Below are positions 1-64,000 of a stretch of DNA of 64,000 nt, piece by piece. The position numbers and the translations under genes are program-made. This DNA comes from an uncultured Bacteriovoracaceae bacterium (GTDB lineage Bacteria; Desulfobacterota; Desulfomonilia; UBA1062): contig CAZRIV010000013.1 of NCBI GenBank assembly GCA_964600235.1, positions 21,258 to 85,257 of the forward strand. Reading direction: 5' to 3'. The stretch's first letter is position 1; every line of letters begins with the position of its first letter. The notes beneath the pieces are model-generated. The model ran no database searches, was not told where the DNA came from, and worked only from the letters and a program-made list of their open reading frames with translations.

Positions 1-1144
1 CGATGGAACCGGGATAGCCCGCCATGATGCAGGCCTCCAGGTCGCCGATGTCGATGCCCAGCTCCAGCGCGTTCGTGCTCACCACACCCATGACGCTGCG
101 CTCTCTAAGGCCCTTCTCGATGTCGCGCCTGAGGTGCGGCAGGTAGCCTCCCCGGTAGCCGGTGACAAAGTGGTCGTCAGTTGGGATCTTGCCCCGGAAG
201 GTGTCCTTGAGGTACTTGGTGAGCACCTCCACGTTGAGCCTGCTGGTGGTGAAGACGATGGTCTGTATACGATTGCCGATGAGATCGCCCGCCATCTTGC
301 GGGCAGGGGTGAGCGCCGACTGGCGGATGCCCAGCTCGCGGTTGACGATGGGCGGGTTGAACAGGATGAAGGTCTTCTCGGCCTTCGGAGCCCCGCTCTC
401 GTCGATGAGGGCCACCTCCTTCTCCAGCAGGTTCTCGGCGTGCTCCTTCGGGTTTGCCACCGTGGCCGAGCAGCAGATGAACACCGGGTCGGCCCCGTAG
501 AACCGGCACACCCTCTTGAGCCTCCTGAACACGTTGGTGAGGTGGCTGCCGAACACCCCGCGGTAGACGTGCAGCTCGTCCACCACCACGTACTTCAGGT
601 TGGCAAAGAGCTTCTGCCACTTGGTGTGGTGAGGCAGGATGCCCGTGTGGAGCATGTCCGGGTTGCTCACCACCACGTGCCCCTGTTTGCGGATGGCCTG
701 GCGCGCATCGTCGGGCGTGTCGCCGTCATAGGTGAAGGTTCTGATGTCGGCCTCGAGCTCGCCGATGAGGGCGTGAACCTCGTTCATCTGGTCGTTGGCC
801 AGGGCCTTGGTGGGGAAGAGATAGAGTGCGCGCGTCTCGGGCTCCTCCAGGATCTTCTGGAGCACGGGCAGGTTGTAGCACAGCGTCTTGCCGCTGGCCG
901 TGGGCGTCACCAGCACCACGTCCCTGCCCTGCCGCACGAGGTCGATTGCCTTGGCCTGATGGCTGTAGAGCTGCTTCATGCCACGCTTTACGAGCACGTC
1001 CTTGAGCCTCGGGTTCACCCAGGAAGGGTACGGCGCATAGCTGCCCGCAGACGCCGGGATGTGCGTGATGGAGGTGGCGTTCTCCCGGAACCGCCTGTCG
1101 CCCTGGGCGCGGGCCAGCCATTCTGCAAGGGTCAGTGTCGCCAT
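1..1144 (-). CDS. DEAD/DEAH-box helicase, MrfA/YprA (DUF1998)-type; 3' end runs off the window
   Basis: Manual minus-strand translation from ATG at 1144: MATLTLAEWL...LYSHQAKAI...TPTASGKTLCYNLPVL (Walker A), FPTKALANDQ, VVVDELHVYRGVFGSH (DExH), SATVANP, GYRGGY, STNALELGIDIG. Absent from the ORF track because there is no stop in the window. Confidence 0.9.
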   Translation of the reverse strand, partial: MATLTLAEWLARAQGDRRFRENATSITHIPASAGSYAPYPSWVNPRLKDVLVKRGMKQLYSHQAKAIDLVRQGRDVVLVTPTASGKTLCYNLPVLQKILEEPETRALYLFPTKALANDQMNEVHALIGELEADIRTFTYDGDTPDDARQAIRKQGHVVVSNPDMLHTGILPHHTKWQKLFANLKYVVVDELHVYRGVFGSHLTNVFRRLKRVCRFYGADPVFICCSATVANPKEHAENLLEKEVALIDESGAPKAEKTFILFNPPIVNRELGIRQSALTPARKMAGDLIGNRIQTIVFTTSRLNVEVLTKYLKDTFRGKIPTDDHFVTGYRGGYLPHLRRDIEKGLRERSVMGVVSTNALELGIDIGDLEACIMAGYPGSI

Positions 1145-1224
1145 GCGCTACGCCTTGATACTGTATATTGGGCTGAGTTGCATACCTGACTATAGGAATG
1201 GGGGTAAGGTGCTGTCAACTCGGA
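1121..1224. repeat. ~104-bp imperfect direct repeat, copy 1 (helicase 5' end plus promoter)
   Basis: Ungapped alignment to 2557-2660 at offset 1436; 82/104 identical by hand count; identical 27-bp core gttgcatacctgactataggaatgggg (1177-1203). Confidence 0.9.
1189..1218 (-). promoter_or_regulatory. Putative sigma70 promoter of the helicase gene
   Basis: Minus strand TTGACA (1218-1213), N18, TATAGT (1194-1189). Both boxes are preserved in the repeat copy at 2625-2654. Confidence 0.6.
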
Positions 1225-1278
1225 ATTCTTTGGGGACATTCTGGCATGCTGATTCAAAATAGCTACGGTGATAGTCAC

Positions 1279-1549
1279 AACCCCTTCATGGGAGGCGGCA
1301 TGCCGCTCATCGAAATCAAACCGTGTCGGGTGCGAGATGCTCGGTTTTGACATCAGTCCAATGTCCGCACGGATCGTGCATGAAGACATCGACCACCTGA
1401 ACCTGAATGCCTACGATAAGGCCATACGCGCATTGATCGCCCACCCGGACAACGAGATAGGGGTGCTCAATCGTACCGACTTCCCCACCAATGGAGACAA
1501 AGAGGACAATTTAAACATCCCCGTCCCTATGCCGCACGGTTCAGGGTGA
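1279..1549 (+). pseudogene. Frameshifted fragment of an amino-DNA methyltransferase (SAM-binding motif I region)
   Basis: Frame at 1279 reads NPFMGGGMPLIE. A +1 shift near 1315-1318 continues NRVGCEMLGFDISPMSARIVHEDIDHLNL, resembling the DPFMGGGTPLIEANRVGC..LGFDINPM pattern of DUF1156-like methylases (recalled, not searched). Confidence 0.55.
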
Positions 1550-1811
1550 TTCGCATGCCAGCCCTGGTTGCTAGGGCAATGAGCATCTCCAGGCTGAACT
1601 TCTCCCACTTGCCCCGGACAAGGTCCGACACCCGAGACTGGCTGACGCCGAGCATCTGGGCTGCCTGAGCCTGTGTGAGCTTCTTTGCATCAATGAATGT
1701 GCGCAGGTCGGCCATCAGATCGGCGCGCATCTTCAATATCGCCGCTTCTTCTTGGTGAAATCCGAGATCGGTGAAAACATTTCCCGAAGATTTCGTTGAG
1801 GTCTTCTTCAT
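1527..1811 (-). CDS. XRE/HTH_37 antitoxin (HigA-like)
   Basis: SSGNVFTDLG N-terminus; HTH LTQAQAAQMLGVSQSRVSDLVRG; lies directly downstream of a RelE-like gene. Confidence 0.85.
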   Translation of the reverse strand: MKKTSTKSSGNVFTDLGFHQEEAAILKMRADLMADLRTFIDAKKLTQAQAAQMLGVSQSRVSDLVRGKWEKFSLEMLIALATRAGMRITLNRAA

Positions 1812-1814
1812 ACA

Positions 1815-2129
1815 CTATACTCCTATCTGTTTATATCTCGTGCGGGCCAGCTCAGTATCCTTCAGGTTTGTCTTTCTACCTTTCTTGTGAAACGAGTGCA
1901 GTACATAAACTGTATCTGCACGATTCGCCACATAGATAATCCGCCATTCTCCAAGTACATGTATGCGAATTTCCTTCACCCCTTTGCCGATTACCTGCAT
2001 GGGTTTCCAGTCACTGGGCTCGAGTCCACATTGCACGGCATACAGCTCAAAACCGGCAGCCTTGCGCACTTCCATGGGAAAATCACGGAGGTCATCAAGA
2101 CTCGATCCCATGAATTCCAGAGGCTTCAT
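1815..2129 (-). CDS. RelE/HigB (Gp49-like) toxin
   Basis: MKPLEFMGSSLDDLRDFP...DWKPM..IGKGVKEIRI...WRIIY...YVLHSFHKK; toxin-first arrangement. Confidence 0.85.
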   Translation of the reverse strand: MKPLEFMGSSLDDLRDFPMEVRKAAGFELYAVQCGLEPSDWKPMQVIGKGVKEIRIHVLGEWRIIYVANRADTVYVLHSFHKKGRKTNLKDTELARTRYKQIGV

Positions 2130-2172
2130 GACAGCATTATATAAGTTTTTATATATCTCGCAACATTATTTT

Positions 2173-2532
2173 TCAGTCTTGAATCGATGAGGGGAAGGGA
2201 ACAGAGCTGTTCCGCGGCACAATAACCTTGATGCTGTTGATCAGATCGGAGAGATTCACGCCCTTGTCGCTCCGGTCGACCACAAAGTATGCCTGGGGAT
2301 TGTTGCCATGGGACAGCGTATATGCGGTGCATACCCTTCCCGGCCCATATTTTTTATACGTATCCCCGATGGATTCCGCTGAGCGTTTCTGTGAATCGAG
2401 ACACAGGGCATCCACCAGGATTCCATCGGCCAGCCACGACCTTTCATATGCCCTGATCAGGGAAACATGGCCGCAGATCACTCCATTTCTCCCATATTTC
2501 AGGTTCGCAAAAATATCAGGACACTGATGGTA
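2173..2532 (-). pseudogene. Internally deleted fragment of a paralogue of the PilZ protein at 14488-16593
   Basis: YHQCPDIFANLKYGRNGVICGHVSLIRAYERSWL|ADGILVDALCLD...INSIKVIVPRNSSVP aligns to the intact gene with an in-frame 333-bp deletion (equivalent to 14967-15299). Confidence 0.85.
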
Positions 2533-2556
2533 CGGTTATTCATGGGTTTACTTGTT

Positions 2557-2660
2557 TTCTGCAAGGGTCCATGTCGCCAGGTGCCAAGCCTTATGAATAT
2601 TTTTTGGGCTGCGTTGCATACCTGACTATAGGAATGGGGATGATACCGTGTCAACTCCGA
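2557..2660. repeat. ~104-bp imperfect direct repeat, copy 2
   Basis: See copy 1. The position equivalent to the helicase ATG reads CTG here. Confidence 0.9.
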
Positions 2661-2854
2661 TTTGTGGAACTTCATTTCTTACAAAGGTCAAAACATTTCT
2701 CCTTGAACAACCAATTTCCTACAGCCAAATTGCATAACCTTCTGACTTTATGAGAAACACGACCTTGCTCGTTTTTTGCATGCAATAATTGTTTTATAGC
2801 TTAATTGGTATGTTTTTATCCTCCTATTGCTGAACGCCTTTTGAGGAGGTTTTT

Positions 2855-5800
2855 GTGATGAATAGCACTTGTCTTGGTTCTCGTGGTTTGTCTTCGTTCA
2901 CGATAAATCGGGTGTCTCACTTCTGGAGAATATTCTTATGGGTCATTCTACTGAGTATCCCATCTGTTTCGCTGATCAACGAAGGCAGGGCCTGTCCCAC
3001 AGACCTCCAGGGGGATATCGTTTCAAACAAGGACATGCCAATGGGCGGCGAGATCGAACTGGACAGCACATTATTCAATGTGCCGGGCAATCCGCTCACC
3101 TACGAATGGTTCGGCCCTTTTCACAGGGCGACCGGCCAGAGCATGGCCGGGTTCATTCCCGAGGGCCTGTATTCCATATCCCTGATCACGTATGACGGCA
3201 TAAGCCGTTCGCTCCCATACACCCTCTACTATTCCATCGAACCTGATTTCATGGAATCTTTGTATCCCAAGGTGAACAAGGTATGTTTAAGCTGGCCCGC
3301 AATCCAGGGGGCCGACTATTATTCGGTGTACCGTTCAGAGGAGAGCAGCCCTTCCGTGTTCACAAAGATTTCCGATGTGTCGGGTTCTTTAGCCGTGTAC
3401 ATCGACTACCCCGGCAAGGAGGCCTCGTTCTGCTATGTGGTGGGCGCCTATGCCGCAGGACAGTGGCGTTATTCCAACGTAATGAGCGCCCATACAACCT
3501 TCACCAGGCCGCTGCCCGGGGTGAACTATAAACCCCTGATCTATTCCGTACCCATAGAGAAGGGCACCGCGGGCATCGAATATACCTATGACGTGAATGC
3601 AGCCGATCCCGACAAGGATGCGCTCACCTATTCCCTTGTGAACCCCGTGTCCGGCATGACGATCGATGCCCAAAAAGGGCTCATCTGCTGGGTCCCCCCA
3701 TCTCTGGGAGATTACGAGGTAACCGTCAAGGTCAGCGATGTTAAAGGAAACATCGTTTATCAGACCTTCATCATCGAGGTGGCCGAGCTGCCGCCGCTCA
3801 ACAGGAACCCGGCGGCCCATGCGGGGGGGCCTTACACCTCGGAGCTGGGCCAGGGGATATTCTTCGATGGTTCAGCCTCTTACGACCCTGACGGCGACCC
3901 GCTCACGTATGCATGGAGCTTTGGTGACGGCCTCACAGGGACCGGCGCTTCCCCCGGCCATACATACACCGCACCGGGGACGTATCCGGTCACTCTCACC
4001 GTCTCGGACTCTAAGGGTGGAACGGCATCCGACACCACAACCGCCACGGTGACCCAATGCCTGAGTCCCGCTGTTCAGCTCTCGGCAAACCCATCAGCCG
4101 TGCTGCCCGGTGATCCGTGCGCCCTGGTGTGGACATCCCAGAACGCGGCATATCTCAGTATAGACCAGGGCATCGGTACCGTCGGGGCATCCGGCACCAT
4201 CATGGTGCACCCCCAGAGCACCACGACGTATACCATCACGGCTGCCAGCCCGTGCGGATCAGCCAGTCAATCCGTCACGGTCGTGGTGAACCGGCCTCCT
4301 GCCGTGAGCATAACCGCCGTTCCCGGATCCATACTGGAGGGACAGTCGTCGCAGTTGTCCTGGACCTCCACCAATGCCGCCACCGTCACTATCGACCAGG
4401 GGATCGGCCCTGTCACTCCAAACGGCTCGCTGACCGTTACACCCGCGATCACCACAACATACACCATTACGGCCACCGGGCCGGGGGGGACGGCATCGGC
4501 ATCGGCCACGGTGAGCGTGCTTCAGGCGCCCCGGGTGAGCATGTCGGCCCAGCCGCAGAGCATTATCGAGGGTGACAGCGCAACCCTTACATGGTCGTCG
4601 GCGGATGCCGACTCGGCTTTTCTGGACAACGCCATAGGGCCGGTTCCGGTTAACGGGTCCATGACGGTCACACCTTCCCATACGACCACCTACGCCATAA
4701 CGGCCCAGGGGCCCGGCGGCACAGCCGCGACAAGCGCGACCGTCACCGTGATCCACAGGCCGACCGTGGACATCACGGCCGCACCGAACCCCGTCAATCT
4801 AGGAGGGACGACAACCCTGACCTGGAGCTCGACCAATGCCGATTCGGCCTCCATTGACCAGGGTATTGGTGATGTCGCGGCAGGCGGCTCGCTGGAGGTC
4901 GATCCCATCGAGGACACCACCTTCACCATCACAGCCACGGGGCAAGGCGGGACCGCAACGGCAAGCGTGACCGTGGAGGTGATTGCACCGCCGCTACAGA
5001 GAAATCCGTACGCCTACATCACCAACAGGGAAGGAACCGACGTGACGGTAGTGGACCTGCAGACGAATACCGTCGCAACTCAGATCGAGGTGGGGTACGG
5101 CCCCTATGGTGTCGCGGTGAGCCCCGACGGTGACACGGTCTATGTCACGAACGAAGAGAACGGGATAGCGGTCATCGATGCGACGACAAACACGCTGACC
5201 CGAAACATCCCCGTCTATGCAGCAACGATCGCAGTGAGCCCCGACGGCAAAACCCTCTATGGGGTGTCAAGTTATGAAGGCACGCTCATGAGTATCGATA
5301 CCGCCTCCGGGGCCGTGATTGGATCCGTTGAAGTGGGCCTGGACTCTTACGGCATCGCCATAAACAACGAGGGTACGCACATTTATGTGAGCTCGATCGA
5401 GAACGGCACTGTTCGGGTCATCGATGCTTCGAGCATGGCGCTGACCGCAACGGTGGCAGTCACCGAGCCTGGCGATCCGGTGTGGGACGTGGAGGTGAGC
5501 CCCTGCGGCTCAAAGGTATATGCCGTTTCATCCGGTTCATGCACTCTCACGGTGATCGACGGAACAACCAATACCGTCATTGACAGCCATTCCTATCTGC
5601 CTGAGATATCTGTTTCCCCGTGCCATATCGCGGTGAGCCCCGACGGGCAGAGGATAGGGTTGAGCGATGTCGCCGAGATGCCTCAGACGATCTATCTCAT
5701 AGACAGCCAGTCATTGGGCGTTTTAAGCCAGTTCCCCGCCGCTTCACCATCTGATCTCACCTTCAGGGCCGACGGGTCTTTCGTGTACTGTCCGGACCCC

Positions 5801-8173
5801 TCCATAAACGGGGTCTATATCGTGAATAATTGGAACCGGCAGATCGAAGGCACCATTGAAGGAGACTTCAACTACCCCAGCACCTATGGGCATTTCATAG
5901 CAGAGCACAAGGAGAGGATAACGGGCAGGGTCGTATCCGACGGGGCGGGCGTTGAAGGGGTCATTGTCTCTCTTTCGAATGAGACCATGCATATCTGCTT
6001 CACCTCCGACTCCCAGGGAAGGTACTTCTTCTATGCCCCGCCCGGCCGATACACCCTTTCATTTTCCAGCGACGGCTATATCCTGTCAAATCAAAGCCTG
6101 ACCCTCAATGTTACTGACGATGAGGTCTCCATACCTGATATCGAGGTGCTGCTGGGAGCAAGGATATGGGCCGAACCGTATGCGATCATCAATGGTGGGT
6201 CATGCATGCTGGGCTGGAGTTCAATCAAGGCTGAGAGTGTAACCATCGACCATGGTATCGGGGATGTGGGGGCAAGCGGGTCTCTGAACGTCTCTCCGAC
6301 CGAAACCACGACATACACCATTACGGCGTCCAACAGCCAGGGCAGGCCTGTCACCGACCAGACGACCATAATGGTCCACCAGCAGCCCACAGTGAGTGTC
6401 AGCGCACATCCGCAGGCTATCATCCAGGGAGATCAATTCACCTTGTCATGGACAAGCACCAATGCGGATATCGTAACGATTGAACCCCTTGGCATGGTCG
6501 CAGAAGCATCCGGCTCCTTGATGGACTCTCCCTGGCAGACCACCACCTATACTGTTACTGCGACAGGTCCTGGCGGAAGTGCCACTGCATCAGTCACGGT
6601 AACGGTGTACGAACGGCCCACTGTGACCATTTCCGTATCTCCTGCCGGTATTGACTCAGGAGATTCGGCGGTCTTACACTGGAGTTCTACCAATGCCACG
6701 GCTGTAAGCATAAACAATGGCATAGGAATAGTTGCCCCAAACGGTTCAGTCTCGGTTTCGCCCACTGAGACAACCACATATACAATTACCGCCCAAGGCG
6801 CCGGGGGTACGGCAGACGCTACTGCCACACTGACCGTATATAAATGCACCGTAACCGGCCAGATCCACGACTCCTCAGACTCACAGCCTTTACAGGATGT
6901 CAGGGTAAGCGTAAGCAATTCAGCACACTCCCTTTCAACCATGACGGATCAAAACGGCTCTTTTACCCTGAGCGGGGCTATCTGCGGCCATATATCAGTG
7001 GAGCTTGAGAAAGAAGGTTACATTACTGAAACGGTTAATCCGCCCCAGAACATTTATCCCGGGATAGATTTCATCATGAATCAACACCTGACCCCGATAT
7101 CACCAACCGTCCACATCACCGCCTCTCCCGAGACTGTTGCCGACAACCAGACATCTCTCTTGACCTGGGTATCCACATACGCGGATACCGCAGCCATAAA
7201 TCAGGGTATAGGGCCTGTAAAGGTGAATGGATCTTGTCAGGTGAGCCCCTCGGAAACCACCACCTACACGATTACCGTTACAGGTCACGGGAAAACGGCA
7301 ACATCATCCGTCACCATCAGTAAGATACCCAGCGCCATAAGCATCCACATAGAATCACCGGTAAACGGCAGCCAAATAGATCGACCCGACATCCTCGTGG
7401 AAGGTACTGTCTTGAATTTATACGGAAATGAAACAAGGGTGACTGTGAACGGTATCCCCGCTTTTGTTCAGGGAAACAATTTTTTAGTCAACCATGTTCC
7501 ACTTCAGAATGGACCCAATACCCTAGCCGTAAACGCAACAGACGAGCAGGGGAATACGACGAATACATCCATAACAATCCATGCCCAGACCGATGGTTCA
7601 TTCATCACCCTCAGACCGGATGATGCATATGGGGTCTCACCTCTCGAAACCACACTAAGTATCAGTGCACCCTTCACAACGATGAGCCCGAATCTGTTTG
7701 TAAGCGGACCAGGACCGGTCGAGTTTCTTGATGGTTCCACAACATATCAATATAATTTGAGAATGACAGTGCCGGGGGTTTACTCTTTCACTGCAGAGGT
7801 GGTTGAGGGTGATGTGACATATTCGGATACCATAAGTATTGTCGTGTCCGACCAGACAGAGGTGGATTCCTTGATCAGGTCAAAATGGGATGGGATGAAA
7901 TCCAGATTGCTGTCCAGCGACATCGAAGGAGCACTGGAGTATTTTGCACTCCCTTCACAGGAAGAGTACCGGAATATCTTTACCCGTTTGAGCAGTGAGC
8001 TTCCCTCTATAGCCATTGGCATGGAGGATATCGAACAGGTTTGCGTGAGAGGATATCTGGCGAAATACCGTATAAAGCAAGACGAGGTAATCAATGGGGT
8101 CAATTACCGTATTACCCATTATATCTACTTTGTCCAGGATGCGTATGGGCATTGGTATATTGACGGTTTCTGA
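2855..8173 (+). CDS. 1772-aa secreted/surface protein: FN3-like, He_PIG-like Ig, PKD, 8 x ~78-aa Ig-like repeats, YVTN beta-propeller, 2 carboxypeptidase-regulatory-like domains, C-terminal alpha/beta domain
   Basis: Hydrophobic signal-like segment; PKD YAWSFGDG/HTYTAPGTY; repeats ..L.WTS.NA....IDQGIG.V...GS..V.P..TTTYTITA; YAYITN/VAVSPDGDTVYVTN; ends HYIYFVQDAYGHWYIDGF. Confidence 0.85.
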   Translation: MMNSTCLGSRGLSSFTINRVSHFWRIFLWVILLSIPSVSLINEGRACPTDLQGDIVSNKDMPMGGEIELDSTLFNVPGNPLTYEWFGPFHRATGQSMAGFIPEGLYSISLITYDGISRSLPYTLYYSIEPDFMESLYPKVNKVCLSWPAIQGADYYSVYRSEESSPSVFTKISDVSGSLAVYIDYPGKEASFCYVVGAYAAGQWRYSNVMSAHTTFTRPLPGVNYKPLIYSVPIEKGTAGIEYTYDVNAADPDKDALTYSLVNPVSGMTIDAQKGLICWVPPSLGDYEVTVKVSDVKGNIVYQTFIIEVAELPPLNRNPAAHAGGPYTSELGQGIFFDGSASYDPDGDPLTYAWSFGDGLTGTGASPGHTYTAPGTYPVTLTVSDSKGGTASDTTTATVTQCLSPAVQLSANPSAVLPGDPCALVWTSQNAAYLSIDQGIGTVGASGTIMVHPQSTTTYTITAASPCGSASQSVTVVVNRPPAVSITAVPGSILEGQSSQLSWTSTNAATVTIDQGIGPVTPNGSLTVTPAITTTYTITATGPGGTASASATVSVLQAPRVSMSAQPQSIIEGDSATLTWSSADADSAFLDNAIGPVPVNGSMTVTPSHTTTYAITAQGPGGTAATSATVTVIHRPTVDITAAPNPVNLGGTTTLTWSSTNADSASIDQGIGDVAAGGSLEVDPIEDTTFTITATGQGGTATASVTVEVIAPPLQRNPYAYITNREGTDVTVVDLQTNTVATQIEVGYGPYGVAVSPDGDTVYVTNEENGIAVIDATTNTLTRNIPVYAATIAVSPDGKTLYGVSSYEGTLMSIDTASGAVIGSVEVGLDSYGIAINNEGTHIYVSSIENGTVRVIDASSMALTATVAVTEPGDPVWDVEVSPCGSKVYAVSSGSCTLTVIDGTTNTVIDSHSYLPEISVSPCHIAVSPDGQRIGLSDVAEMPQTIYLIDSQSLGVLSQFPAASPSDLTFRADGSFVYCPDPSINGVYIVNNWNRQIEGTIEGDFNYPSTYGHFIAEHKERITGRVVSDGAGVEGVIVSLSNETMHICFTSDSQGRYFFYAPPGRYTLSFSSDGYILSNQSLTLNVTDDEVSIPDIEVLLGARIWAEPYAIINGGSCMLGWSSIKAESVTIDHGIGDVGASGSLNVSPTETTTYTITASNSQGRPVTDQTTIMVHQQPTVSVSAHPQAIIQGDQFTLSWTSTNADIVTIEPLGMVAEASGSLMDSPWQTTTYTVTATGPGGSATASVTVTVYERPTVTISVSPAGIDSGDSAVLHWSSTNATAVSINNGIGIVAPNGSVSVSPTETTTYTITAQGAGGTADATATLTVYKCTVTGQIHDSSDSQPLQDVRVSVSNSAHSLSTMTDQNGSFTLSGAICGHISVELEKEGYITETVNPPQNIYPGIDFIMNQHLTPISPTVHITASPETVADNQTSLLTWVSTYADTAAINQGIGPVKVNGSCQVSPSETTTYTITVTGHGKTATSSVTISKIPSAISIHIESPVNGSQIDRPDILVEGTVLNLYGNETRVTVNGIPAFVQGNNFLVNHVPLQNGPNTLAVNATDEQGNTTNTSITIHAQTDGSFITLRPDDAYGVSPLETTLSISAPFTTMSPNLFVSGPGPVEFLDGSTTYQYNLRMTVPGVYSFTAEVVEGDVTYSDTISIVVSDQTEVDSLIRSKWDGMKSRLLSSDIEGALEYFALPSQEEYRNIFTRLSSELPSIAIGMEDIEQVCVRGYLAKYRIKQDEVINGVNYRITHYIYFVQDAYGHWYIDGF

Positions 8174-8214
8174 TCGTAAGTCATGGTTTCTTTGGAGATA
8201 CAGGAGTCGACTAC

Positions 8215-8838
8215 GTGAAAAGAACAGGTACCCAATCCAAGGGAAATAAACTCATCATGGTTTATATTGTTCTCGTATACCTCCTTCTCATTTACCCTGG
8301 CAGCTGCCTTGCCATGGGCGGCAACCCCGTGCCTACGGTCACGGTCATCGACGAGGAAACGGGAGAACCCATCGAGGGCGCTGTGGCCATTGCCATATGG
8401 CGGAAGCACAGCTTTAAAAGTGCATGGTTCGAAGGCGGGACTATGGTCGTGGTGAAAATCGAGGAAGCTCTTTCAGACACCAAAGGGAACATCTATATCG
8501 AAGACTTCTGGGACTGGCACTTCATCGAGGACAGATATCCCCGCCTGACCATTTACAAGCAGGGTTATGTCTGCTGGGACCAGAGAAATATTTACATTGA
8601 TGAACGACATGGGCCACGGCGGACCGACTTCGACGAGCAAAACCGCATCGCTAAAATGAGAAAATGGCCTGAAGGGTTCTCCTTCGTGGGACATAATACA
8701 TTTATTAGTTCTGTTACACACAATGATTACACTGATGCTCCCAAACAATTATTTAACAGGGCTTTTCGCTATGAGGCTCCTTTTTTTGTAAGAGAGCTTA
8801 GAGAAAGAAGTAGTAGAAAAAGGGGGGAAGTGCAATGA
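8215..8838 (+). CDS. Small secreted protein A1 (carboxypeptidase-regulatory/transthyretin-like fold suspected)
   Basis: Signal peptide ending CLA; VIDEETGEPIEGAVAIAIW...SDTKGNIYI; stop overlaps the next start (ATGA). Confidence 0.7.
   Translation: MKRTGTQSKGNKLIMVYIVLVYLLLIYPGSCLAMGGNPVPTVTVIDEETGEPIEGAVAIAIWRKHSFKSAWFEGGTMVVVKIEEALSDTKGNIYIEDFWDWHFIEDRYPRLTIYKQGYVCWDQRNIYIDERHGPRRTDFDEQNRIAKMRKWPEGFSFVGHNTFISSVTHNDYTDAPKQLFNRAFRYEAPFFVRELRERSSRKRGEVQ
8309..8694 (+). repeat. Near-identical block 1 of the tandem cassette (second copy 9683-10068)
   Basis: Offset 1374; only scattered substitutions by eye. Confidence 0.9.
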
Positions 8839-9536
8839 AACGTTTGAACGTTCTTGTTGTATTATTATGTCTAATTCTTGTTAACTATGGGTTAGCGTAT
8901 GATGACCGAACTACGCATCCACAGATTACAGAGGCTGTTATAGTCAAATCTGCACTAAATGATTATTTAATAGATTTTCTTGGTCTTCCGGGTGGTATTA
9001 AAACACCATATAATGGAACTACAATACTTACACTGCTTCAAGCCGGCAGCACGAACGAGGACCTGGACTCACGCGCGCTCAATCACTTCTGGAACCCGCT
9101 CTCTCTCACCTTCAGCCGACCCAGAAACGGGGGGCTTGATGATATCCTTATCGGTTACTCCAACAAGGACTGGGCAATGGGAGGCTTCTATGACTGCTCA
9201 ACATCAGGCGGATATGAGAGCGACTGCAGTTGCAATGACTACTCATGGAAGGTTGCCAGAAAAGAATTCTATGATGCCCTGACCTCCACCACCGAAACCA
9301 GCCGTAATGAGCACTTCAAAAAAATGTATGAAAGCCTGGGACGCATACTCCACCTCATCGAAGACATGGGCGTGCCTGCTCATACGCGTAATGACTTTGT
9401 GTACCTGTATTACAAATCCTCTTTCTCATCCCCTCAGAACCGGGGGGCAATAGTTCTTACTCCATTTTGGATTCTCGCTTCAGCAGAAATGATACAGGGA
9501 ACACATCAACTCCATCATCCAGTTTTGTGTGTATGA
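8835..9536 (+). pseudogene. Truncated protein B1 (N-terminal part of a Zn-PLC/P1-nuclease-like protein)
   Basis: Matches B2 up to HLIEDMGVPAHTRNDFV (to 9401), then diverges and stops at 233 aa versus 722 aa. Confidence 0.75.
9043..9401 (+). repeat. Near-identical block 2 of the tandem cassette (second copy 10435-10793)
   Basis: 359 bp at offset 1392; one synonymous mismatch seen (cctgct/ccagct). Confidence 0.9.
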
Positions 9537-9588
9537 AGAACAAGGATTTTTTGGAATCAGTTTATTTAATCAGTCTTAGGAGGCCAAT

Positions 9589-18781: not shown

Positions 18782-19341
18782 CCCTGACCTGCCAGGTGGA
18801 CCTGCGGGGCCTTGCGGTCGGCCTCGTCGTCAATGGCGAAAAATTCCGCCTGGGTGAAGGTGAAGAGCCCTGCCACGATATTGCTCGGAAAGGACTCCAC
18901 GGCTATGTTGAGATTGCGCACCGTGCCGTTGTAGTACCGCCTGGCCATCTGGATCTGGTCCTCGATCCCGGTGAGCTCTTTGTGGAGCTCGCCGAAGTTG
19001 TGGCTGGCCTTGAGGTCGGGATAGGCCTCAGCTACGGCCAGGAGATTGCCCAGGCTCCGCGACAGGGCGGTCTCGATGGCGCCCTTCTCGCCGATCCTCT
19101 CGGCCAGGAGGCTCCTGGATCTCAGCTCGGCGACCTCTGAGAGAAGCCCCCGCTCATGGCCCATGTAGCCCTTGACGGTCTCGACCAGGGCCGGTATCAG
19201 GGTGGCGCGCCTCTTGAGCTGCACGTCTATCCCGCTCCAGCCCTCCCTGACCATGTTCCTCATCCTGACGAGCCTGTTGTAGGTCAGGGCCGCCCACGCG
19301 ACGACCACCAAGACGATCACGCCCGCCACATACATGCCCAT
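18778..19341 (-). CDS. lemA: LemA family protein
   Basis: RBS GGAGGT before ATG 19341; YNRLV...WSGIDVQLKRR..LIPALV..VKGY, EAYPDLKA, ARRYYN. Confidence 0.95.
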   Translation of the reverse strand: MGMYVAGVIVLVVVAWAALTYNRLVRMRNMVREGWSGIDVQLKRRATLIPALVETVKGYMGHERGLLSEVAELRSRSLLAERIGEKGAIETALSRSLGNLLAVAEAYPDLKASHNFGELHKELTGIEDQIQMARRYYNGTVRNLNIAVESFPSNIVAGLFTFTQAEFFAIDDEADRKAPQVHLAGQG

Positions 19342-19595
19342 AGCCACCTCCGCACTTTCCCCCGGGCCTGTTGGGATCGGATAGAGGGAGAAGCCCGGCG
19401 CAAGGCTGCCGGTAAAGGCGATGAAGGACCGCTCCATCCTCCGGTCGATATCATGAGCGGTGCCGCCACATACCGGCCAGCCCCGTCTCACGCCCCGTCT
19501 CACGGCAACAACCGCTGCTCTGCCGTCCTTATTACATGCTCTGCACTGATAATTGAAATACTTTTTATCCGTGTGACAGCAGTGGTCCTATGCGA

Positions 19596-20759
19596 TCAGC
19601 TCGTCCTGAGCGCCTCCACGATGTTCATGCGCGAGGCGCGCAGCGCCGGCAGCGTGCCGCCCAGCAGGCCCATGGCAAGGGAAAATCCGAGTGACTGGAT
19701 AATGATGGAGGGTGTCAGCGCAAACTTGAAGGCAAGCTCGGAGAAGGTCTGGAAGTTCACCGTGGAGATGGTGATGAGCTGCATGAACGAGGCAAAGACG
19801 AGTCCCGTGCACCCGCCGATGATGCCTAAGAAGAGCGATTCCATGATGAAGCTCAGGAGGATGGCCCTCCTCTGGAAACCCAGGGCTCTGAGCGTCCCGA
19901 TCTCGCCGGTGCGGTTGGCAACGGCGGCATACATGGTGATCATGGCCCCGATGATGGCGCCCAGGGAGAAGATCACGGTGAGCGAGAAGCCCATGATCCG
20001 AAGGAACTTGGCCATCATCTCGGACTGGTCGAGGTAGAAGACGGTCTCGCGCTTGGCCGTCAGGGTCAGCCGGGGGTCGCTTTCGATGGATGATTTCAGG
20101 GCATCGAACTTCGAGGCATCCCTGAGCTTGAAGATGATGGACGAATACACGGGCCTGCGGAACGCCTGCATGACCTGGTCCGCGTCGGCCCAGATCTCGG
20201 AGGAAAAGGCCGTGTTGCCCGCATCCATGACACCCACGATCCGCCAGTTCCGCAGGCCGCAGCACAGCGTGTCACCCATGTCGAGCCCCTTGAACCGCTT
20301 GAGGAGGCTCGTCCCGACAACCATCTCGGACAGGCCGAATCGCGGCATGCGGCCCTGGACGAGCCTTATCTGGGGCCTGAGCCCGAGCGAATGCACCCCC
20401 ACGCCCCGGATGGTGACGTTCGAAGATCCGCCCAGCTTCTTGGGCAGCGTGATGAGGATCACCACCTCCCTGGCGAGAACGGGGTCGCCCCTGCCGTATG
20501 AGGCGATATTCGAAAACGTCTGGACCACCGAGGCCTGGCTCCTGTCTATGCCGCTGTCCACCTCGCTGGTGGACCCTTTGCGCAGCACCACTGCGTTGTC
20601 GTACGATCCCGTGGCCACCAGGGTCTTCTGCAGGCCTTCGGCCAGCATGAGGATGGCGGCGAAGACGAAGACCACCAGGGCCATGCCCGAAGCGGTCAGG
20701 AAGGTGGTGAGCCGCCTGGTCCAGAGATTCCGGAAGCTGTAGGACAGGGGAACGGCCAT
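19596..20759 (-). CDS. ABC exporter permease (MacB/FtsX-like)
   Basis: VANRTGEIGTLRALGF, 4 TM segments with large periplasmic loop. Confidence 0.9.
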   Translation of the reverse strand: MAVPLSYSFRNLWTRRLTTFLTASGMALVVFVFAAILMLAEGLQKTLVATGSYDNAVVLRKGSTSEVDSGIDRSQASVVQTFSNIASYGRGDPVLAREVVILITLPKKLGGSSNVTIRGVGVHSLGLRPQIRLVQGRMPRFGLSEMVVGTSLLKRFKGLDMGDTLCCGLRNWRIVGVMDAGNTAFSSEIWADADQVMQAFRRPVYSSIIFKLRDASKFDALKSSIESDPRLTLTAKRETVFYLDQSEMMAKFLRIMGFSLTVIFSLGAIIGAMITMYAAVANRTGEIGTLRALGFQRRAILLSFIMESLFLGIIGGCTGLVFASFMQLITISTVNFQTFSELAFKFALTPSIIIQSLGFSLAMGLLGGTLPALRASRMNIVEALRTS

Positions 20760-21917
20760 CTAGCCAATCCTCCTCAGTCCGTCCGCGATGCGGATCCGGA
20801 TCGCCTGCCTGATGGGGATGAGCGCAGCCACCAGGGCCACCAGGGCGGATGCCCCCAGGTCGAGCCAGATGGTTTTCGGCTCCACAAAAAAGATGGGGAA
20901 GTAGGCGGCAAGCTCGGTGGCGAAAAACCTCACCACGGGAAAGGTCAGGGCAATGCCCAGGAGGCACCCTGCCAGGGTGATCACATATGCTTCCCCTAAG
21001 ATGATAGTGCCTATCTTCCACCCGGAATAGCCGAGCGTCTTGAGCACCGCATACTCACCGATGCGCTCGCGCGTGGTCATGGCCATGGTGTTTGCCACCA
21101 CGGCCAGGATGATCACGATCACCAGAAGCGAGACCACGCGGATCACCATGACGATGGCTTCGGTCATGGAGATGAACCCCATGACAAAGGCCCTCTCGCT
21201 CTCTGTCAGGGTCTCGGCCTGGGAGTTCCTGAACATGCCGTCGATCTCGCGGGCCACCTCTGCGGAGAGGTGCGGGTCGACGACGCCGATCACATAGAAC
21301 CCCACCTGGTCGGCCATGGAGGGGTAGGCCTTCTTCACGCCCTCGTTGAGATAGTCCCAGTTGAACATGAACATGGTCTCGTCCACGGTCTTCGTCTTGC
21401 CCTCGTATATGGCCCTGAGCACGAACTCCCAGTCACCGGGGTAGATGGTTCCCTTGAGTGTCACGGTGTCGCCGATGCGCCAGCCGAAGCGTTTCACCAG
21501 CTTCCTGCCCGCTACGAAGCCCCGCCTGTCCCGGAGGAAGTCCGCCATCTGCTTCTCGGGCACCGAGATCTCGGGGTAGAGCCCCAGGTAGCTCCTGGGC
21601 TCCACGGCAAAGCTGGCGAAGAAGTTCTTCTCGCTGATGTAGATGCCGCCGAACCAGCTGCCGTATGATACGGCGCGGACGCCTGCGGTGTGCCGGATCT
21701 TGTCGTAATAGGAGATGGGCAGCGGGAAGATCAGCGACACGGAGTTACGGGTGACGAGCCGGGAGGCCGACGACGCGTCGACGCCCGAGTACCACGCCGT
21801 GAGCAGGGTGCGCAGCAGGCCGAAGGCCAGGATGGCGATGCCCATGGCGAGGATGGTAAGCCAGGTCCTTACCTTGCGCCTGAAGGCGTTCTTCATGATC
21901 ATCTTGAGCAGGATCAT
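20760..21917 (-). CDS. ABC exporter permease (MacB/FtsX-like)
   Basis: Start [15 protein letters not shown] overlaps the upstream stop (ATGA); [15 protein letters not shown]. Confidence 0.9.
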
Positions 21918-22606
21918 ACGGAATTGAACACACCCTTTTCCAGGTGCTTCATGAGGTGCGCGCGCTCGGCCGCATGCGGGTCGTGCGTCACCATGATGAT
22001 GGTCTTGCCCAGCTCCGTGTTCAGCCGTTCCATGAGGTTCAGGACATCTTCGGCCGATTTGCGGTCGAGGTCGCCGGTGGGTTCGTCGGCCACGAGGATC
22101 ATTGGGTCTATGACAATGGCCCGGGCTATGGCCACCCTCTGCTGCTCGCCGCCCGAGAGCTGGTTCGGGTAGTGGTCCATGCGTTCGGTCAGGTTCACCA
22201 TGGAAAGGGCCATCTCCACGTGCTCGCGCCTCTGGGCCCGGGAAAGACCCGTTAGGTGCAGCGGCAAATCGACGTTCTCGAAGGCGGAAAGAACCGGGAT
22301 GAGGTTGTAGAACTGGAAGATGAAGCCCACATTGCCGGCACGCCACGCCGCGAGCTCCGTCTCGGTCATGTCCGTGATGTCTTCGCCGCCCACCACTATG
22401 GAGCCGCTGTCCGCGTGGTCGATGCCGGCTATCAGGTTAAGCAGCGTGCTCTTGCCGGATCCCGACGGACCCATGATGGCGAGGAACTCGCCGCGCGCGA
22501 TGTCGAAGGTGATGTCGGCCAGGACCGGCACTACATAGCTGCCCCGCCGGTAGGACTTGGAGACATTGCGGATCTCAACAATGGGTGATGACATGTCCGT
22601 GTTCAT
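21914..22606 (-). CDS. ABC transporter ATP-binding protein (LolD/MacB-type)
   Basis: [39 protein letters not shown]. Confidence 0.95.
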
Positions 22607-22704
22607 GCTTCTCGATCTCCCTCACTGAAGTTCTTCTCCTGCAACAGGATAATGACTCCAGAAAGAATATGCTCAGGGAAAGTAGTTTTCCATGCCCTGC
22701 CTTC

Positions 22705-23922
22705 TCACTGCTGGAGGATCGTTACCTTGGAGCCGTCCTTCATGCCCCCGGGAGGATCCAGCACCACGGTCTCGCCCTTTTTAAGGCCTTCCAGGACTTC
22801 CACCATGTCTCCGATGGTCCTGCCTGTGCGCACGTTCCTCCGGTAGGCCTTTCCATTTTTAATGCTGAACGCAGACACATCCTTGCCCGTGTGCACCAGC
22901 GCGGCGCTGTTCACCATGGTCATGGGCTCAAGCTCCTCTGGCTTGAGCGCATGGGGAAGAAAGGCCACCTTGGCGCTCATCTCCGGGAGGATGCGCGCGT
23001 CCTTCTGTAGAAATCGGATCTTCACCAGGACCGTTGCCTTGGACCTGTCCACCGTGGGCACGATCGTGTCCACCACGGCCCTGAACCTCACGCCGGGCAG
23101 GGCATCGAGCGCCACGTCACAGGGCTGGCCTGCGCTCACCATGGAGAGGTTGCCCTCGGAAACGTCGGCCTCCACCTGCAGCGACGACAGATCTGCTATG
23201 GACACTACCGCGGACTTGGCCTTTGCAGCAGCGCCCAGCGGCGTGACGATGTCTCCCACATCGGCATTCTTGGTCAGGACAACCGCATCGAAGGGGGCCC
23301 TGATCTCGGAATAGGACAGTGTCACCCGGGCGTTCTTCAGCGCCGCCTCGCTCGATCTCACCTGAGCCTGGGCAGCCTCCAACGACGCCTTTGAACCGAG
23401 ATACCTTGCCTGGACTGCATCAAAGTCCGCCCGGGATATCACCCCCGTGCTTACCAGGTTCTTCTTTCTCTCGAAATCGAGCGAGGCGTTGTCCAGATCG
23501 GCTTTCGCCTGGTCAACGCGTGCCCTGGCAAGCGTAAGGTTCGCCTGTGCCTGTTCCACAAAGGCTTTTGCGTCCAGGTTCTCCAGCATGGCTATCACCT
23601 GGCCTTCCTTCACGATGCTGCCTTCCTTCACCATGACGGTGACGAGCTGGCCGGTGATCTTCGCCGCCACATCGGCCTTTCGCTGGGCGACCACGTAGCC
23701 GCTTGCGTTGAGTCTGCTGAGCACCTGTGCCGGATAGACCTCGGACACGACCGCAACCCTCGCATCGTACCCCTTTGACAGCAGCAACCAGGAAACGGCG
23801 AAGACAACGGCAGCCCCGATGGCGACGATGAGAAGCAGGTGTTTCGTCCTGAACCTCTTCCCTGCGCGCGTTTCCTTCGCTGTTCTTGCTATGGCGAGCT
23901 TTTCGAGATTATCACCCTGCAT
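22705..23922 (-). CDS. Periplasmic adaptor (MacA/HlyD-type membrane fusion protein)
   Basis: N-terminal TM, lipoyl halves VKEGSIVKEGQVIA and IRAPFDAVV, coiled-coil hairpin. Confidence 0.9.
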   Translation of the reverse strand: MQGDNLEKLAIARTAKETRAGKRFRTKHLLLIVAIGAAVVFAVSWLLLSKGYDARVAVVSEVYPAQVLSRLNASGYVVAQRKADVAAKITGQLVTVMVKEGSIVKEGQVIAMLENLDAKAFVEQAQANLTLARARVDQAKADLDNASLDFERKKNLVSTGVISRADFDAVQARYLGSKASLEAAQAQVRSSEAALKNARVTLSYSEIRAPFDAVVLTKNADVGDIVTPLGAAAKAKSAVVSIADLSSLQVEADVSEGNLSMVSAGQPCDVALDALPGVRFRAVVDTIVPTVDRSKATVLVKIRFLQKDARILPEMSAKVAFLPHALKPEELEPMTMVNSAALVHTGKDVSAFSIKNGKAYRRNVRTGRTIGDMVEVLEGLKKGETVVLDPPGGMKDGSKVTILQQ

Positions 23923-24363
23923 GGCATTACCTCACTGAGGTGGTGTTTATGCTGCTCATACTCCAATACCATAAGCACCCTGTCCGCCGCATCTCAAAAG
24001 GCAATAAAAAAGCAGCGGCATGAATATGAAATCCACTGAAATTTTTTTTCATTTTTTTGCATTTATCTCTTGCATTTTTTTTAGGAACGTCTAAAAGAAA
24101 AAAAAGAGACTACACCTCATAGATGGCGAGAAACAGACCATTTAAGGGACCGGCTGATTTGGGAGAGATGAGAATGAATGGGCATTCATTTCAGATTCTT
24201 GCGGCACAGTGGATAGATGCCGCACCGCATTGACTTCTCATATCATGATGGTCAAGAGCGGGCATACAAAACTCCCCCCCCGATGTAATCCTATCTCTTC
24301 AGCATTTATTATTCATCATCGAAAATTTTCATGCCGATATTTCACCAAAGGAGGAGTTGCAAA

Positions 24364-25671
24364 ATGAAGAACAACGGTCCCGCAGCGTCTGTTCAGCTTG
24401 ATGATCCAGACCCCTTAGGTACTGAAGCCCCCGAGGAGCCCCCATCGCTATCAAAGGCCCTCGTGCAAGACCTGTTGTTCAAAACCGAGCCTGAACGGAA
24501 ACTATCCATTGTAGGCCGCATACCCGTCAGCCAGCATTCGCGCTATTTCCTCCACCAGTTTTTTCCCAAGGCCACCGAAGCGGACTGGTGCAACTGGCAC
24601 TGGCAGGTCCGCAACAGCTTCACCGGCCTCGATCAGATTAAACGGATTGTCCGGCTTACCCACGGCGAGTACAATGGCATCGTCAAACATACCTCGGGAT
24701 TGCCGCTTCGGATCACGCCTTACTATGCAAGTCTGATAAATGCCTCGGATCCAACGCAGGCCATAAGGCGCGCAGTCGTGCCTGTGGGAGATGAATTCAT
24801 CTCATCCCCCGGAGAGGCGCAGGACCCCCTGGGGGAAGAGAACCAGAGCCCCGTAGCCGGGCTTGTCCACCGATACCCCGACCGGGCACTGTTCCTTACC
24901 ACGGGCTTCTGTTCCACCTACTGCAGGTATTGCACACGCTCACGCATGGTGGGCAACCACGGAAAGTTCAAGGGAAGCATCTCCCAGTGGCAGCAGGCCA
25001 TTAACTACATCGAGCAGACACCGCAGATCCGCGATGTCCTCCTCTCGGGCGGTGACCCTTTGACCCTGACGGACGGCCACCTTGACTATCTGCTGTCGAG
25101 CATATCGCGCATCAAGCACGTGGAGGTGATCAGGATCGGGACAAAGGTCCCCGTGGTGTTGCCCCAGAGACTTACCTCACGGCTGCTCAATATCCTGAAA
25201 AAGTACCAGCCCCTCTGGATCAGCATACACTGTACCCACCCCGACGAACTTACACCCGAGACGAGGACCGCCTGCAACCTCCTGGCGGACGCCGGCATCC
25301 CGCTCGGCAGCCAGACCGTTCTGCTCAAGGGCATCAACGACGATGTGGCGACATTGAAGGCGCTCTTCCACGGCCTCATGAAGGTCCGTGTCCGGCCGTA
25401 CTATCTCTATCAGTGCGACCCCATCCTCGGCTCCTCCCACTTCAGGACCACCATCGAGAAAGGCCTCGCCATGATCGAAGGCCTGCGGGGACATACCTCC
25501 GGGTACGCGGTGCCCCACTATGTGGTGGATGCGCCCGGCGGCGGGGGCAAGATCCCTCTTCTGCCTGACTATTATCAGGGCCGCCAGGATGGTGATATCA
25601 TCTTGAGAAACTACGAGGGCAGGATGTTCAGATATCCCGACAGACGCACCGAGTGCCCCGCGGCACCCTAG
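24364..25671 (+). CDS. KamA-family radical SAM 2,3-aminomutase
   Basis: RBS aaggagg; GLVHRYPDRAL, CSTYCRYCTR (CxxxCxxC), VLLSGGDPL, LGSQTVLLKGINDD, DAPGGGGKIP. Confidence 0.92.
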   Translation: MKNNGPAASVQLDDPDPLGTEAPEEPPSLSKALVQDLLFKTEPERKLSIVGRIPVSQHSRYFLHQFFPKATEADWCNWHWQVRNSFTGLDQIKRIVRLTHGEYNGIVKHTSGLPLRITPYYASLINASDPTQAIRRAVVPVGDEFISSPGEAQDPLGEENQSPVAGLVHRYPDRALFLTTGFCSTYCRYCTRSRMVGNHGKFKGSISQWQQAINYIEQTPQIRDVLLSGGDPLTLTDGHLDYLLSSISRIKHVEVIRIGTKVPVVLPQRLTSRLLNILKKYQPLWISIHCTHPDELTPETRTACNLLADAGIPLGSQTVLLKGINDDVATLKALFHGLMKVRVRPYYLYQCDPILGSSHFRTTIEKGLAMIEGLRGHTSGYAVPHYVVDAPGGGGKIPLLPDYYQGRQDGDIILRNYEGRMFRYPDRRTECPAAP

Positions 25672-25673
25672 AC

Positions 25674-26663
25674 ATGAACATCGGCATCACGTATGACCTC
25701 AGAGACGACTACCTGAAAGAAGGTTACACTTACGAAGAGACCGCCGAATTCGACCGCATAGACACCATCGAGGGGATCGATGAGGCGCTTGTCCGGCTGG
25801 GACACTCCACAGACCGCATCGGAAATGTCCGGCAGCTTGTCAAGAGACTTGCAGCAGGCCACAGATGGGACCTGGTGTTCAACATTGCAGAAGGCATGTA
25901 CGGCATCAGCCGTGAAGCCCTGGTGCCCGCCCTGCTGGACGCTTACCAGATACCCTACACGTTCTCTGACCCGTTCGTGCTTTCTCTCACGCTGCACAAG
26001 GGTGTGACCAAGTCCATCATCCGCTCTGCAGGCATACCTACCGCGGATTTCGCAGTGATAGAAACTCACAAGGATATTGATTCAATCAGCCTCCCCTACC
26101 CCCTGTTCGCCAAACCCGTTGCCGAAGGCACCGGTAAGGGCATCAATGAAGCATCAAGGGTTGACACACATGAGCAACTCTCTGTACTATGTTCTCATCT
26201 GCTGGATGAGTTCCGCCAGCCGGTGCTCGTTGAGACATACCTGGCCGGCCGTGAATTCACCGCAGGCATCGTAGGAACTGGTCAGGGGGCGCAGGTCGTA
26301 GGCGTTATGGAAGTCCTGTTCAGAAAACACCACGAGGGTGAGAAGATCTATTCTTTTCAGAACAAGTCGAATTACGAAGATATCATCGACTATCAGATCC
26401 CCGAGCAGGAGATCGTAGGCTCATGCAGCGAGCTCGCGCTCAGATCATGGGAAACGCTTGGATGCAGAGACGGCGGGAGGGTAGATATACGCATGGACAA
26501 CTTCGGCAAACCGAACTTCATTGAGGTGAATCCTCTGGCAGGACTGAATCCGGTCCATTCCGACCTGCCCATCATGTGCAGGCTTCAGGGCATAACGTAT
26601 CATGAACTCATCGGACGCATCCTTGACAGCGCCATATCGAGGATCAATAAGGGCAGGCCATGA
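25674..26663 (+). CDS. Ddl-like ATP-grasp ligase 1
   Basis: LVFNIAEG, PLFAKPVAEGTGKGI, LVETYLAGREFT, GRVDIRMD, FIEVNPLAGL. Confidence 0.85.
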   Translation: MNIGITYDLRDDYLKEGYTYEETAEFDRIDTIEGIDEALVRLGHSTDRIGNVRQLVKRLAAGHRWDLVFNIAEGMYGISREALVPALLDAYQIPYTFSDPFVLSLTLHKGVTKSIIRSAGIPTADFAVIETHKDIDSISLPYPLFAKPVAEGTGKGINEASRVDTHEQLSVLCSHLLDEFRQPVLVETYLAGREFTAGIVGTGQGAQVVGVMEVLFRKHHEGEKIYSFQNKSNYEDIIDYQIPEQEIVGSCSELALRSWETLGCRDGGRVDIRMDNFGKPNFIEVNPLAGLNPVHSDLPIMCRLQGITYHELIGRILDSAISRINKGRP

Positions 26664-27649
26664 ACCCCACCGTCGTAATCCTTCATCACCCGGTGGATGA
26701 AAACTCCTCGCCAGATGATCAGGATGTCCTGGACCAGGCAGAGGCCGTTGACATCGAGCTGAAGGAAATGGGGTATGTGACCCAGATCCTGCCATTTGAT
26801 CTCGGCAAGAAGTCTTTTGCCGACAAACTGAAAAAGATAAACCCGCTGTGCGTATTCAATCTGGTGGAGTGCATCAACGGCGATGGACAGCTCATTCACC
26901 TGGCCTGTTCATACCTCGACCACCTGAAGATACCCTATACCGGTGCCGGGGCGGAGGCCATGTTCATCACCTCCAACAAGGTCCTGGCCAAAAGATGGAT
27001 GCGGCTCATGGACATACCTACCCCCGAGTGGGTGGTGCCGGGCAAGCAACTGGAGTGCGAACCACCCTTCCCGGACCAGTACATCCTGAAGGCCCAGTGG
27101 GAAGACGCATCCATAGGACTGGACGGTGATTCTGTCGTGCCAGCACGCGACATGGACGAGCTCATGGAGCTCCTGAAACAGAAAACCCTGAAGCTGGGCA
27201 AGCCGTGTTTTGCGGAACGGTACATCTACGGAAGGGAATTCAATCTTGCCCTCCTGGCGGATGCAGTTGGGGCGCAGGCCCTGCCCCCTGCGGAGATAAC
27301 CTTTGACTACGCAGCGGATATGCCGAAGATCGTGGATTACAAGGCCAAATGGATCGAAGGCTCCCCTGAATACGAGGGGACGAACCGGGTGCTGGACTTC
27401 CCCCCCGGAGACGCACCACTCCTGAAAGAGCTTAAATGCATCGCTCAGAAGTGCTGGGAGGGCTTTGACCTCAGGGGCTATGCGCGCGTGGATGTCAGGG
27501 TGGATGCCCAGAACAGGCCCTGGGTTCTGGAGATCAACGCCAACCCGTGCATCTCTCCCAACGGAGGCTTCATGGCCGCGTCCGAGAAGGCGGGAGTACC
27601 CTACCATAACATGATCGAACGCATCGTCCAGGACGCCGTCCGCAAATGA
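26660..27649 (+). CDS. Ddl-like ATP-grasp ligase 2
   Basis: VFNLVE, IPYTG, ILKAQWEDASIG, ERYIYGREFN, YARVDVRVD, LEINANP. Confidence 0.85.
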   Translation: MNPTVVILHHPVDENSSPDDQDVLDQAEAVDIELKEMGYVTQILPFDLGKKSFADKLKKINPLCVFNLVECINGDGQLIHLACSYLDHLKIPYTGAGAEAMFITSNKVLAKRWMRLMDIPTPEWVVPGKQLECEPPFPDQYILKAQWEDASIGLDGDSVVPARDMDELMELLKQKTLKLGKPCFAERYIYGREFNLALLADAVGAQALPPAEITFDYAADMPKIVDYKAKWIEGSPEYEGTNRVLDFPPGDAPLLKELKCIAQKCWEGFDLRGYARVDVRVDAQNRPWVLEINANPCISPNGGFMAASEKAGVPYHNMIERIVQDAVRK

Positions 27650-28167
27650 TACGGTGCAACTGCGCACACAAGGCACACCCGCACATGAAGTTCACCTATC
27701 GAGACCAGGTGTTCGAAAGCGATATGGAATCCGTCAGGGACATCGTCGATTCCACGGGATTCTTCACGGACGAAGAGGTCGATGTCGCCGTGGAGCTCGT
27801 TGAAGCAGGCCTCTCCGGCGGGAGCATCAGCAGTTATCTCTTCTGTTTCTGCGAAGATGAAGCCGGAAAGGTCGTGGGCTACACCTGCTACGGACCTGTC
27901 CCCTGCACCGTAGGCAGCTTCGATCTCTACTGGATAGCAGTCCATCCGGAGCACCAGGGTAAGGGAGTGGGCAGAGGGCTGTTGAAGATGACGGAGGATA
28001 AAATCCGGGCCATGGATGGCATGCGCATCTATATCGAGACCGCCTCCAGAGACCTCTACAAGCCTACGCAGGGCTTCTACGCAAACTCCGGTTACCATGC
28101 GGAGGCAACGCTCAAGGACTACTACTCCCCTGGCGACAGCAAGATAATCTATGTGAAGCACCTCTAG
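27646..28167 (+). CDS. GNAT acetyltransferase
   Basis: LYWIAVHPEHQGKGVGRGLL (acetyl-CoA motif A), FYANSGY. Confidence 0.9.
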   Translation: MIRCNCAHKAHPHMKFTYRDQVFESDMESVRDIVDSTGFFTDEEVDVAVELVEAGLSGGSISSYLFCFCEDEAGKVVGYTCYGPVPCTVGSFDLYWIAVHPEHQGKGVGRGLLKMTEDKIRAMDGMRIYIETASRDLYKPTQGFYANSGYHAEATLKDYYSPGDSKIIYVKHL

Positions 28168-28191
28168 GGGAAACCTCGCCTATGCATAAAT

Positions 28192-28408
28192 CCGGATTGT
28201 GCGCTAGGAAGTGTACACATGTACCTGATACACTTTTAAGAGTGCGTTGGCATATGGTTCGTGCCAGGCAAGATTGTTTTTCATAAGTCCGTTCAAAGCA
28301 GTGATCTCGCCGCCTCAAGCAGCCGGCATAATAGGCATTCATCGAAAAGCGGCGAGATCACTGCTTTGGACGGATCAATTTGAGACACCTTCAAACGCAA
28401 AATCCGGG
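28192..28408. repeat. Dispersed non-coding element copy A with 26-bp hairpin (arms 28288-28313 and 28349-28374)
   Basis: 53/72 ungapped identity with copy C over the first 72 nt; arms complementary except one T-G pair. Confidence 0.8.
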
Positions 28409-28430
28409 ATAAATAGTGCTGGAAAATTGG

Positions 28431-28503
28431 ACCGTTCAGATCATGAATCCTGGCATGGGCAAGCTGAATGCTTGCCCATGCCAGGATTCATGATCTGAAC
28501 GGT
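28431..28503. repeat. Perfect 34-bp inverted repeat with 5-nt loop between convergent genes
   Basis: accgttcagatcatgaatcctggcatgggcaagc-tgaat-exact reverse complement. Confidence 0.95.
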
Positions 28504-28531
28504 TATGTTTTTTTATTTGTCTATGAACGCG

Positions 28532-30070
28532 TCAGATTTCGCGCTGTTCATCCTTCATGAGCCATACGATGCGGTTGAGTGCATTGATATAGGCCTTGGC
28601 GGATGCCACCAGGATATCAGGGTGCGCTCCATGACCCGCAACGGCGCGGTTGTTGTATTTCAGCTGCACCGTGGCTTCGCCCTGGGCATCCGTGCCGCCC
28701 GTCACGGCGTTTACGGCAAATTTCATCAGGTCGTAGCCGGTCTTGGTGATCTTCTTGATTGCATCGAAGGTGGCATCCACCGGCCCGACCCCGAACCCTG
28801 CATCCTGCACGAGCTCATTGTCGATCTCGAGCTGCATGGTTGCGGTAGGGACCGCAACATTGCCGCTCACCACATTCAGGTACACGAGCTTGTACTTCTC
28901 CTCAATCCTCAATACCTCTTCATAGAGTATGGTCTCGAGATCCTCGTCGAAGATTTCCTTCTTCACGTCGGCCAGTTCCTTGAACCGTACAAAGACCCTG
29001 TTCAGCTCGTCTTCGCTCACATCGTACCCGAGCTGTTTGAGGTGCTTGGTGACCGCATGCCTTCCTGAATGCTTCCCGAGAACGATATGGCTGTCGGGCA
29101 TGCCCACCGATTGCGGGGTCATGATCTCGTAGGTGAGCTTTTCCTTGATAAGGCCGTCCTGGTGGATGCCCGATTCATGGGCAAAGGCATTGGCGCCTAC
29201 AATGGCCTTGTTGGGCTGGACACGCACGCCTGTTATCTGGGTGAGCAGCCGGGAAGTCTGGTAAATGTTCTCGGTCTTGATGCCGGTATACAGCCCGAAC
29301 AGATCCTTACGGGTAGCGATGGCCATGACGACCTCTTCCATGGCGGCATTCCCGGCCCGTTCGCCGATTCCGTTTATGGTACATTCAACCTGGCGTGCAC
29401 CGTTGCGAAGCGCTGCCAGAGAATTGGCAACCGCCAGCCCCAGATCGTTGTGGCAGTGCACGGCGATGACCGCCTGGCTTATATTCTTAACCTTTGCAAA
29501 CAGATATGCGATCAACGCACCGAACTCGTCAGGGATGGCGTACCCCACCGTATCGGGTATGTTGACCGTCTTTGCGCCGCATGCAATGACCGCTTCAACC
29601 ATTTCACACAGATAATCGTGATCGCTCCGGGTGGCATCCATGGGGGAGAACTCCACATTCTCCGTATAGCGGCAGGCATGCTCCACTGCGGCGCATGCCT
29701 CCTTGAGAACCTCCGCCCTTGTCTTGCGGAGCTGGTACTTCAGGTGAATGTCGGAAGATGAGATGAAGGTATGGATGCGGGGACGGGCGGCATCCTTTAT
29801 GGCCTCCCATGCCCGGTCGATGTCCTTCAGGTTTGCCCGGGCAAGCCCTGCGACCTGCGCTCCCCTTATTTCGCGGGCAATCTGTCTGACAGAAGCAAAG
29901 TCACCCTCGGAGGCCACCGGGAATCCGGCCTCGATGATATCGACACCGAGCCTCTCGAGCTGCCTGGCGAGATGGAGCTTCTCATCCAGGTTCATGCTGC
30001 ACCCCGGCGACTGCTCTCCGTCTCTGAGGGTGGTATCGAAGATAAACACTTTGTTCTGGGGATCAACCAT
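28532..30070 (-). CDS. leuA: 2-isopropylmalate synthase
   Basis: IFDTTLRDGEQSPG, HCHNDLGLAVANS, NGIGERAGN, HESGIHQDG, C-terminal regulatory domain G.GPVDA. Confidence 0.97.
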   Translation of the reverse strand: MVDPQNKVFIFDTTLRDGEQSPGCSMNLDEKLHLARQLERLGVDIIEAGFPVASEGDFASVRQIAREIRGAQVAGLARANLKDIDRAWEAIKDAARPRIHTFISSSDIHLKYQLRKTRAEVLKEACAAVEHACRYTENVEFSPMDATRSDHDYLCEMVEAVIACGAKTVNIPDTVGYAIPDEFGALIAYLFAKVKNISQAVIAVHCHNDLGLAVANSLAALRNGARQVECTINGIGERAGNAAMEEVVMAIATRKDLFGLYTGIKTENIYQTSRLLTQITGVRVQPNKAIVGANAFAHESGIHQDGLIKEKLTYEIMTPQSVGMPDSHIVLGKHSGRHAVTKHLKQLGYDVSEDELNRVFVRFKELADVKKEIFDEDLETILYEEVLRIEEKYKLVYLNVVSGNVAVPTATMQLEIDNELVQDAGFGVGPVDATFDAIKKITKTGYDLMKFAVNAVTGGTDAQGEATVQLKYNNRAVAGHGAHPDILVASAKAYINALNRIVWLMKDEQREI

Positions 30071-30087
30071 TTCTTTCTCCTTTCATT

Positions 30088-30126
30088 AAAAATAAAAAGG
30101 CCATGGACTTATCGCCCATGGCCTTT
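30088..30126 (-). terminator. Attenuator terminator upstream of leuA
   Basis: AAAGGCCATGG-9 nt-CCATGGCCTTT followed by TTATTTTT on the minus strand. Confidence 0.9.
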
Positions 30127-30150
30127 AGGTTCTCGTCTTGTTCTTTTATA

Positions 30151-30240
30151 CTATGGACAACCTAAAAACAATGGGCGTCTGCCTATAGTGTTAAGGCATA
30201 GGAGGAGGAGTGCAAGATTTACTGTCTCGATAACGATCAT
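30151..30240 (-). CDS. Leucine-rich leader peptide (29 aa) of leuA attenuator
   Basis: MIVIETVNLALLLLCLNTIGRRPLFLGCP*, 8 Leu with a run of 4; RBS GGAGAGG; not in the ORF track (<60 aa). Confidence 0.85.
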   Translation of the reverse strand: MIVIETVNLALLLLCLNTIGRRPLFLGCP

Positions 30241-30511
30241 ATTTACTATTCCTCTCCCTATCACCGTGCAATAAAGAACTATTATCCACTATTTGAATGA
30301 GAACATCGGGCATGTCAAGCGAGAATCACGATTAAGAGATCCTTGCATAACTCCATGCTCCCTGTTGAGCTGCACAAAGAAGCTGGCCTCCTGCTGCATT
30401 CCTTACAGCCCTTCGTTGCGTTCATCACTCGAGCATGACCATTGTGCAGGGATCTCTCCATATGACTTTATGCTTGACTGCGCATGTGACTGGGCTCTAG
30501 AAAACCATCTC

Positions 30512-31075
30512 ATGACCGGGGTCGTACTCATAGGCGGCAGGTCCAGGCGATTCGGTAGCGACAAGGTCCTCTCCGGATTCAAGGGCAAGCCGCTCATCAA
30601 ACATGTGATTGAAACCATCAGCCCGCTTTTCGATGAAACCATCCTTATAGGTCATAGACGCAAAGGCCTGGACGAGTACAGGGTTGTTGAAGATATCAGG
30701 CCGGGGTGCGGCCCGCTTGGTGGTATTTATACGGCCCTGAACGCTGCAACCTCGGATTACTGCTTTGTCTGCGCTGCGGATATGCTCCGGCTCAATCGCG
30801 AATTCATCTCCCACATGATCACCCTGGCGGATGCCCACGACATCATCATGCCCATGTGGTCCAAAGGCAGGGAGCCGCTCCATGCCATTTACCGAAAGAC
30901 GGTCATTCCTTACGCCGCAGCGCTTCTGGAACAGGAGGATTTCAAAATTTACTCGCTTATCCAGAAGGTGGATACCCTGATAATCCCTGAAGAAACCATA
31001 CGGGCCTACGGCGATCCCGAGGTCTTGTTTTCAAACGTGAACACCATGGGCGACCTTCTGCAAATTAATACCTAA
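30512..31075 (+). CDS. mobA: Molybdenum cofactor guanylyltransferase
   Basis: VLIGGRSRRFGSDK, GPLGGIYTAL, CAADM, EPLHAIY, NVNT. Confidence 0.9.
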   Translation: MTGVVLIGGRSRRFGSDKVLSGFKGKPLIKHVIETISPLFDETILIGHRRKGLDEYRVVEDIRPGCGPLGGIYTALNAATSDYCFVCAADMLRLNREFISHMITLADAHDIIMPMWSKGREPLHAIYRKTVIPYAAALLEQEDFKIYSLIQKVDTLIIPEETIRAYGDPEVLFSNVNTMGDLLQINT

Positions 31076-31154
31076 CCCATCATCTTATCAGGCATAATAT
31101 CCGTCAATCCCATACCCTTTGAAAACCATTGCCCCCTTGTGCTATAGGTGGCCC

Positions 31155-32033
31155 ATGGAACGCAGTCGGTTACGGCAGAGCATGTACGAACTCATCCACA
31201 AGACTTGTACCGTCCTGCCCCGGGACATCACGGATGCCATTGAAAAGGCCGTATCAAGGGAAAAGGCAGGATCCGTAGCGTGCGAGACCCTTGATGTCAT
31301 CATGCAGAGTGCATCCCTTTCACAAAAAAAACGCCTTCCCGTCTGCCAGGATACAGGGGCACCCCTGATCATCGTGGAGGGTCGCCCTGATATGTCGGTC
31401 TTTCTCATAAACGAAGCCGTCGTGGATGCCATGAGGGCTCTCACTGAAGAAGGCCTTCTCAGACAGAACTGCGTAGATCCGCTCACCGAAAAGAACACCC
31501 TGGACAATACCGGCAGGTACGTCCCACAGATTCATTATGAACCTTTTGATGGCCCTGTGCGGATTCATGCCATGCTTAAGGGCGGGGGATCGGAAAACGT
31601 GAGCACCCAGTATGCCCTTCCCCTGGAACGGATCGAGGCACAAAGGGATATGGACGGGGTGAGACGATGCATACTGGATGCCGTTTTCCAGGCCCAGGGC
31701 AAGGGCTGTGCCCCCGGGATTATCGGTGTATGTATAGGAGGAGACCGGGCTTCCGGTTATCTGGTGGCGAAAAGACAGCTTTTCCGTACTCTTGGTGATA
31801 CGAATCCTGAACCTGTTCTGGCATTTTTGGAGCAGACCATACTTGAGGAGTCAAACACCCTGGGCATAGGGCCCATGGGCCTGGGCGGCAACACGACGCT
31901 GCTGGGCGTAAAAATCGGCTCTGCAGGAAGACACCCGGCAAGCTATTTCGTAACAGTGAGCTACTCATGCTGGGCCACCAGACGTTACGCCGTGGAACTG
32001 ACCAATGAGGGAGACATCCGGGAATGGATCTGA
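31155..32033 (+). CDS. Fe-S hydro-lyase (fumarate hydratase/tartrate dehydratase) alpha subunit
   Basis: PVCQDTG, LKGGGSEN, GKGCAPG, IGPMGLGG, RHPAS. Confidence 0.9.
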   Translation: MERSRLRQSMYELIHKTCTVLPRDITDAIEKAVSREKAGSVACETLDVIMQSASLSQKKRLPVCQDTGAPLIIVEGRPDMSVFLINEAVVDAMRALTEEGLLRQNCVDPLTEKNTLDNTGRYVPQIHYEPFDGPVRIHAMLKGGGSENVSTQYALPLERIEAQRDMDGVRRCILDAVFQAQGKGCAPGIIGVCIGGDRASGYLVAKRQLFRTLGDTNPEPVLAFLEQTILEESNTLGIGPMGLGGNTTLLGVKIGSAGRHPASYFVTVSYSCWATRRYAVELTNEGDIREWI

Positions 32034-32623
32034 AGCACATCACCTCTCCCATGGAGCCTGATGTCGTCAAACGCCTCTCAGCAGGCGATATGGTGAGCCT
32101 CTCGGGCCGGGTCGTCACAGGCCGCGATCAGGTGCACAAATACCTTGCCGAAGGGGGAGAATCGCCCATAAACCTTGAAGGCCTTGTAATCTACCATTGC
32201 GGACCTGTCGTGATAGAGGAAAACGGAAAATGGAAGATCGTGGCGGCAGGGCCTACTACATCCATACGGGAAGAACCTTATGAAGCGGATATCATCTCAC
32301 GCTTCAAACCCGCGGCCATTATGGGCAAAGGCGGCATGGGAGAGAAGTCGCTTCGTGCCATGTCCGAGCACACCTGCATATATCTCCATGCCACCGGAGG
32401 AGCCGCCCAGTACCTGGCAGAGCGCATTATCCAGGTTGAAGAGGTCCATCTGAGCGAATTCGGACAACCTGAAGCCATGTGGGTCCTTACCGTGAAGAAT
32501 CTGCCGGCACTGGTGACCATGGACGCCCACGGCAGGTCGCTCCACAAGAACATGGCGGATGAATCATACAGACGGCTCGAAGAGTTGTTCAACCGATCAA
32601 TCAGGAAAGACGGTCTCACGTGA
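32024..32623 (+). CDS. Fe-S hydro-lyase beta subunit
   Basis: TGRDQVH, IYHCGP, GPTTSIRE, MGKGGMG, VTMDAHG. Confidence 0.9.
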   Translation: MDLKHITSPMEPDVVKRLSAGDMVSLSGRVVTGRDQVHKYLAEGGESPINLEGLVIYHCGPVVIEENGKWKIVAAGPTTSIREEPYEADIISRFKPAAIMGKGGMGEKSLRAMSEHTCIYLHATGGAAQYLAERIIQVEEVHLSEFGQPEAMWVLTVKNLPALVTMDAHGRSLHKNMADESYRRLEELFNRSIRKDGLT

Positions 32624-32653
32624 CATATACAAACCACCACAGGAGGTAGTTCA

Positions 32654-33439
32654 ATGAACGTTCAAGAGATGTTTGATCTGAAGGGCAAGGTTGCCATCAT
32701 CACCGGTGGCGGCAGGGGCATCGGTAGATTCATAGCTCAGGGGCTTGCAGAGGCGGGCGCCAACGTAGTGATCGCATCGAGAAAAGTGGCCAATTGCGAG
32801 AAGGCCGCCCAGGAGCTCGGCAAACTCGGGGTAAAAACACTGGCACTGAAGTGCGATACCGGTTCAGAGGAAGATATTACGAGCCTGGTGGATGCCACCA
32901 TGAAGGAGTTCGGCAAGATCGACATCCTGGTGAATAATGCAGGCATAACCTGGGGTGCCCCCACACTGGAGTTTCCCCTGGACAAATGGGACAAGATCTT
33001 TGATGTAAATGTAAGAGGTGTCTGGTATCTCACCCAGAAGGTGGCCAACATCATGAAGGAAAAGGGCGGCGGAAAAATCATCAATATATCATCCATTTTC
33101 GGGTCCCGCGGCTCCATCGAAGAAGGCCACCCGGCCGTTGCATACAACTCATCCAAGGCAGCCATCGAGGTGCTTACCAAAAACCTCGCAGTGAAACTCT
33201 CGCGCTATAACATCAACATCAATTGCATAGCACCCGGGTTCTTCCGTACAGACATGATGGAATACATATTCAAACCCGACATGAAGCCGATACTCGATCT
33301 CACCGTAGCCCAGATACCACTGCTCAGATATGGAGAAGAGGATCATGTAAAGGGTCTTGCCGTATTTCTTGCATCCAAGGCATCGGATTTCATGACCGGG
33401 GCCATCATCCCCTTGGACGGCGGTATGGCAGCAAAGTAA
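32654..33439 (+). CDS. Short-chain dehydrogenase/reductase
   Basis: TGGGRGIG, NNAG, YNSSK (YxxxK). Confidence 0.95.
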   Translation: MNVQEMFDLKGKVAIITGGGRGIGRFIAQGLAEAGANVVIASRKVANCEKAAQELGKLGVKTLALKCDTGSEEDITSLVDATMKEFGKIDILVNNAGITWGAPTLEFPLDKWDKIFDVNVRGVWYLTQKVANIMKEKGGGKIINISSIFGSRGSIEEGHPAVAYNSSKAAIEVLTKNLAVKLSRYNININCIAPGFFRTDMMEYIFKPDMKPILDLTVAQIPLLRYGEEDHVKGLAVFLASKASDFMTGAIIPLDGGMAAK

Positions 33440-33486
33440 TGCGGAATGACAAACTTTTGAATCTCTAAAAGAACCTCATAAAAAAA

Positions 33487-33520
33487 CTTGTGAAGAGGGC
33501 TCAAAAGCCCTCTTCACAAG
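33487..33520. terminator. 15-bp perfect hairpin between convergent genes
   Basis: cttgtgaagagggct-caaa-agccctcttcacaag. Confidence 0.8.
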
Positions 33521-33594
33521 CCGCTGAAGAAGAGAGTAACGGGGGGTGTCGAACCATACTGGCATGGGATTACCCCCCTGTAGGGTTGGCGTTT

Positions 33595-33903
33595 TTAAAC
33601 AACAATCACTGAATTATCCGCGCCTCCATACTGGGAATAGGTGTACTTGTCTGCGCTGCAGTCATTCTCCCAGATTTCCTCGTCGAGAAGATAACGGAAC
33701 TGGTATTCGCTGCCACAGGAGAGGTTCATTGTTGCAGAGAAAGATCCGTCTTTTGATTTCTTCATGGGCGTGGCACCCACCTCCCAGCCATTGAAATCCC
33801 CGACTATGCATGCTGAAATGGCTGTTTTTGCTATATCGCCCGGCAAAGAAAACGTCACCTTGCATACATCCCTGTTTTTCACATACATCTTTCTGATTCC
33901 CAT
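33595..33903 (-). CDS. Isoamylase early-set / CBM48-like small protein
   Basis: RBS aaggagg before ATG 33903; IVGDFNGW, YQFRYLLD..WEND..AD, DNSVIVV. Confidence 0.85.
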   Translation of the reverse strand: MGIRKMYVKNRDVCKVTFSLPGDIAKTAISACIVGDFNGWEVGATPMKKSKDGSFSATMNLSCGSEYQFRYLLDEEIWENDCSADKYTYSQYGGADNSVIVV

Positions 33904-34116
33904 GGGATCCGCCTCCTTATTAAAATGAGTTGTACAGACATAATAACCGCTTGCTCCCTTTTTACAGTTTCCTCTAGAAATTTCTATGGTTAAAGTTGAT
34001 AGATTATTGACAGGAAAATGATGATCATTCACTCCCGGATTCTGTAAATGAATGCCCGGCACGTTCCGGCAGGTCTCAAGCACAGGGTTCAAGGTGACCA
34101 TGAAACTGTTCTCACC

Positions 34117-34338
34117 CCGGATTGTACATTTGTTCGTTTCCATACACACTCGATACCCTTTCAAGGATGCATGAAACGGATAATTCCTATGGTTAACGGG
34201 TTCGTTTTTTATAGGTCCGTTAAAGCCGGTGATCTTAAAGCCACCCAATGGCCGACACATTCAGCATTCCTCAAAGGCTTTAAGATCACCGGCTTTAACG
34301 GATCAAGTCTTCACACCCCTTCGATCACAAGATCCGGG
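34117..34338. repeat. Dispersed non-coding element copy B with perfect 27-bp hairpin (arms 34216-34242 and 34276-34302)
   Basis: tccgttaaagccggtgatcttaaagcc and its exact reverse complement 33 nt later; flanks align to copies A and C. Confidence 0.85.
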
Positions 34339-34427
34339 TTCAACAGGTCCGTTCAATGCCACCACCAAAGCAATCTTACATTCCCCCAGAAATCGGGCTC
34401 TGGGCAGAACTTGCTGTGGACGTTACC

Positions 34428-35321
34428 CTAGAAACAAAAACGGAATATGCGTTTCCTTATCTGAGCGGCCTTTTCCGACGCGGACCTGTACCCTGCCTCC
34501 ACAAACACGTCAAAGTGGTCGAAGTCGGACCATGGGTACGAACCTACATCCGGCCTGATTAGACAATCAAGATCTTTTGAGATGTATACGTTCATAAACT
34601 CTTTGGATATGTCAAAGCTGCGAAATACTACATCCATGCTGTGATGGATGTCTGCATCTTCATCAATAGGGTCAATGCTTCTGGAAACATCCACACCGAT
34701 CATGAGGTCCGGGTTGAAGGTCTTGGCCGTGTAGCAAGGTATCATCTCTGCAACACCTCCATCCACAAGCAGCATTCCGTGCAATCTCACCGGGGGGAAA
34801 AAGCCGGGGGTGGCACAACTCGCAGTAAGTGCCGTATGGAGGTCACCTTCCGTGAAAATGATGGGGTCTCCTGTTACGAGATCAACGCTCGTGCATTTAA
34901 AGGGCAATTTAAGGTCGGAAAACTTCTTGTCTCCCACGAGATACTTCATGTGAACCACAAAGTCCTCAGGAGTAATAAAGGACTTGTTCCATAATGCCCT
35001 GGTATAAAAGTACCCCTGCTTTATGGTTGACTGTATCTTCTCGAAAAACGATCGGGACTTATCCGCCTCGGGCAACTCCATATCGCGCATGGTCTCCTGG
35101 AAAAGCGGGGAAGCCATGTAGGTCCTGAGCCTCGCCTCTACCTCGTCGATATCCAGATAGAGGCTGTAGAGTGCCCCGACGATGGATCCGAAAGAAATCC
35201 CTGCGATGCAGTCGATGGGAATTCCGGCCTCCTTCAATGCCCGGATAACCCCGATATGGGCAAGACCACGCGACCCCCCCGCACCAAGGGCCAGGGCTAC
35301 TCTCTTTTTCTTTCTCAGCAT
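34428..35321 (-). CDS. Patatin-like phospholipase
   Basis: GAGGSRG, GISFG (GxSxG), DGG. Confidence 0.92.
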   Translation of the reverse strand: MLRKKKRVALALGAGGSRGLAHIGVIRALKEAGIPIDCIAGISFGSIVGALYSLYLDIDEVEARLRTYMASPLFQETMRDMELPEADKSRSFFEKIQSTIKQGYFYTRALWNKSFITPEDFVVHMKYLVGDKKFSDLKLPFKCTSVDLVTGDPIIFTEGDLHTALTASCATPGFFPPVRLHGMLLVDGGVAEMIPCYTAKTFNPDLMIGVDVSRSIDPIDEDADIHHSMDVVFRSFDISKEFMNVYISKDLDCLIRPDVGSYPWSDFDHFDVFVEAGYRSASEKAAQIRKRIFRFCF

Positions 35322-36628
35322 TAGAGTTTCCGGGATAAATACTGATCCTGATCCATATCCTGCAGATACACGGCATAATAACCGCTCCCGGGGTTTTGGT
35401 ACCAGTCCATCCCCTGATTACGGCACGCCTTGCAGGCGCCATGGGGCATATGTACGCCCAGAATGCGATAGCCGGTGGATGCGGCAGATTCGATCTTGAA
35501 CGTGCCCGGACAGTCATCGCAGAAACGGAAGACTTCCTGCTGGTTCTCGGAAATACCGTCCGTATCGTAGAAGACGCTGCGGTGCCTCTCGACGAAGGGT
35601 CTTCTTTCCGGTTTCAATCCGTCACGTGTCTTCCATAGACCATAAATCTGTTCACACAATCTTTTTATATAATCAGAAATCCTCACGTCTTGCTGAAGGT
35701 CGTATCTATCGAGGTCCGGTTCTTGTACATAAGAATAGTCCACCCCTGCCAGGGCGAGTATGATACCCGTATTCACATAGGGAAGCGCTCCCTCTATGGA
35801 ATATCCTCCTTCGAGAACGCAGATGTCGGGTTTGAGCATATCATTCAGTTTTGCATAGCCGCCGGCAGTAAAGGACATGTTGGTTATCGGGTCGGAATAG
35901 TGATTGTCCTGCCCGGCCGAATTGATGACGAGGTCGGGTTTGAACTCGTGCAATACCGGCATGACGAGATGTTCCATTGCATGGAGGATGCCCTCGTCGC
36001 ATGTCTTCGGCGGCAGAGGTATATTCAACGTGAGCCCGCAGGCATTCGGTCCGCCATACTCTGCAGGGAACCCCGAGCCCGGATATAAGGTTCTGCCGTC
36101 CTGATGGATGGAGACATACAGTACATCAGGGTCATGCCAGTAGATGTCCTGTGTCCCGTCCCCATGGTGACAATCGGTATCGACGATGGCGATCTTCTTG
36201 ATTCTCGGATAGTGTTTCCTTGCCCACTCCACCATAACCGCTTCGATATTGATGTTGCAGAAACCCCGGGCACCCTGCACCACCCTCATGGCGTGATGGC
36301 CCGGTGGTCTCACCAGCGCAAAGGCGTTATCCACAACGCCTTCCAGAACAAGCCGGGCAGCCTCGATGCACCCGCCGGCAGATACGTTGTGCGATTCCGT
36401 GATACGTGATCCCACATCAGGAACACAGAAATGCGCCCGGCTGATGTCATGCTCGTCGGCAAGACCCGCCTTGAACTCATGGATGCCTTCGATATCGAGA
36501 ATCCCCTCCTCCAGCACCTGGTCCTGGGTATAGAGGAGTCTCTCCTTGCGTTCCGGATGCGTAGGGGTTATCTCCCAGTCGTAAGCAGGGAAGAAAATCA
36601 GTCCGGTCTTTTTATCGGCCTTGATCAT
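35321..36628 (-). CDS. Histone deacetylase-family amidohydrolase
   Basis: HPER, RPPGHHA, GFC..N, IVDTDCHHGDGTQ, SAGQDNH..DP, LEGGY; start overlaps the upstream stop (ATGA). Confidence 0.92.
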   Translation of the reverse strand: MIKADKKTGLIFFPAYDWEITPTHPERKERLLYTQDQVLEEGILDIEGIHEFKAGLADEHDISRAHFCVPDVGSRITESHNVSAGGCIEAARLVLEGVVDNAFALVRPPGHHAMRVVQGARGFCNINIEAVMVEWARKHYPRIKKIAIVDTDCHHGDGTQDIYWHDPDVLYVSIHQDGRTLYPGSGFPAEYGGPNACGLTLNIPLPPKTCDEGILHAMEHLVMPVLHEFKPDLVINSAGQDNHYSDPITNMSFTAGGYAKLNDMLKPDICVLEGGYSIEGALPYVNTGIILALAGVDYSYVQEPDLDRYDLQQDVRISDYIKRLCEQIYGLWKTRDGLKPERRPFVERHRSVFYDTDGISENQQEVFRFCDDCPGTFKIESAASTGYRILGVHMPHGACKACRNQGMDWYQNPGSGYYAVYLQDMDQDQYLSRKL

Positions 36629-38280
36629 TGTCCGCTCCATTCACGAAGAATTCCGGGTATTGTCTGTATCTTAACCCTCATGTTCCTGCCCACGGTTGAA
36701 AAACCCCTTATCATGTTGAAGCACTGTTCCTCTATGATGCTGAACTCCACATCATCGCTCAGTCCGAGCAGGGAGACATTTGCCCTTATGGCATCGAACC
36801 CATAGGACTTCAGTTCATCCATAGTCATGGTCTGGGAAGCCTCTTCCTCCAGGTGCAGCTCCGGGCAGATCAGCTTTCTCAGCTGGGTATCGGAGAGCAA
36901 GGTGATCTGCGCGGTAGTCCTCGCGAGAGCTGCACCCAAGGCATTCGCCACCATGAAATGCTCCGGAACCTCACACTCGAGGTTGAATGCAGCCTCGACA
37001 TATGGCTTGAGCAGACGGGCCGGGCCTCCAATGAGTATTATCTTGGAGGGCCTTATAATGTCAGGGTGGAGCATCTCATAAATGGTGTAAACCGGGTGGC
37101 TGTTCACCTCATCCAGGAATTCCCGGGCCGCCTTATGGATATTCTCCACCATGGCCGAGAGAATCCGGGAGCTGAGTTCAGGAATAGTCATGGCAAAAGC
37201 CTTGCCCAGGGGCAGGAGGGCCTCTTCGGCTTTATTCATATCCCCGTCAGGGTAACCACCGAGTACTGCAAACGCATCCATGGGTGTTGCCGCCAGCCCC
37301 CCCATACATGCGGGAGGTCCGTTCCTGTTCGGGCCGACTCTCAGTTCCCCATCCTGGGTCCATACGCATGAATCGCCCCCGGCGCCCACGGAGATAACCT
37401 TGAGCCCACGCACCAATGTCTTGAGACCGCCGATATCGACCCCCTGGAGTTCGAGGATTGGAACACCGTTCAGAAGGATGCCCATATCCGTTGTCGTACC
37501 TCCTACATCCAGCACCAGGACAGCTCCCTGGTATTGATCCGTCAGCGCCAAGGCCCCCATCATGCTCGCGGCTGGGCCTGAAAGGATGGTCTCGACCGGG
37601 AGTCTGCTCGCCGCCGATGAGGCATAGGTGCCCCCATCAGCCTTGAGAAAAAATAAGGGTGCATCAATCCCCAGCCTGGCCAGTGCATCCTGCACGGATG
37701 AAACGAAACGTTCCTGCACGGGCATGACTGCTACATTGAGATATGTGGTGTTCAGACGCCGCGGAAAATTCAGACTGCCGCTCATGGTGTGGCCCTGGCA
37801 GATATGCTGGAAATCATCCTTGACCAGGGAAGATATGCGTGCCTCATGGCTGGAATTTCTTACTGAGAATTTTGAGACTATACCGGCACACTCCACTCCG
37901 GAATCCTTCATGCGTTTCGAGGCGCGAAGGACTTCATCTGTATCGACCGGAATATATTCTCGACCCCGGTGATCTATGGCTCCGGACACCAGGTGGAAAG
38001 AATCGGAGAGGAAAAATTGCGCAGGATCCAGTCCTGGTCCAGCCGAGACGATCATGCCGGTCTTTGCATATTTTTTTTCCACGATGGCATTGGTGGAAAG
38101 GGTTGTGGACAATACCACCCTCGTTACGTCCTTAAATCCTACACCGAGTTTTGTTATGGACTCAAGGATGGAGGTTACGAGATCATTCCCCGTTAGGGTC
38201 TTGGCCGTGGAAAGGATCCCTCTTCCGTCCACACAGACTGCATCGGTGTGCGTTCCTCCTATATCGATACCTAAAATCAT
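36625..38280 (-). CDS. Hydantoinase/oxoprolinase (HyuA-like) family protein
   Basis: GIDIGGTHTDAV, LSTTLSTNAIVE, TILSGPAASM, DVGGTTTD, ANALGAA. Confidence 0.9.
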   Translation of the reverse strand: MILGIDIGGTHTDAVCVDGRGILSTAKTLTGNDLVTSILESITKLGVGFKDVTRVVLSTTLSTNAIVEKKYAKTGMIVSAGPGLDPAQFFLSDSFHLVSGAIDHRGREYIPVDTDEVLRASKRMKDSGVECAGIVSKFSVRNSSHEARISSLVKDDFQHICQGHTMSGSLNFPRRLNTTYLNVAVMPVQERFVSSVQDALARLGIDAPLFFLKADGGTYASSAASRLPVETILSGPAASMMGALALTDQYQGAVLVLDVGGTTTDMGILLNGVPILELQGVDIGGLKTLVRGLKVISVGAGGDSCVWTQDGELRVGPNRNGPPACMGGLAATPMDAFAVLGGYPDGDMNKAEEALLPLGKAFAMTIPELSSRILSAMVENIHKAAREFLDEVNSHPVYTIYEMLHPDIIRPSKIILIGGPARLLKPYVEAAFNLECEVPEHFMVANALGAALARTTAQITLLSDTQLRKLICPELHLEEEASQTMTMDELKSYGFDAIRANVSLLGLSDDVEFSIIEEQCFNMIRGFSTVGRNMRVKIQTIPGILREWSGQ

Positions 38281-38541
38281 AAAAACTCCTTCTATAATGC
38301 ATCAACATGTCCGTGCTTAAAAACCTTACTTATCCTTCCAGGGCAATGGCATTGACAATTCTTCTTTATAAAGGTCGAATCTCAAACGTAAGAACAAACC
38401 AGACAAATCAGCCGCAACCATACGTGCGAATCTTTTTTCAAATCATACCAATTCATACCCCAAATGACAATCCTTCATGAATATTGCTTTGAACTCATGG
38501 ATCTGGTAGATCACGGGAGTAATTATCCCTTGGAGGAAGAT

Positions 38542-39684
38542 TTGAAAAAAATTCTCTTTGCATGTGCGCTATTGGTCTTGATCCTTGGATGCTCATCATC
38601 GAAACCCACACTGCTTGATGCGATCATATCGAATGATACTCCAGTCTCGGGCCAAAGGATCTTTGTACAGGTTAATACACTTACGGATAATCCTCCGATG
38701 ACCTACCAATGGACGACTACAGGCGGCACGCTCGATATCCCCGAAGCCACACCTTATGCGGCGTATTGGATAGCACCCCAGACTGCAGGTTCTTATACCA
38801 TTACCTGCACAGGGACTGACAACGATGAGAAAAAGGTAACGCATACCTTCCAGGTCCAGGTGCGACAGAGGGCATTAGAGAGCAATCTCGTCGGAACAGG
38901 GTTTGAGGTCATCACCATAGCCAAGGAAACAGAGTATAAAACCGGCGGGATTTGGGCCTCTGTGAAAGATAATATGCTCAGGTTCATCACCTCCACAACG
39001 AATGAGGAAAGCATCTGGGCTAAGGATTTCTACACCATGCTCACCAGAACTGATCCAACCACAATGGAATTCAAGGTGTGGGGTGTTGAATCCCCAGGCA
39101 ATAATCTCATTGAGCTTACTTCGTCCTCTGAAACTACCCTGACATGTTCTACTTGTTCGAGTTCTGATACAATAAGAACCCTGGCAATAGACGTCAACGT
39201 GCTGAGCACCCTCTGGGTGGGCACTGATTCGGGCCTTAATTATTATGATTCTTCATCTACATCCGAACCTTGGAGAAATTACTTTTTTGCACAGGTGAGA
39301 GACCTGTCAGAGGGACCGGATTATGTATATGCAGCAACTAGCGTAGGTTTATATAGACTTGATTACATCAATAAAGTACCGATTTATGGTGGCGATACCT
39401 GCGCGGTGCTTGCAGTGGACAACGAATCAGCAACCGAGGTGTGGTCTGTCGTTCAGGGAGCAATACAGAAAGACGGCGTTCAGTTGAGCACACAGCCGCC
39501 GGTCGCCATCTGCAGCCTTGACAAGGACATCCTCGGCAATATCTGGTGCGGTAAATACTGGTGGGATGGAACCAGGTGGAATGAAGTGCCGGGCCTTGAT
39601 TCCGTTACAATAGTAAAGTCTGTTGCCAGCATGGAAGGCCTTACTTACCTGCTTTCAGACTCAGGGGGTCTGTACCGCTGGTAG
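38542..39684 (+). CDS. Lipoprotein with Ig/PKD-like and propeller-like regions
   Basis: GGAGG plus TTG start; lipobox LILG-C; TYQWTTTGG PKD-like segment; LWVGTDSGL repeat. Confidence 0.6.
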   Translation: MKKILFACALLVLILGCSSSKPTLLDAIISNDTPVSGQRIFVQVNTLTDNPPMTYQWTTTGGTLDIPEATPYAAYWIAPQTAGSYTITCTGTDNDEKKVTHTFQVQVRQRALESNLVGTGFEVITIAKETEYKTGGIWASVKDNMLRFITSTTNEESIWAKDFYTMLTRTDPTTMEFKVWGVESPGNNLIELTSSSETTLTCSTCSSSDTIRTLAIDVNVLSTLWVGTDSGLNYYDSSSTSEPWRNYFFAQVRDLSEGPDYVYAATSVGLYRLDYINKVPIYGGDTCAVLAVDNESATEVWSVVQGAIQKDGVQLSTQPPVAICSLDKDILGNIWCGKYWWDGTRWNEVPGLDSVTIVKSVASMEGLTYLLSDSGGLYRW

Positions 39685-40230
39685 GTTTGTTCGCGATGCA
39701 ATGTCTTTTGCCATGCGTTCAAGGATGTTATTCAAAACTTCCTCGACATATGGCGACGGTACGGTTACACGTCGAAGCCATGTCATATGGAATGCAGCCA
39801 TACTTGAAGATGCCTTAACTGTATGGTGGAAGAGTGTCTGAGCCTTGTCCGCGCTGAGAATCCTTACCGTAAGAAACACAGTGGTAGGTGCATCATTACC
39901 CCCATAAAAAAGATGATCCAGCGACCCTGTAATAATGCAGCCCGTCCCCGGCTGAATGTTGTTTGAACAGGTTACCTGTCTGAAGGCCTTTTGGCCGATC
40001 AGATATTCTGTAAATCTTTGTGCCGTATACACCCCCCAATTTTCACCCTCCTTTGTGTCAAAAGGCATTACAACCGCTGTACTTAAATACATACCGGCCA
40101 AACCCTGGTCTATGGGCGTTGACTCTTCGAAGTGTCTGGTGGGCTTCACGAGTGCGCAACCGCTTGCTAAGATAATGAGTGCGAGTAAATGAAGAAACAA
40201 GATGGATCTAGTCAGATTAGTCTTTTCCAA
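39661..40230 (-). CDS. Hypothetical lipoprotein
   Basis: Lipobox LASG-C; AVVMPFD motif suggests a TolB-N/CsgG-like fold (weak). Confidence 0.55.
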   Translation of the reverse strand: MEKTNLTRSILFLHLLALIILASGCALVKPTRHFEESTPIDQGLAGMYLSTAVVMPFDTKEGENWGVYTAQRFTEYLIGQKAFRQVTCSNNIQPGTGCIITGSLDHLFYGGNDAPTTVFLTVRILSADKAQTLFHHTVKASSSMAAFHMTWLRRVTVPSPYVEEVLNNILERMAKDIASRTNLPAVQTP

Positions 40231-40414
40231 ACAGCTTATCCTCCCTTCTTCTTCACCTATTGCCGATATCGGGATTTAAGCACAGGATCTTTAAGAAGTG
40301 CCACGGCAGGATGCGACTCAGTCAACCATTATGATCACGTACAATATTTATACGAAAAGACAAGAAGCTACCCGGAAGTAATCTTTTTCTTGGGAGATAC
40401 TACTGCAGTACAAG

Positions 40415-40843
40415 CTATTTTTTCAGGCTGTTCCATAGCTTTTGATTGGGGGCCACCGCTGCTCCATTCAATTCCCCACGGTTGCCGTTTGAATCAATGG
40501 CAAAGGTTATGTCTCCTGCCTGGGGACTGCCTGCCTTGGGTGTTGCTCTGGCCACAAAACCCTGCGCCCAACTTCCCAGGGGATTAACGGTTATGGTGTA
40601 ATTGGCCGTATCCTGATTGGTGAGCCCTCTGTTAAGCATGAGGTCTGCGATGCTTTCATAACTGCTTGTCTCTGCATGTGCCTTCTCTTCATAGAGGGCA
40701 ACCGTTTCCAAAGCAGTGATTGCCTCAGCCCTTCTTGTCCTGGTTGTGTATCCGTTATAAGCAGGAATAGCAACAGCTGCAAGGATCCCCACGATAACCA
40801 CTACGATCATGATCTCCATGAGGGAAAAACCCTTCGTATTCAT
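40415..40843 (-). CDS. Type IV pilin (PilE-like)
   Basis: MNTKG|FSLMEIMIVVVIVGILAAVAIPAY prepilin cleavage motif with E5. Confidence 0.93.
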   Translation of the reverse strand: MNTKGFSLMEIMIVVVIVGILAAVAIPAYNGYTTRTRRAEAITALETVALYEEKAHAETSSYESIADLMLNRGLTNQDTANYTITVNPLGSWAQGFVARATPKAGSPQAGDITFAIDSNGNRGELNGAAVAPNQKLWNSLKK

Positions 40844-41192
40844 CAACTGTCTCCTTTCCGGATATGGATCACACATACTTATCGGCACGATCTTCAAGTT
40901 GCAATAGGATACTTCATTACAAAAGCTCATGCATGACCGTCATGTCCGGGGCCGGCTACAAGGAGGTATGGAATAATGTCTCAGGATGTCTAAGGGCAAA
41001 CCATTCACAATTTCAACCATTATGAGCACATATACAACTTTCTCCTTATACGTTAATCCTTATATCCTTTAGGGACCGATATTCCGGTTTGTTTATCCAG
41101 GACCGCTTCGGCGCCTGCAAGGGCCTTGTACAATATGTTACCTGAGAGGCGCACCCTTGACTCTCTTGATCTTCGGATATATGGAGGGAATC

Positions 41193-42506
41193 ATGAAGGG
41201 CCGCATCAAGATATTCACCTATGGCTGCCAGATGAATGACCTGGACAGCCTTAAAATGTACTCAGCTCTTTCTCAAATGGGCTTCTCTCCCGCCGGAGGC
41301 ACGAAAGATGCCGACATTATCATCCTCAACACCTGTTCCGTGAGGCAGAAAGCCTATGAAAAGGCCATCAGCAATCTGGGAAGGCTGAAGGCCCATAAGA
41401 CGAAAAGACCTTCTCTTATCATCGCGGTAACCGGCTGTGTCGCGCAACAGGAAGGCACTGCCCTCAGGGAACGTATGCCCCATGTGGATATCATTCTGGG
41501 TACCCACCAACTGCACCGGCTGCCCGACCTCATCAAGAAAGTGCTCGAAGAAAAACAATCTGTCACTGAGATAGAATTTTCAGATTGTATCCCGTCCATG
41601 GACATAGTCCCTGATATAGAATGTTCAGACCAACGTCATCGTGCCTACATTAACATCATGCAAGGGTGCGACAACTACTGTACATACTGCATCGTGCCCT
41701 ATGTGCGTGGCCATGAGATCAGCAGGGATTATAGAAAAATCACCGAGGAGATCCGGCAGCACACATCGCGGGGGGTCAAAGAAATCTTTCTGCTCGGCCA
41801 GAATGTCAATTCCTACAACGGCGGCATGACCTTCCCGGATCTATTGAGGGATTTGAGCTCAATAGCCTCTCTGGAACGTATCCGCTTCACCACATCCCAC
41901 CCGAAGGATGTGAGCGATAATCTTATTTCATGCTTTAAAGACCTCAACAAATTATGCAGTCACATACACCTCCCGTTTCAGTCCGGATCCAATCGTGTGC
42001 TCAAGGCAATGAACCGGCATTATACTCACCAGTCATATCTCGATCTCATCGAGCGGCTGCGTACCGCCAGGCCCGATATTGCATTCAGTGCGGATGTCAT
42101 GGTGGGTTTTCCAGGAGAGGATGAACAAGATTATAGCGATACCCTGGACATCATCAAAACAGTGCGGTTTGATGTGCTTTATTCATTCAAGTACTCAGTT
42201 CGTCCCGGGACCGCTTCTGCTGCGCTGGATGATACGGTGTCTCCTGAGGAAAAGAGCATGCGGCTACAGGAGTTACAGAACCTTCAGAAAAGGATAACCC
42301 TGGAAAAGAACCGGGAGTATATCGGAAACACCTTTCATGTCCTGGTTGATGGAATAAGCCATAAAAATCCCAATCAGGTTTATGGAAGAACGTCACATAA
42401 CACTATTGTGAATTTTTCAGGTGAAAAGGGACTTATCGGGAAAATCCTGCCTGTACGCATCACTCGCGCCAACCAGAATTCTCTCACAGGAGAGATCACT
42501 TCTTAA
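41193..42506 (+). CDS. miaB: tRNA-i6A37 methylthiotransferase
   Basis: TYGCQMN, NTCSVRQKA, GCVAQ, GCDNYCTYCIVP, FTTSHP, C-terminal TRAM domain. Confidence 0.95.
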   Translation: MKGRIKIFTYGCQMNDLDSLKMYSALSQMGFSPAGGTKDADIIILNTCSVRQKAYEKAISNLGRLKAHKTKRPSLIIAVTGCVAQQEGTALRERMPHVDIILGTHQLHRLPDLIKKVLEEKQSVTEIEFSDCIPSMDIVPDIECSDQRHRAYINIMQGCDNYCTYCIVPYVRGHEISRDYRKITEEIRQHTSRGVKEIFLLGQNVNSYNGGMTFPDLLRDLSSIASLERIRFTTSHPKDVSDNLISCFKDLNKLCSHIHLPFQSGSNRVLKAMNRHYTHQSYLDLIERLRTARPDIAFSADVMVGFPGEDEQDYSDTLDIIKTVRFDVLYSFKYSVRPGTASAALDDTVSPEEKSMRLQELQNLQKRITLEKNREYIGNTFHVLVDGISHKNPNQVYGRTSHNTIVNFSGEKGLIGKILPVRITRANQNSLTGEITS

Positions 42507-42586
42507 ATAACCGATCTACAACCAGCTGTCATCTTTTCCATTTCTTCTTTGATCCATGAGTCCTCAAGTGGTATGAACAATAAACC

Positions 42587-43501
42587 ATGGAACAGCCCAA
42601 ACGGTGGCCTACCATCCTTCTCCTCATCATTATTCAAATTGCCTGGCTTATAGTCCTTGTCATTGGAGTTGTATGGTATATCCATTACCGTCATATCAGC
42701 ATACGCCCCATAGGCGTATGGGATATCGTCATCATTAGCGAGGTATCCATCCTTTTCACCCTTATCCTCGCAGGAATATACGCCCTCTTCATACTCTATC
42801 AGAGGCAACTTACCCTCTTGAGAACCCAGATTCATATCCTCCATTCTGTTACCCATGCATTCAAGACACCTCTGGCAACCATGCAACTTTATCTTGAAAC
42901 AATTGCCAAGCGGGAACTCCCCGAAGAAACAAAGACAGAACTTTTAAATGGCATGGTCACGGTAACCCAGCGATTGAAATCTCTGGTCGACAATTTTCTG
43001 GAAAGCGCCCGTCTGAGTTCCAGCCGGAGACCATATACGTTCTCTCCGACCTCATTACCCCAACTCATCTATTCCTACAGGCTCAATAATGAGGTTTTTC
43101 TCAAAGATGTTGAGCTGCACATCCACACTAAGGACGATACTATCCCCGTTCTGGTGGACAGTGATGCACTAGAAATGGTCTTCTCAAACCTCATAGAAAA
43201 CGCTATTCATTATTCGAGCTTATCCCCTCGTGTGGATATAAAGATGTGGAAGGATGACAGGTGGGCATTTATTGAATTTTCTGATAGAGGGATTGGTATA
43301 CCCGAAGAAAAATACCGGGATATATTCAAGAGGTTTCAGAGACTCCCTGAAGGGGCGCGCCTCTGGGGTTCCGGAACCGGCATGGGTCTGTACGTGGTTA
43401 AGAATATTATAAAGGCACATGGAGGTATTATCAGAGTGACGACTGGTGATAAGGGAGAGGGCACCTCCTTCAGGATACAGTTGCCCACTGTTCGATCATG
43501 A
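42587..43501 (+). CDS. Membrane sensor histidine kinase (HisKA/HATPase)
   Basis: Two TM segments, H-box THAFKTPL, NLIENAIHY, DRGIGI, GTGMGL. Confidence 0.9.
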   Translation: MEQPKRWPTILLLIIIQIAWLIVLVIGVVWYIHYRHISIRPIGVWDIVIISEVSILFTLILAGIYALFILYQRQLTLLRTQIHILHSVTHAFKTPLATMQLYLETIAKRELPEETKTELLNGMVTVTQRLKSLVDNFLESARLSSSRRPYTFSPTSLPQLIYSYRLNNEVFLKDVELHIHTKDDTIPVLVDSDALEMVFSNLIENAIHYSSLSPRVDIKMWKDDRWAFIEFSDRGIGIPEEKYRDIFKRFQRLPEGARLWGSGTGMGLYVVKNIIKAHGGIIRVTTGDKGEGTSFRIQLPTVRS

Positions 43502-44187
43502 CAATAAAATGGCGCATTCTCATAATCGAAGATGACCATGCACTCTCTCTGGGTCTCAGGATCAATCTCGAGGCTGAGGGTTACGAGGTACTCCACGCCC
43601 TCTCAGCTGAAGAAGGTCTGGCAATCCTTGAAAGCTCCAGTGTCGACCTTGTTGTTCTCGATCTCATGCTGCCCGGAATGGATGGAGTTGAAGCACTTGA
43701 GCATATAAGAGCCGAAAACCTTAAGCTGCCGGTACTCATCCTGACTGCGCGCTCCTCGGTCGATGACAAGATTGGAGGGCTGAAGGCCGGTGCTGATGAT
43801 TACCTAACCAAGCCCTTTCACCTGGAAGAATTCCTTCTCAGGGTGCACAGGATGTTGGACCGCTATCAATGGTATAAGAATGAGGATGTGCTGTTGATCG
43901 ACGAAACCAGAGTCGATTTCAACACCCTGGAGATTATGGATAATTCAGGAAATATATCACGCATTACCCCTCATGAGGCAAACCTTATCCAGTATCTTAT
44001 CCTCCACCAGGACCGCATTGTAACTCGCTCTGAGCTCCTGAAAAATGTCTGGGGCCTTGATCCTGACCTTGAAACCAGAACCGTGGATACATTTATTTCC
44101 CGGATAAGGAGGTATATTGAGAAGGACCCCTCCAGGCCCGAGCATATTATCAGCATCAGAGGCAAGGGCTATCGCTTCATGCCATAG
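43498..44187 (+). CDS. OmpR-family response regulator
   Basis: IIEDD, LDLMLPGMDG, GADDYLTKPF, winged-helix RTVDTFISRIR..SIRGKGY. Confidence 0.95.
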   Translation: MTIKWRILIIEDDHALSLGLRINLEAEGYEVLHALSAEEGLAILESSSVDLVVLDLMLPGMDGVEALEHIRAENLKLPVLILTARSSVDDKIGGLKAGADDYLTKPFHLEEFLLRVHRMLDRYQWYKNEDVLLIDETRVDFNTLEIMDNSGNISRITPHEANLIQYLILHQDRIVTRSELLKNVWGLDPDLETRTVDTFISRIRRYIEKDPSRPEHIISIRGKGYRFMP

Positions 44188-44310
44188 GTACAGACCTCTT
44201 GCATGACATACATGCAGTTTATATTTTCCAGCTGCAAGGTTGAATCGGGGATGAGCATCCTTTACAATAGTAAAGAGCTTGAGAGACCTGATCTGTAAGG
44301 AGATACCCAT

Positions 44311-45099
44311 ATGAGAAAACACATAATAAGATCTTTAAGCCTGTTTTTGATATCTGGCGTTATCATCATCTCCTTGTATGGCTGTGCTACTGCCCCTTAC
44401 ACCGGCAGGAAACAGATACTCTTGATATCAGAGGGTGAGGAAATGTCTCTTGGTCTCAAGGCCTATCAGGAGACCCTTAAGAAGGAAAAGGTTTCCACGG
44501 ATCCCAAAATCAATTCCATGGTCAAAAGGGTGGGTACCCGTATTGCTGCTGTTGCAAACAAACCTGGGTATGCCTGGGAGTTCACGGTAATAGACAACGC
44601 TAAAACCGTTAATGCCTTTGCCCTGCCGGGCGGGAAAGTGGCGATCTACACCGGCATCCTCCCGTACACCCAGACAGAGGCAGGACTAGCATTTGTTATT
44701 GCTCACGAAGTAGGCCATGCCATCGCCCGCCATGGCGGCGAGAGAATGAGTGAACAACTCCTCTTGCAGTTAGGACAGCAGGGGCTCAACATCGCCATTG
44801 CAAGCAAGAGCCCTGCAGCGATTGAAGCAATAAACACAGGATACGGACTGGCATCAACTGTTGGTGTTATCCTTCCCTTCAGCAGGAAAATGGAGTACGA
44901 GGCAGACCGCATCGGCTTGATTCTCATGGCTAAGGCAGGCTATGACCCAAGAGAAGCACCCGGTTTTTTCGAACGTATGATGAAGTCCTCAAAACAAGCT
45001 GCACCACCTGAATTTCTCTCTACTCACCCTGCTGACCAACAACGCATCAGACAACTTCATGCGCTCATTCCGGAGGCTTTGACCTACTATCATAAATAG
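44311..45099 (+). CDS. M48 family metallopeptidase lipoprotein
   Basis: LYG-C lipobox, NAFALPGG, AHEVGH (HExxH), EYEADRIG, FLSTHP. Confidence 0.93.
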   Translation: MRKHIIRSLSLFLISGVIIISLYGCATAPYTGRKQILLISEGEEMSLGLKAYQETLKKEKVSTDPKINSMVKRVGTRIAAVANKPGYAWEFTVIDNAKTVNAFALPGGKVAIYTGILPYTQTEAGLAFVIAHEVGHAIARHGGERMSEQLLLQLGQQGLNIAIASKSPAAIEAINTGYGLASTVGVILPFSRKMEYEADRIGLILMAKAGYDPREAPGFFERMMKSSKQAAPPEFLSTHPADQQRIRQLHALIPEALTYYHK

Positions 45100-45122
45100 C
45101 TGCCCTTGATACAATCTCACCT

Positions 45123-45169
45123 TTGACACATGGGAGACAATGTTTTATATGAATCTTATAGTTTAACTT
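45123..45169 (+). promoter_or_regulatory. sigma70 promoter plus conserved 24-nt motif upstream of merR
   Basis: TTGACA-N17-TATATG; tatatgaatcttatagtttaactt (45146-45169). Confidence 0.6.
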
Positions 45170-45187
45170 CATGCTTAAAAGGAGAAG

Positions 45188-45883
45188 GTGATGGGGCTGA
45201 AAATCGGGGAAATTGCTAAGAAAAGTAACGTGCCCCCCTCAACAATACGCTACTACGTACGCCAAGGGCTTCTTCCGGAACCGGATAAAGTAAATAAAAG
45301 CATGGCATACTATGATGAAGGGTGCATAGAGAAAATCCTTGCAATACGTCATCTCCAGGAGCGTAGATATTTTCCTTTGTCAGTTATTAAGAATATCCTG
45401 AGGAGAATGGAACAGGGTCTCAGCTTGGATGAGGCTGAAGCTATCGAGGATGCTGTCTTCGGGGCGCAACCTGAGACATGCGAGAATGCCATGGACAAGA
45501 CCCAGTTTCTCGAAGCGTCCGGTCTATCCCAAGATGAACTTCAAACAGCACTTAAAATCGGGCTCATGGTCCCCTATCTCCAGGAGAAAGGGCGAACCGT
45601 CTATAACCAAGAAGATGTCCGCTTTGCGAAAGAAGTCATTAAAAAAATTATCTCTTTCGGACAAGATCTTCACGATCTGAGCTTTTACGTTGAACTTGGC
45701 AATCGAATTGTAGACCATGAGATGAATCTTCGAAAAAATGCCGTCAAGGGTTTATCAAGCCAGGATAATATCCGCATCACCACTGAAATCTCGAAAATGG
45801 CAGATCACCTGAGGGGGTATATCATCCGAAGACTCTTCCAGAGAAGGGTTCAGGCCGCCATTCAAAAGAGCCTAAGTGAATGA
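45188..45883 (+). CDS. MerR-family transcriptional regulator
   Basis: LKIGEIAKKSNVPPSTIRYYVRQGLLP; second HTH-like repeat mid-protein. Confidence 0.9.
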   Translation: MMGLKIGEIAKKSNVPPSTIRYYVRQGLLPEPDKVNKSMAYYDEGCIEKILAIRHLQERRYFPLSVIKNILRRMEQGLSLDEAEAIEDAVFGAQPETCENAMDKTQFLEASGLSQDELQTALKIGLMVPYLQEKGRTVYNQEDVRFAKEVIKKIISFGQDLHDLSFYVELGNRIVDHEMNLRKNAVKGLSSQDNIRITTEISKMADHLRGYIIRRLFQRRVQAAIQKSLSE

Positions 45884-46494
45884 TGCAGGAAACATATCCT
45901 TATCTCATCATACTATATTCATAACCAATTGAATATCCATGATATGAATGAGTAAATTCTTCCTCATCTCAGTGAATCGCTCTCCTGGTTCGCACAAAGG
46001 TCTCTAGAATATATCAATGGACTCCCCGTAGAAGTGGTCCAGATAGCCCTCACAAGAAAGGCTAGAAACCTCCACGGGCAGAACTTCCCTGAGTTTCGCA
46101 GTTGGCTTGTATAGCTAGAATATATGAAGCACTTGGATATTTTCTTTCCATAAACAATGAAATACTTTTCCAATATCCATTGAATTTGAGAGATACATGA
46201 TCATAACGCACCGAAATTTAAGCCCCATGCATTGAGCATGAATTTTGCAACACAAGCATTTGATTACTTTTTTTTGTGATAGAGTTAATCACATTGTATA
46301 ATACCGTTAGGGTAATATCTCCATTATGGGAGGAACGTGAAACAGGGATAGGCATAAGTTCTTCATGTCCCGATTAAGCATGAGGTCTTTGTCCATCAGG
46401 GCATATGGATAAAGACAATCAACAGACATTGCTGTGACACAAAAAAGCTTAATTCTAATTAGCGTATGTAACAGATCAGCAGAAGGGATATTAT

Positions 46495-47769
46495 ATGCAG
46501 CGAGTTCTCTCGGAAGCCAGGACTAATTTTATCCTCATGTTGGGTTTGGGTATTTTATTCTTCACCCTCATCGTTATTGAAGGATGCAGCCAGGGGGGTG
46601 GAGGCCCAACCATACTAAGACCCGAGGGTACGTATAAAACCGGTTTTTTCATTGACAGCACAGTTGAAGGCCTTCAGTACCGATGCATCACCTGGTCCGG
46701 CACAACTGATTCTCAAGGAAGATTTTTTTATAATGATGGAGAGGAAATAACTTTTTCCGTTGGAGGCGTTGTTCTAGGCCGCACATCAGCAAAAGGCATC
46801 ATTACCCCGGTCGATCTGGACAATACGGCCCAACCAAACTTCAGCACGGAAGCTGTTAATATCAGCCGATTCCTTCTGTCCCTTGACGAAGACCTAACCC
46901 CTGATAACGGCATAAAAATTCCCCAGAGTGTCACTGATTCACTGAAGGGCATCAGCGTGGATTTCTCAAACCCTGACCTGGACAACGATGCCGGCGTAAA
47001 AGAAATGTTCGAAATACTCAACGGCAGCGGCATCTATCCAGAAGAGGAAGCTCGAGGCCTCGTTCCTTACGAGACAGCAGAACTCCATCTCGAAAAGTCC
47101 CTAAACCAGCTTGCAGAGGCAGAAGCCGAGGCAGAAGACGCACTCTCGAGATTAGAACTCCGCGCATCCATTGTTCCACCATCCTCAAGTATAATTATGA
47201 TCGAAAACCAGTCCTTGGACCTTCAGGGGTCTGTAAATGGCGGTAAAGCTCCATACACCTACACCTGGAATATCAACAATGAGAAACCATTTTCAACAAG
47301 ACTAAGCCCCGGCATCTACACATTCAAAAGCAAAGGATCCTATATCCTTGCCTTTACAGCCGTCGACAGCCTCGGCGCAACAAACTCTGATATTCGGCAC
47401 ATCTCTGTCTTTGGACCAGAGACACAGGAAGGCCAGACCGAAGCTGATTCCATCCCTTCCGTATCAATCATTGGGCAACCCCTTGGTGGTGTAATCAAGG
47501 CAGGAAGCACGGTTGATTTCCAGGCAGTAATTTACAATGGAAACCTTCCGCTCTACTATGCATGGTCATTCCACCCAGCTTCCGGGAATACCTACAGTCC
47601 CAGGGATGAGACCGTAATGTGTATTCCTCCCAGGACCTATATGGCAACACAAAGCATCACCTTGAATGTTCCCGGATCAAACGAAGTTTCCTTAGCTATT
47701 AAGGATACTTCCGTCAGTGGCAAAACCCCGGATACTCATGCATCAAGAACGACGATTACTGTGGAATAA
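46495..47769 (+). CDS. Hypothetical lipoprotein with PKD-like domains
   Basis: IEG-C lipobox, GFFIDSTVEGLQY...GTTDSQGRF, GGKAPYTYTW. Confidence 0.6.
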   Translation: MQRVLSEARTNFILMLGLGILFFTLIVIEGCSQGGGGPTILRPEGTYKTGFFIDSTVEGLQYRCITWSGTTDSQGRFFYNDGEEITFSVGGVVLGRTSAKGIITPVDLDNTAQPNFSTEAVNISRFLLSLDEDLTPDNGIKIPQSVTDSLKGISVDFSNPDLDNDAGVKEMFEILNGSGIYPEEEARGLVPYETAELHLEKSLNQLAEAEAEAEDALSRLELRASIVPPSSSIIMIENQSLDLQGSVNGGKAPYTYTWNINNEKPFSTRLSPGIYTFKSKGSYILAFTAVDSLGATNSDIRHISVFGPETQEGQTEADSIPSVSIIGQPLGGVIKAGSTVDFQAVIYNGNLPLYYAWSFHPASGNTYSPRDETVMCIPPRTYMATQSITLNVPGSNEVSLAIKDTSVSGKTPDTHASRTTITVE

Positions 47770-47859
47770 AGGATAATTTTTTAGCACTTAATCGCACGTA
47801 GCTTAAAAAATATCGCTCGATTCATCACGAAAGGTTATCCTGAAAGTATAAAACTGACC

Positions 47860-47907
47860 TTGACAATGCAGATATCGTTCCAGTATATAAACCTTATAGT
47901 TTAACTT
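47860..47907 (+). promoter_or_regulatory. sigma70 promoter plus second copy of the 24-nt motif
   Basis: TTGACA-N18-TATATA; tatataaaccttatagtttaactt (47884-47907), 22/24 identical to the merR copy. Confidence 0.6.
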
Positions 47908-47981
47908 TAATCTTTATAACACTGACGGAGTATTATCGAGAGGGAGTCCTCTTCATAAAAACCAATCTTAGGGAGTAACAT

Positions 47982-49115
47982 ATGAAGACACGCATAACTG
48001 AGCTCTTCGGTATCAAGCATCCCATTGTCCTTTCCGGCATGAGCTGGATTAGTGTACCAAAGATGGTTGCAGCCGTATCCAATGCAGGCGGACTTGGAAT
48101 CCTTGCCACCGGCCCGCTTGATGCCGAACAGACACGCGCTGCCATCAAGGAGATCAAATCTCTTACCAACAAGCCCTTCGGGACAAATACTACCCTACTC
48201 TTTCCCGGGGCTGCTGATAATGCACGGGTGGCCCTTGAAGAGAAGGTTCCCGTCATCAACTTCTCGCTGGGCAAAGGCGACTGGATAGTCAAAGCTGCTC
48301 ATGAATATGGTGGTAAAGTTGTGGCGACCGTAGTCAACCATAAGCATGCCAAACGCGCCCAGGACTATGGATGTGATGCACTACTCGTAACCGGCCATGA
48401 GGCTGCGGCCCACGGCGGAGATGCCACCACTTTCTGCCTTGTTCCAAGCATTGCAAATGCGGTCAGCATCCCCATAATAGCTGCAGGAGGAATCGCCGAT
48501 GGAAGGGGGCTTGCCGCCGCATTTGCGCTGGGCGCAGATGCCGCCGCCATGGGAACCCGGCTTATGTCAACGAAGGAAAGCCCGCTCCATGATAATTACA
48601 AGCAGCTCTCCATCCAGAAGGAAGTCTATGATACCTTGTATTCAACCCGCTTTGACGGTCTCGGGTGCAGGGTGCTGGACACAAAGGCAGCCAGAAATGC
48701 CGTCCGACAGGGACTGAACATCAGAAAGCTCATTGAAGCCCTGCCCAACTCCGTCGGCATCGCCAACCAACTCCATCTCCCCTACTTCAAACTCTTCCTG
48801 GGCGTTATGGCCTCCGGATGGAAGAACGCCAGGCAGCTTGCATTCATGGCGAATGCCTTCAAGGCTATACGCGTTGCCACAGAGGATGGCGACCTTAAAA
48901 ACGGCGTGCTGCCTGTGGGTCAGGCAACAGGACTCATGAGAGACATACCTACTGTTGCAGAGGCAATAGAGCGAACAGTGAAAGAGGCTGAAGAGATATC
49001 CATGAATCTCGCAAGAATGGCAACGGGAGCGCAAAGGGTTCCTTCTTCCGAGAATCCGAAACCGAAGACGGATAAATCAAGCCGCAAACCGGCAACCAAA
49101 AAAGCTAAAGCGTAA
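47982..49115 (+). CDS. Nitronate monooxygenase / FabK-like flavoenzyme
   Basis: LFGIKHPIV, VSNAGGLG, GHEAAAHGG, IIAAGGIADGRG, MGTR. Confidence 0.9.
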   Translation: MKTRITELFGIKHPIVLSGMSWISVPKMVAAVSNAGGLGILATGPLDAEQTRAAIKEIKSLTNKPFGTNTTLLFPGAADNARVALEEKVPVINFSLGKGDWIVKAAHEYGGKVVATVVNHKHAKRAQDYGCDALLVTGHEAAAHGGDATTFCLVPSIANAVSIPIIAAGGIADGRGLAAAFALGADAAAMGTRLMSTKESPLHDNYKQLSIQKEVYDTLYSTRFDGLGCRVLDTKAARNAVRQGLNIRKLIEALPNSVGIANQLHLPYFKLFLGVMASGWKNARQLAFMANAFKAIRVATEDGDLKNGVLPVGQATGLMRDIPTVAEAIERTVKEAEEISMNLARMATGAQRVPSSENPKPKTDKSSRKPATKKAKA

Positions 49116-49142
49116 TATACAGATCAGGTTAAATAAAAAATC

Positions 49143-49177
49143 AAGCGGTCATGACCAATCACGGATCATGACCGCTT
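49143..49177. terminator. Bidirectional terminator-like hairpin between convergent paralogues
   Basis: aagcggtcatga-11 nt-tcatgaccgctt with A/T tracts on both sides. Confidence 0.75.
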
Positions 49178-49195
49178 TTCCTTTGTGGGCAATCC

Positions 49196-50185
49196 TTACT
49201 GGATGAGGCTAGATGTCTTTTTCAGGTGGGCTATGGCATCATCATGCATGGTCTTTAGAAGCTCCTTGCAGGTTATGATGTCCTTGATATGGCCGATGGA
49301 CTGGCCGACCATTAAAGGCGCATCTTCCACATCCCCTGTCTCCCAGGCCTTCTTTATCCGCTGCCCTGCAATAAGAGGAATGAGGGCCTCGATTCCCTTA
49401 CCCTCGGCCTCGGCGGCAAGAACCTCTGAGATTATCTTGTTCTTCAAGGCCCTGCCCTGAAGGCCAATGGACTTGCACATGATAGTGGTCTCGAACTCCT
49501 GACGCTTGATGAGTTCCTGCTTGATATTCTCATGGACGTCGCACTCTTTCGTGGCAATGAACCTGCTCGCCATCATGACACCCTGCGCCCCAAGAGTCAG
49601 GGCTGCAGCCATAGATCTTCCATCGGCTATGCCCCCGACCGTGACAACCGGTATCTGAACGGAATCGGCTATTCTCGGAGTCAGAACCATAGTGGTGACG
49701 TCGTCCCCTAGCGGATGTCCCCCCTCCTCAAAACCGGCCGCATATACACCGTCATAGCCTGCCTTTTGTGCGTGTACAGCATGCCTCACAGAGCCAAGCT
49801 TATGGAAAAGCCTCACGCCTGCATTCTTTAGATCTTCGAAGGTCTTTTTCCCCAGGGCCTTGTCGAGCGGTGTGCCCGAAACCTCAATGCCTGCAACCCG
49901 TTCTTCTGCGCAAACCTTGGCATACATTGCATGGTGTTCCGATGTGATGCGAACAGATGGCAGGATTGTTATACCTACCATAAACGGTTTGTCCGTAAGC
50001 TTCCTCACCTCGCGTATGGCTGCTCGAAACTGATCCTCGGTTTCATAATTACCTGCCGTGATGTTTCCCATACCCCCTGCATTCGATATGGCCGCACAAA
50101 GCTTGGGCTTGCAGAGCCACATCATGGCACCGCATATGACAGGATACTCAATACCGAACATGTCTGTAATGGCAGTCTTAATCAT
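49196..50185 (-). CDS. Nitronate monooxygenase / FabK-like flavoenzyme (paralogue)
   Basis: MFGIEYPVI, ISNAGGMG, GFEEGGHP, VGGIADGR, ASRFIATKE. Confidence 0.9.
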   Translation of the reverse strand: MIKTAITDMFGIEYPVICGAMMWLCKPKLCAAISNAGGMGNITAGNYETEDQFRAAIREVRKLTDKPFMVGITILPSVRITSEHHAMYAKVCAEERVAGIEVSGTPLDKALGKKTFEDLKNAGVRLFHKLGSVRHAVHAQKAGYDGVYAAGFEEGGHPLGDDVTTMVLTPRIADSVQIPVVTVGGIADGRSMAAALTLGAQGVMMASRFIATKECDVHENIKQELIKRQEFETTIMCKSIGLQGRALKNKIISEVLAAEAEGKGIEALIPLIAGQRIKKAWETGDVEDAPLMVGQSIGHIKDIITCKELLKTMHDDAIAHLKKTSSLIQ

Positions 50186-50422
50186 GTTTACCCCCTAAGA
50201 AGTTGAAAGCTTTAAGTTGTACTTTATGCTTTATATTTAGGTACACGGACAACCATCTCATGTCAATACATTTCTGGCAAGGGCAGTACAATAAGAATCG
50301 TGATATAGTACTCTCCAATGATTTCATGATAACCTCCTGGATAAACTGATGGCAGCAGAATCTTGTTCTTTCACAAACCCTATGGTAGGTATATCCGGCA
50401 CATCGGACAGAGGAGGTATATC

Positions 50423-51628
50423 TTGAATTACAGGTTCACCACAAAAGATTACGCTATATTCCTTCTAAGCTATGTCTTCTTTTTTCTCTATATAGCTGAT
50501 GCACTGGCACTTTTTTCCATTCCGGCAATAACGGGCATCCCTTCATGGCTGTATCTCATGATCGCCATTGTTCTCAATGTATGGGTGCTGCCGCTGCCCG
50601 GCATTCACCCCAGATTGCCCAAACCCCCTGAGGTCGGAGCATTACCATCCCCAACCACAGCCCCCGCGTTACCGGAAAAAGCTGCCGAACCTGAAAAGAA
50701 GGCTCCGCCAAAACCAACGATGGAGGAGAAACTCGGCAAAGGGCTGGCAAAAACACACAAGGGTTTCATCGACAGGATATCTGCAGTATTCAAGAGATCG
50801 ACAACCATTGATCAGGGCCTTCTTACCGATTTGGAAGAAACCCTTGTCGGCACTGATATCGGAGTGAGAACCGCATATGCCCTCTTTGAATCAATCAAGA
50901 AAAAAGCGCCATCGCTGAATGGTCCGGATTCAGCCCTGGGCGCCATCAGGACAGAAGTGGAACTGATTCTCGAAAAACGCGAGTCTCCCATTGCGGTCCC
51001 CGAGGGGGTTAAACCCTATGTCATCATGGTAACAGGGGTGAACGGCTCAGGAAAAACAACAACCATTGCCAAAATAGCTTACTACCTTCAGAACATGGGA
51101 AAATCCGTGATCATAGCATCAGGAGATACTTTCCGAGCAGCAGCCATTGAACAGCTGGAGCATTGGGCCAATAAGGTAGGGGCCGATTTCGTCAAGTCAC
51201 AGGAAGGGGCGGACCCTTCTGCTGTTGCATTTGACGGATTGCAGGCCGCCATGGCCAGGGGGCACGACGTACTCATTATCGATACAGCCGGCAGACTCCA
51301 TACCAAGGAGAACCTCATGGATGAATTGAAAAAAACGAAGAAGGTTCTCGGTAAAAAATACGAAGGAGCACCCCATGAAATACTGCTCGTTCTCGATGCG
51401 ACCATCGGCCAGAATGCCATTGAGCAAACCAGGCAATTCAACAATGCCCTGGGCGTTACCGGCATCACGCTGACCAAGCTTGATGGATCATCCAAGGGAG
51501 GAGTAATCGTGGGTATTGCAAATGAATTCGAGATACCCATCAGATTCATCGGGATTGGTGAAGACATGGATGATCTTCAGCCGTTTCATGCAAAAAGCTT
51601 TGTCGATGCCCTTTTCCTTGACAACTGA
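50423..51628 (+). CDS. ftsY: SRP receptor FtsY with hydrophobic N-terminal extension
   Basis: GVNGSGKTTT, DTFRAAA, DTAGR, TKLD, GIGE; GAGGAGG plus TTG start. Confidence 0.95.
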   Translation: MNYRFTTKDYAIFLLSYVFFFLYIADALALFSIPAITGIPSWLYLMIAIVLNVWVLPLPGIHPRLPKPPEVGALPSPTTAPALPEKAAEPEKKAPPKPTMEEKLGKGLAKTHKGFIDRISAVFKRSTTIDQGLLTDLEETLVGTDIGVRTAYALFESIKKKAPSLNGPDSALGAIRTEVELILEKRESPIAVPEGVKPYVIMVTGVNGSGKTTTIAKIAYYLQNMGKSVIIASGDTFRAAAIEQLEHWANKVGADFVKSQEGADPSAVAFDGLQAAMARGHDVLIIDTAGRLHTKENLMDELKKTKKVLGKKYEGAPHEILLVLDATIGQNAIEQTRQFNNALGVTGITLTKLDGSSKGGVIVGIANEFEIPIRFIGIGEDMDDLQPFHAKSFVDALFLDN

Positions 51629-51652
51629 GCACGGAGCCAAGATATCTAGTCT

Positions 51653-52651
51653 ATGCTGAAGATTAATAAAGAGAAACTCCATACGATATTCGATACCATG
51701 GGATCGAAACGAATCATGGTTATCGGAGATCTTATGCTTGATGAATATATCTGGGGAAAGGTGGACCGCATCTCTCCAGAAGCACCTGTACCAGTTGTTG
51801 ATGTGCAAAGTGAACTCTTCAAACTCGGCGGCGCAGGCAATGTTGCAAATAATCTGCTGAGCCTGGGGGCTAAGGTCATCATCAATGCAGTGCGGGGGAA
51901 TGATCGTCATGGCGACATTCTCAAAGACATCCTTGAAGACCTCAAGCTGCCAACAAACTCCATCTTCACCGACCACAAACGCTCAACAACGGTAAAAACC
52001 CGCATCATTGCACATACCCAACAGGTGGCAAGAATCGATAAAGAGGACAAATCCCTAATCTCGGAGGCCTTACTTAAAAAGATTATATCCACTTACAGGG
52101 ATTGTCTGGGAAAATTGGACGCACTCATTATTTCTGACTATGGTAAAGGTGTTATAAGCAAGAGGCTCATTAATCAGGTAGTTCCTCTTGCGCGTCAGAA
52201 CAATATTCCGGTCTGCGTTGATCCCAAGGAAAGAAATTTTCCTCATTATAAAAACGTCAGCGTTATCACGCCTAATATTAAGGAGTTGAGCTTCGGCGCA
52301 GGTATAAAGATAGAAGACTACGAGCACATTAAACAGGCCGCACAGAAGGTAAGGTCCATGCTTGGCTGCGATATGATTCTGGTGACTCGAGGGGAGCATG
52401 GAATGAGCCTGTTTACTGATGACCACGGGGCTACCGACATACCCACAACGGCAAAGGCGGTCTATGACGTAACCGGAGCTGGTGATACGGTTATTGCGTG
52501 CTTCACCCTTGCATTATCGTCAGGAGCCAGTCCGAAAGAAGCCGCTGTTATCGCCAATGTTGCAGCCGGCCTTGTAGTTGCCGAAGTCGGTGCAGCAAGC
52601 GTACCAGTGGAAAGGCTCTATAAGGTATGTATGGAGGAGATCGGTGAGTAA
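51653..52651 (+). CDS. rfaE1: D-glycero-beta-D-manno-heptose-7-phosphate kinase (HldA/RfaE domain I)
   Basis: GDLMLDEYIWG..RISPEAPVPV, GGAGNVA, SDYGKG, DVTGAGDTV. Confidence 0.92.
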   Translation: MLKINKEKLHTIFDTMGSKRIMVIGDLMLDEYIWGKVDRISPEAPVPVVDVQSELFKLGGAGNVANNLLSLGAKVIINAVRGNDRHGDILKDILEDLKLPTNSIFTDHKRSTTVKTRIIAHTQQVARIDKEDKSLISEALLKKIISTYRDCLGKLDALIISDYGKGVISKRLINQVVPLARQNNIPVCVDPKERNFPHYKNVSVITPNIKELSFGAGIKIEDYEHIKQAAQKVRSMLGCDMILVTRGEHGMSLFTDDHGATDIPTTAKAVYDVTGAGDTVIACFTLALSSGASPKEAAVIANVAAGLVVAEVGAASVPVERLYKVCMEEIGE

Positions 52652-53177
52652 GGTGTCTTACCCCGACAAGGTCATGCTCTTTTGTAGTATGATCTATCAT
52701 GAGGCCACACCGAGGGACCATGCGATCTCCCTGTTGAAAGAACGGTTCGGACAGGTACTTTTTGAAACCGAAGCAATGCCTTTTAACTATACCGATTACT
52801 ACTGTCGAGAGATGGGGTCTCCTCTCTATCGCATTATCCTTGCATTCTCAGATCTTGCGGAGAGAGACTCGCTGCCGGAGAAAAAGATCGAGACAAACAA
52901 TATTGAAAACAGATTTCTTGAACAAGGGAATAGAAAGATAAACATCGACCCCGGGCTGATCACCCTGGAGAATCTGTGCCTCGCAACAACGAAACCCTAC
53001 ACACACCGTGTCTATCTGGGCAAGGGCATCTGGGGAGAAATCACCCTTATCTTCCGGGGGGATTCTTACCAGAGGCTGGAATGGACCTACCCGGATTATG
53101 GGTCGACAGAACTTATAGCGATCTTCAACAGACTAAGAGAAACATACAGGAGGCATCTAAAATGCCATCAAGCATGA
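52644..53177 (+). CDS. DUF4416 family protein
   Basis: TDYYCREMG, RKINIDPG, LATTK..HRVYLG.GI; GTG start. Confidence 0.8.
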   Translation: MSKVSYPDKVMLFCSMIYHEATPRDHAISLLKERFGQVLFETEAMPFNYTDYYCREMGSPLYRIILAFSDLAERDSLPEKKIETNNIENRFLEQGNRKINIDPGLITLENLCLATTKPYTHRVYLGKGIWGEITLIFRGDSYQRLEWTYPDYGSTELIAIFNRLRETYRRHLKCHQA

Positions 53178-54025
53178 CCGGTTTCGGCCAGGCGGATATC
53201 CACGGATACCATGTGGAAATCAAGGGGGTCAACCACAGGTACAAGGATATACGAGTGAAGATGCCCCGCGACCTTTCAGCCTATGAGATCCCCGTGAGGG
53301 ATATCGTTTCAGAAGTAGTACACAGGGGCAAGGTCGACGTGACGGTAACCAGAAGTACAGGTATCAATACTCAGGATAAACTGGCCATAAACCTGGAATT
53401 AGCAAAGACATACTTTGAGGAGCTCTCTTCCATGGCAAAGACCTTTGGGGGCGAGGTTACCTTTCGTGACATCCTTCTCATACCAGGTGTCTTGGGAGAA
53501 GGGATCGATAATATGGTGGATCAATTACCTCTTGTCCAGGAGGCAGTGCGTCAAGCCATCAAAGCTTTTTCAAAGGCACGAGAGATTGAGGGTGCAAACT
53601 TGACAAAGGACATCCTCTCAAGGGCAGGCAATCTGCTTCGCCTGGCCGAGTCCATGAAAGATCTTGCATTGGATGTGACAAAAGCATATAGAGATAGGCT
53701 GCATGCCAATTTAAGCACACTTCTCGCAGACAAGTCCAGCATGATCGATGATGTTCGCCTGGAACAGGAAGTAGCAATTTTGGCAGACAAATGCGATATC
53801 ACCGAAGAATTGGTACGACTTAACAGCCATCTCCATACACTTCAGGAAACTATCGCAAACCAGAAAGGACCGATTGGCAGGCAAACTGATTTCATTCTTC
53901 AGGAGATAAACCGTGAAATAAACACAATCGGTTCTAAGAATCAGGTACATGCCTTAAGTCGTATCGTTATAGATGCAAAGACTGAAATGGAAAAGATCAG
54001 AGAGCAGATACAGAATATCGAATAG
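53162..54025 (+). CDS. yicC: YicC/YloC family endoribonuclease
   Basis: SMTGFG, EIKGVNHRY, DITEELVRL, DFILQEINREINTIGSK. Confidence 0.93.
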   Translation: MPSSMTGFGQADIHGYHVEIKGVNHRYKDIRVKMPRDLSAYEIPVRDIVSEVVHRGKVDVTVTRSTGINTQDKLAINLELAKTYFEELSSMAKTFGGEVTFRDILLIPGVLGEGIDNMVDQLPLVQEAVRQAIKAFSKAREIEGANLTKDILSRAGNLLRLAESMKDLALDVTKAYRDRLHANLSTLLADKSSMIDDVRLEQEVAILADKCDITEELVRLNSHLHTLQETIANQKGPIGRQTDFILQEINREINTIGSKNQVHALSRIVIDAKTEMEKIREQIQNIE

Positions 54026-54051
54026 GTTGTCTTAACTAAAGGAGAGCGGGC

Positions 54052-54336
54052 ATGGGCAAACTTGACACCAGACTTCTCAATATCGGCTTTAATAATGGGG
54101 TGGTAGCATCAAGAATCATAGCCATTGTCAATCCATCATCATCCCCCATGAAACGCCTCAGAGAAGAGGCGAAAGATAGAGGTCAGCTTATCGATGCAAC
54201 ACAGGGCAGAAAGACGAGATCCATAATCATTACTGATAGTTCTCACGTGATTTTGAGTGCCATTCAGGCAGAAACCATCTCAAACCGCCTTTCCGATGGA
54301 AGTGGTTCAAAAGAGAATATCTCCCTGAAGGAGTAG
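54052..54336 (+). CDS. remA: DUF370 / RemA family regulator
   Basis: LLNIGFNN.V...[30 protein letters not shown]. Confidence 0.9.
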
Positions 54337-54338
54337 CG

Positions 54339-54935
54339 GTGAGGATCTTCATCTCCGGCCCGTCCGGTGTTGGAAAATCAACTGTTATCAAAGCGCTGTT
54401 AAAGAACAATCCTGATGTAGTACTATCCGTTTCCTATACAACAAGGCCCCCACGGATTGGGGAAAAGGATGGCGTCGATTACTTCTTTATCTCACAGGAA
54501 TTGTTTGAAAAGATGATTGCATCCGACTCGTTCCTGGAATGGGCCAGCGTACATGGTCAACTCTATGGGACATCCATGCAATGGATCACATCTAAAGAGC
54601 AAGAGGGGCTCCATATACTCTTTGATATCGATGTTCAGGGTGTGATCCAGGCAAAAGAAAAGGCCTCGCAAGGGTGTTTCATACTCATCATACCACCTGA
54701 CATGGAAGAACTATCAAAACGTCTCCATGGCCGGGGAACGGAAGAACTTGAGACGGTAAGAGTAAGGCTGGAGAATGCAAGAAAAGAACTCTCTCATTGG
54801 AATATGTATGACTATCTCGTGGTGAATGACTCTCTTGAAAAAACAGTAGAAGATATCTCCACGATCTTGAAGGCCTATAAATCATCAAGGGAAGTGGTGA
54901 TAGGAGAGCTGCCATGGATAAAAACGATCGGATAA
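54339..54935 (+). CDS. gmk: Guanylate kinase
   Basis: GPSGVGKST, SYTTRPPR.GE.DGVDYFF, DIDVQG. Confidence 0.95.
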   Translation: MRIFISGPSGVGKSTVIKALLKNNPDVVLSVSYTTRPPRIGEKDGVDYFFISQELFEKMIASDSFLEWASVHGQLYGTSMQWITSKEQEGLHILFDIDVQGVIQAKEKASQGCFILIIPPDMEELSKRLHGRGTEELETVRVRLENARKELSHWNMYDYLVVNDSLEKTVEDISTILKAYKSSREVVIGELPWIKTIG

Positions 54936-55636
54936 TCTTCGCACTGGATATCGGCAACATGGATTCAGCCCGACAATGGGTCCGCACCCTCAAGGGGCAT
55001 GTGGGATGGTTCAAGGTGGGTCTCGAACTCTTTACCGCAGTCGGCCCCGATGTTGTTAAACTTGTAAGAGACAACGGAATAAAATGCTTCCTTGACCTGA
55101 AGCTCCATGATATCCCGAACACGGTTGCGGGCGCGGTAAAATCGGCAGTAAGAACCGGGGCAGACATGATGACTATCCACCTCTCGGGCGGCAGGGCGAT
55201 GATTACAGCAGCCCTCAAGGCAGCACTTGAGGAATCACAGGCGCTTGGAATCGACAGGCCCAGAATCATCGGCGTAAGCGTGCTCACCTCATTAGGCGGT
55301 GAAGATCTTCAGGAGGTCGGGATTCATAAAAAACCATCTGAGCAGGTTCAACTCCTTGCACAGTTTGCCGCCTCTTGCGGCGCCGATGGCCTTGTATGCT
55401 CCGCAGAGGATCTTGTGCATATCCGCTCCAATGTCCCTGAAACCTTATTACTGATAACTCCAGGGATCAGGCCCAGCTGGTCACAGAAGGGAGACCAGAA
55501 ACGTATTGCCACACCCCTGTCTGCGATACAATCAGGCGCAGACCTTCTGGTAATAGGCAGGCCCATCAGTGATGCCCCTGATCCTGTACTGGCTGTAAAG
55601 AAGATCAAACAGGAGATCGAATCCCACGGGGCATAG
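54914..55636 (+). CDS. pyrF: Orotidine-5'-phosphate decarboxylase
   Basis: FKVGLELF, FLDLKLHDIPNTV, TPGIRP, GDQKR, VIGRPI. Confidence 0.97.
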   Translation: MDKNDRIIFALDIGNMDSARQWVRTLKGHVGWFKVGLELFTAVGPDVVKLVRDNGIKCFLDLKLHDIPNTVAGAVKSAVRTGADMMTIHLSGGRAMITAALKAALEESQALGIDRPRIIGVSVLTSLGGEDLQEVGIHKKPSEQVQLLAQFAASCGADGLVCSAEDLVHIRSNVPETLLLITPGIRPSWSQKGDQKRIATPLSAIQSGADLLVIGRPISDAPDPVLAVKKIKQEIESHGA

Positions 55637-55738
55637 CTGATATCTCGAGATTATTTTTTCTAAGTTTTGAATCCGTGCGTTCGCCTTTTCATCGACGCCA
55701 TTATTGACCTTAAACCTGTTCTCGCTTATCTTGCGTCC

Positions 55739-56269
55739 ATGTCTTTAAGAATATGCGGCGGAAAATTCCGTTCTATCAGGATCGAATGCCCTGCTTCACA
55801 CGTGCGGCCTACAACCGACCGCGTAAAAGAAGCTGTATTCTCTACACTCGTCCATTATCTTCAAGACTCAGTTGTCTTGGATCTTTTTGCCGGAAGCGGG
55901 AGTCTGGGCATCGAATCCATAAGCAGGGGGGCAGCACGGGTTACCTTTGTTGACAAGAGCAGGGAGTGTATCAGTATAATTAATCGTAATATCAAATGCA
56001 TAGATGCACAACAGCTCTCTACGATCATTCAATCTGATGCTCGGACGTATATCAATTCATGCGGATCATCTTTTGATCTGATATTCATGGACCCCCCTTA
56101 CCATAAAGGTCTTGCCTCTGAATTGGCCCCTCATGTATATAACCTCCTCAACCTTGGAGGAATATTGGTAGTGGAACACTCAACAAAAGAGACAATCACT
56201 TTGGCGGCATGGAAAATAAAACAATATGGGGACACTGCCATATCATATTTCATGAGGAGTGAGAAATGA
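55739..56269 (+). CDS. rsmD: 16S rRNA m2G966 methyltransferase
   Basis: RPTTDRVKEAVF, LDLFAGSGSLGIE..SRG, DPPY. Confidence 0.93.
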   Translation: MSLRICGGKFRSIRIECPASHVRPTTDRVKEAVFSTLVHYLQDSVVLDLFAGSGSLGIESISRGAARVTFVDKSRECISIINRNIKCIDAQQLSTIIQSDARTYINSCGSSFDLIFMDPPYHKGLASELAPHVYNLLNLGGILVVEHSTKETITLAAWKIKQYGDTAISYFMRSEK

Positions 56270-56775
56270 ACAGGGAAAAGATCGCCGTCTGTCCCGGCTC
56301 ATTTGATCCAATCACCCATGGACACCTGGATATTGTCCGTCGGGGCTTATGTGTTTTCGATAAGGTTATCATCGCAGTCGGCCACAACCCATTGAAGCAA
56401 GACCTGTTTACTACAGAGGAAAAGATCGAAATGATCACGAAATCTGTTGAGGGGAACCCCAAGATAGAAGTGGATTTTTTCGAAGGCCTGCTCGTTGACT
56501 ACATCCAAAAGGTCGGCGCTTGTGCCATCCTGAGGGGATTGAGGGTCATCTCCGACTTCGAACTGGAGATGCAGCTCGCGCTTATGAACAGACGTCTTTG
56601 CGAAAGGGCTGAAACATTATTCCTCATGACAGACTATAACCATCTCTTCGTCAGTTCGACCATTGTCAAAGCGACGGCGGCCGCAGGAGGCTCAGTCAAA
56701 GGTTTAGTCCCAGAGCCTGCATTGGACAAACTCCTTGAGAAGTTCCCCCACATGAATACTACGCAACATCACTAG
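56266..56775 (+). CDS. coaD: Phosphopantetheine adenylyltransferase
   Basis: PGSFDPITHGH, RGLR..SDFE.E, VSST. Confidence 0.97.
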   Translation: MNREKIAVCPGSFDPITHGHLDIVRRGLCVFDKVIIAVGHNPLKQDLFTTEEKIEMITKSVEGNPKIEVDFFEGLLVDYIQKVGACAILRGLRVISDFELEMQLALMNRRLCERAETLFLMTDYNHLFVSSTIVKATAAAGGSVKGLVPEPALDKLLEKFPHMNTTQHH

Positions 56776-56787
56776 GGAGGTTTTGCA

Positions 56788-57966
56788 ATGAAGATATCTA
56801 AGCTCGTATCTAAGATCCCAGGCTCGCCGACATTGGCACTGTCCGCCAAGGTCAATGAGCTTAAGGCAAAGGGTAAGGATGTAATAGGATTCACTGCTGG
56901 AGAACCTGACTTCGATACACCAGATAATATAAAAAACTCCGCAATCGAGGCACTGAACCGGGGCAATACGAAGTACACACCAGTGGGTGGGATTCTCAAG
57001 CTTAAGGAGGCCATCTGTGCAAATATCAAGAAGGACTACTCTCTGGATGTCTCCCCTGAGAATATCATCGTTTCCTGCGGGGCCAAACATAGCCTGTATA
57101 ACCTCTTTCTCACTCTATTTGAAGGAGGTGATGAGGTCATCTGCCCTGGACCGTACTGGGTATCATACCCCCCCATGGTGGAAATGACCGGCGCAGCCCC
57201 GGTGACAATCGATACCAGACCTACAGGGATGAAGCTCCATGCCGATATGGTTGCCGAGGTTATTACCAAACGCACAAAAGGGATTATCATTAATTCACCG
57301 TCGAACCCGACTGGTATGGTCATTGATAAAAAAGAACTGGAGAAGATTGCCGAACTGTGCGTTCAAAATGATATTGTTATTATCTCGGATGATATTTATA
57401 GAAAAATCATCTTTGACGGACTTGAGTTTTTCAGTGTTGCGATGATCTCCCCTGAAGTCACGAAAAGGACTTTCATAGTAGATGGATCTTCGAAATCTTA
57501 TTCCATGACCGGATGGCGAATAGGCTACTGCATAGGAGACAGTAGGGTAATCAAGGCCATGGAAAGGCTGCAAAGCCAGAGCACCTCGAATCCAACCAGC
57601 TTTGCACAGGCAGGCGCCATTACATCACTCATGAGTGAACAATCCCAGCTGATTGCGGAGGACAGAAGAAAGATATTCGAAAAGAGACGGGACCTTATTG
57701 TCTCCAAACTCCGGGAAATCCCCGGGATCGATATCACCCCTCCGAACGGTACCTTTTATGCCTTCCCTTCAATTAATGGTTATATGGAAAGGTTCGGCAG
57801 TGCCACTGCCTTTTCGGAATACCTCATAGAAAATGCATTGGTTGCTCTCGTACCAGGGGGTGAATTCGGCGCCCCAAACCATGTGAGGTTTTCTTTTGCC
57901 ACTTCAGAAGATAACATTACAAAAGGTCTTGAAAGAATTAAGGAAGCCCTTTCCTCTCTGAAATAG
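56788..57966 (+). CDS. aspC: Class I/II PLP aminotransferase (aspartate aminotransferase-like)
   Basis: GEPDFDTP, NSPSNPTG, SKSYSMTGWRIG. Confidence 0.88.
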   Translation: MKISKLVSKIPGSPTLALSAKVNELKAKGKDVIGFTAGEPDFDTPDNIKNSAIEALNRGNTKYTPVGGILKLKEAICANIKKDYSLDVSPENIIVSCGAKHSLYNLFLTLFEGGDEVICPGPYWVSYPPMVEMTGAAPVTIDTRPTGMKLHADMVAEVITKRTKGIIINSPSNPTGMVIDKKELEKIAELCVQNDIVIISDDIYRKIIFDGLEFFSVAMISPEVTKRTFIVDGSSKSYSMTGWRIGYCIGDSRVIKAMERLQSQSTSNPTSFAQAGAITSLMSEQSQLIAEDRRKIFEKRRDLIVSKLREIPGIDITPPNGTFYAFPSINGYMERFGSATAFSEYLIENALVALVPGGEFGAPNHVRFSFATSEDNITKGLERIKEALSSLK

Positions 57967-58079
57967 ATCATAAAGGTATGGTGTCCAGGATTTCCATGCT
58001 GGGCATCATACCTTTCAGATAATATCCCTATTATATTATCATTTATTATATCCTGAACCTCAAACATTCAATAATGATC

Positions 58080-58106
58080 TAAAGAATTATATAGCCTCAC
58101 CGATAG
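58080..58106 (+). promoter_or_regulatory. Putative sigma28 (FliA) promoter of fliS
   Basis: TAAA-N15-ACCGATAG versus consensus TAAA-N15-GCCGATAA. Confidence 0.65.
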
Positions 58107-58140
58107 TATTAATAGTAATTAAGTGGGGAGGGGGTATTCA

Positions 58141-58518
58141 GTGAACATAAACACCGTAGGTTACCAAGCATATAAGAAGACCCAGATACAGACTGCTGAT
58201 CAGGGTAATCTTATCCTCCTATGTTACGACGGTGCCATCAGCTCCATCAAACAGGCAATCAAGGCCCACGAGGATAAAAATGATATCGCCATGGGTGAAT
58301 CACTCACCAAGGCTCAGAACATCCTTTGGGAGTTGGCCAACAGTTTGAATTTTGAGGCAGGTGAAATTGCATACAACCTCGATTCACTCTATAAGTATAT
58401 GATCAGGCAGATTATGGATGGCCAGTATCACAACACTATTAAACCGCTCAATGAAGTAGTCGCTTATCTGCAGGAGCTTAAGGAATCATGGCAAACCATA
58501 ATCCGGAAACAGTCCTGA
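58141..58518 (+). CDS. fliS: Flagellar export chaperone FliS
   Basis: AY..TQIQTA....LILLCYDGAI, KAQNI..EL..SLN...GEIA.NL..LY.Y, ELKESW. Confidence 0.92.
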   Translation: MNINTVGYQAYKKTQIQTADQGNLILLCYDGAISSIKQAIKAHEDKNDIAMGESLTKAQNILWELANSLNFEAGEIAYNLDSLYKYMIRQIMDGQYHNTIKPLNEVVAYLQELKESWQTIIRKQS

Positions 58519-58856
58519 AACTCCTCAGATCATGGCAGGCGAAGCTGAGTAAACAAACAGAGGCCCTATCCCACGGGAATATCCCTGAGATGGAATTATT
58601 ATTCCAAGATACTCTTGAAATACAGCACCGTCTCAGCCATATGTTTTCTGAATCAAAACACCTTGTCAAAGATAAGAATATTGCTCGAATTATTAAGGAA
58701 CTCTACGACGAGCAGGAAGAGCTTATCCAATCACTTATAACTGAGTCCGGAGAACTTGCACGAGAAATCGGCATCCTGGAAAAAAATCAGGCATCTCTTA
58801 AGGGCTATAAGAAGAGCAGTCAAACCCCGCCCCGCTTCATGAATGAACGTACATAA
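58488..58856 (+). CDS. Hypothetical coiled-coil protein (FliT/FlgN-like position)
   Basis: Helical 122 aa, follows fliS; family assignment from position only. Confidence 0.5.
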   Translation: MANHNPETVLKLLRSWQAKLSKQTEALSHGNIPEMELLFQDTLEIQHRLSHMFSESKHLVKDKNIARIIKELYDEQEELIQSLITESGELAREIGILEKNQASLKGYKKSSQTPPRFMNERT

Positions 58857-58912
58857 GAAATCCAGCCTGGATGAGTTGACAGACTGAGTATTTTCTCTTA
58901 GTCTGCAGAACT

Positions 58913-59482
58913 ATGCGGATGTTACTCTCATCGGGCTCTCCGAGAAGAAAAGAACTGCTCTCCTACCTGGGAATACCTTTTAAGGTAATTGTTCCAAATA
59001 TTTCAGAAGTCCAAAAACCAGAAGAGTCACCAAGGTCATTCTGTTTACGCATCAGTAGGGAAAAGGCCTTTGCAGTAGGGCGTCAGCACCCTGATGCCCT
59101 CGTCATTGGAGCGGATACAATTGTCGTTATCCATGGGAAAATCCTCGGGAAGCCTCAGGACGCAGATGAAGCAATTGATTATCTTTGTCTCCTTCAAGAT
59201 GAGACTCATGAAGTTTACACAGGGTATACAATAGTCCTCGGTGACCGTTCGATTTCAAAGGCCGTGAGAACGAGGGTAAGCTTCAGGCCCATGACCGTAG
59301 AAGAGATCTCATGGTATGTATCAACAGGGGAACCTATGGACAAAGCTGGGGCTTATGCAGTTCAGGGAATTGCATCCATGTTCATTAAAGAAATACATGG
59401 ATGCTACACCAACGTCATTGGATTGCCCCTTTCTTATTTGTACGAGGACCTCATGAAATTTGGAATAGAGCTGCATAATTGA
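58913..59482 (+). CDS. maf: Maf nucleotide pyrophosphatase
   Basis: LSSGSPRRKELL, IGADTIV, ILGKP, DKAGAYAVQG, NVIGLP. Confidence 0.95.
   Translation: MRMLLSSGSPRRKELLSYLGIPFKVIVPNISEVQKPEESPRSFCLRISREKAFAVGRQHPDALVIGADTIVVIHGKILGKPQDADEAIDYLCLLQDETHEVYTGYTIVLGDRSISKAVRTRVSFRPMTVEEISWYVSTGEPMDKAGAYAVQGIASMFIKEIHGCYTNVIGLPLSYLYEDLMKFGIELHN

Positions 59483-64000: not shown

Follow-up and report, generated by a model that had tools for sequence, protein, structure and literature searches.

The 64-kb window (the whole stretch of DNA that was analysed, 64,000 nucleotides) contains intergenic copies of a non-coding element of about 220 bp with a long central hairpin, which raises the question of whether the element is a gene for a structured RNA or mobile DNA and, if it is mobile, which kind of enzyme moves it. 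The element is very probably a miniature inverted-repeat transposable element (MITE) of the IS1380 family, that is, a non-coding, non-autonomous DNA transposon of about 220 bp. The sequence shows four features of a MITE: small non-coding size, terminal inverted repeats, target duplications and dispersed, polymorphic copies. The family is previously undescribed and the kind of element is well known; in the literature on Smithella, Syntrophus and Syntrophaceae, a search for MITEs listed no paper with the phrase 'miniature inverted'. The family occurs in uncultured members of the syntrophic Desulfobacterota and in a small number of other MAGs.

Matches to a profile made from the three known copies are located on the + strand of the window at 28171-28429 (copy A), 34095-34359 (copy B) and 61931-62190 (copy C), with E values of 1e-75 to 1e-78 (nhmmer), and the profile gives no further match of comparable strength over the window. 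These values, far beyond chance, confirm the three same-strand, intergenic copies of about 220 bp of the preliminary description, whose positions were right and whose true boundaries are those of Table 1. The ungapped similarity between A and C also holds, with 70% identity over 98 nt. The length of the element ranges from 210 to 226 bp across copies. The number of copies had been set too low: the window contains four, and the one overlooked, D, is an older, truncated copy which is interrupted by B, resumes 3' of it and has lost the remainder beyond 34361. By itself, D shows a weak direct nhmmer match to the 19-copy profile. When B and one copy of the duplication are excised, the joined flanks, a short sequence, match profile positions 2-112 with an E value of 2.6e-8, so B was inserted into D. 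The insertion point is a TTTAAA-like site just 5' of the D hairpin. Beside A there is also a 34-bp perfect palindrome, which has no second copy in any locus and a weak profile match (E 0.21).

Table 1. Location of the four copies of the element in the window and of their terminal repeats, target-site duplications and hairpins.
Feature	Coordinates	Strand	Details
Copy A, complete MITE, 218 bp	28191..28408	+	nhmmer E 7.7e-43, 19-copy profile
A target-site duplication, left copy ATAAA	28186..28190	.	...gcATAAA / TCCGG...
A left terminal inverted repeat, TCCGGATTGTGCGCTAG	28191..28207	+	pairs with 28392-28408
A central hairpin, 26-bp stem, 35-nt loop	28288..28374	.	arms 28288-28313 / 28349-28374, 96% complementary, one G.T
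A right terminal inverted repeat, - strand reading CCCGGATTTTGCGTTTG	28392..28408	-	2 mismatches vs left-end consensus
A target-site duplication, right copy ATAAA	28409..28413	.	...CCGGG / ATAAAtag
Copy D, left part of older decayed MITE, interrupted by B; left end CCGGATTCTGTAAATGAATG	34035..34115	+	
Copy B, complete MITE, 223 bp, nested in copy D	34116..34338	+	nhmmer E 1.3e-46
B central hairpin, 27-bp perfect stem, 33-nt loop	34216..34302	.	arms 34216-34242 / 34276-34302, 100% complementary
Copy D, part resuming 3' of B: AGGTCCGTTCAATGCC, base of D hairpin 5' arm	34344..34361	+	
Copy C, full-length but decayed MITE, 226 bp	61951..62176	+	nhmmer E 1.9e-41
C hairpin remnant	62050..62140	.	13/29 pairs mismatched

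Further copies were searched for in genome and metagenome collections with a degenerate 33-nt left-end pattern, followed by nhmmer. The pattern is present in two GTDB genomes (L003/L083 and L084) and 14 metagenome contigs, and nhmmer on those contigs gives about 20 copies, in both orientations and frequently two or three per contig. A hairpin-arm pattern run over the genome contig collection shows one match, an unrelated palindrome in an actinomycete. The 19-copy profile and the covariation and pairing figures are based on an alignment of 19 copies and 236 columns, whose consensus contains, in this order, the left inverted repeat, a left module of about 88 nt, a 29-bp stem arm, a loop of about 36 nt, the second arm, a right module of about 22 nt and the right inverted repeat. 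No reading frame is open throughout the 19 copies, in agreement with the earlier observation that no ORF is conserved among those of the window, and the element has no coding capacity.

The preliminary description recognised the repeat and its hairpin; it overlooked the inverted repeats at the ends and the duplicated target sites. Copies end in inverted repeats of 16-20 bp with the consensus CCCAGATTTTGCGTTTGA; the ends begin CCC(A/G)GATT. The left ends of B and C are CCCGGATTGTACATTTG and CCCAGATTGTACGTTTG, respectively. The end consensus is matched three times in the window versus 0.12 expected by chance, the A right end on the - strand being one of the matches, and columns 1-16 of the 19-copy alignment show 80% pairing with columns 221-236. 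Perfect 5-bp duplications flank A, L084 (ATAAG), L098b (TTAAA) and L086b (ATTAG), and duplications with a 4/5 match flank C (TTAAA / TTAGA), L091a, L090 and L086a; the flanks of B, CTCAC / TTCAA, are identical in 3/5 positions. The target consensus is 5 bp, AT-rich and roughly WTAAR. The flanks of B, L003, L087, L089 and L092 show no matching duplication, which fits age or recombination between copies as a general account, not one given copy by copy.

The neighbours of A, B and C are ordinary chromosomal genes: A is between a GNAT acetyltransferase gene and leuA, B is between a patatin-like gene and a gene for a small CBM48-domain protein, and the genes on either side of C code for an MlaE permease and a ferredoxin. 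The gene pairs which flank A and C are convergent, and the orientation of the copies relative to neighbouring genes is inconsistent. LeuA shows 87-90% identity to proteins of uncultured delta-proteobacterial MAGs and 76-79% to those of Syntrophus/Syntrophaceae MAGs. The host is accordingly an uncultured bacterium of the Desulfobacterota, near Syntrophales or Desulfomonilia. In four related genomes (L005, L003, L017 and L023) the gap between the GNAT gene and leuA is about 30 bp, versus 364 bp in the window, and the A site of the relatives contains a single TAAAT (in L005, TGATAAATCTTATTTGTCT). These loci show the empty site of A, which the preliminary description had proposed to look for. The L003 copy, in turn, is missing from L005 and from the window, where the orthologous site is at 31045-31104. 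Only one other contig with the A-adjacent GNAT protein was found, and it ends 73 bases past the gene, inside A, as expected of repeats that break short-read assemblies. On a metagenome contig, L086b is nested in the loop of another copy, and its duplication is unambiguous because the uninterrupted host loop (AAAATTAGCATTCC) is known from sibling copies. L097 and L087 belong to one locus, and the L097 allele has the hairpin cleanly deleted between two TTTTTAA repeats.

The ends relate the element to the IS1380 family. A 17-nt end pattern was run over genome contigs; most matches listed are due to chance, and among them is L132, which gave the decisive evidence: this insertion sequence of 1,624 bp, from a Verrucomicrobia MAG, has a left end, CCCAGATTTTGCGTTTGAAT, that agrees with the MITE consensus in 20/20 nt. 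Its right end, read on the opposite strand, is CCCGGATTTTGCATTTGA, to which the right end of A is identical in 16/17 positions, and it is flanked by a TTTAA/TTTAA duplication. The L132 transposase (471 aa) scores 186.3 bits against the NCBIfam NF033539 'IS1380 family transposase' equivalog model, whose cut-off is 180; it has 926 relatives at E<=1e-30, and PF13701 is present in 120/120 among the matches listed. Two of these relatives are L220, whose ends start CCCAGATTGTGCA, and L221, whose ends start CCCAGATAATGCA and which shows a TTTAA duplication. The ends of ISEcp1, the best-known member of the family, read from plasmid pC15-1a, are CCTAGATTCTACGT on the left and, on the opposite strand, CCTAAATTCCACGT on the right, and the left end of C is identical to the former in 12/14 positions. 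ISEcp1 produces 5-bp AT-rich duplications, such as TAATA and TAAGA (PMC6061673), and IS1247, also of the IS1380 family, has inverted repeats of 16 bp and duplicates 5 bp (PMC3281130). Three further annotated members start CCCACATT, CCTGAATT and CCTGAATA, and some IS1380 ends start CCTGAAT. The signature CCYRNATT is common to the ends of the MITE, ISEcp1, an ISKpn23-like element, IS1678, L220 and L221. Two marks of an IS1380 derivative are present: ends matching those of an IS1380 element and a target duplication within the 4-5 bp expected of the family. The preliminary description considered a mobile element that is non-autonomous and depends on an enzyme encoded elsewhere, and in this it was right, as the ends, duplications and empty sites support; as to the class of the enzyme (HUH/RAYT, IS200/605, IS91 or IS110) it was wrong, the evidence favouring a DDE transposase of the IS1380 family.

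Neither the window nor any contig that bears the MITE contains an IS1380 transposase gene, and when four IS1380 transposases were compared with the window and the full set of 220 loci by tblastn, L132 gave the sole match. The sole autonomous element with identical ends among the matches listed is that of the Verrucomicrobia MAG, which does not belong to the host lineage, and the similarity of the MITE to the L132, L220 and L221 elements ends at the inverted repeat. A parent IS with the MITE interior (left module and hairpin) was not found, and the 33-nt left-end pattern gave MITE copies only; an unfound parent is usual for MITEs and no argument against the existence of one. The L220/L221 subgroup was considered as parent and rejected: its N-termini, MKHF..., are vaguely like the relic ORF MKVFNGS..., and only the end signature and the leader-hairpin design are common to both. 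Eight matches to the 17-mer, in Smithella/Smithellaceae MAGs and one unclassified delta-proteobacterial MAG, correspond to a conserved protein-coding gene containing the 17-mer and not to elements.

Among the local inverted repeats of the window, the central hairpins of A and B rank second and third in length, and an inverted-repeat search bears out their earlier description (Table 1). Folded as single strands, both are much more stable than shuffled sequences: A reaches -32.5 kcal/mol as DNA (z -8.3) and B shows a z of -11.4. The description as a long covarying hairpin stands for A and B, which remain paired despite their sequence differences, and fails for C, whose decayed remnant folds no better than shuffles (z -0.63). 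The alignment of 19 copies shows 29 stem pairs (columns 105-133 with 170-198), with 94.9% of cells paired and changes on both sides in 15/29 pairs; the covariation score is 0.238; shuffles reach 0.110 +/- 0.009, and sliding the partners gives no more than 0.069. The palindrome helix is the whole of the RNAalifold consensus structure. The arms take nine or more different sequences and are, with few exceptions, perfectly complementary. The cells include 507 Watson-Crick pairs, and the mismatched ones, 16 G.T and 11 A.C, show no strand bias; the G.T cells are mostly at two loop-proximal pairs of one subfamily, and one-sided G.U states are rare. The lack of strand bias and the rarity of G.U are as expected of a DNA palindrome kept perfect on both strands, and this is not the signature of a single-strand RNA. 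The preliminary description took compensatory change to imply either selection on structure or conversion between the arms, and with strong covariation this view holds: selection on structure alone or arm-to-arm templated repair would each yield this pattern, and the data do not separate them.

As to where the hairpin comes from, the consensus 3' arm starts AAGG-CTGCGAG-ATG, which reads as a Shine-Dalgarno-like motif followed, after 7 nt, by a start codon. AAGG-N7-ATG is present in 12/19 copies, and all three window copies show ATC in place of ATG, with the partner base altered to match. In all the autonomous IS1380 members examined, a prominent hairpin separates the left end from the transposase start: the leader hairpin of L132 buries a GTG start; L220 and L221 have the stem GTGCTCCTTT...AAAGGAGCAC, which buries the Shine-Dalgarno sequence just before a GTG start; and IS1678 has a stem of about 22 bp with a loop of about 33 nt, in which both the Shine-Dalgarno sequence and the AUG are buried. 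Hiding translation-initiation signals from read-through transcripts is a classical form of IS control. The buried start signals of IS1380 leaders, together with AAGG-N7-ATG in the MITE arm, suggest that the hairpin is a relic of such a leader. Chances are about equal that it does descend from the 5' leader of a parent IS, an origin argued by analogy, since no IS with the MITE interior was found; the MITE hairpin is longer than the leader hairpins and is about 97 nt from the left end, versus 35-60 nt in the leaders, which counts against it, as does the ATC of the window copies.

On the IS1380 reading, a DDE transposase of this family, encoded elsewhere and now or formerly in the same genome, would bind the ends and move the element in trans, as the end sequences suggest; insertion duplicates a 5-bp AT-rich target. 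IS1380 transposases are related to piggyBac. By the same analogy with IS1380 leaders, the MITE may or may not, with even chances, have arisen by an internal deletion that spared both ends, the hairpin-bearing leader and the first few codons. The parent leader hairpin, by burying the ribosome-binding site and/or the start codon, is expected to keep translation of read-through transcripts low. In the MITE there is no longer a gene to control, and the complementarity of the arms is probably preserved by intra-strand template switching (quasi-palindrome correction), by selection among transposing copies, or by both.

A domesticated MITE, which arrived by transposition and whose hairpin is now kept for a function of the host or of the element, is compatible with the IS1380 reading and rather improbable. 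The stem could be an RNA stem cut by RNase III, a stabiliser or terminator of neighbouring transcripts, or a cis-acting site for transposition; RNA-stem roles of that kind are described for Correia, ERIC and REP elements. Domestication would account for arms which are complementary though the arm middle evolves as fast as the rest (mean pairwise identity 0.66, versus 0.74 in the left module), and for the conservation above the surrounding sequence of the stem base (GGTCCGTT / AACGGA, 0.94) and the distal part (ATCTCGCAGCC, 0.84); the convergent genes around A and C are also in its favour. B has diverged ends and a poorly matched duplication, yet a perfect stem, and across copies the duplications mismatch far more often than the stem pairs. 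Both observations hint at upkeep of the stem after insertion, and recombination between copies could also scramble the duplications. Such upkeep is not absolute, as the decayed hairpin of C and the hairpin-deleted L097 allele show, and both speak against domestication. The near absence of G.U enrichment and of strand bias is what maintenance at the DNA level, and not selection on RNA, is expected to give. The stem lacks a following T-run on both strands and is therefore no intrinsic terminator; the inconsistent orientation of the copies relative to neighbouring genes also counts against domestication. Finally, quasi-palindrome correction, an established mutational mechanism, gives the same pattern without any function. 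It is likewise doubtful that the 27-29-bp palindrome is actively maintained after insertion, beyond inheritance from recently active masters. B would be the type case of such maintenance, and the palindrome might then be a cis requirement of this IS1380 transposase clade, an RNA or DNA signal for the host, or a natural record of arm-to-arm conversion keeping palindromes perfect during neutral-rate drift.

The preliminary description had also considered an unrecognised structured ncRNA. Here the unit of about 220 nt would be transcribed, the hairpin would be the functional RNA and the copies would be paralogous genes. The strong covariation in one long helix, the intergenic location of the window copies on the same strand and the lack of a frame open across copies agree with this view, and it is nevertheless very unlikely. 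The element has ends identical to those of IS1380 and 5-bp duplications; orthologous sites are empty in relatives, copies are nested, one copy is decayed and one allele has lost the hairpin. It is also found in both orientations on other contigs. The palindrome is the sole consensus structure and its mismatches have no strand bias. Rfam gives no match at the gathering score over the whole window, and a permissive scan (E<=10) of 27900-28700, around A, gives just sub-threshold matches to generic hairpins (miRNA precursors). A promoter and terminator scan of 27600-35000, which includes A and B, finds no site within the copies and counts not above those of shuffles. A match to an IS end had been named beforehand as an outcome that would refute the RNA reading, and such a match was found.

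A palindrome moved like REP or PATE elements on single-stranded DNA by an HUH enzyme (RAYT, IS200/IS605 TnpA or IS91), or by an IS110-type recombinase, with the hairpin as recognition structure, is extremely unlikely: a long conserved hairpin is a hallmark of HUH substrates and an IS110-family transposase gene adjoins one copy (L095, 7466-8743), but the element has terminal inverted repeats and target duplications, which IS200/IS605 elements and REPs lack, its hairpin is central and not subterminal, its ends equal those of a DDE IS1380 element, the scanned neighbours contain no Y1/HUH gene, and the IS110 element cleanly splits the MITE at the inner edge of the right inverted repeat, which makes it a secondary insertion and not the driver.

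The element should be annotated as a mobile element and not as an RNA gene, and the repeat explains breaks in short-read assemblies of uncultured syntrophic Desulfobacterota. The present family leaves the understanding of transposons unchanged; its modestly interesting point is why the palindrome stays perfect, and its set of hairpins (at least nine arm sequences, one decayed copy and one deleted allele) provides data on how long bacterial palindromes remain so.

Compared with the IS1380 ISs (ISEcp1, IS1247, IS1678, L132, L220 and L221), the MITE shares ends beginning CC, a 5-bp AT-rich target duplication and a long hairpin that separates the left end from the (former) start codon. In contrast to them, it has no transposase gene and measures about 220 bp, versus 1.6-1.7 kb; its interior shows no sequence relation to any IS1380 IS examined, and its hairpin is longer than the leader hairpins (27-29 bp), with a large loop. 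Its hosts are uncultured Desulfobacterota (Syntrophales-like), unlike those of known IS1380 members.

Correia/NEMIS of Neisseria, ERIC/IRU of enterobacteria and RUP of pneumococcus are small, non-coding, intergenic, multicopy MITEs with terminal inverted repeats, short target duplications, a long stem-loop and no transposase of their own. By comparison, the present MITE shows all these features and no sequence relationship to them. Correia duplicates TA, RUP is linked to IS630, and Correia, ERIC and RUP are tied to other transposases or to none. Their stem usually derives from the terminal repeats, whereas the present MITE has a separate central palindrome, which covaries independently of the ends. 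Tn3-derived TIMEs are also non-autonomous, of about 200-300 bp and with a 5-bp target duplication. TIME ends are Tn3-type repeats of about 38 bp beginning GGGG; the present ends are 16-20 bp long and begin differently, so that only the 5-bp duplication is shared and assignment to the TIMEs was rejected. REP/RAYT and IS200/IS605-type elements have no terminal inverted repeats or target duplication and carry a subterminal hairpin for the HUH enzyme.

Two other MITE families with the same ends are among the matches listed: one includes L113, L154, L165 and L170, from MAG binchicken_co334_234, and the other is represented by L167, from a Deltaproteobacteria MAG. Both share with the present MITE the 17-nt end CCCAGATTTTGCGTTTG and the right end ...GCAAAATCTGGG. 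They measure about 190-210 bp and have an internal hairpin, and their duplications are perfect in L113 (TTAAA) and L170 (ATAAG), match in 4/5 positions in L167 and are unmatched in L165. Their interiors and hairpins are entirely unlike those of the present MITE, whose nhmmer profile does not detect them, and they seem to have arisen independently, by deletion or capture, as users of the same transposase clade. In different bacteria, three or more unrelated MITE families have this IS1380-clade end pair, as do autonomous copies in Verrucomicrobia, which points to a wide horizontal spread of one transposase and its end pair.

Besides copies A, B and C of the MITE, the window contains a fourth, copy D, which is detectable only once copy B has been excised in silico (see table). 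The site at which copy B entered copy D is TTTAAA-like and lies immediately 5' of the hairpin. This position suggests that the MITE has a preferred target site of its own.

Features associated with the MITE in the window and in loci from other genomes or metagenome contigs (L-numbers)
Feature	Location	Remark
Copy D, older truncated MITE, host of the copy B insertion	window 34035-34115 and 34344-34361	seen after in silico excision
Perfect palindrome, 34 bp, 5-nt loop	window 28431-28503	T-run 3' on the + strand
Hairpin-deleted MITE allele	L097, about 1727-1860	compared with L087 1318-1535
Other MITE families	L113, L154, L165, L170 (MAG binchicken_co334_234); L167	
IS110-family element inside a MITE	L095 7380-8941	metagenome contig Ga0315275_10010375

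The longest local inverted repeat of the window is a 34-bp palindrome located 22 nt after copy A and followed by the T-run. The palindrome, like copy A, is missing from the empty site of the relatives, and no second copy was found among all the loci compared. It starts with ACCGTTCAGATCA and ends with TGATCTGAACGGT, and thus has in common with the MITE hairpin a frame consisting of GGNCCGTT...AACGG and the T-run, and the MITE profile matches it weakly (E 0.21). The palindrome may act as a bidirectional terminator serving the GNAT and leuA genes; alternatively, it may be a hairpin left over from a related element. Other repeats of the window show no relation to the MITE: a 1,772-aa ORF made of repeat units of about 231 nt, families D3 and D4 (2855-8173), two gene pairs after it that are near-duplicates in tandem (8215-10563; 97% identity over 300 nt between 8309-8608 and 9683-9982), and further duplications of 78-80%, 12.5 kb apart (1121-2663 and 14733-15424).

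L097 and L087 are one locus in two metagenomes. Relative to L087, L097 lacks the entire hairpin, deleted between two TTTTTAA direct repeats, and is a natural case of slippage-type palindrome loss. Three MITE copies belong to the MAG SRP302447_co2_107 (L084 and L130), labelled Bacteriovoracaceae, whose assigned phylum is not that of the remaining MITE hosts; either the family has spread horizontally or the contigs were mis-binned.

Two further MITE families, of about 190-210 bp, show identical 17-nt ends and 5-bp duplications, of which TTAAA and ATAAG are perfect, that of L167 matches at 4/5 positions and that of L165 is unmatched. Their interiors and hairpins are completely unlike those of the present MITE. 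L179 may be an additional type. The exact 17-mer CCCAGATTTTGCGTTTR is also found in L103, L112, L121, L140, L143, L144, L145 and L177, from Smithella/Smithellaceae MAGs and one unclassified delta-proteobacterial MAG (L121). These loci were rejected as MITEs, since the match is a chance one inside a conserved protein-coding gene, and the end sequence alone is therefore an unsafe probe.

In L095, an IS110-family element encoding a transposase with DEDD_Tnp_IS110 and Transposase_20 domains (7466-8743) is inserted exactly at the inner edge of the right inverted repeat of a MITE, GTTTAA[IS]AAGATGAG. Since the outer flank of this interrupted MITE does not match that of L086, its sibling locus, the same IS may be present in several MITE copies. 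Tn21 ends are targets of IS1111-type elements, and by analogy the IS110-family element of L095 may target the MITE end.
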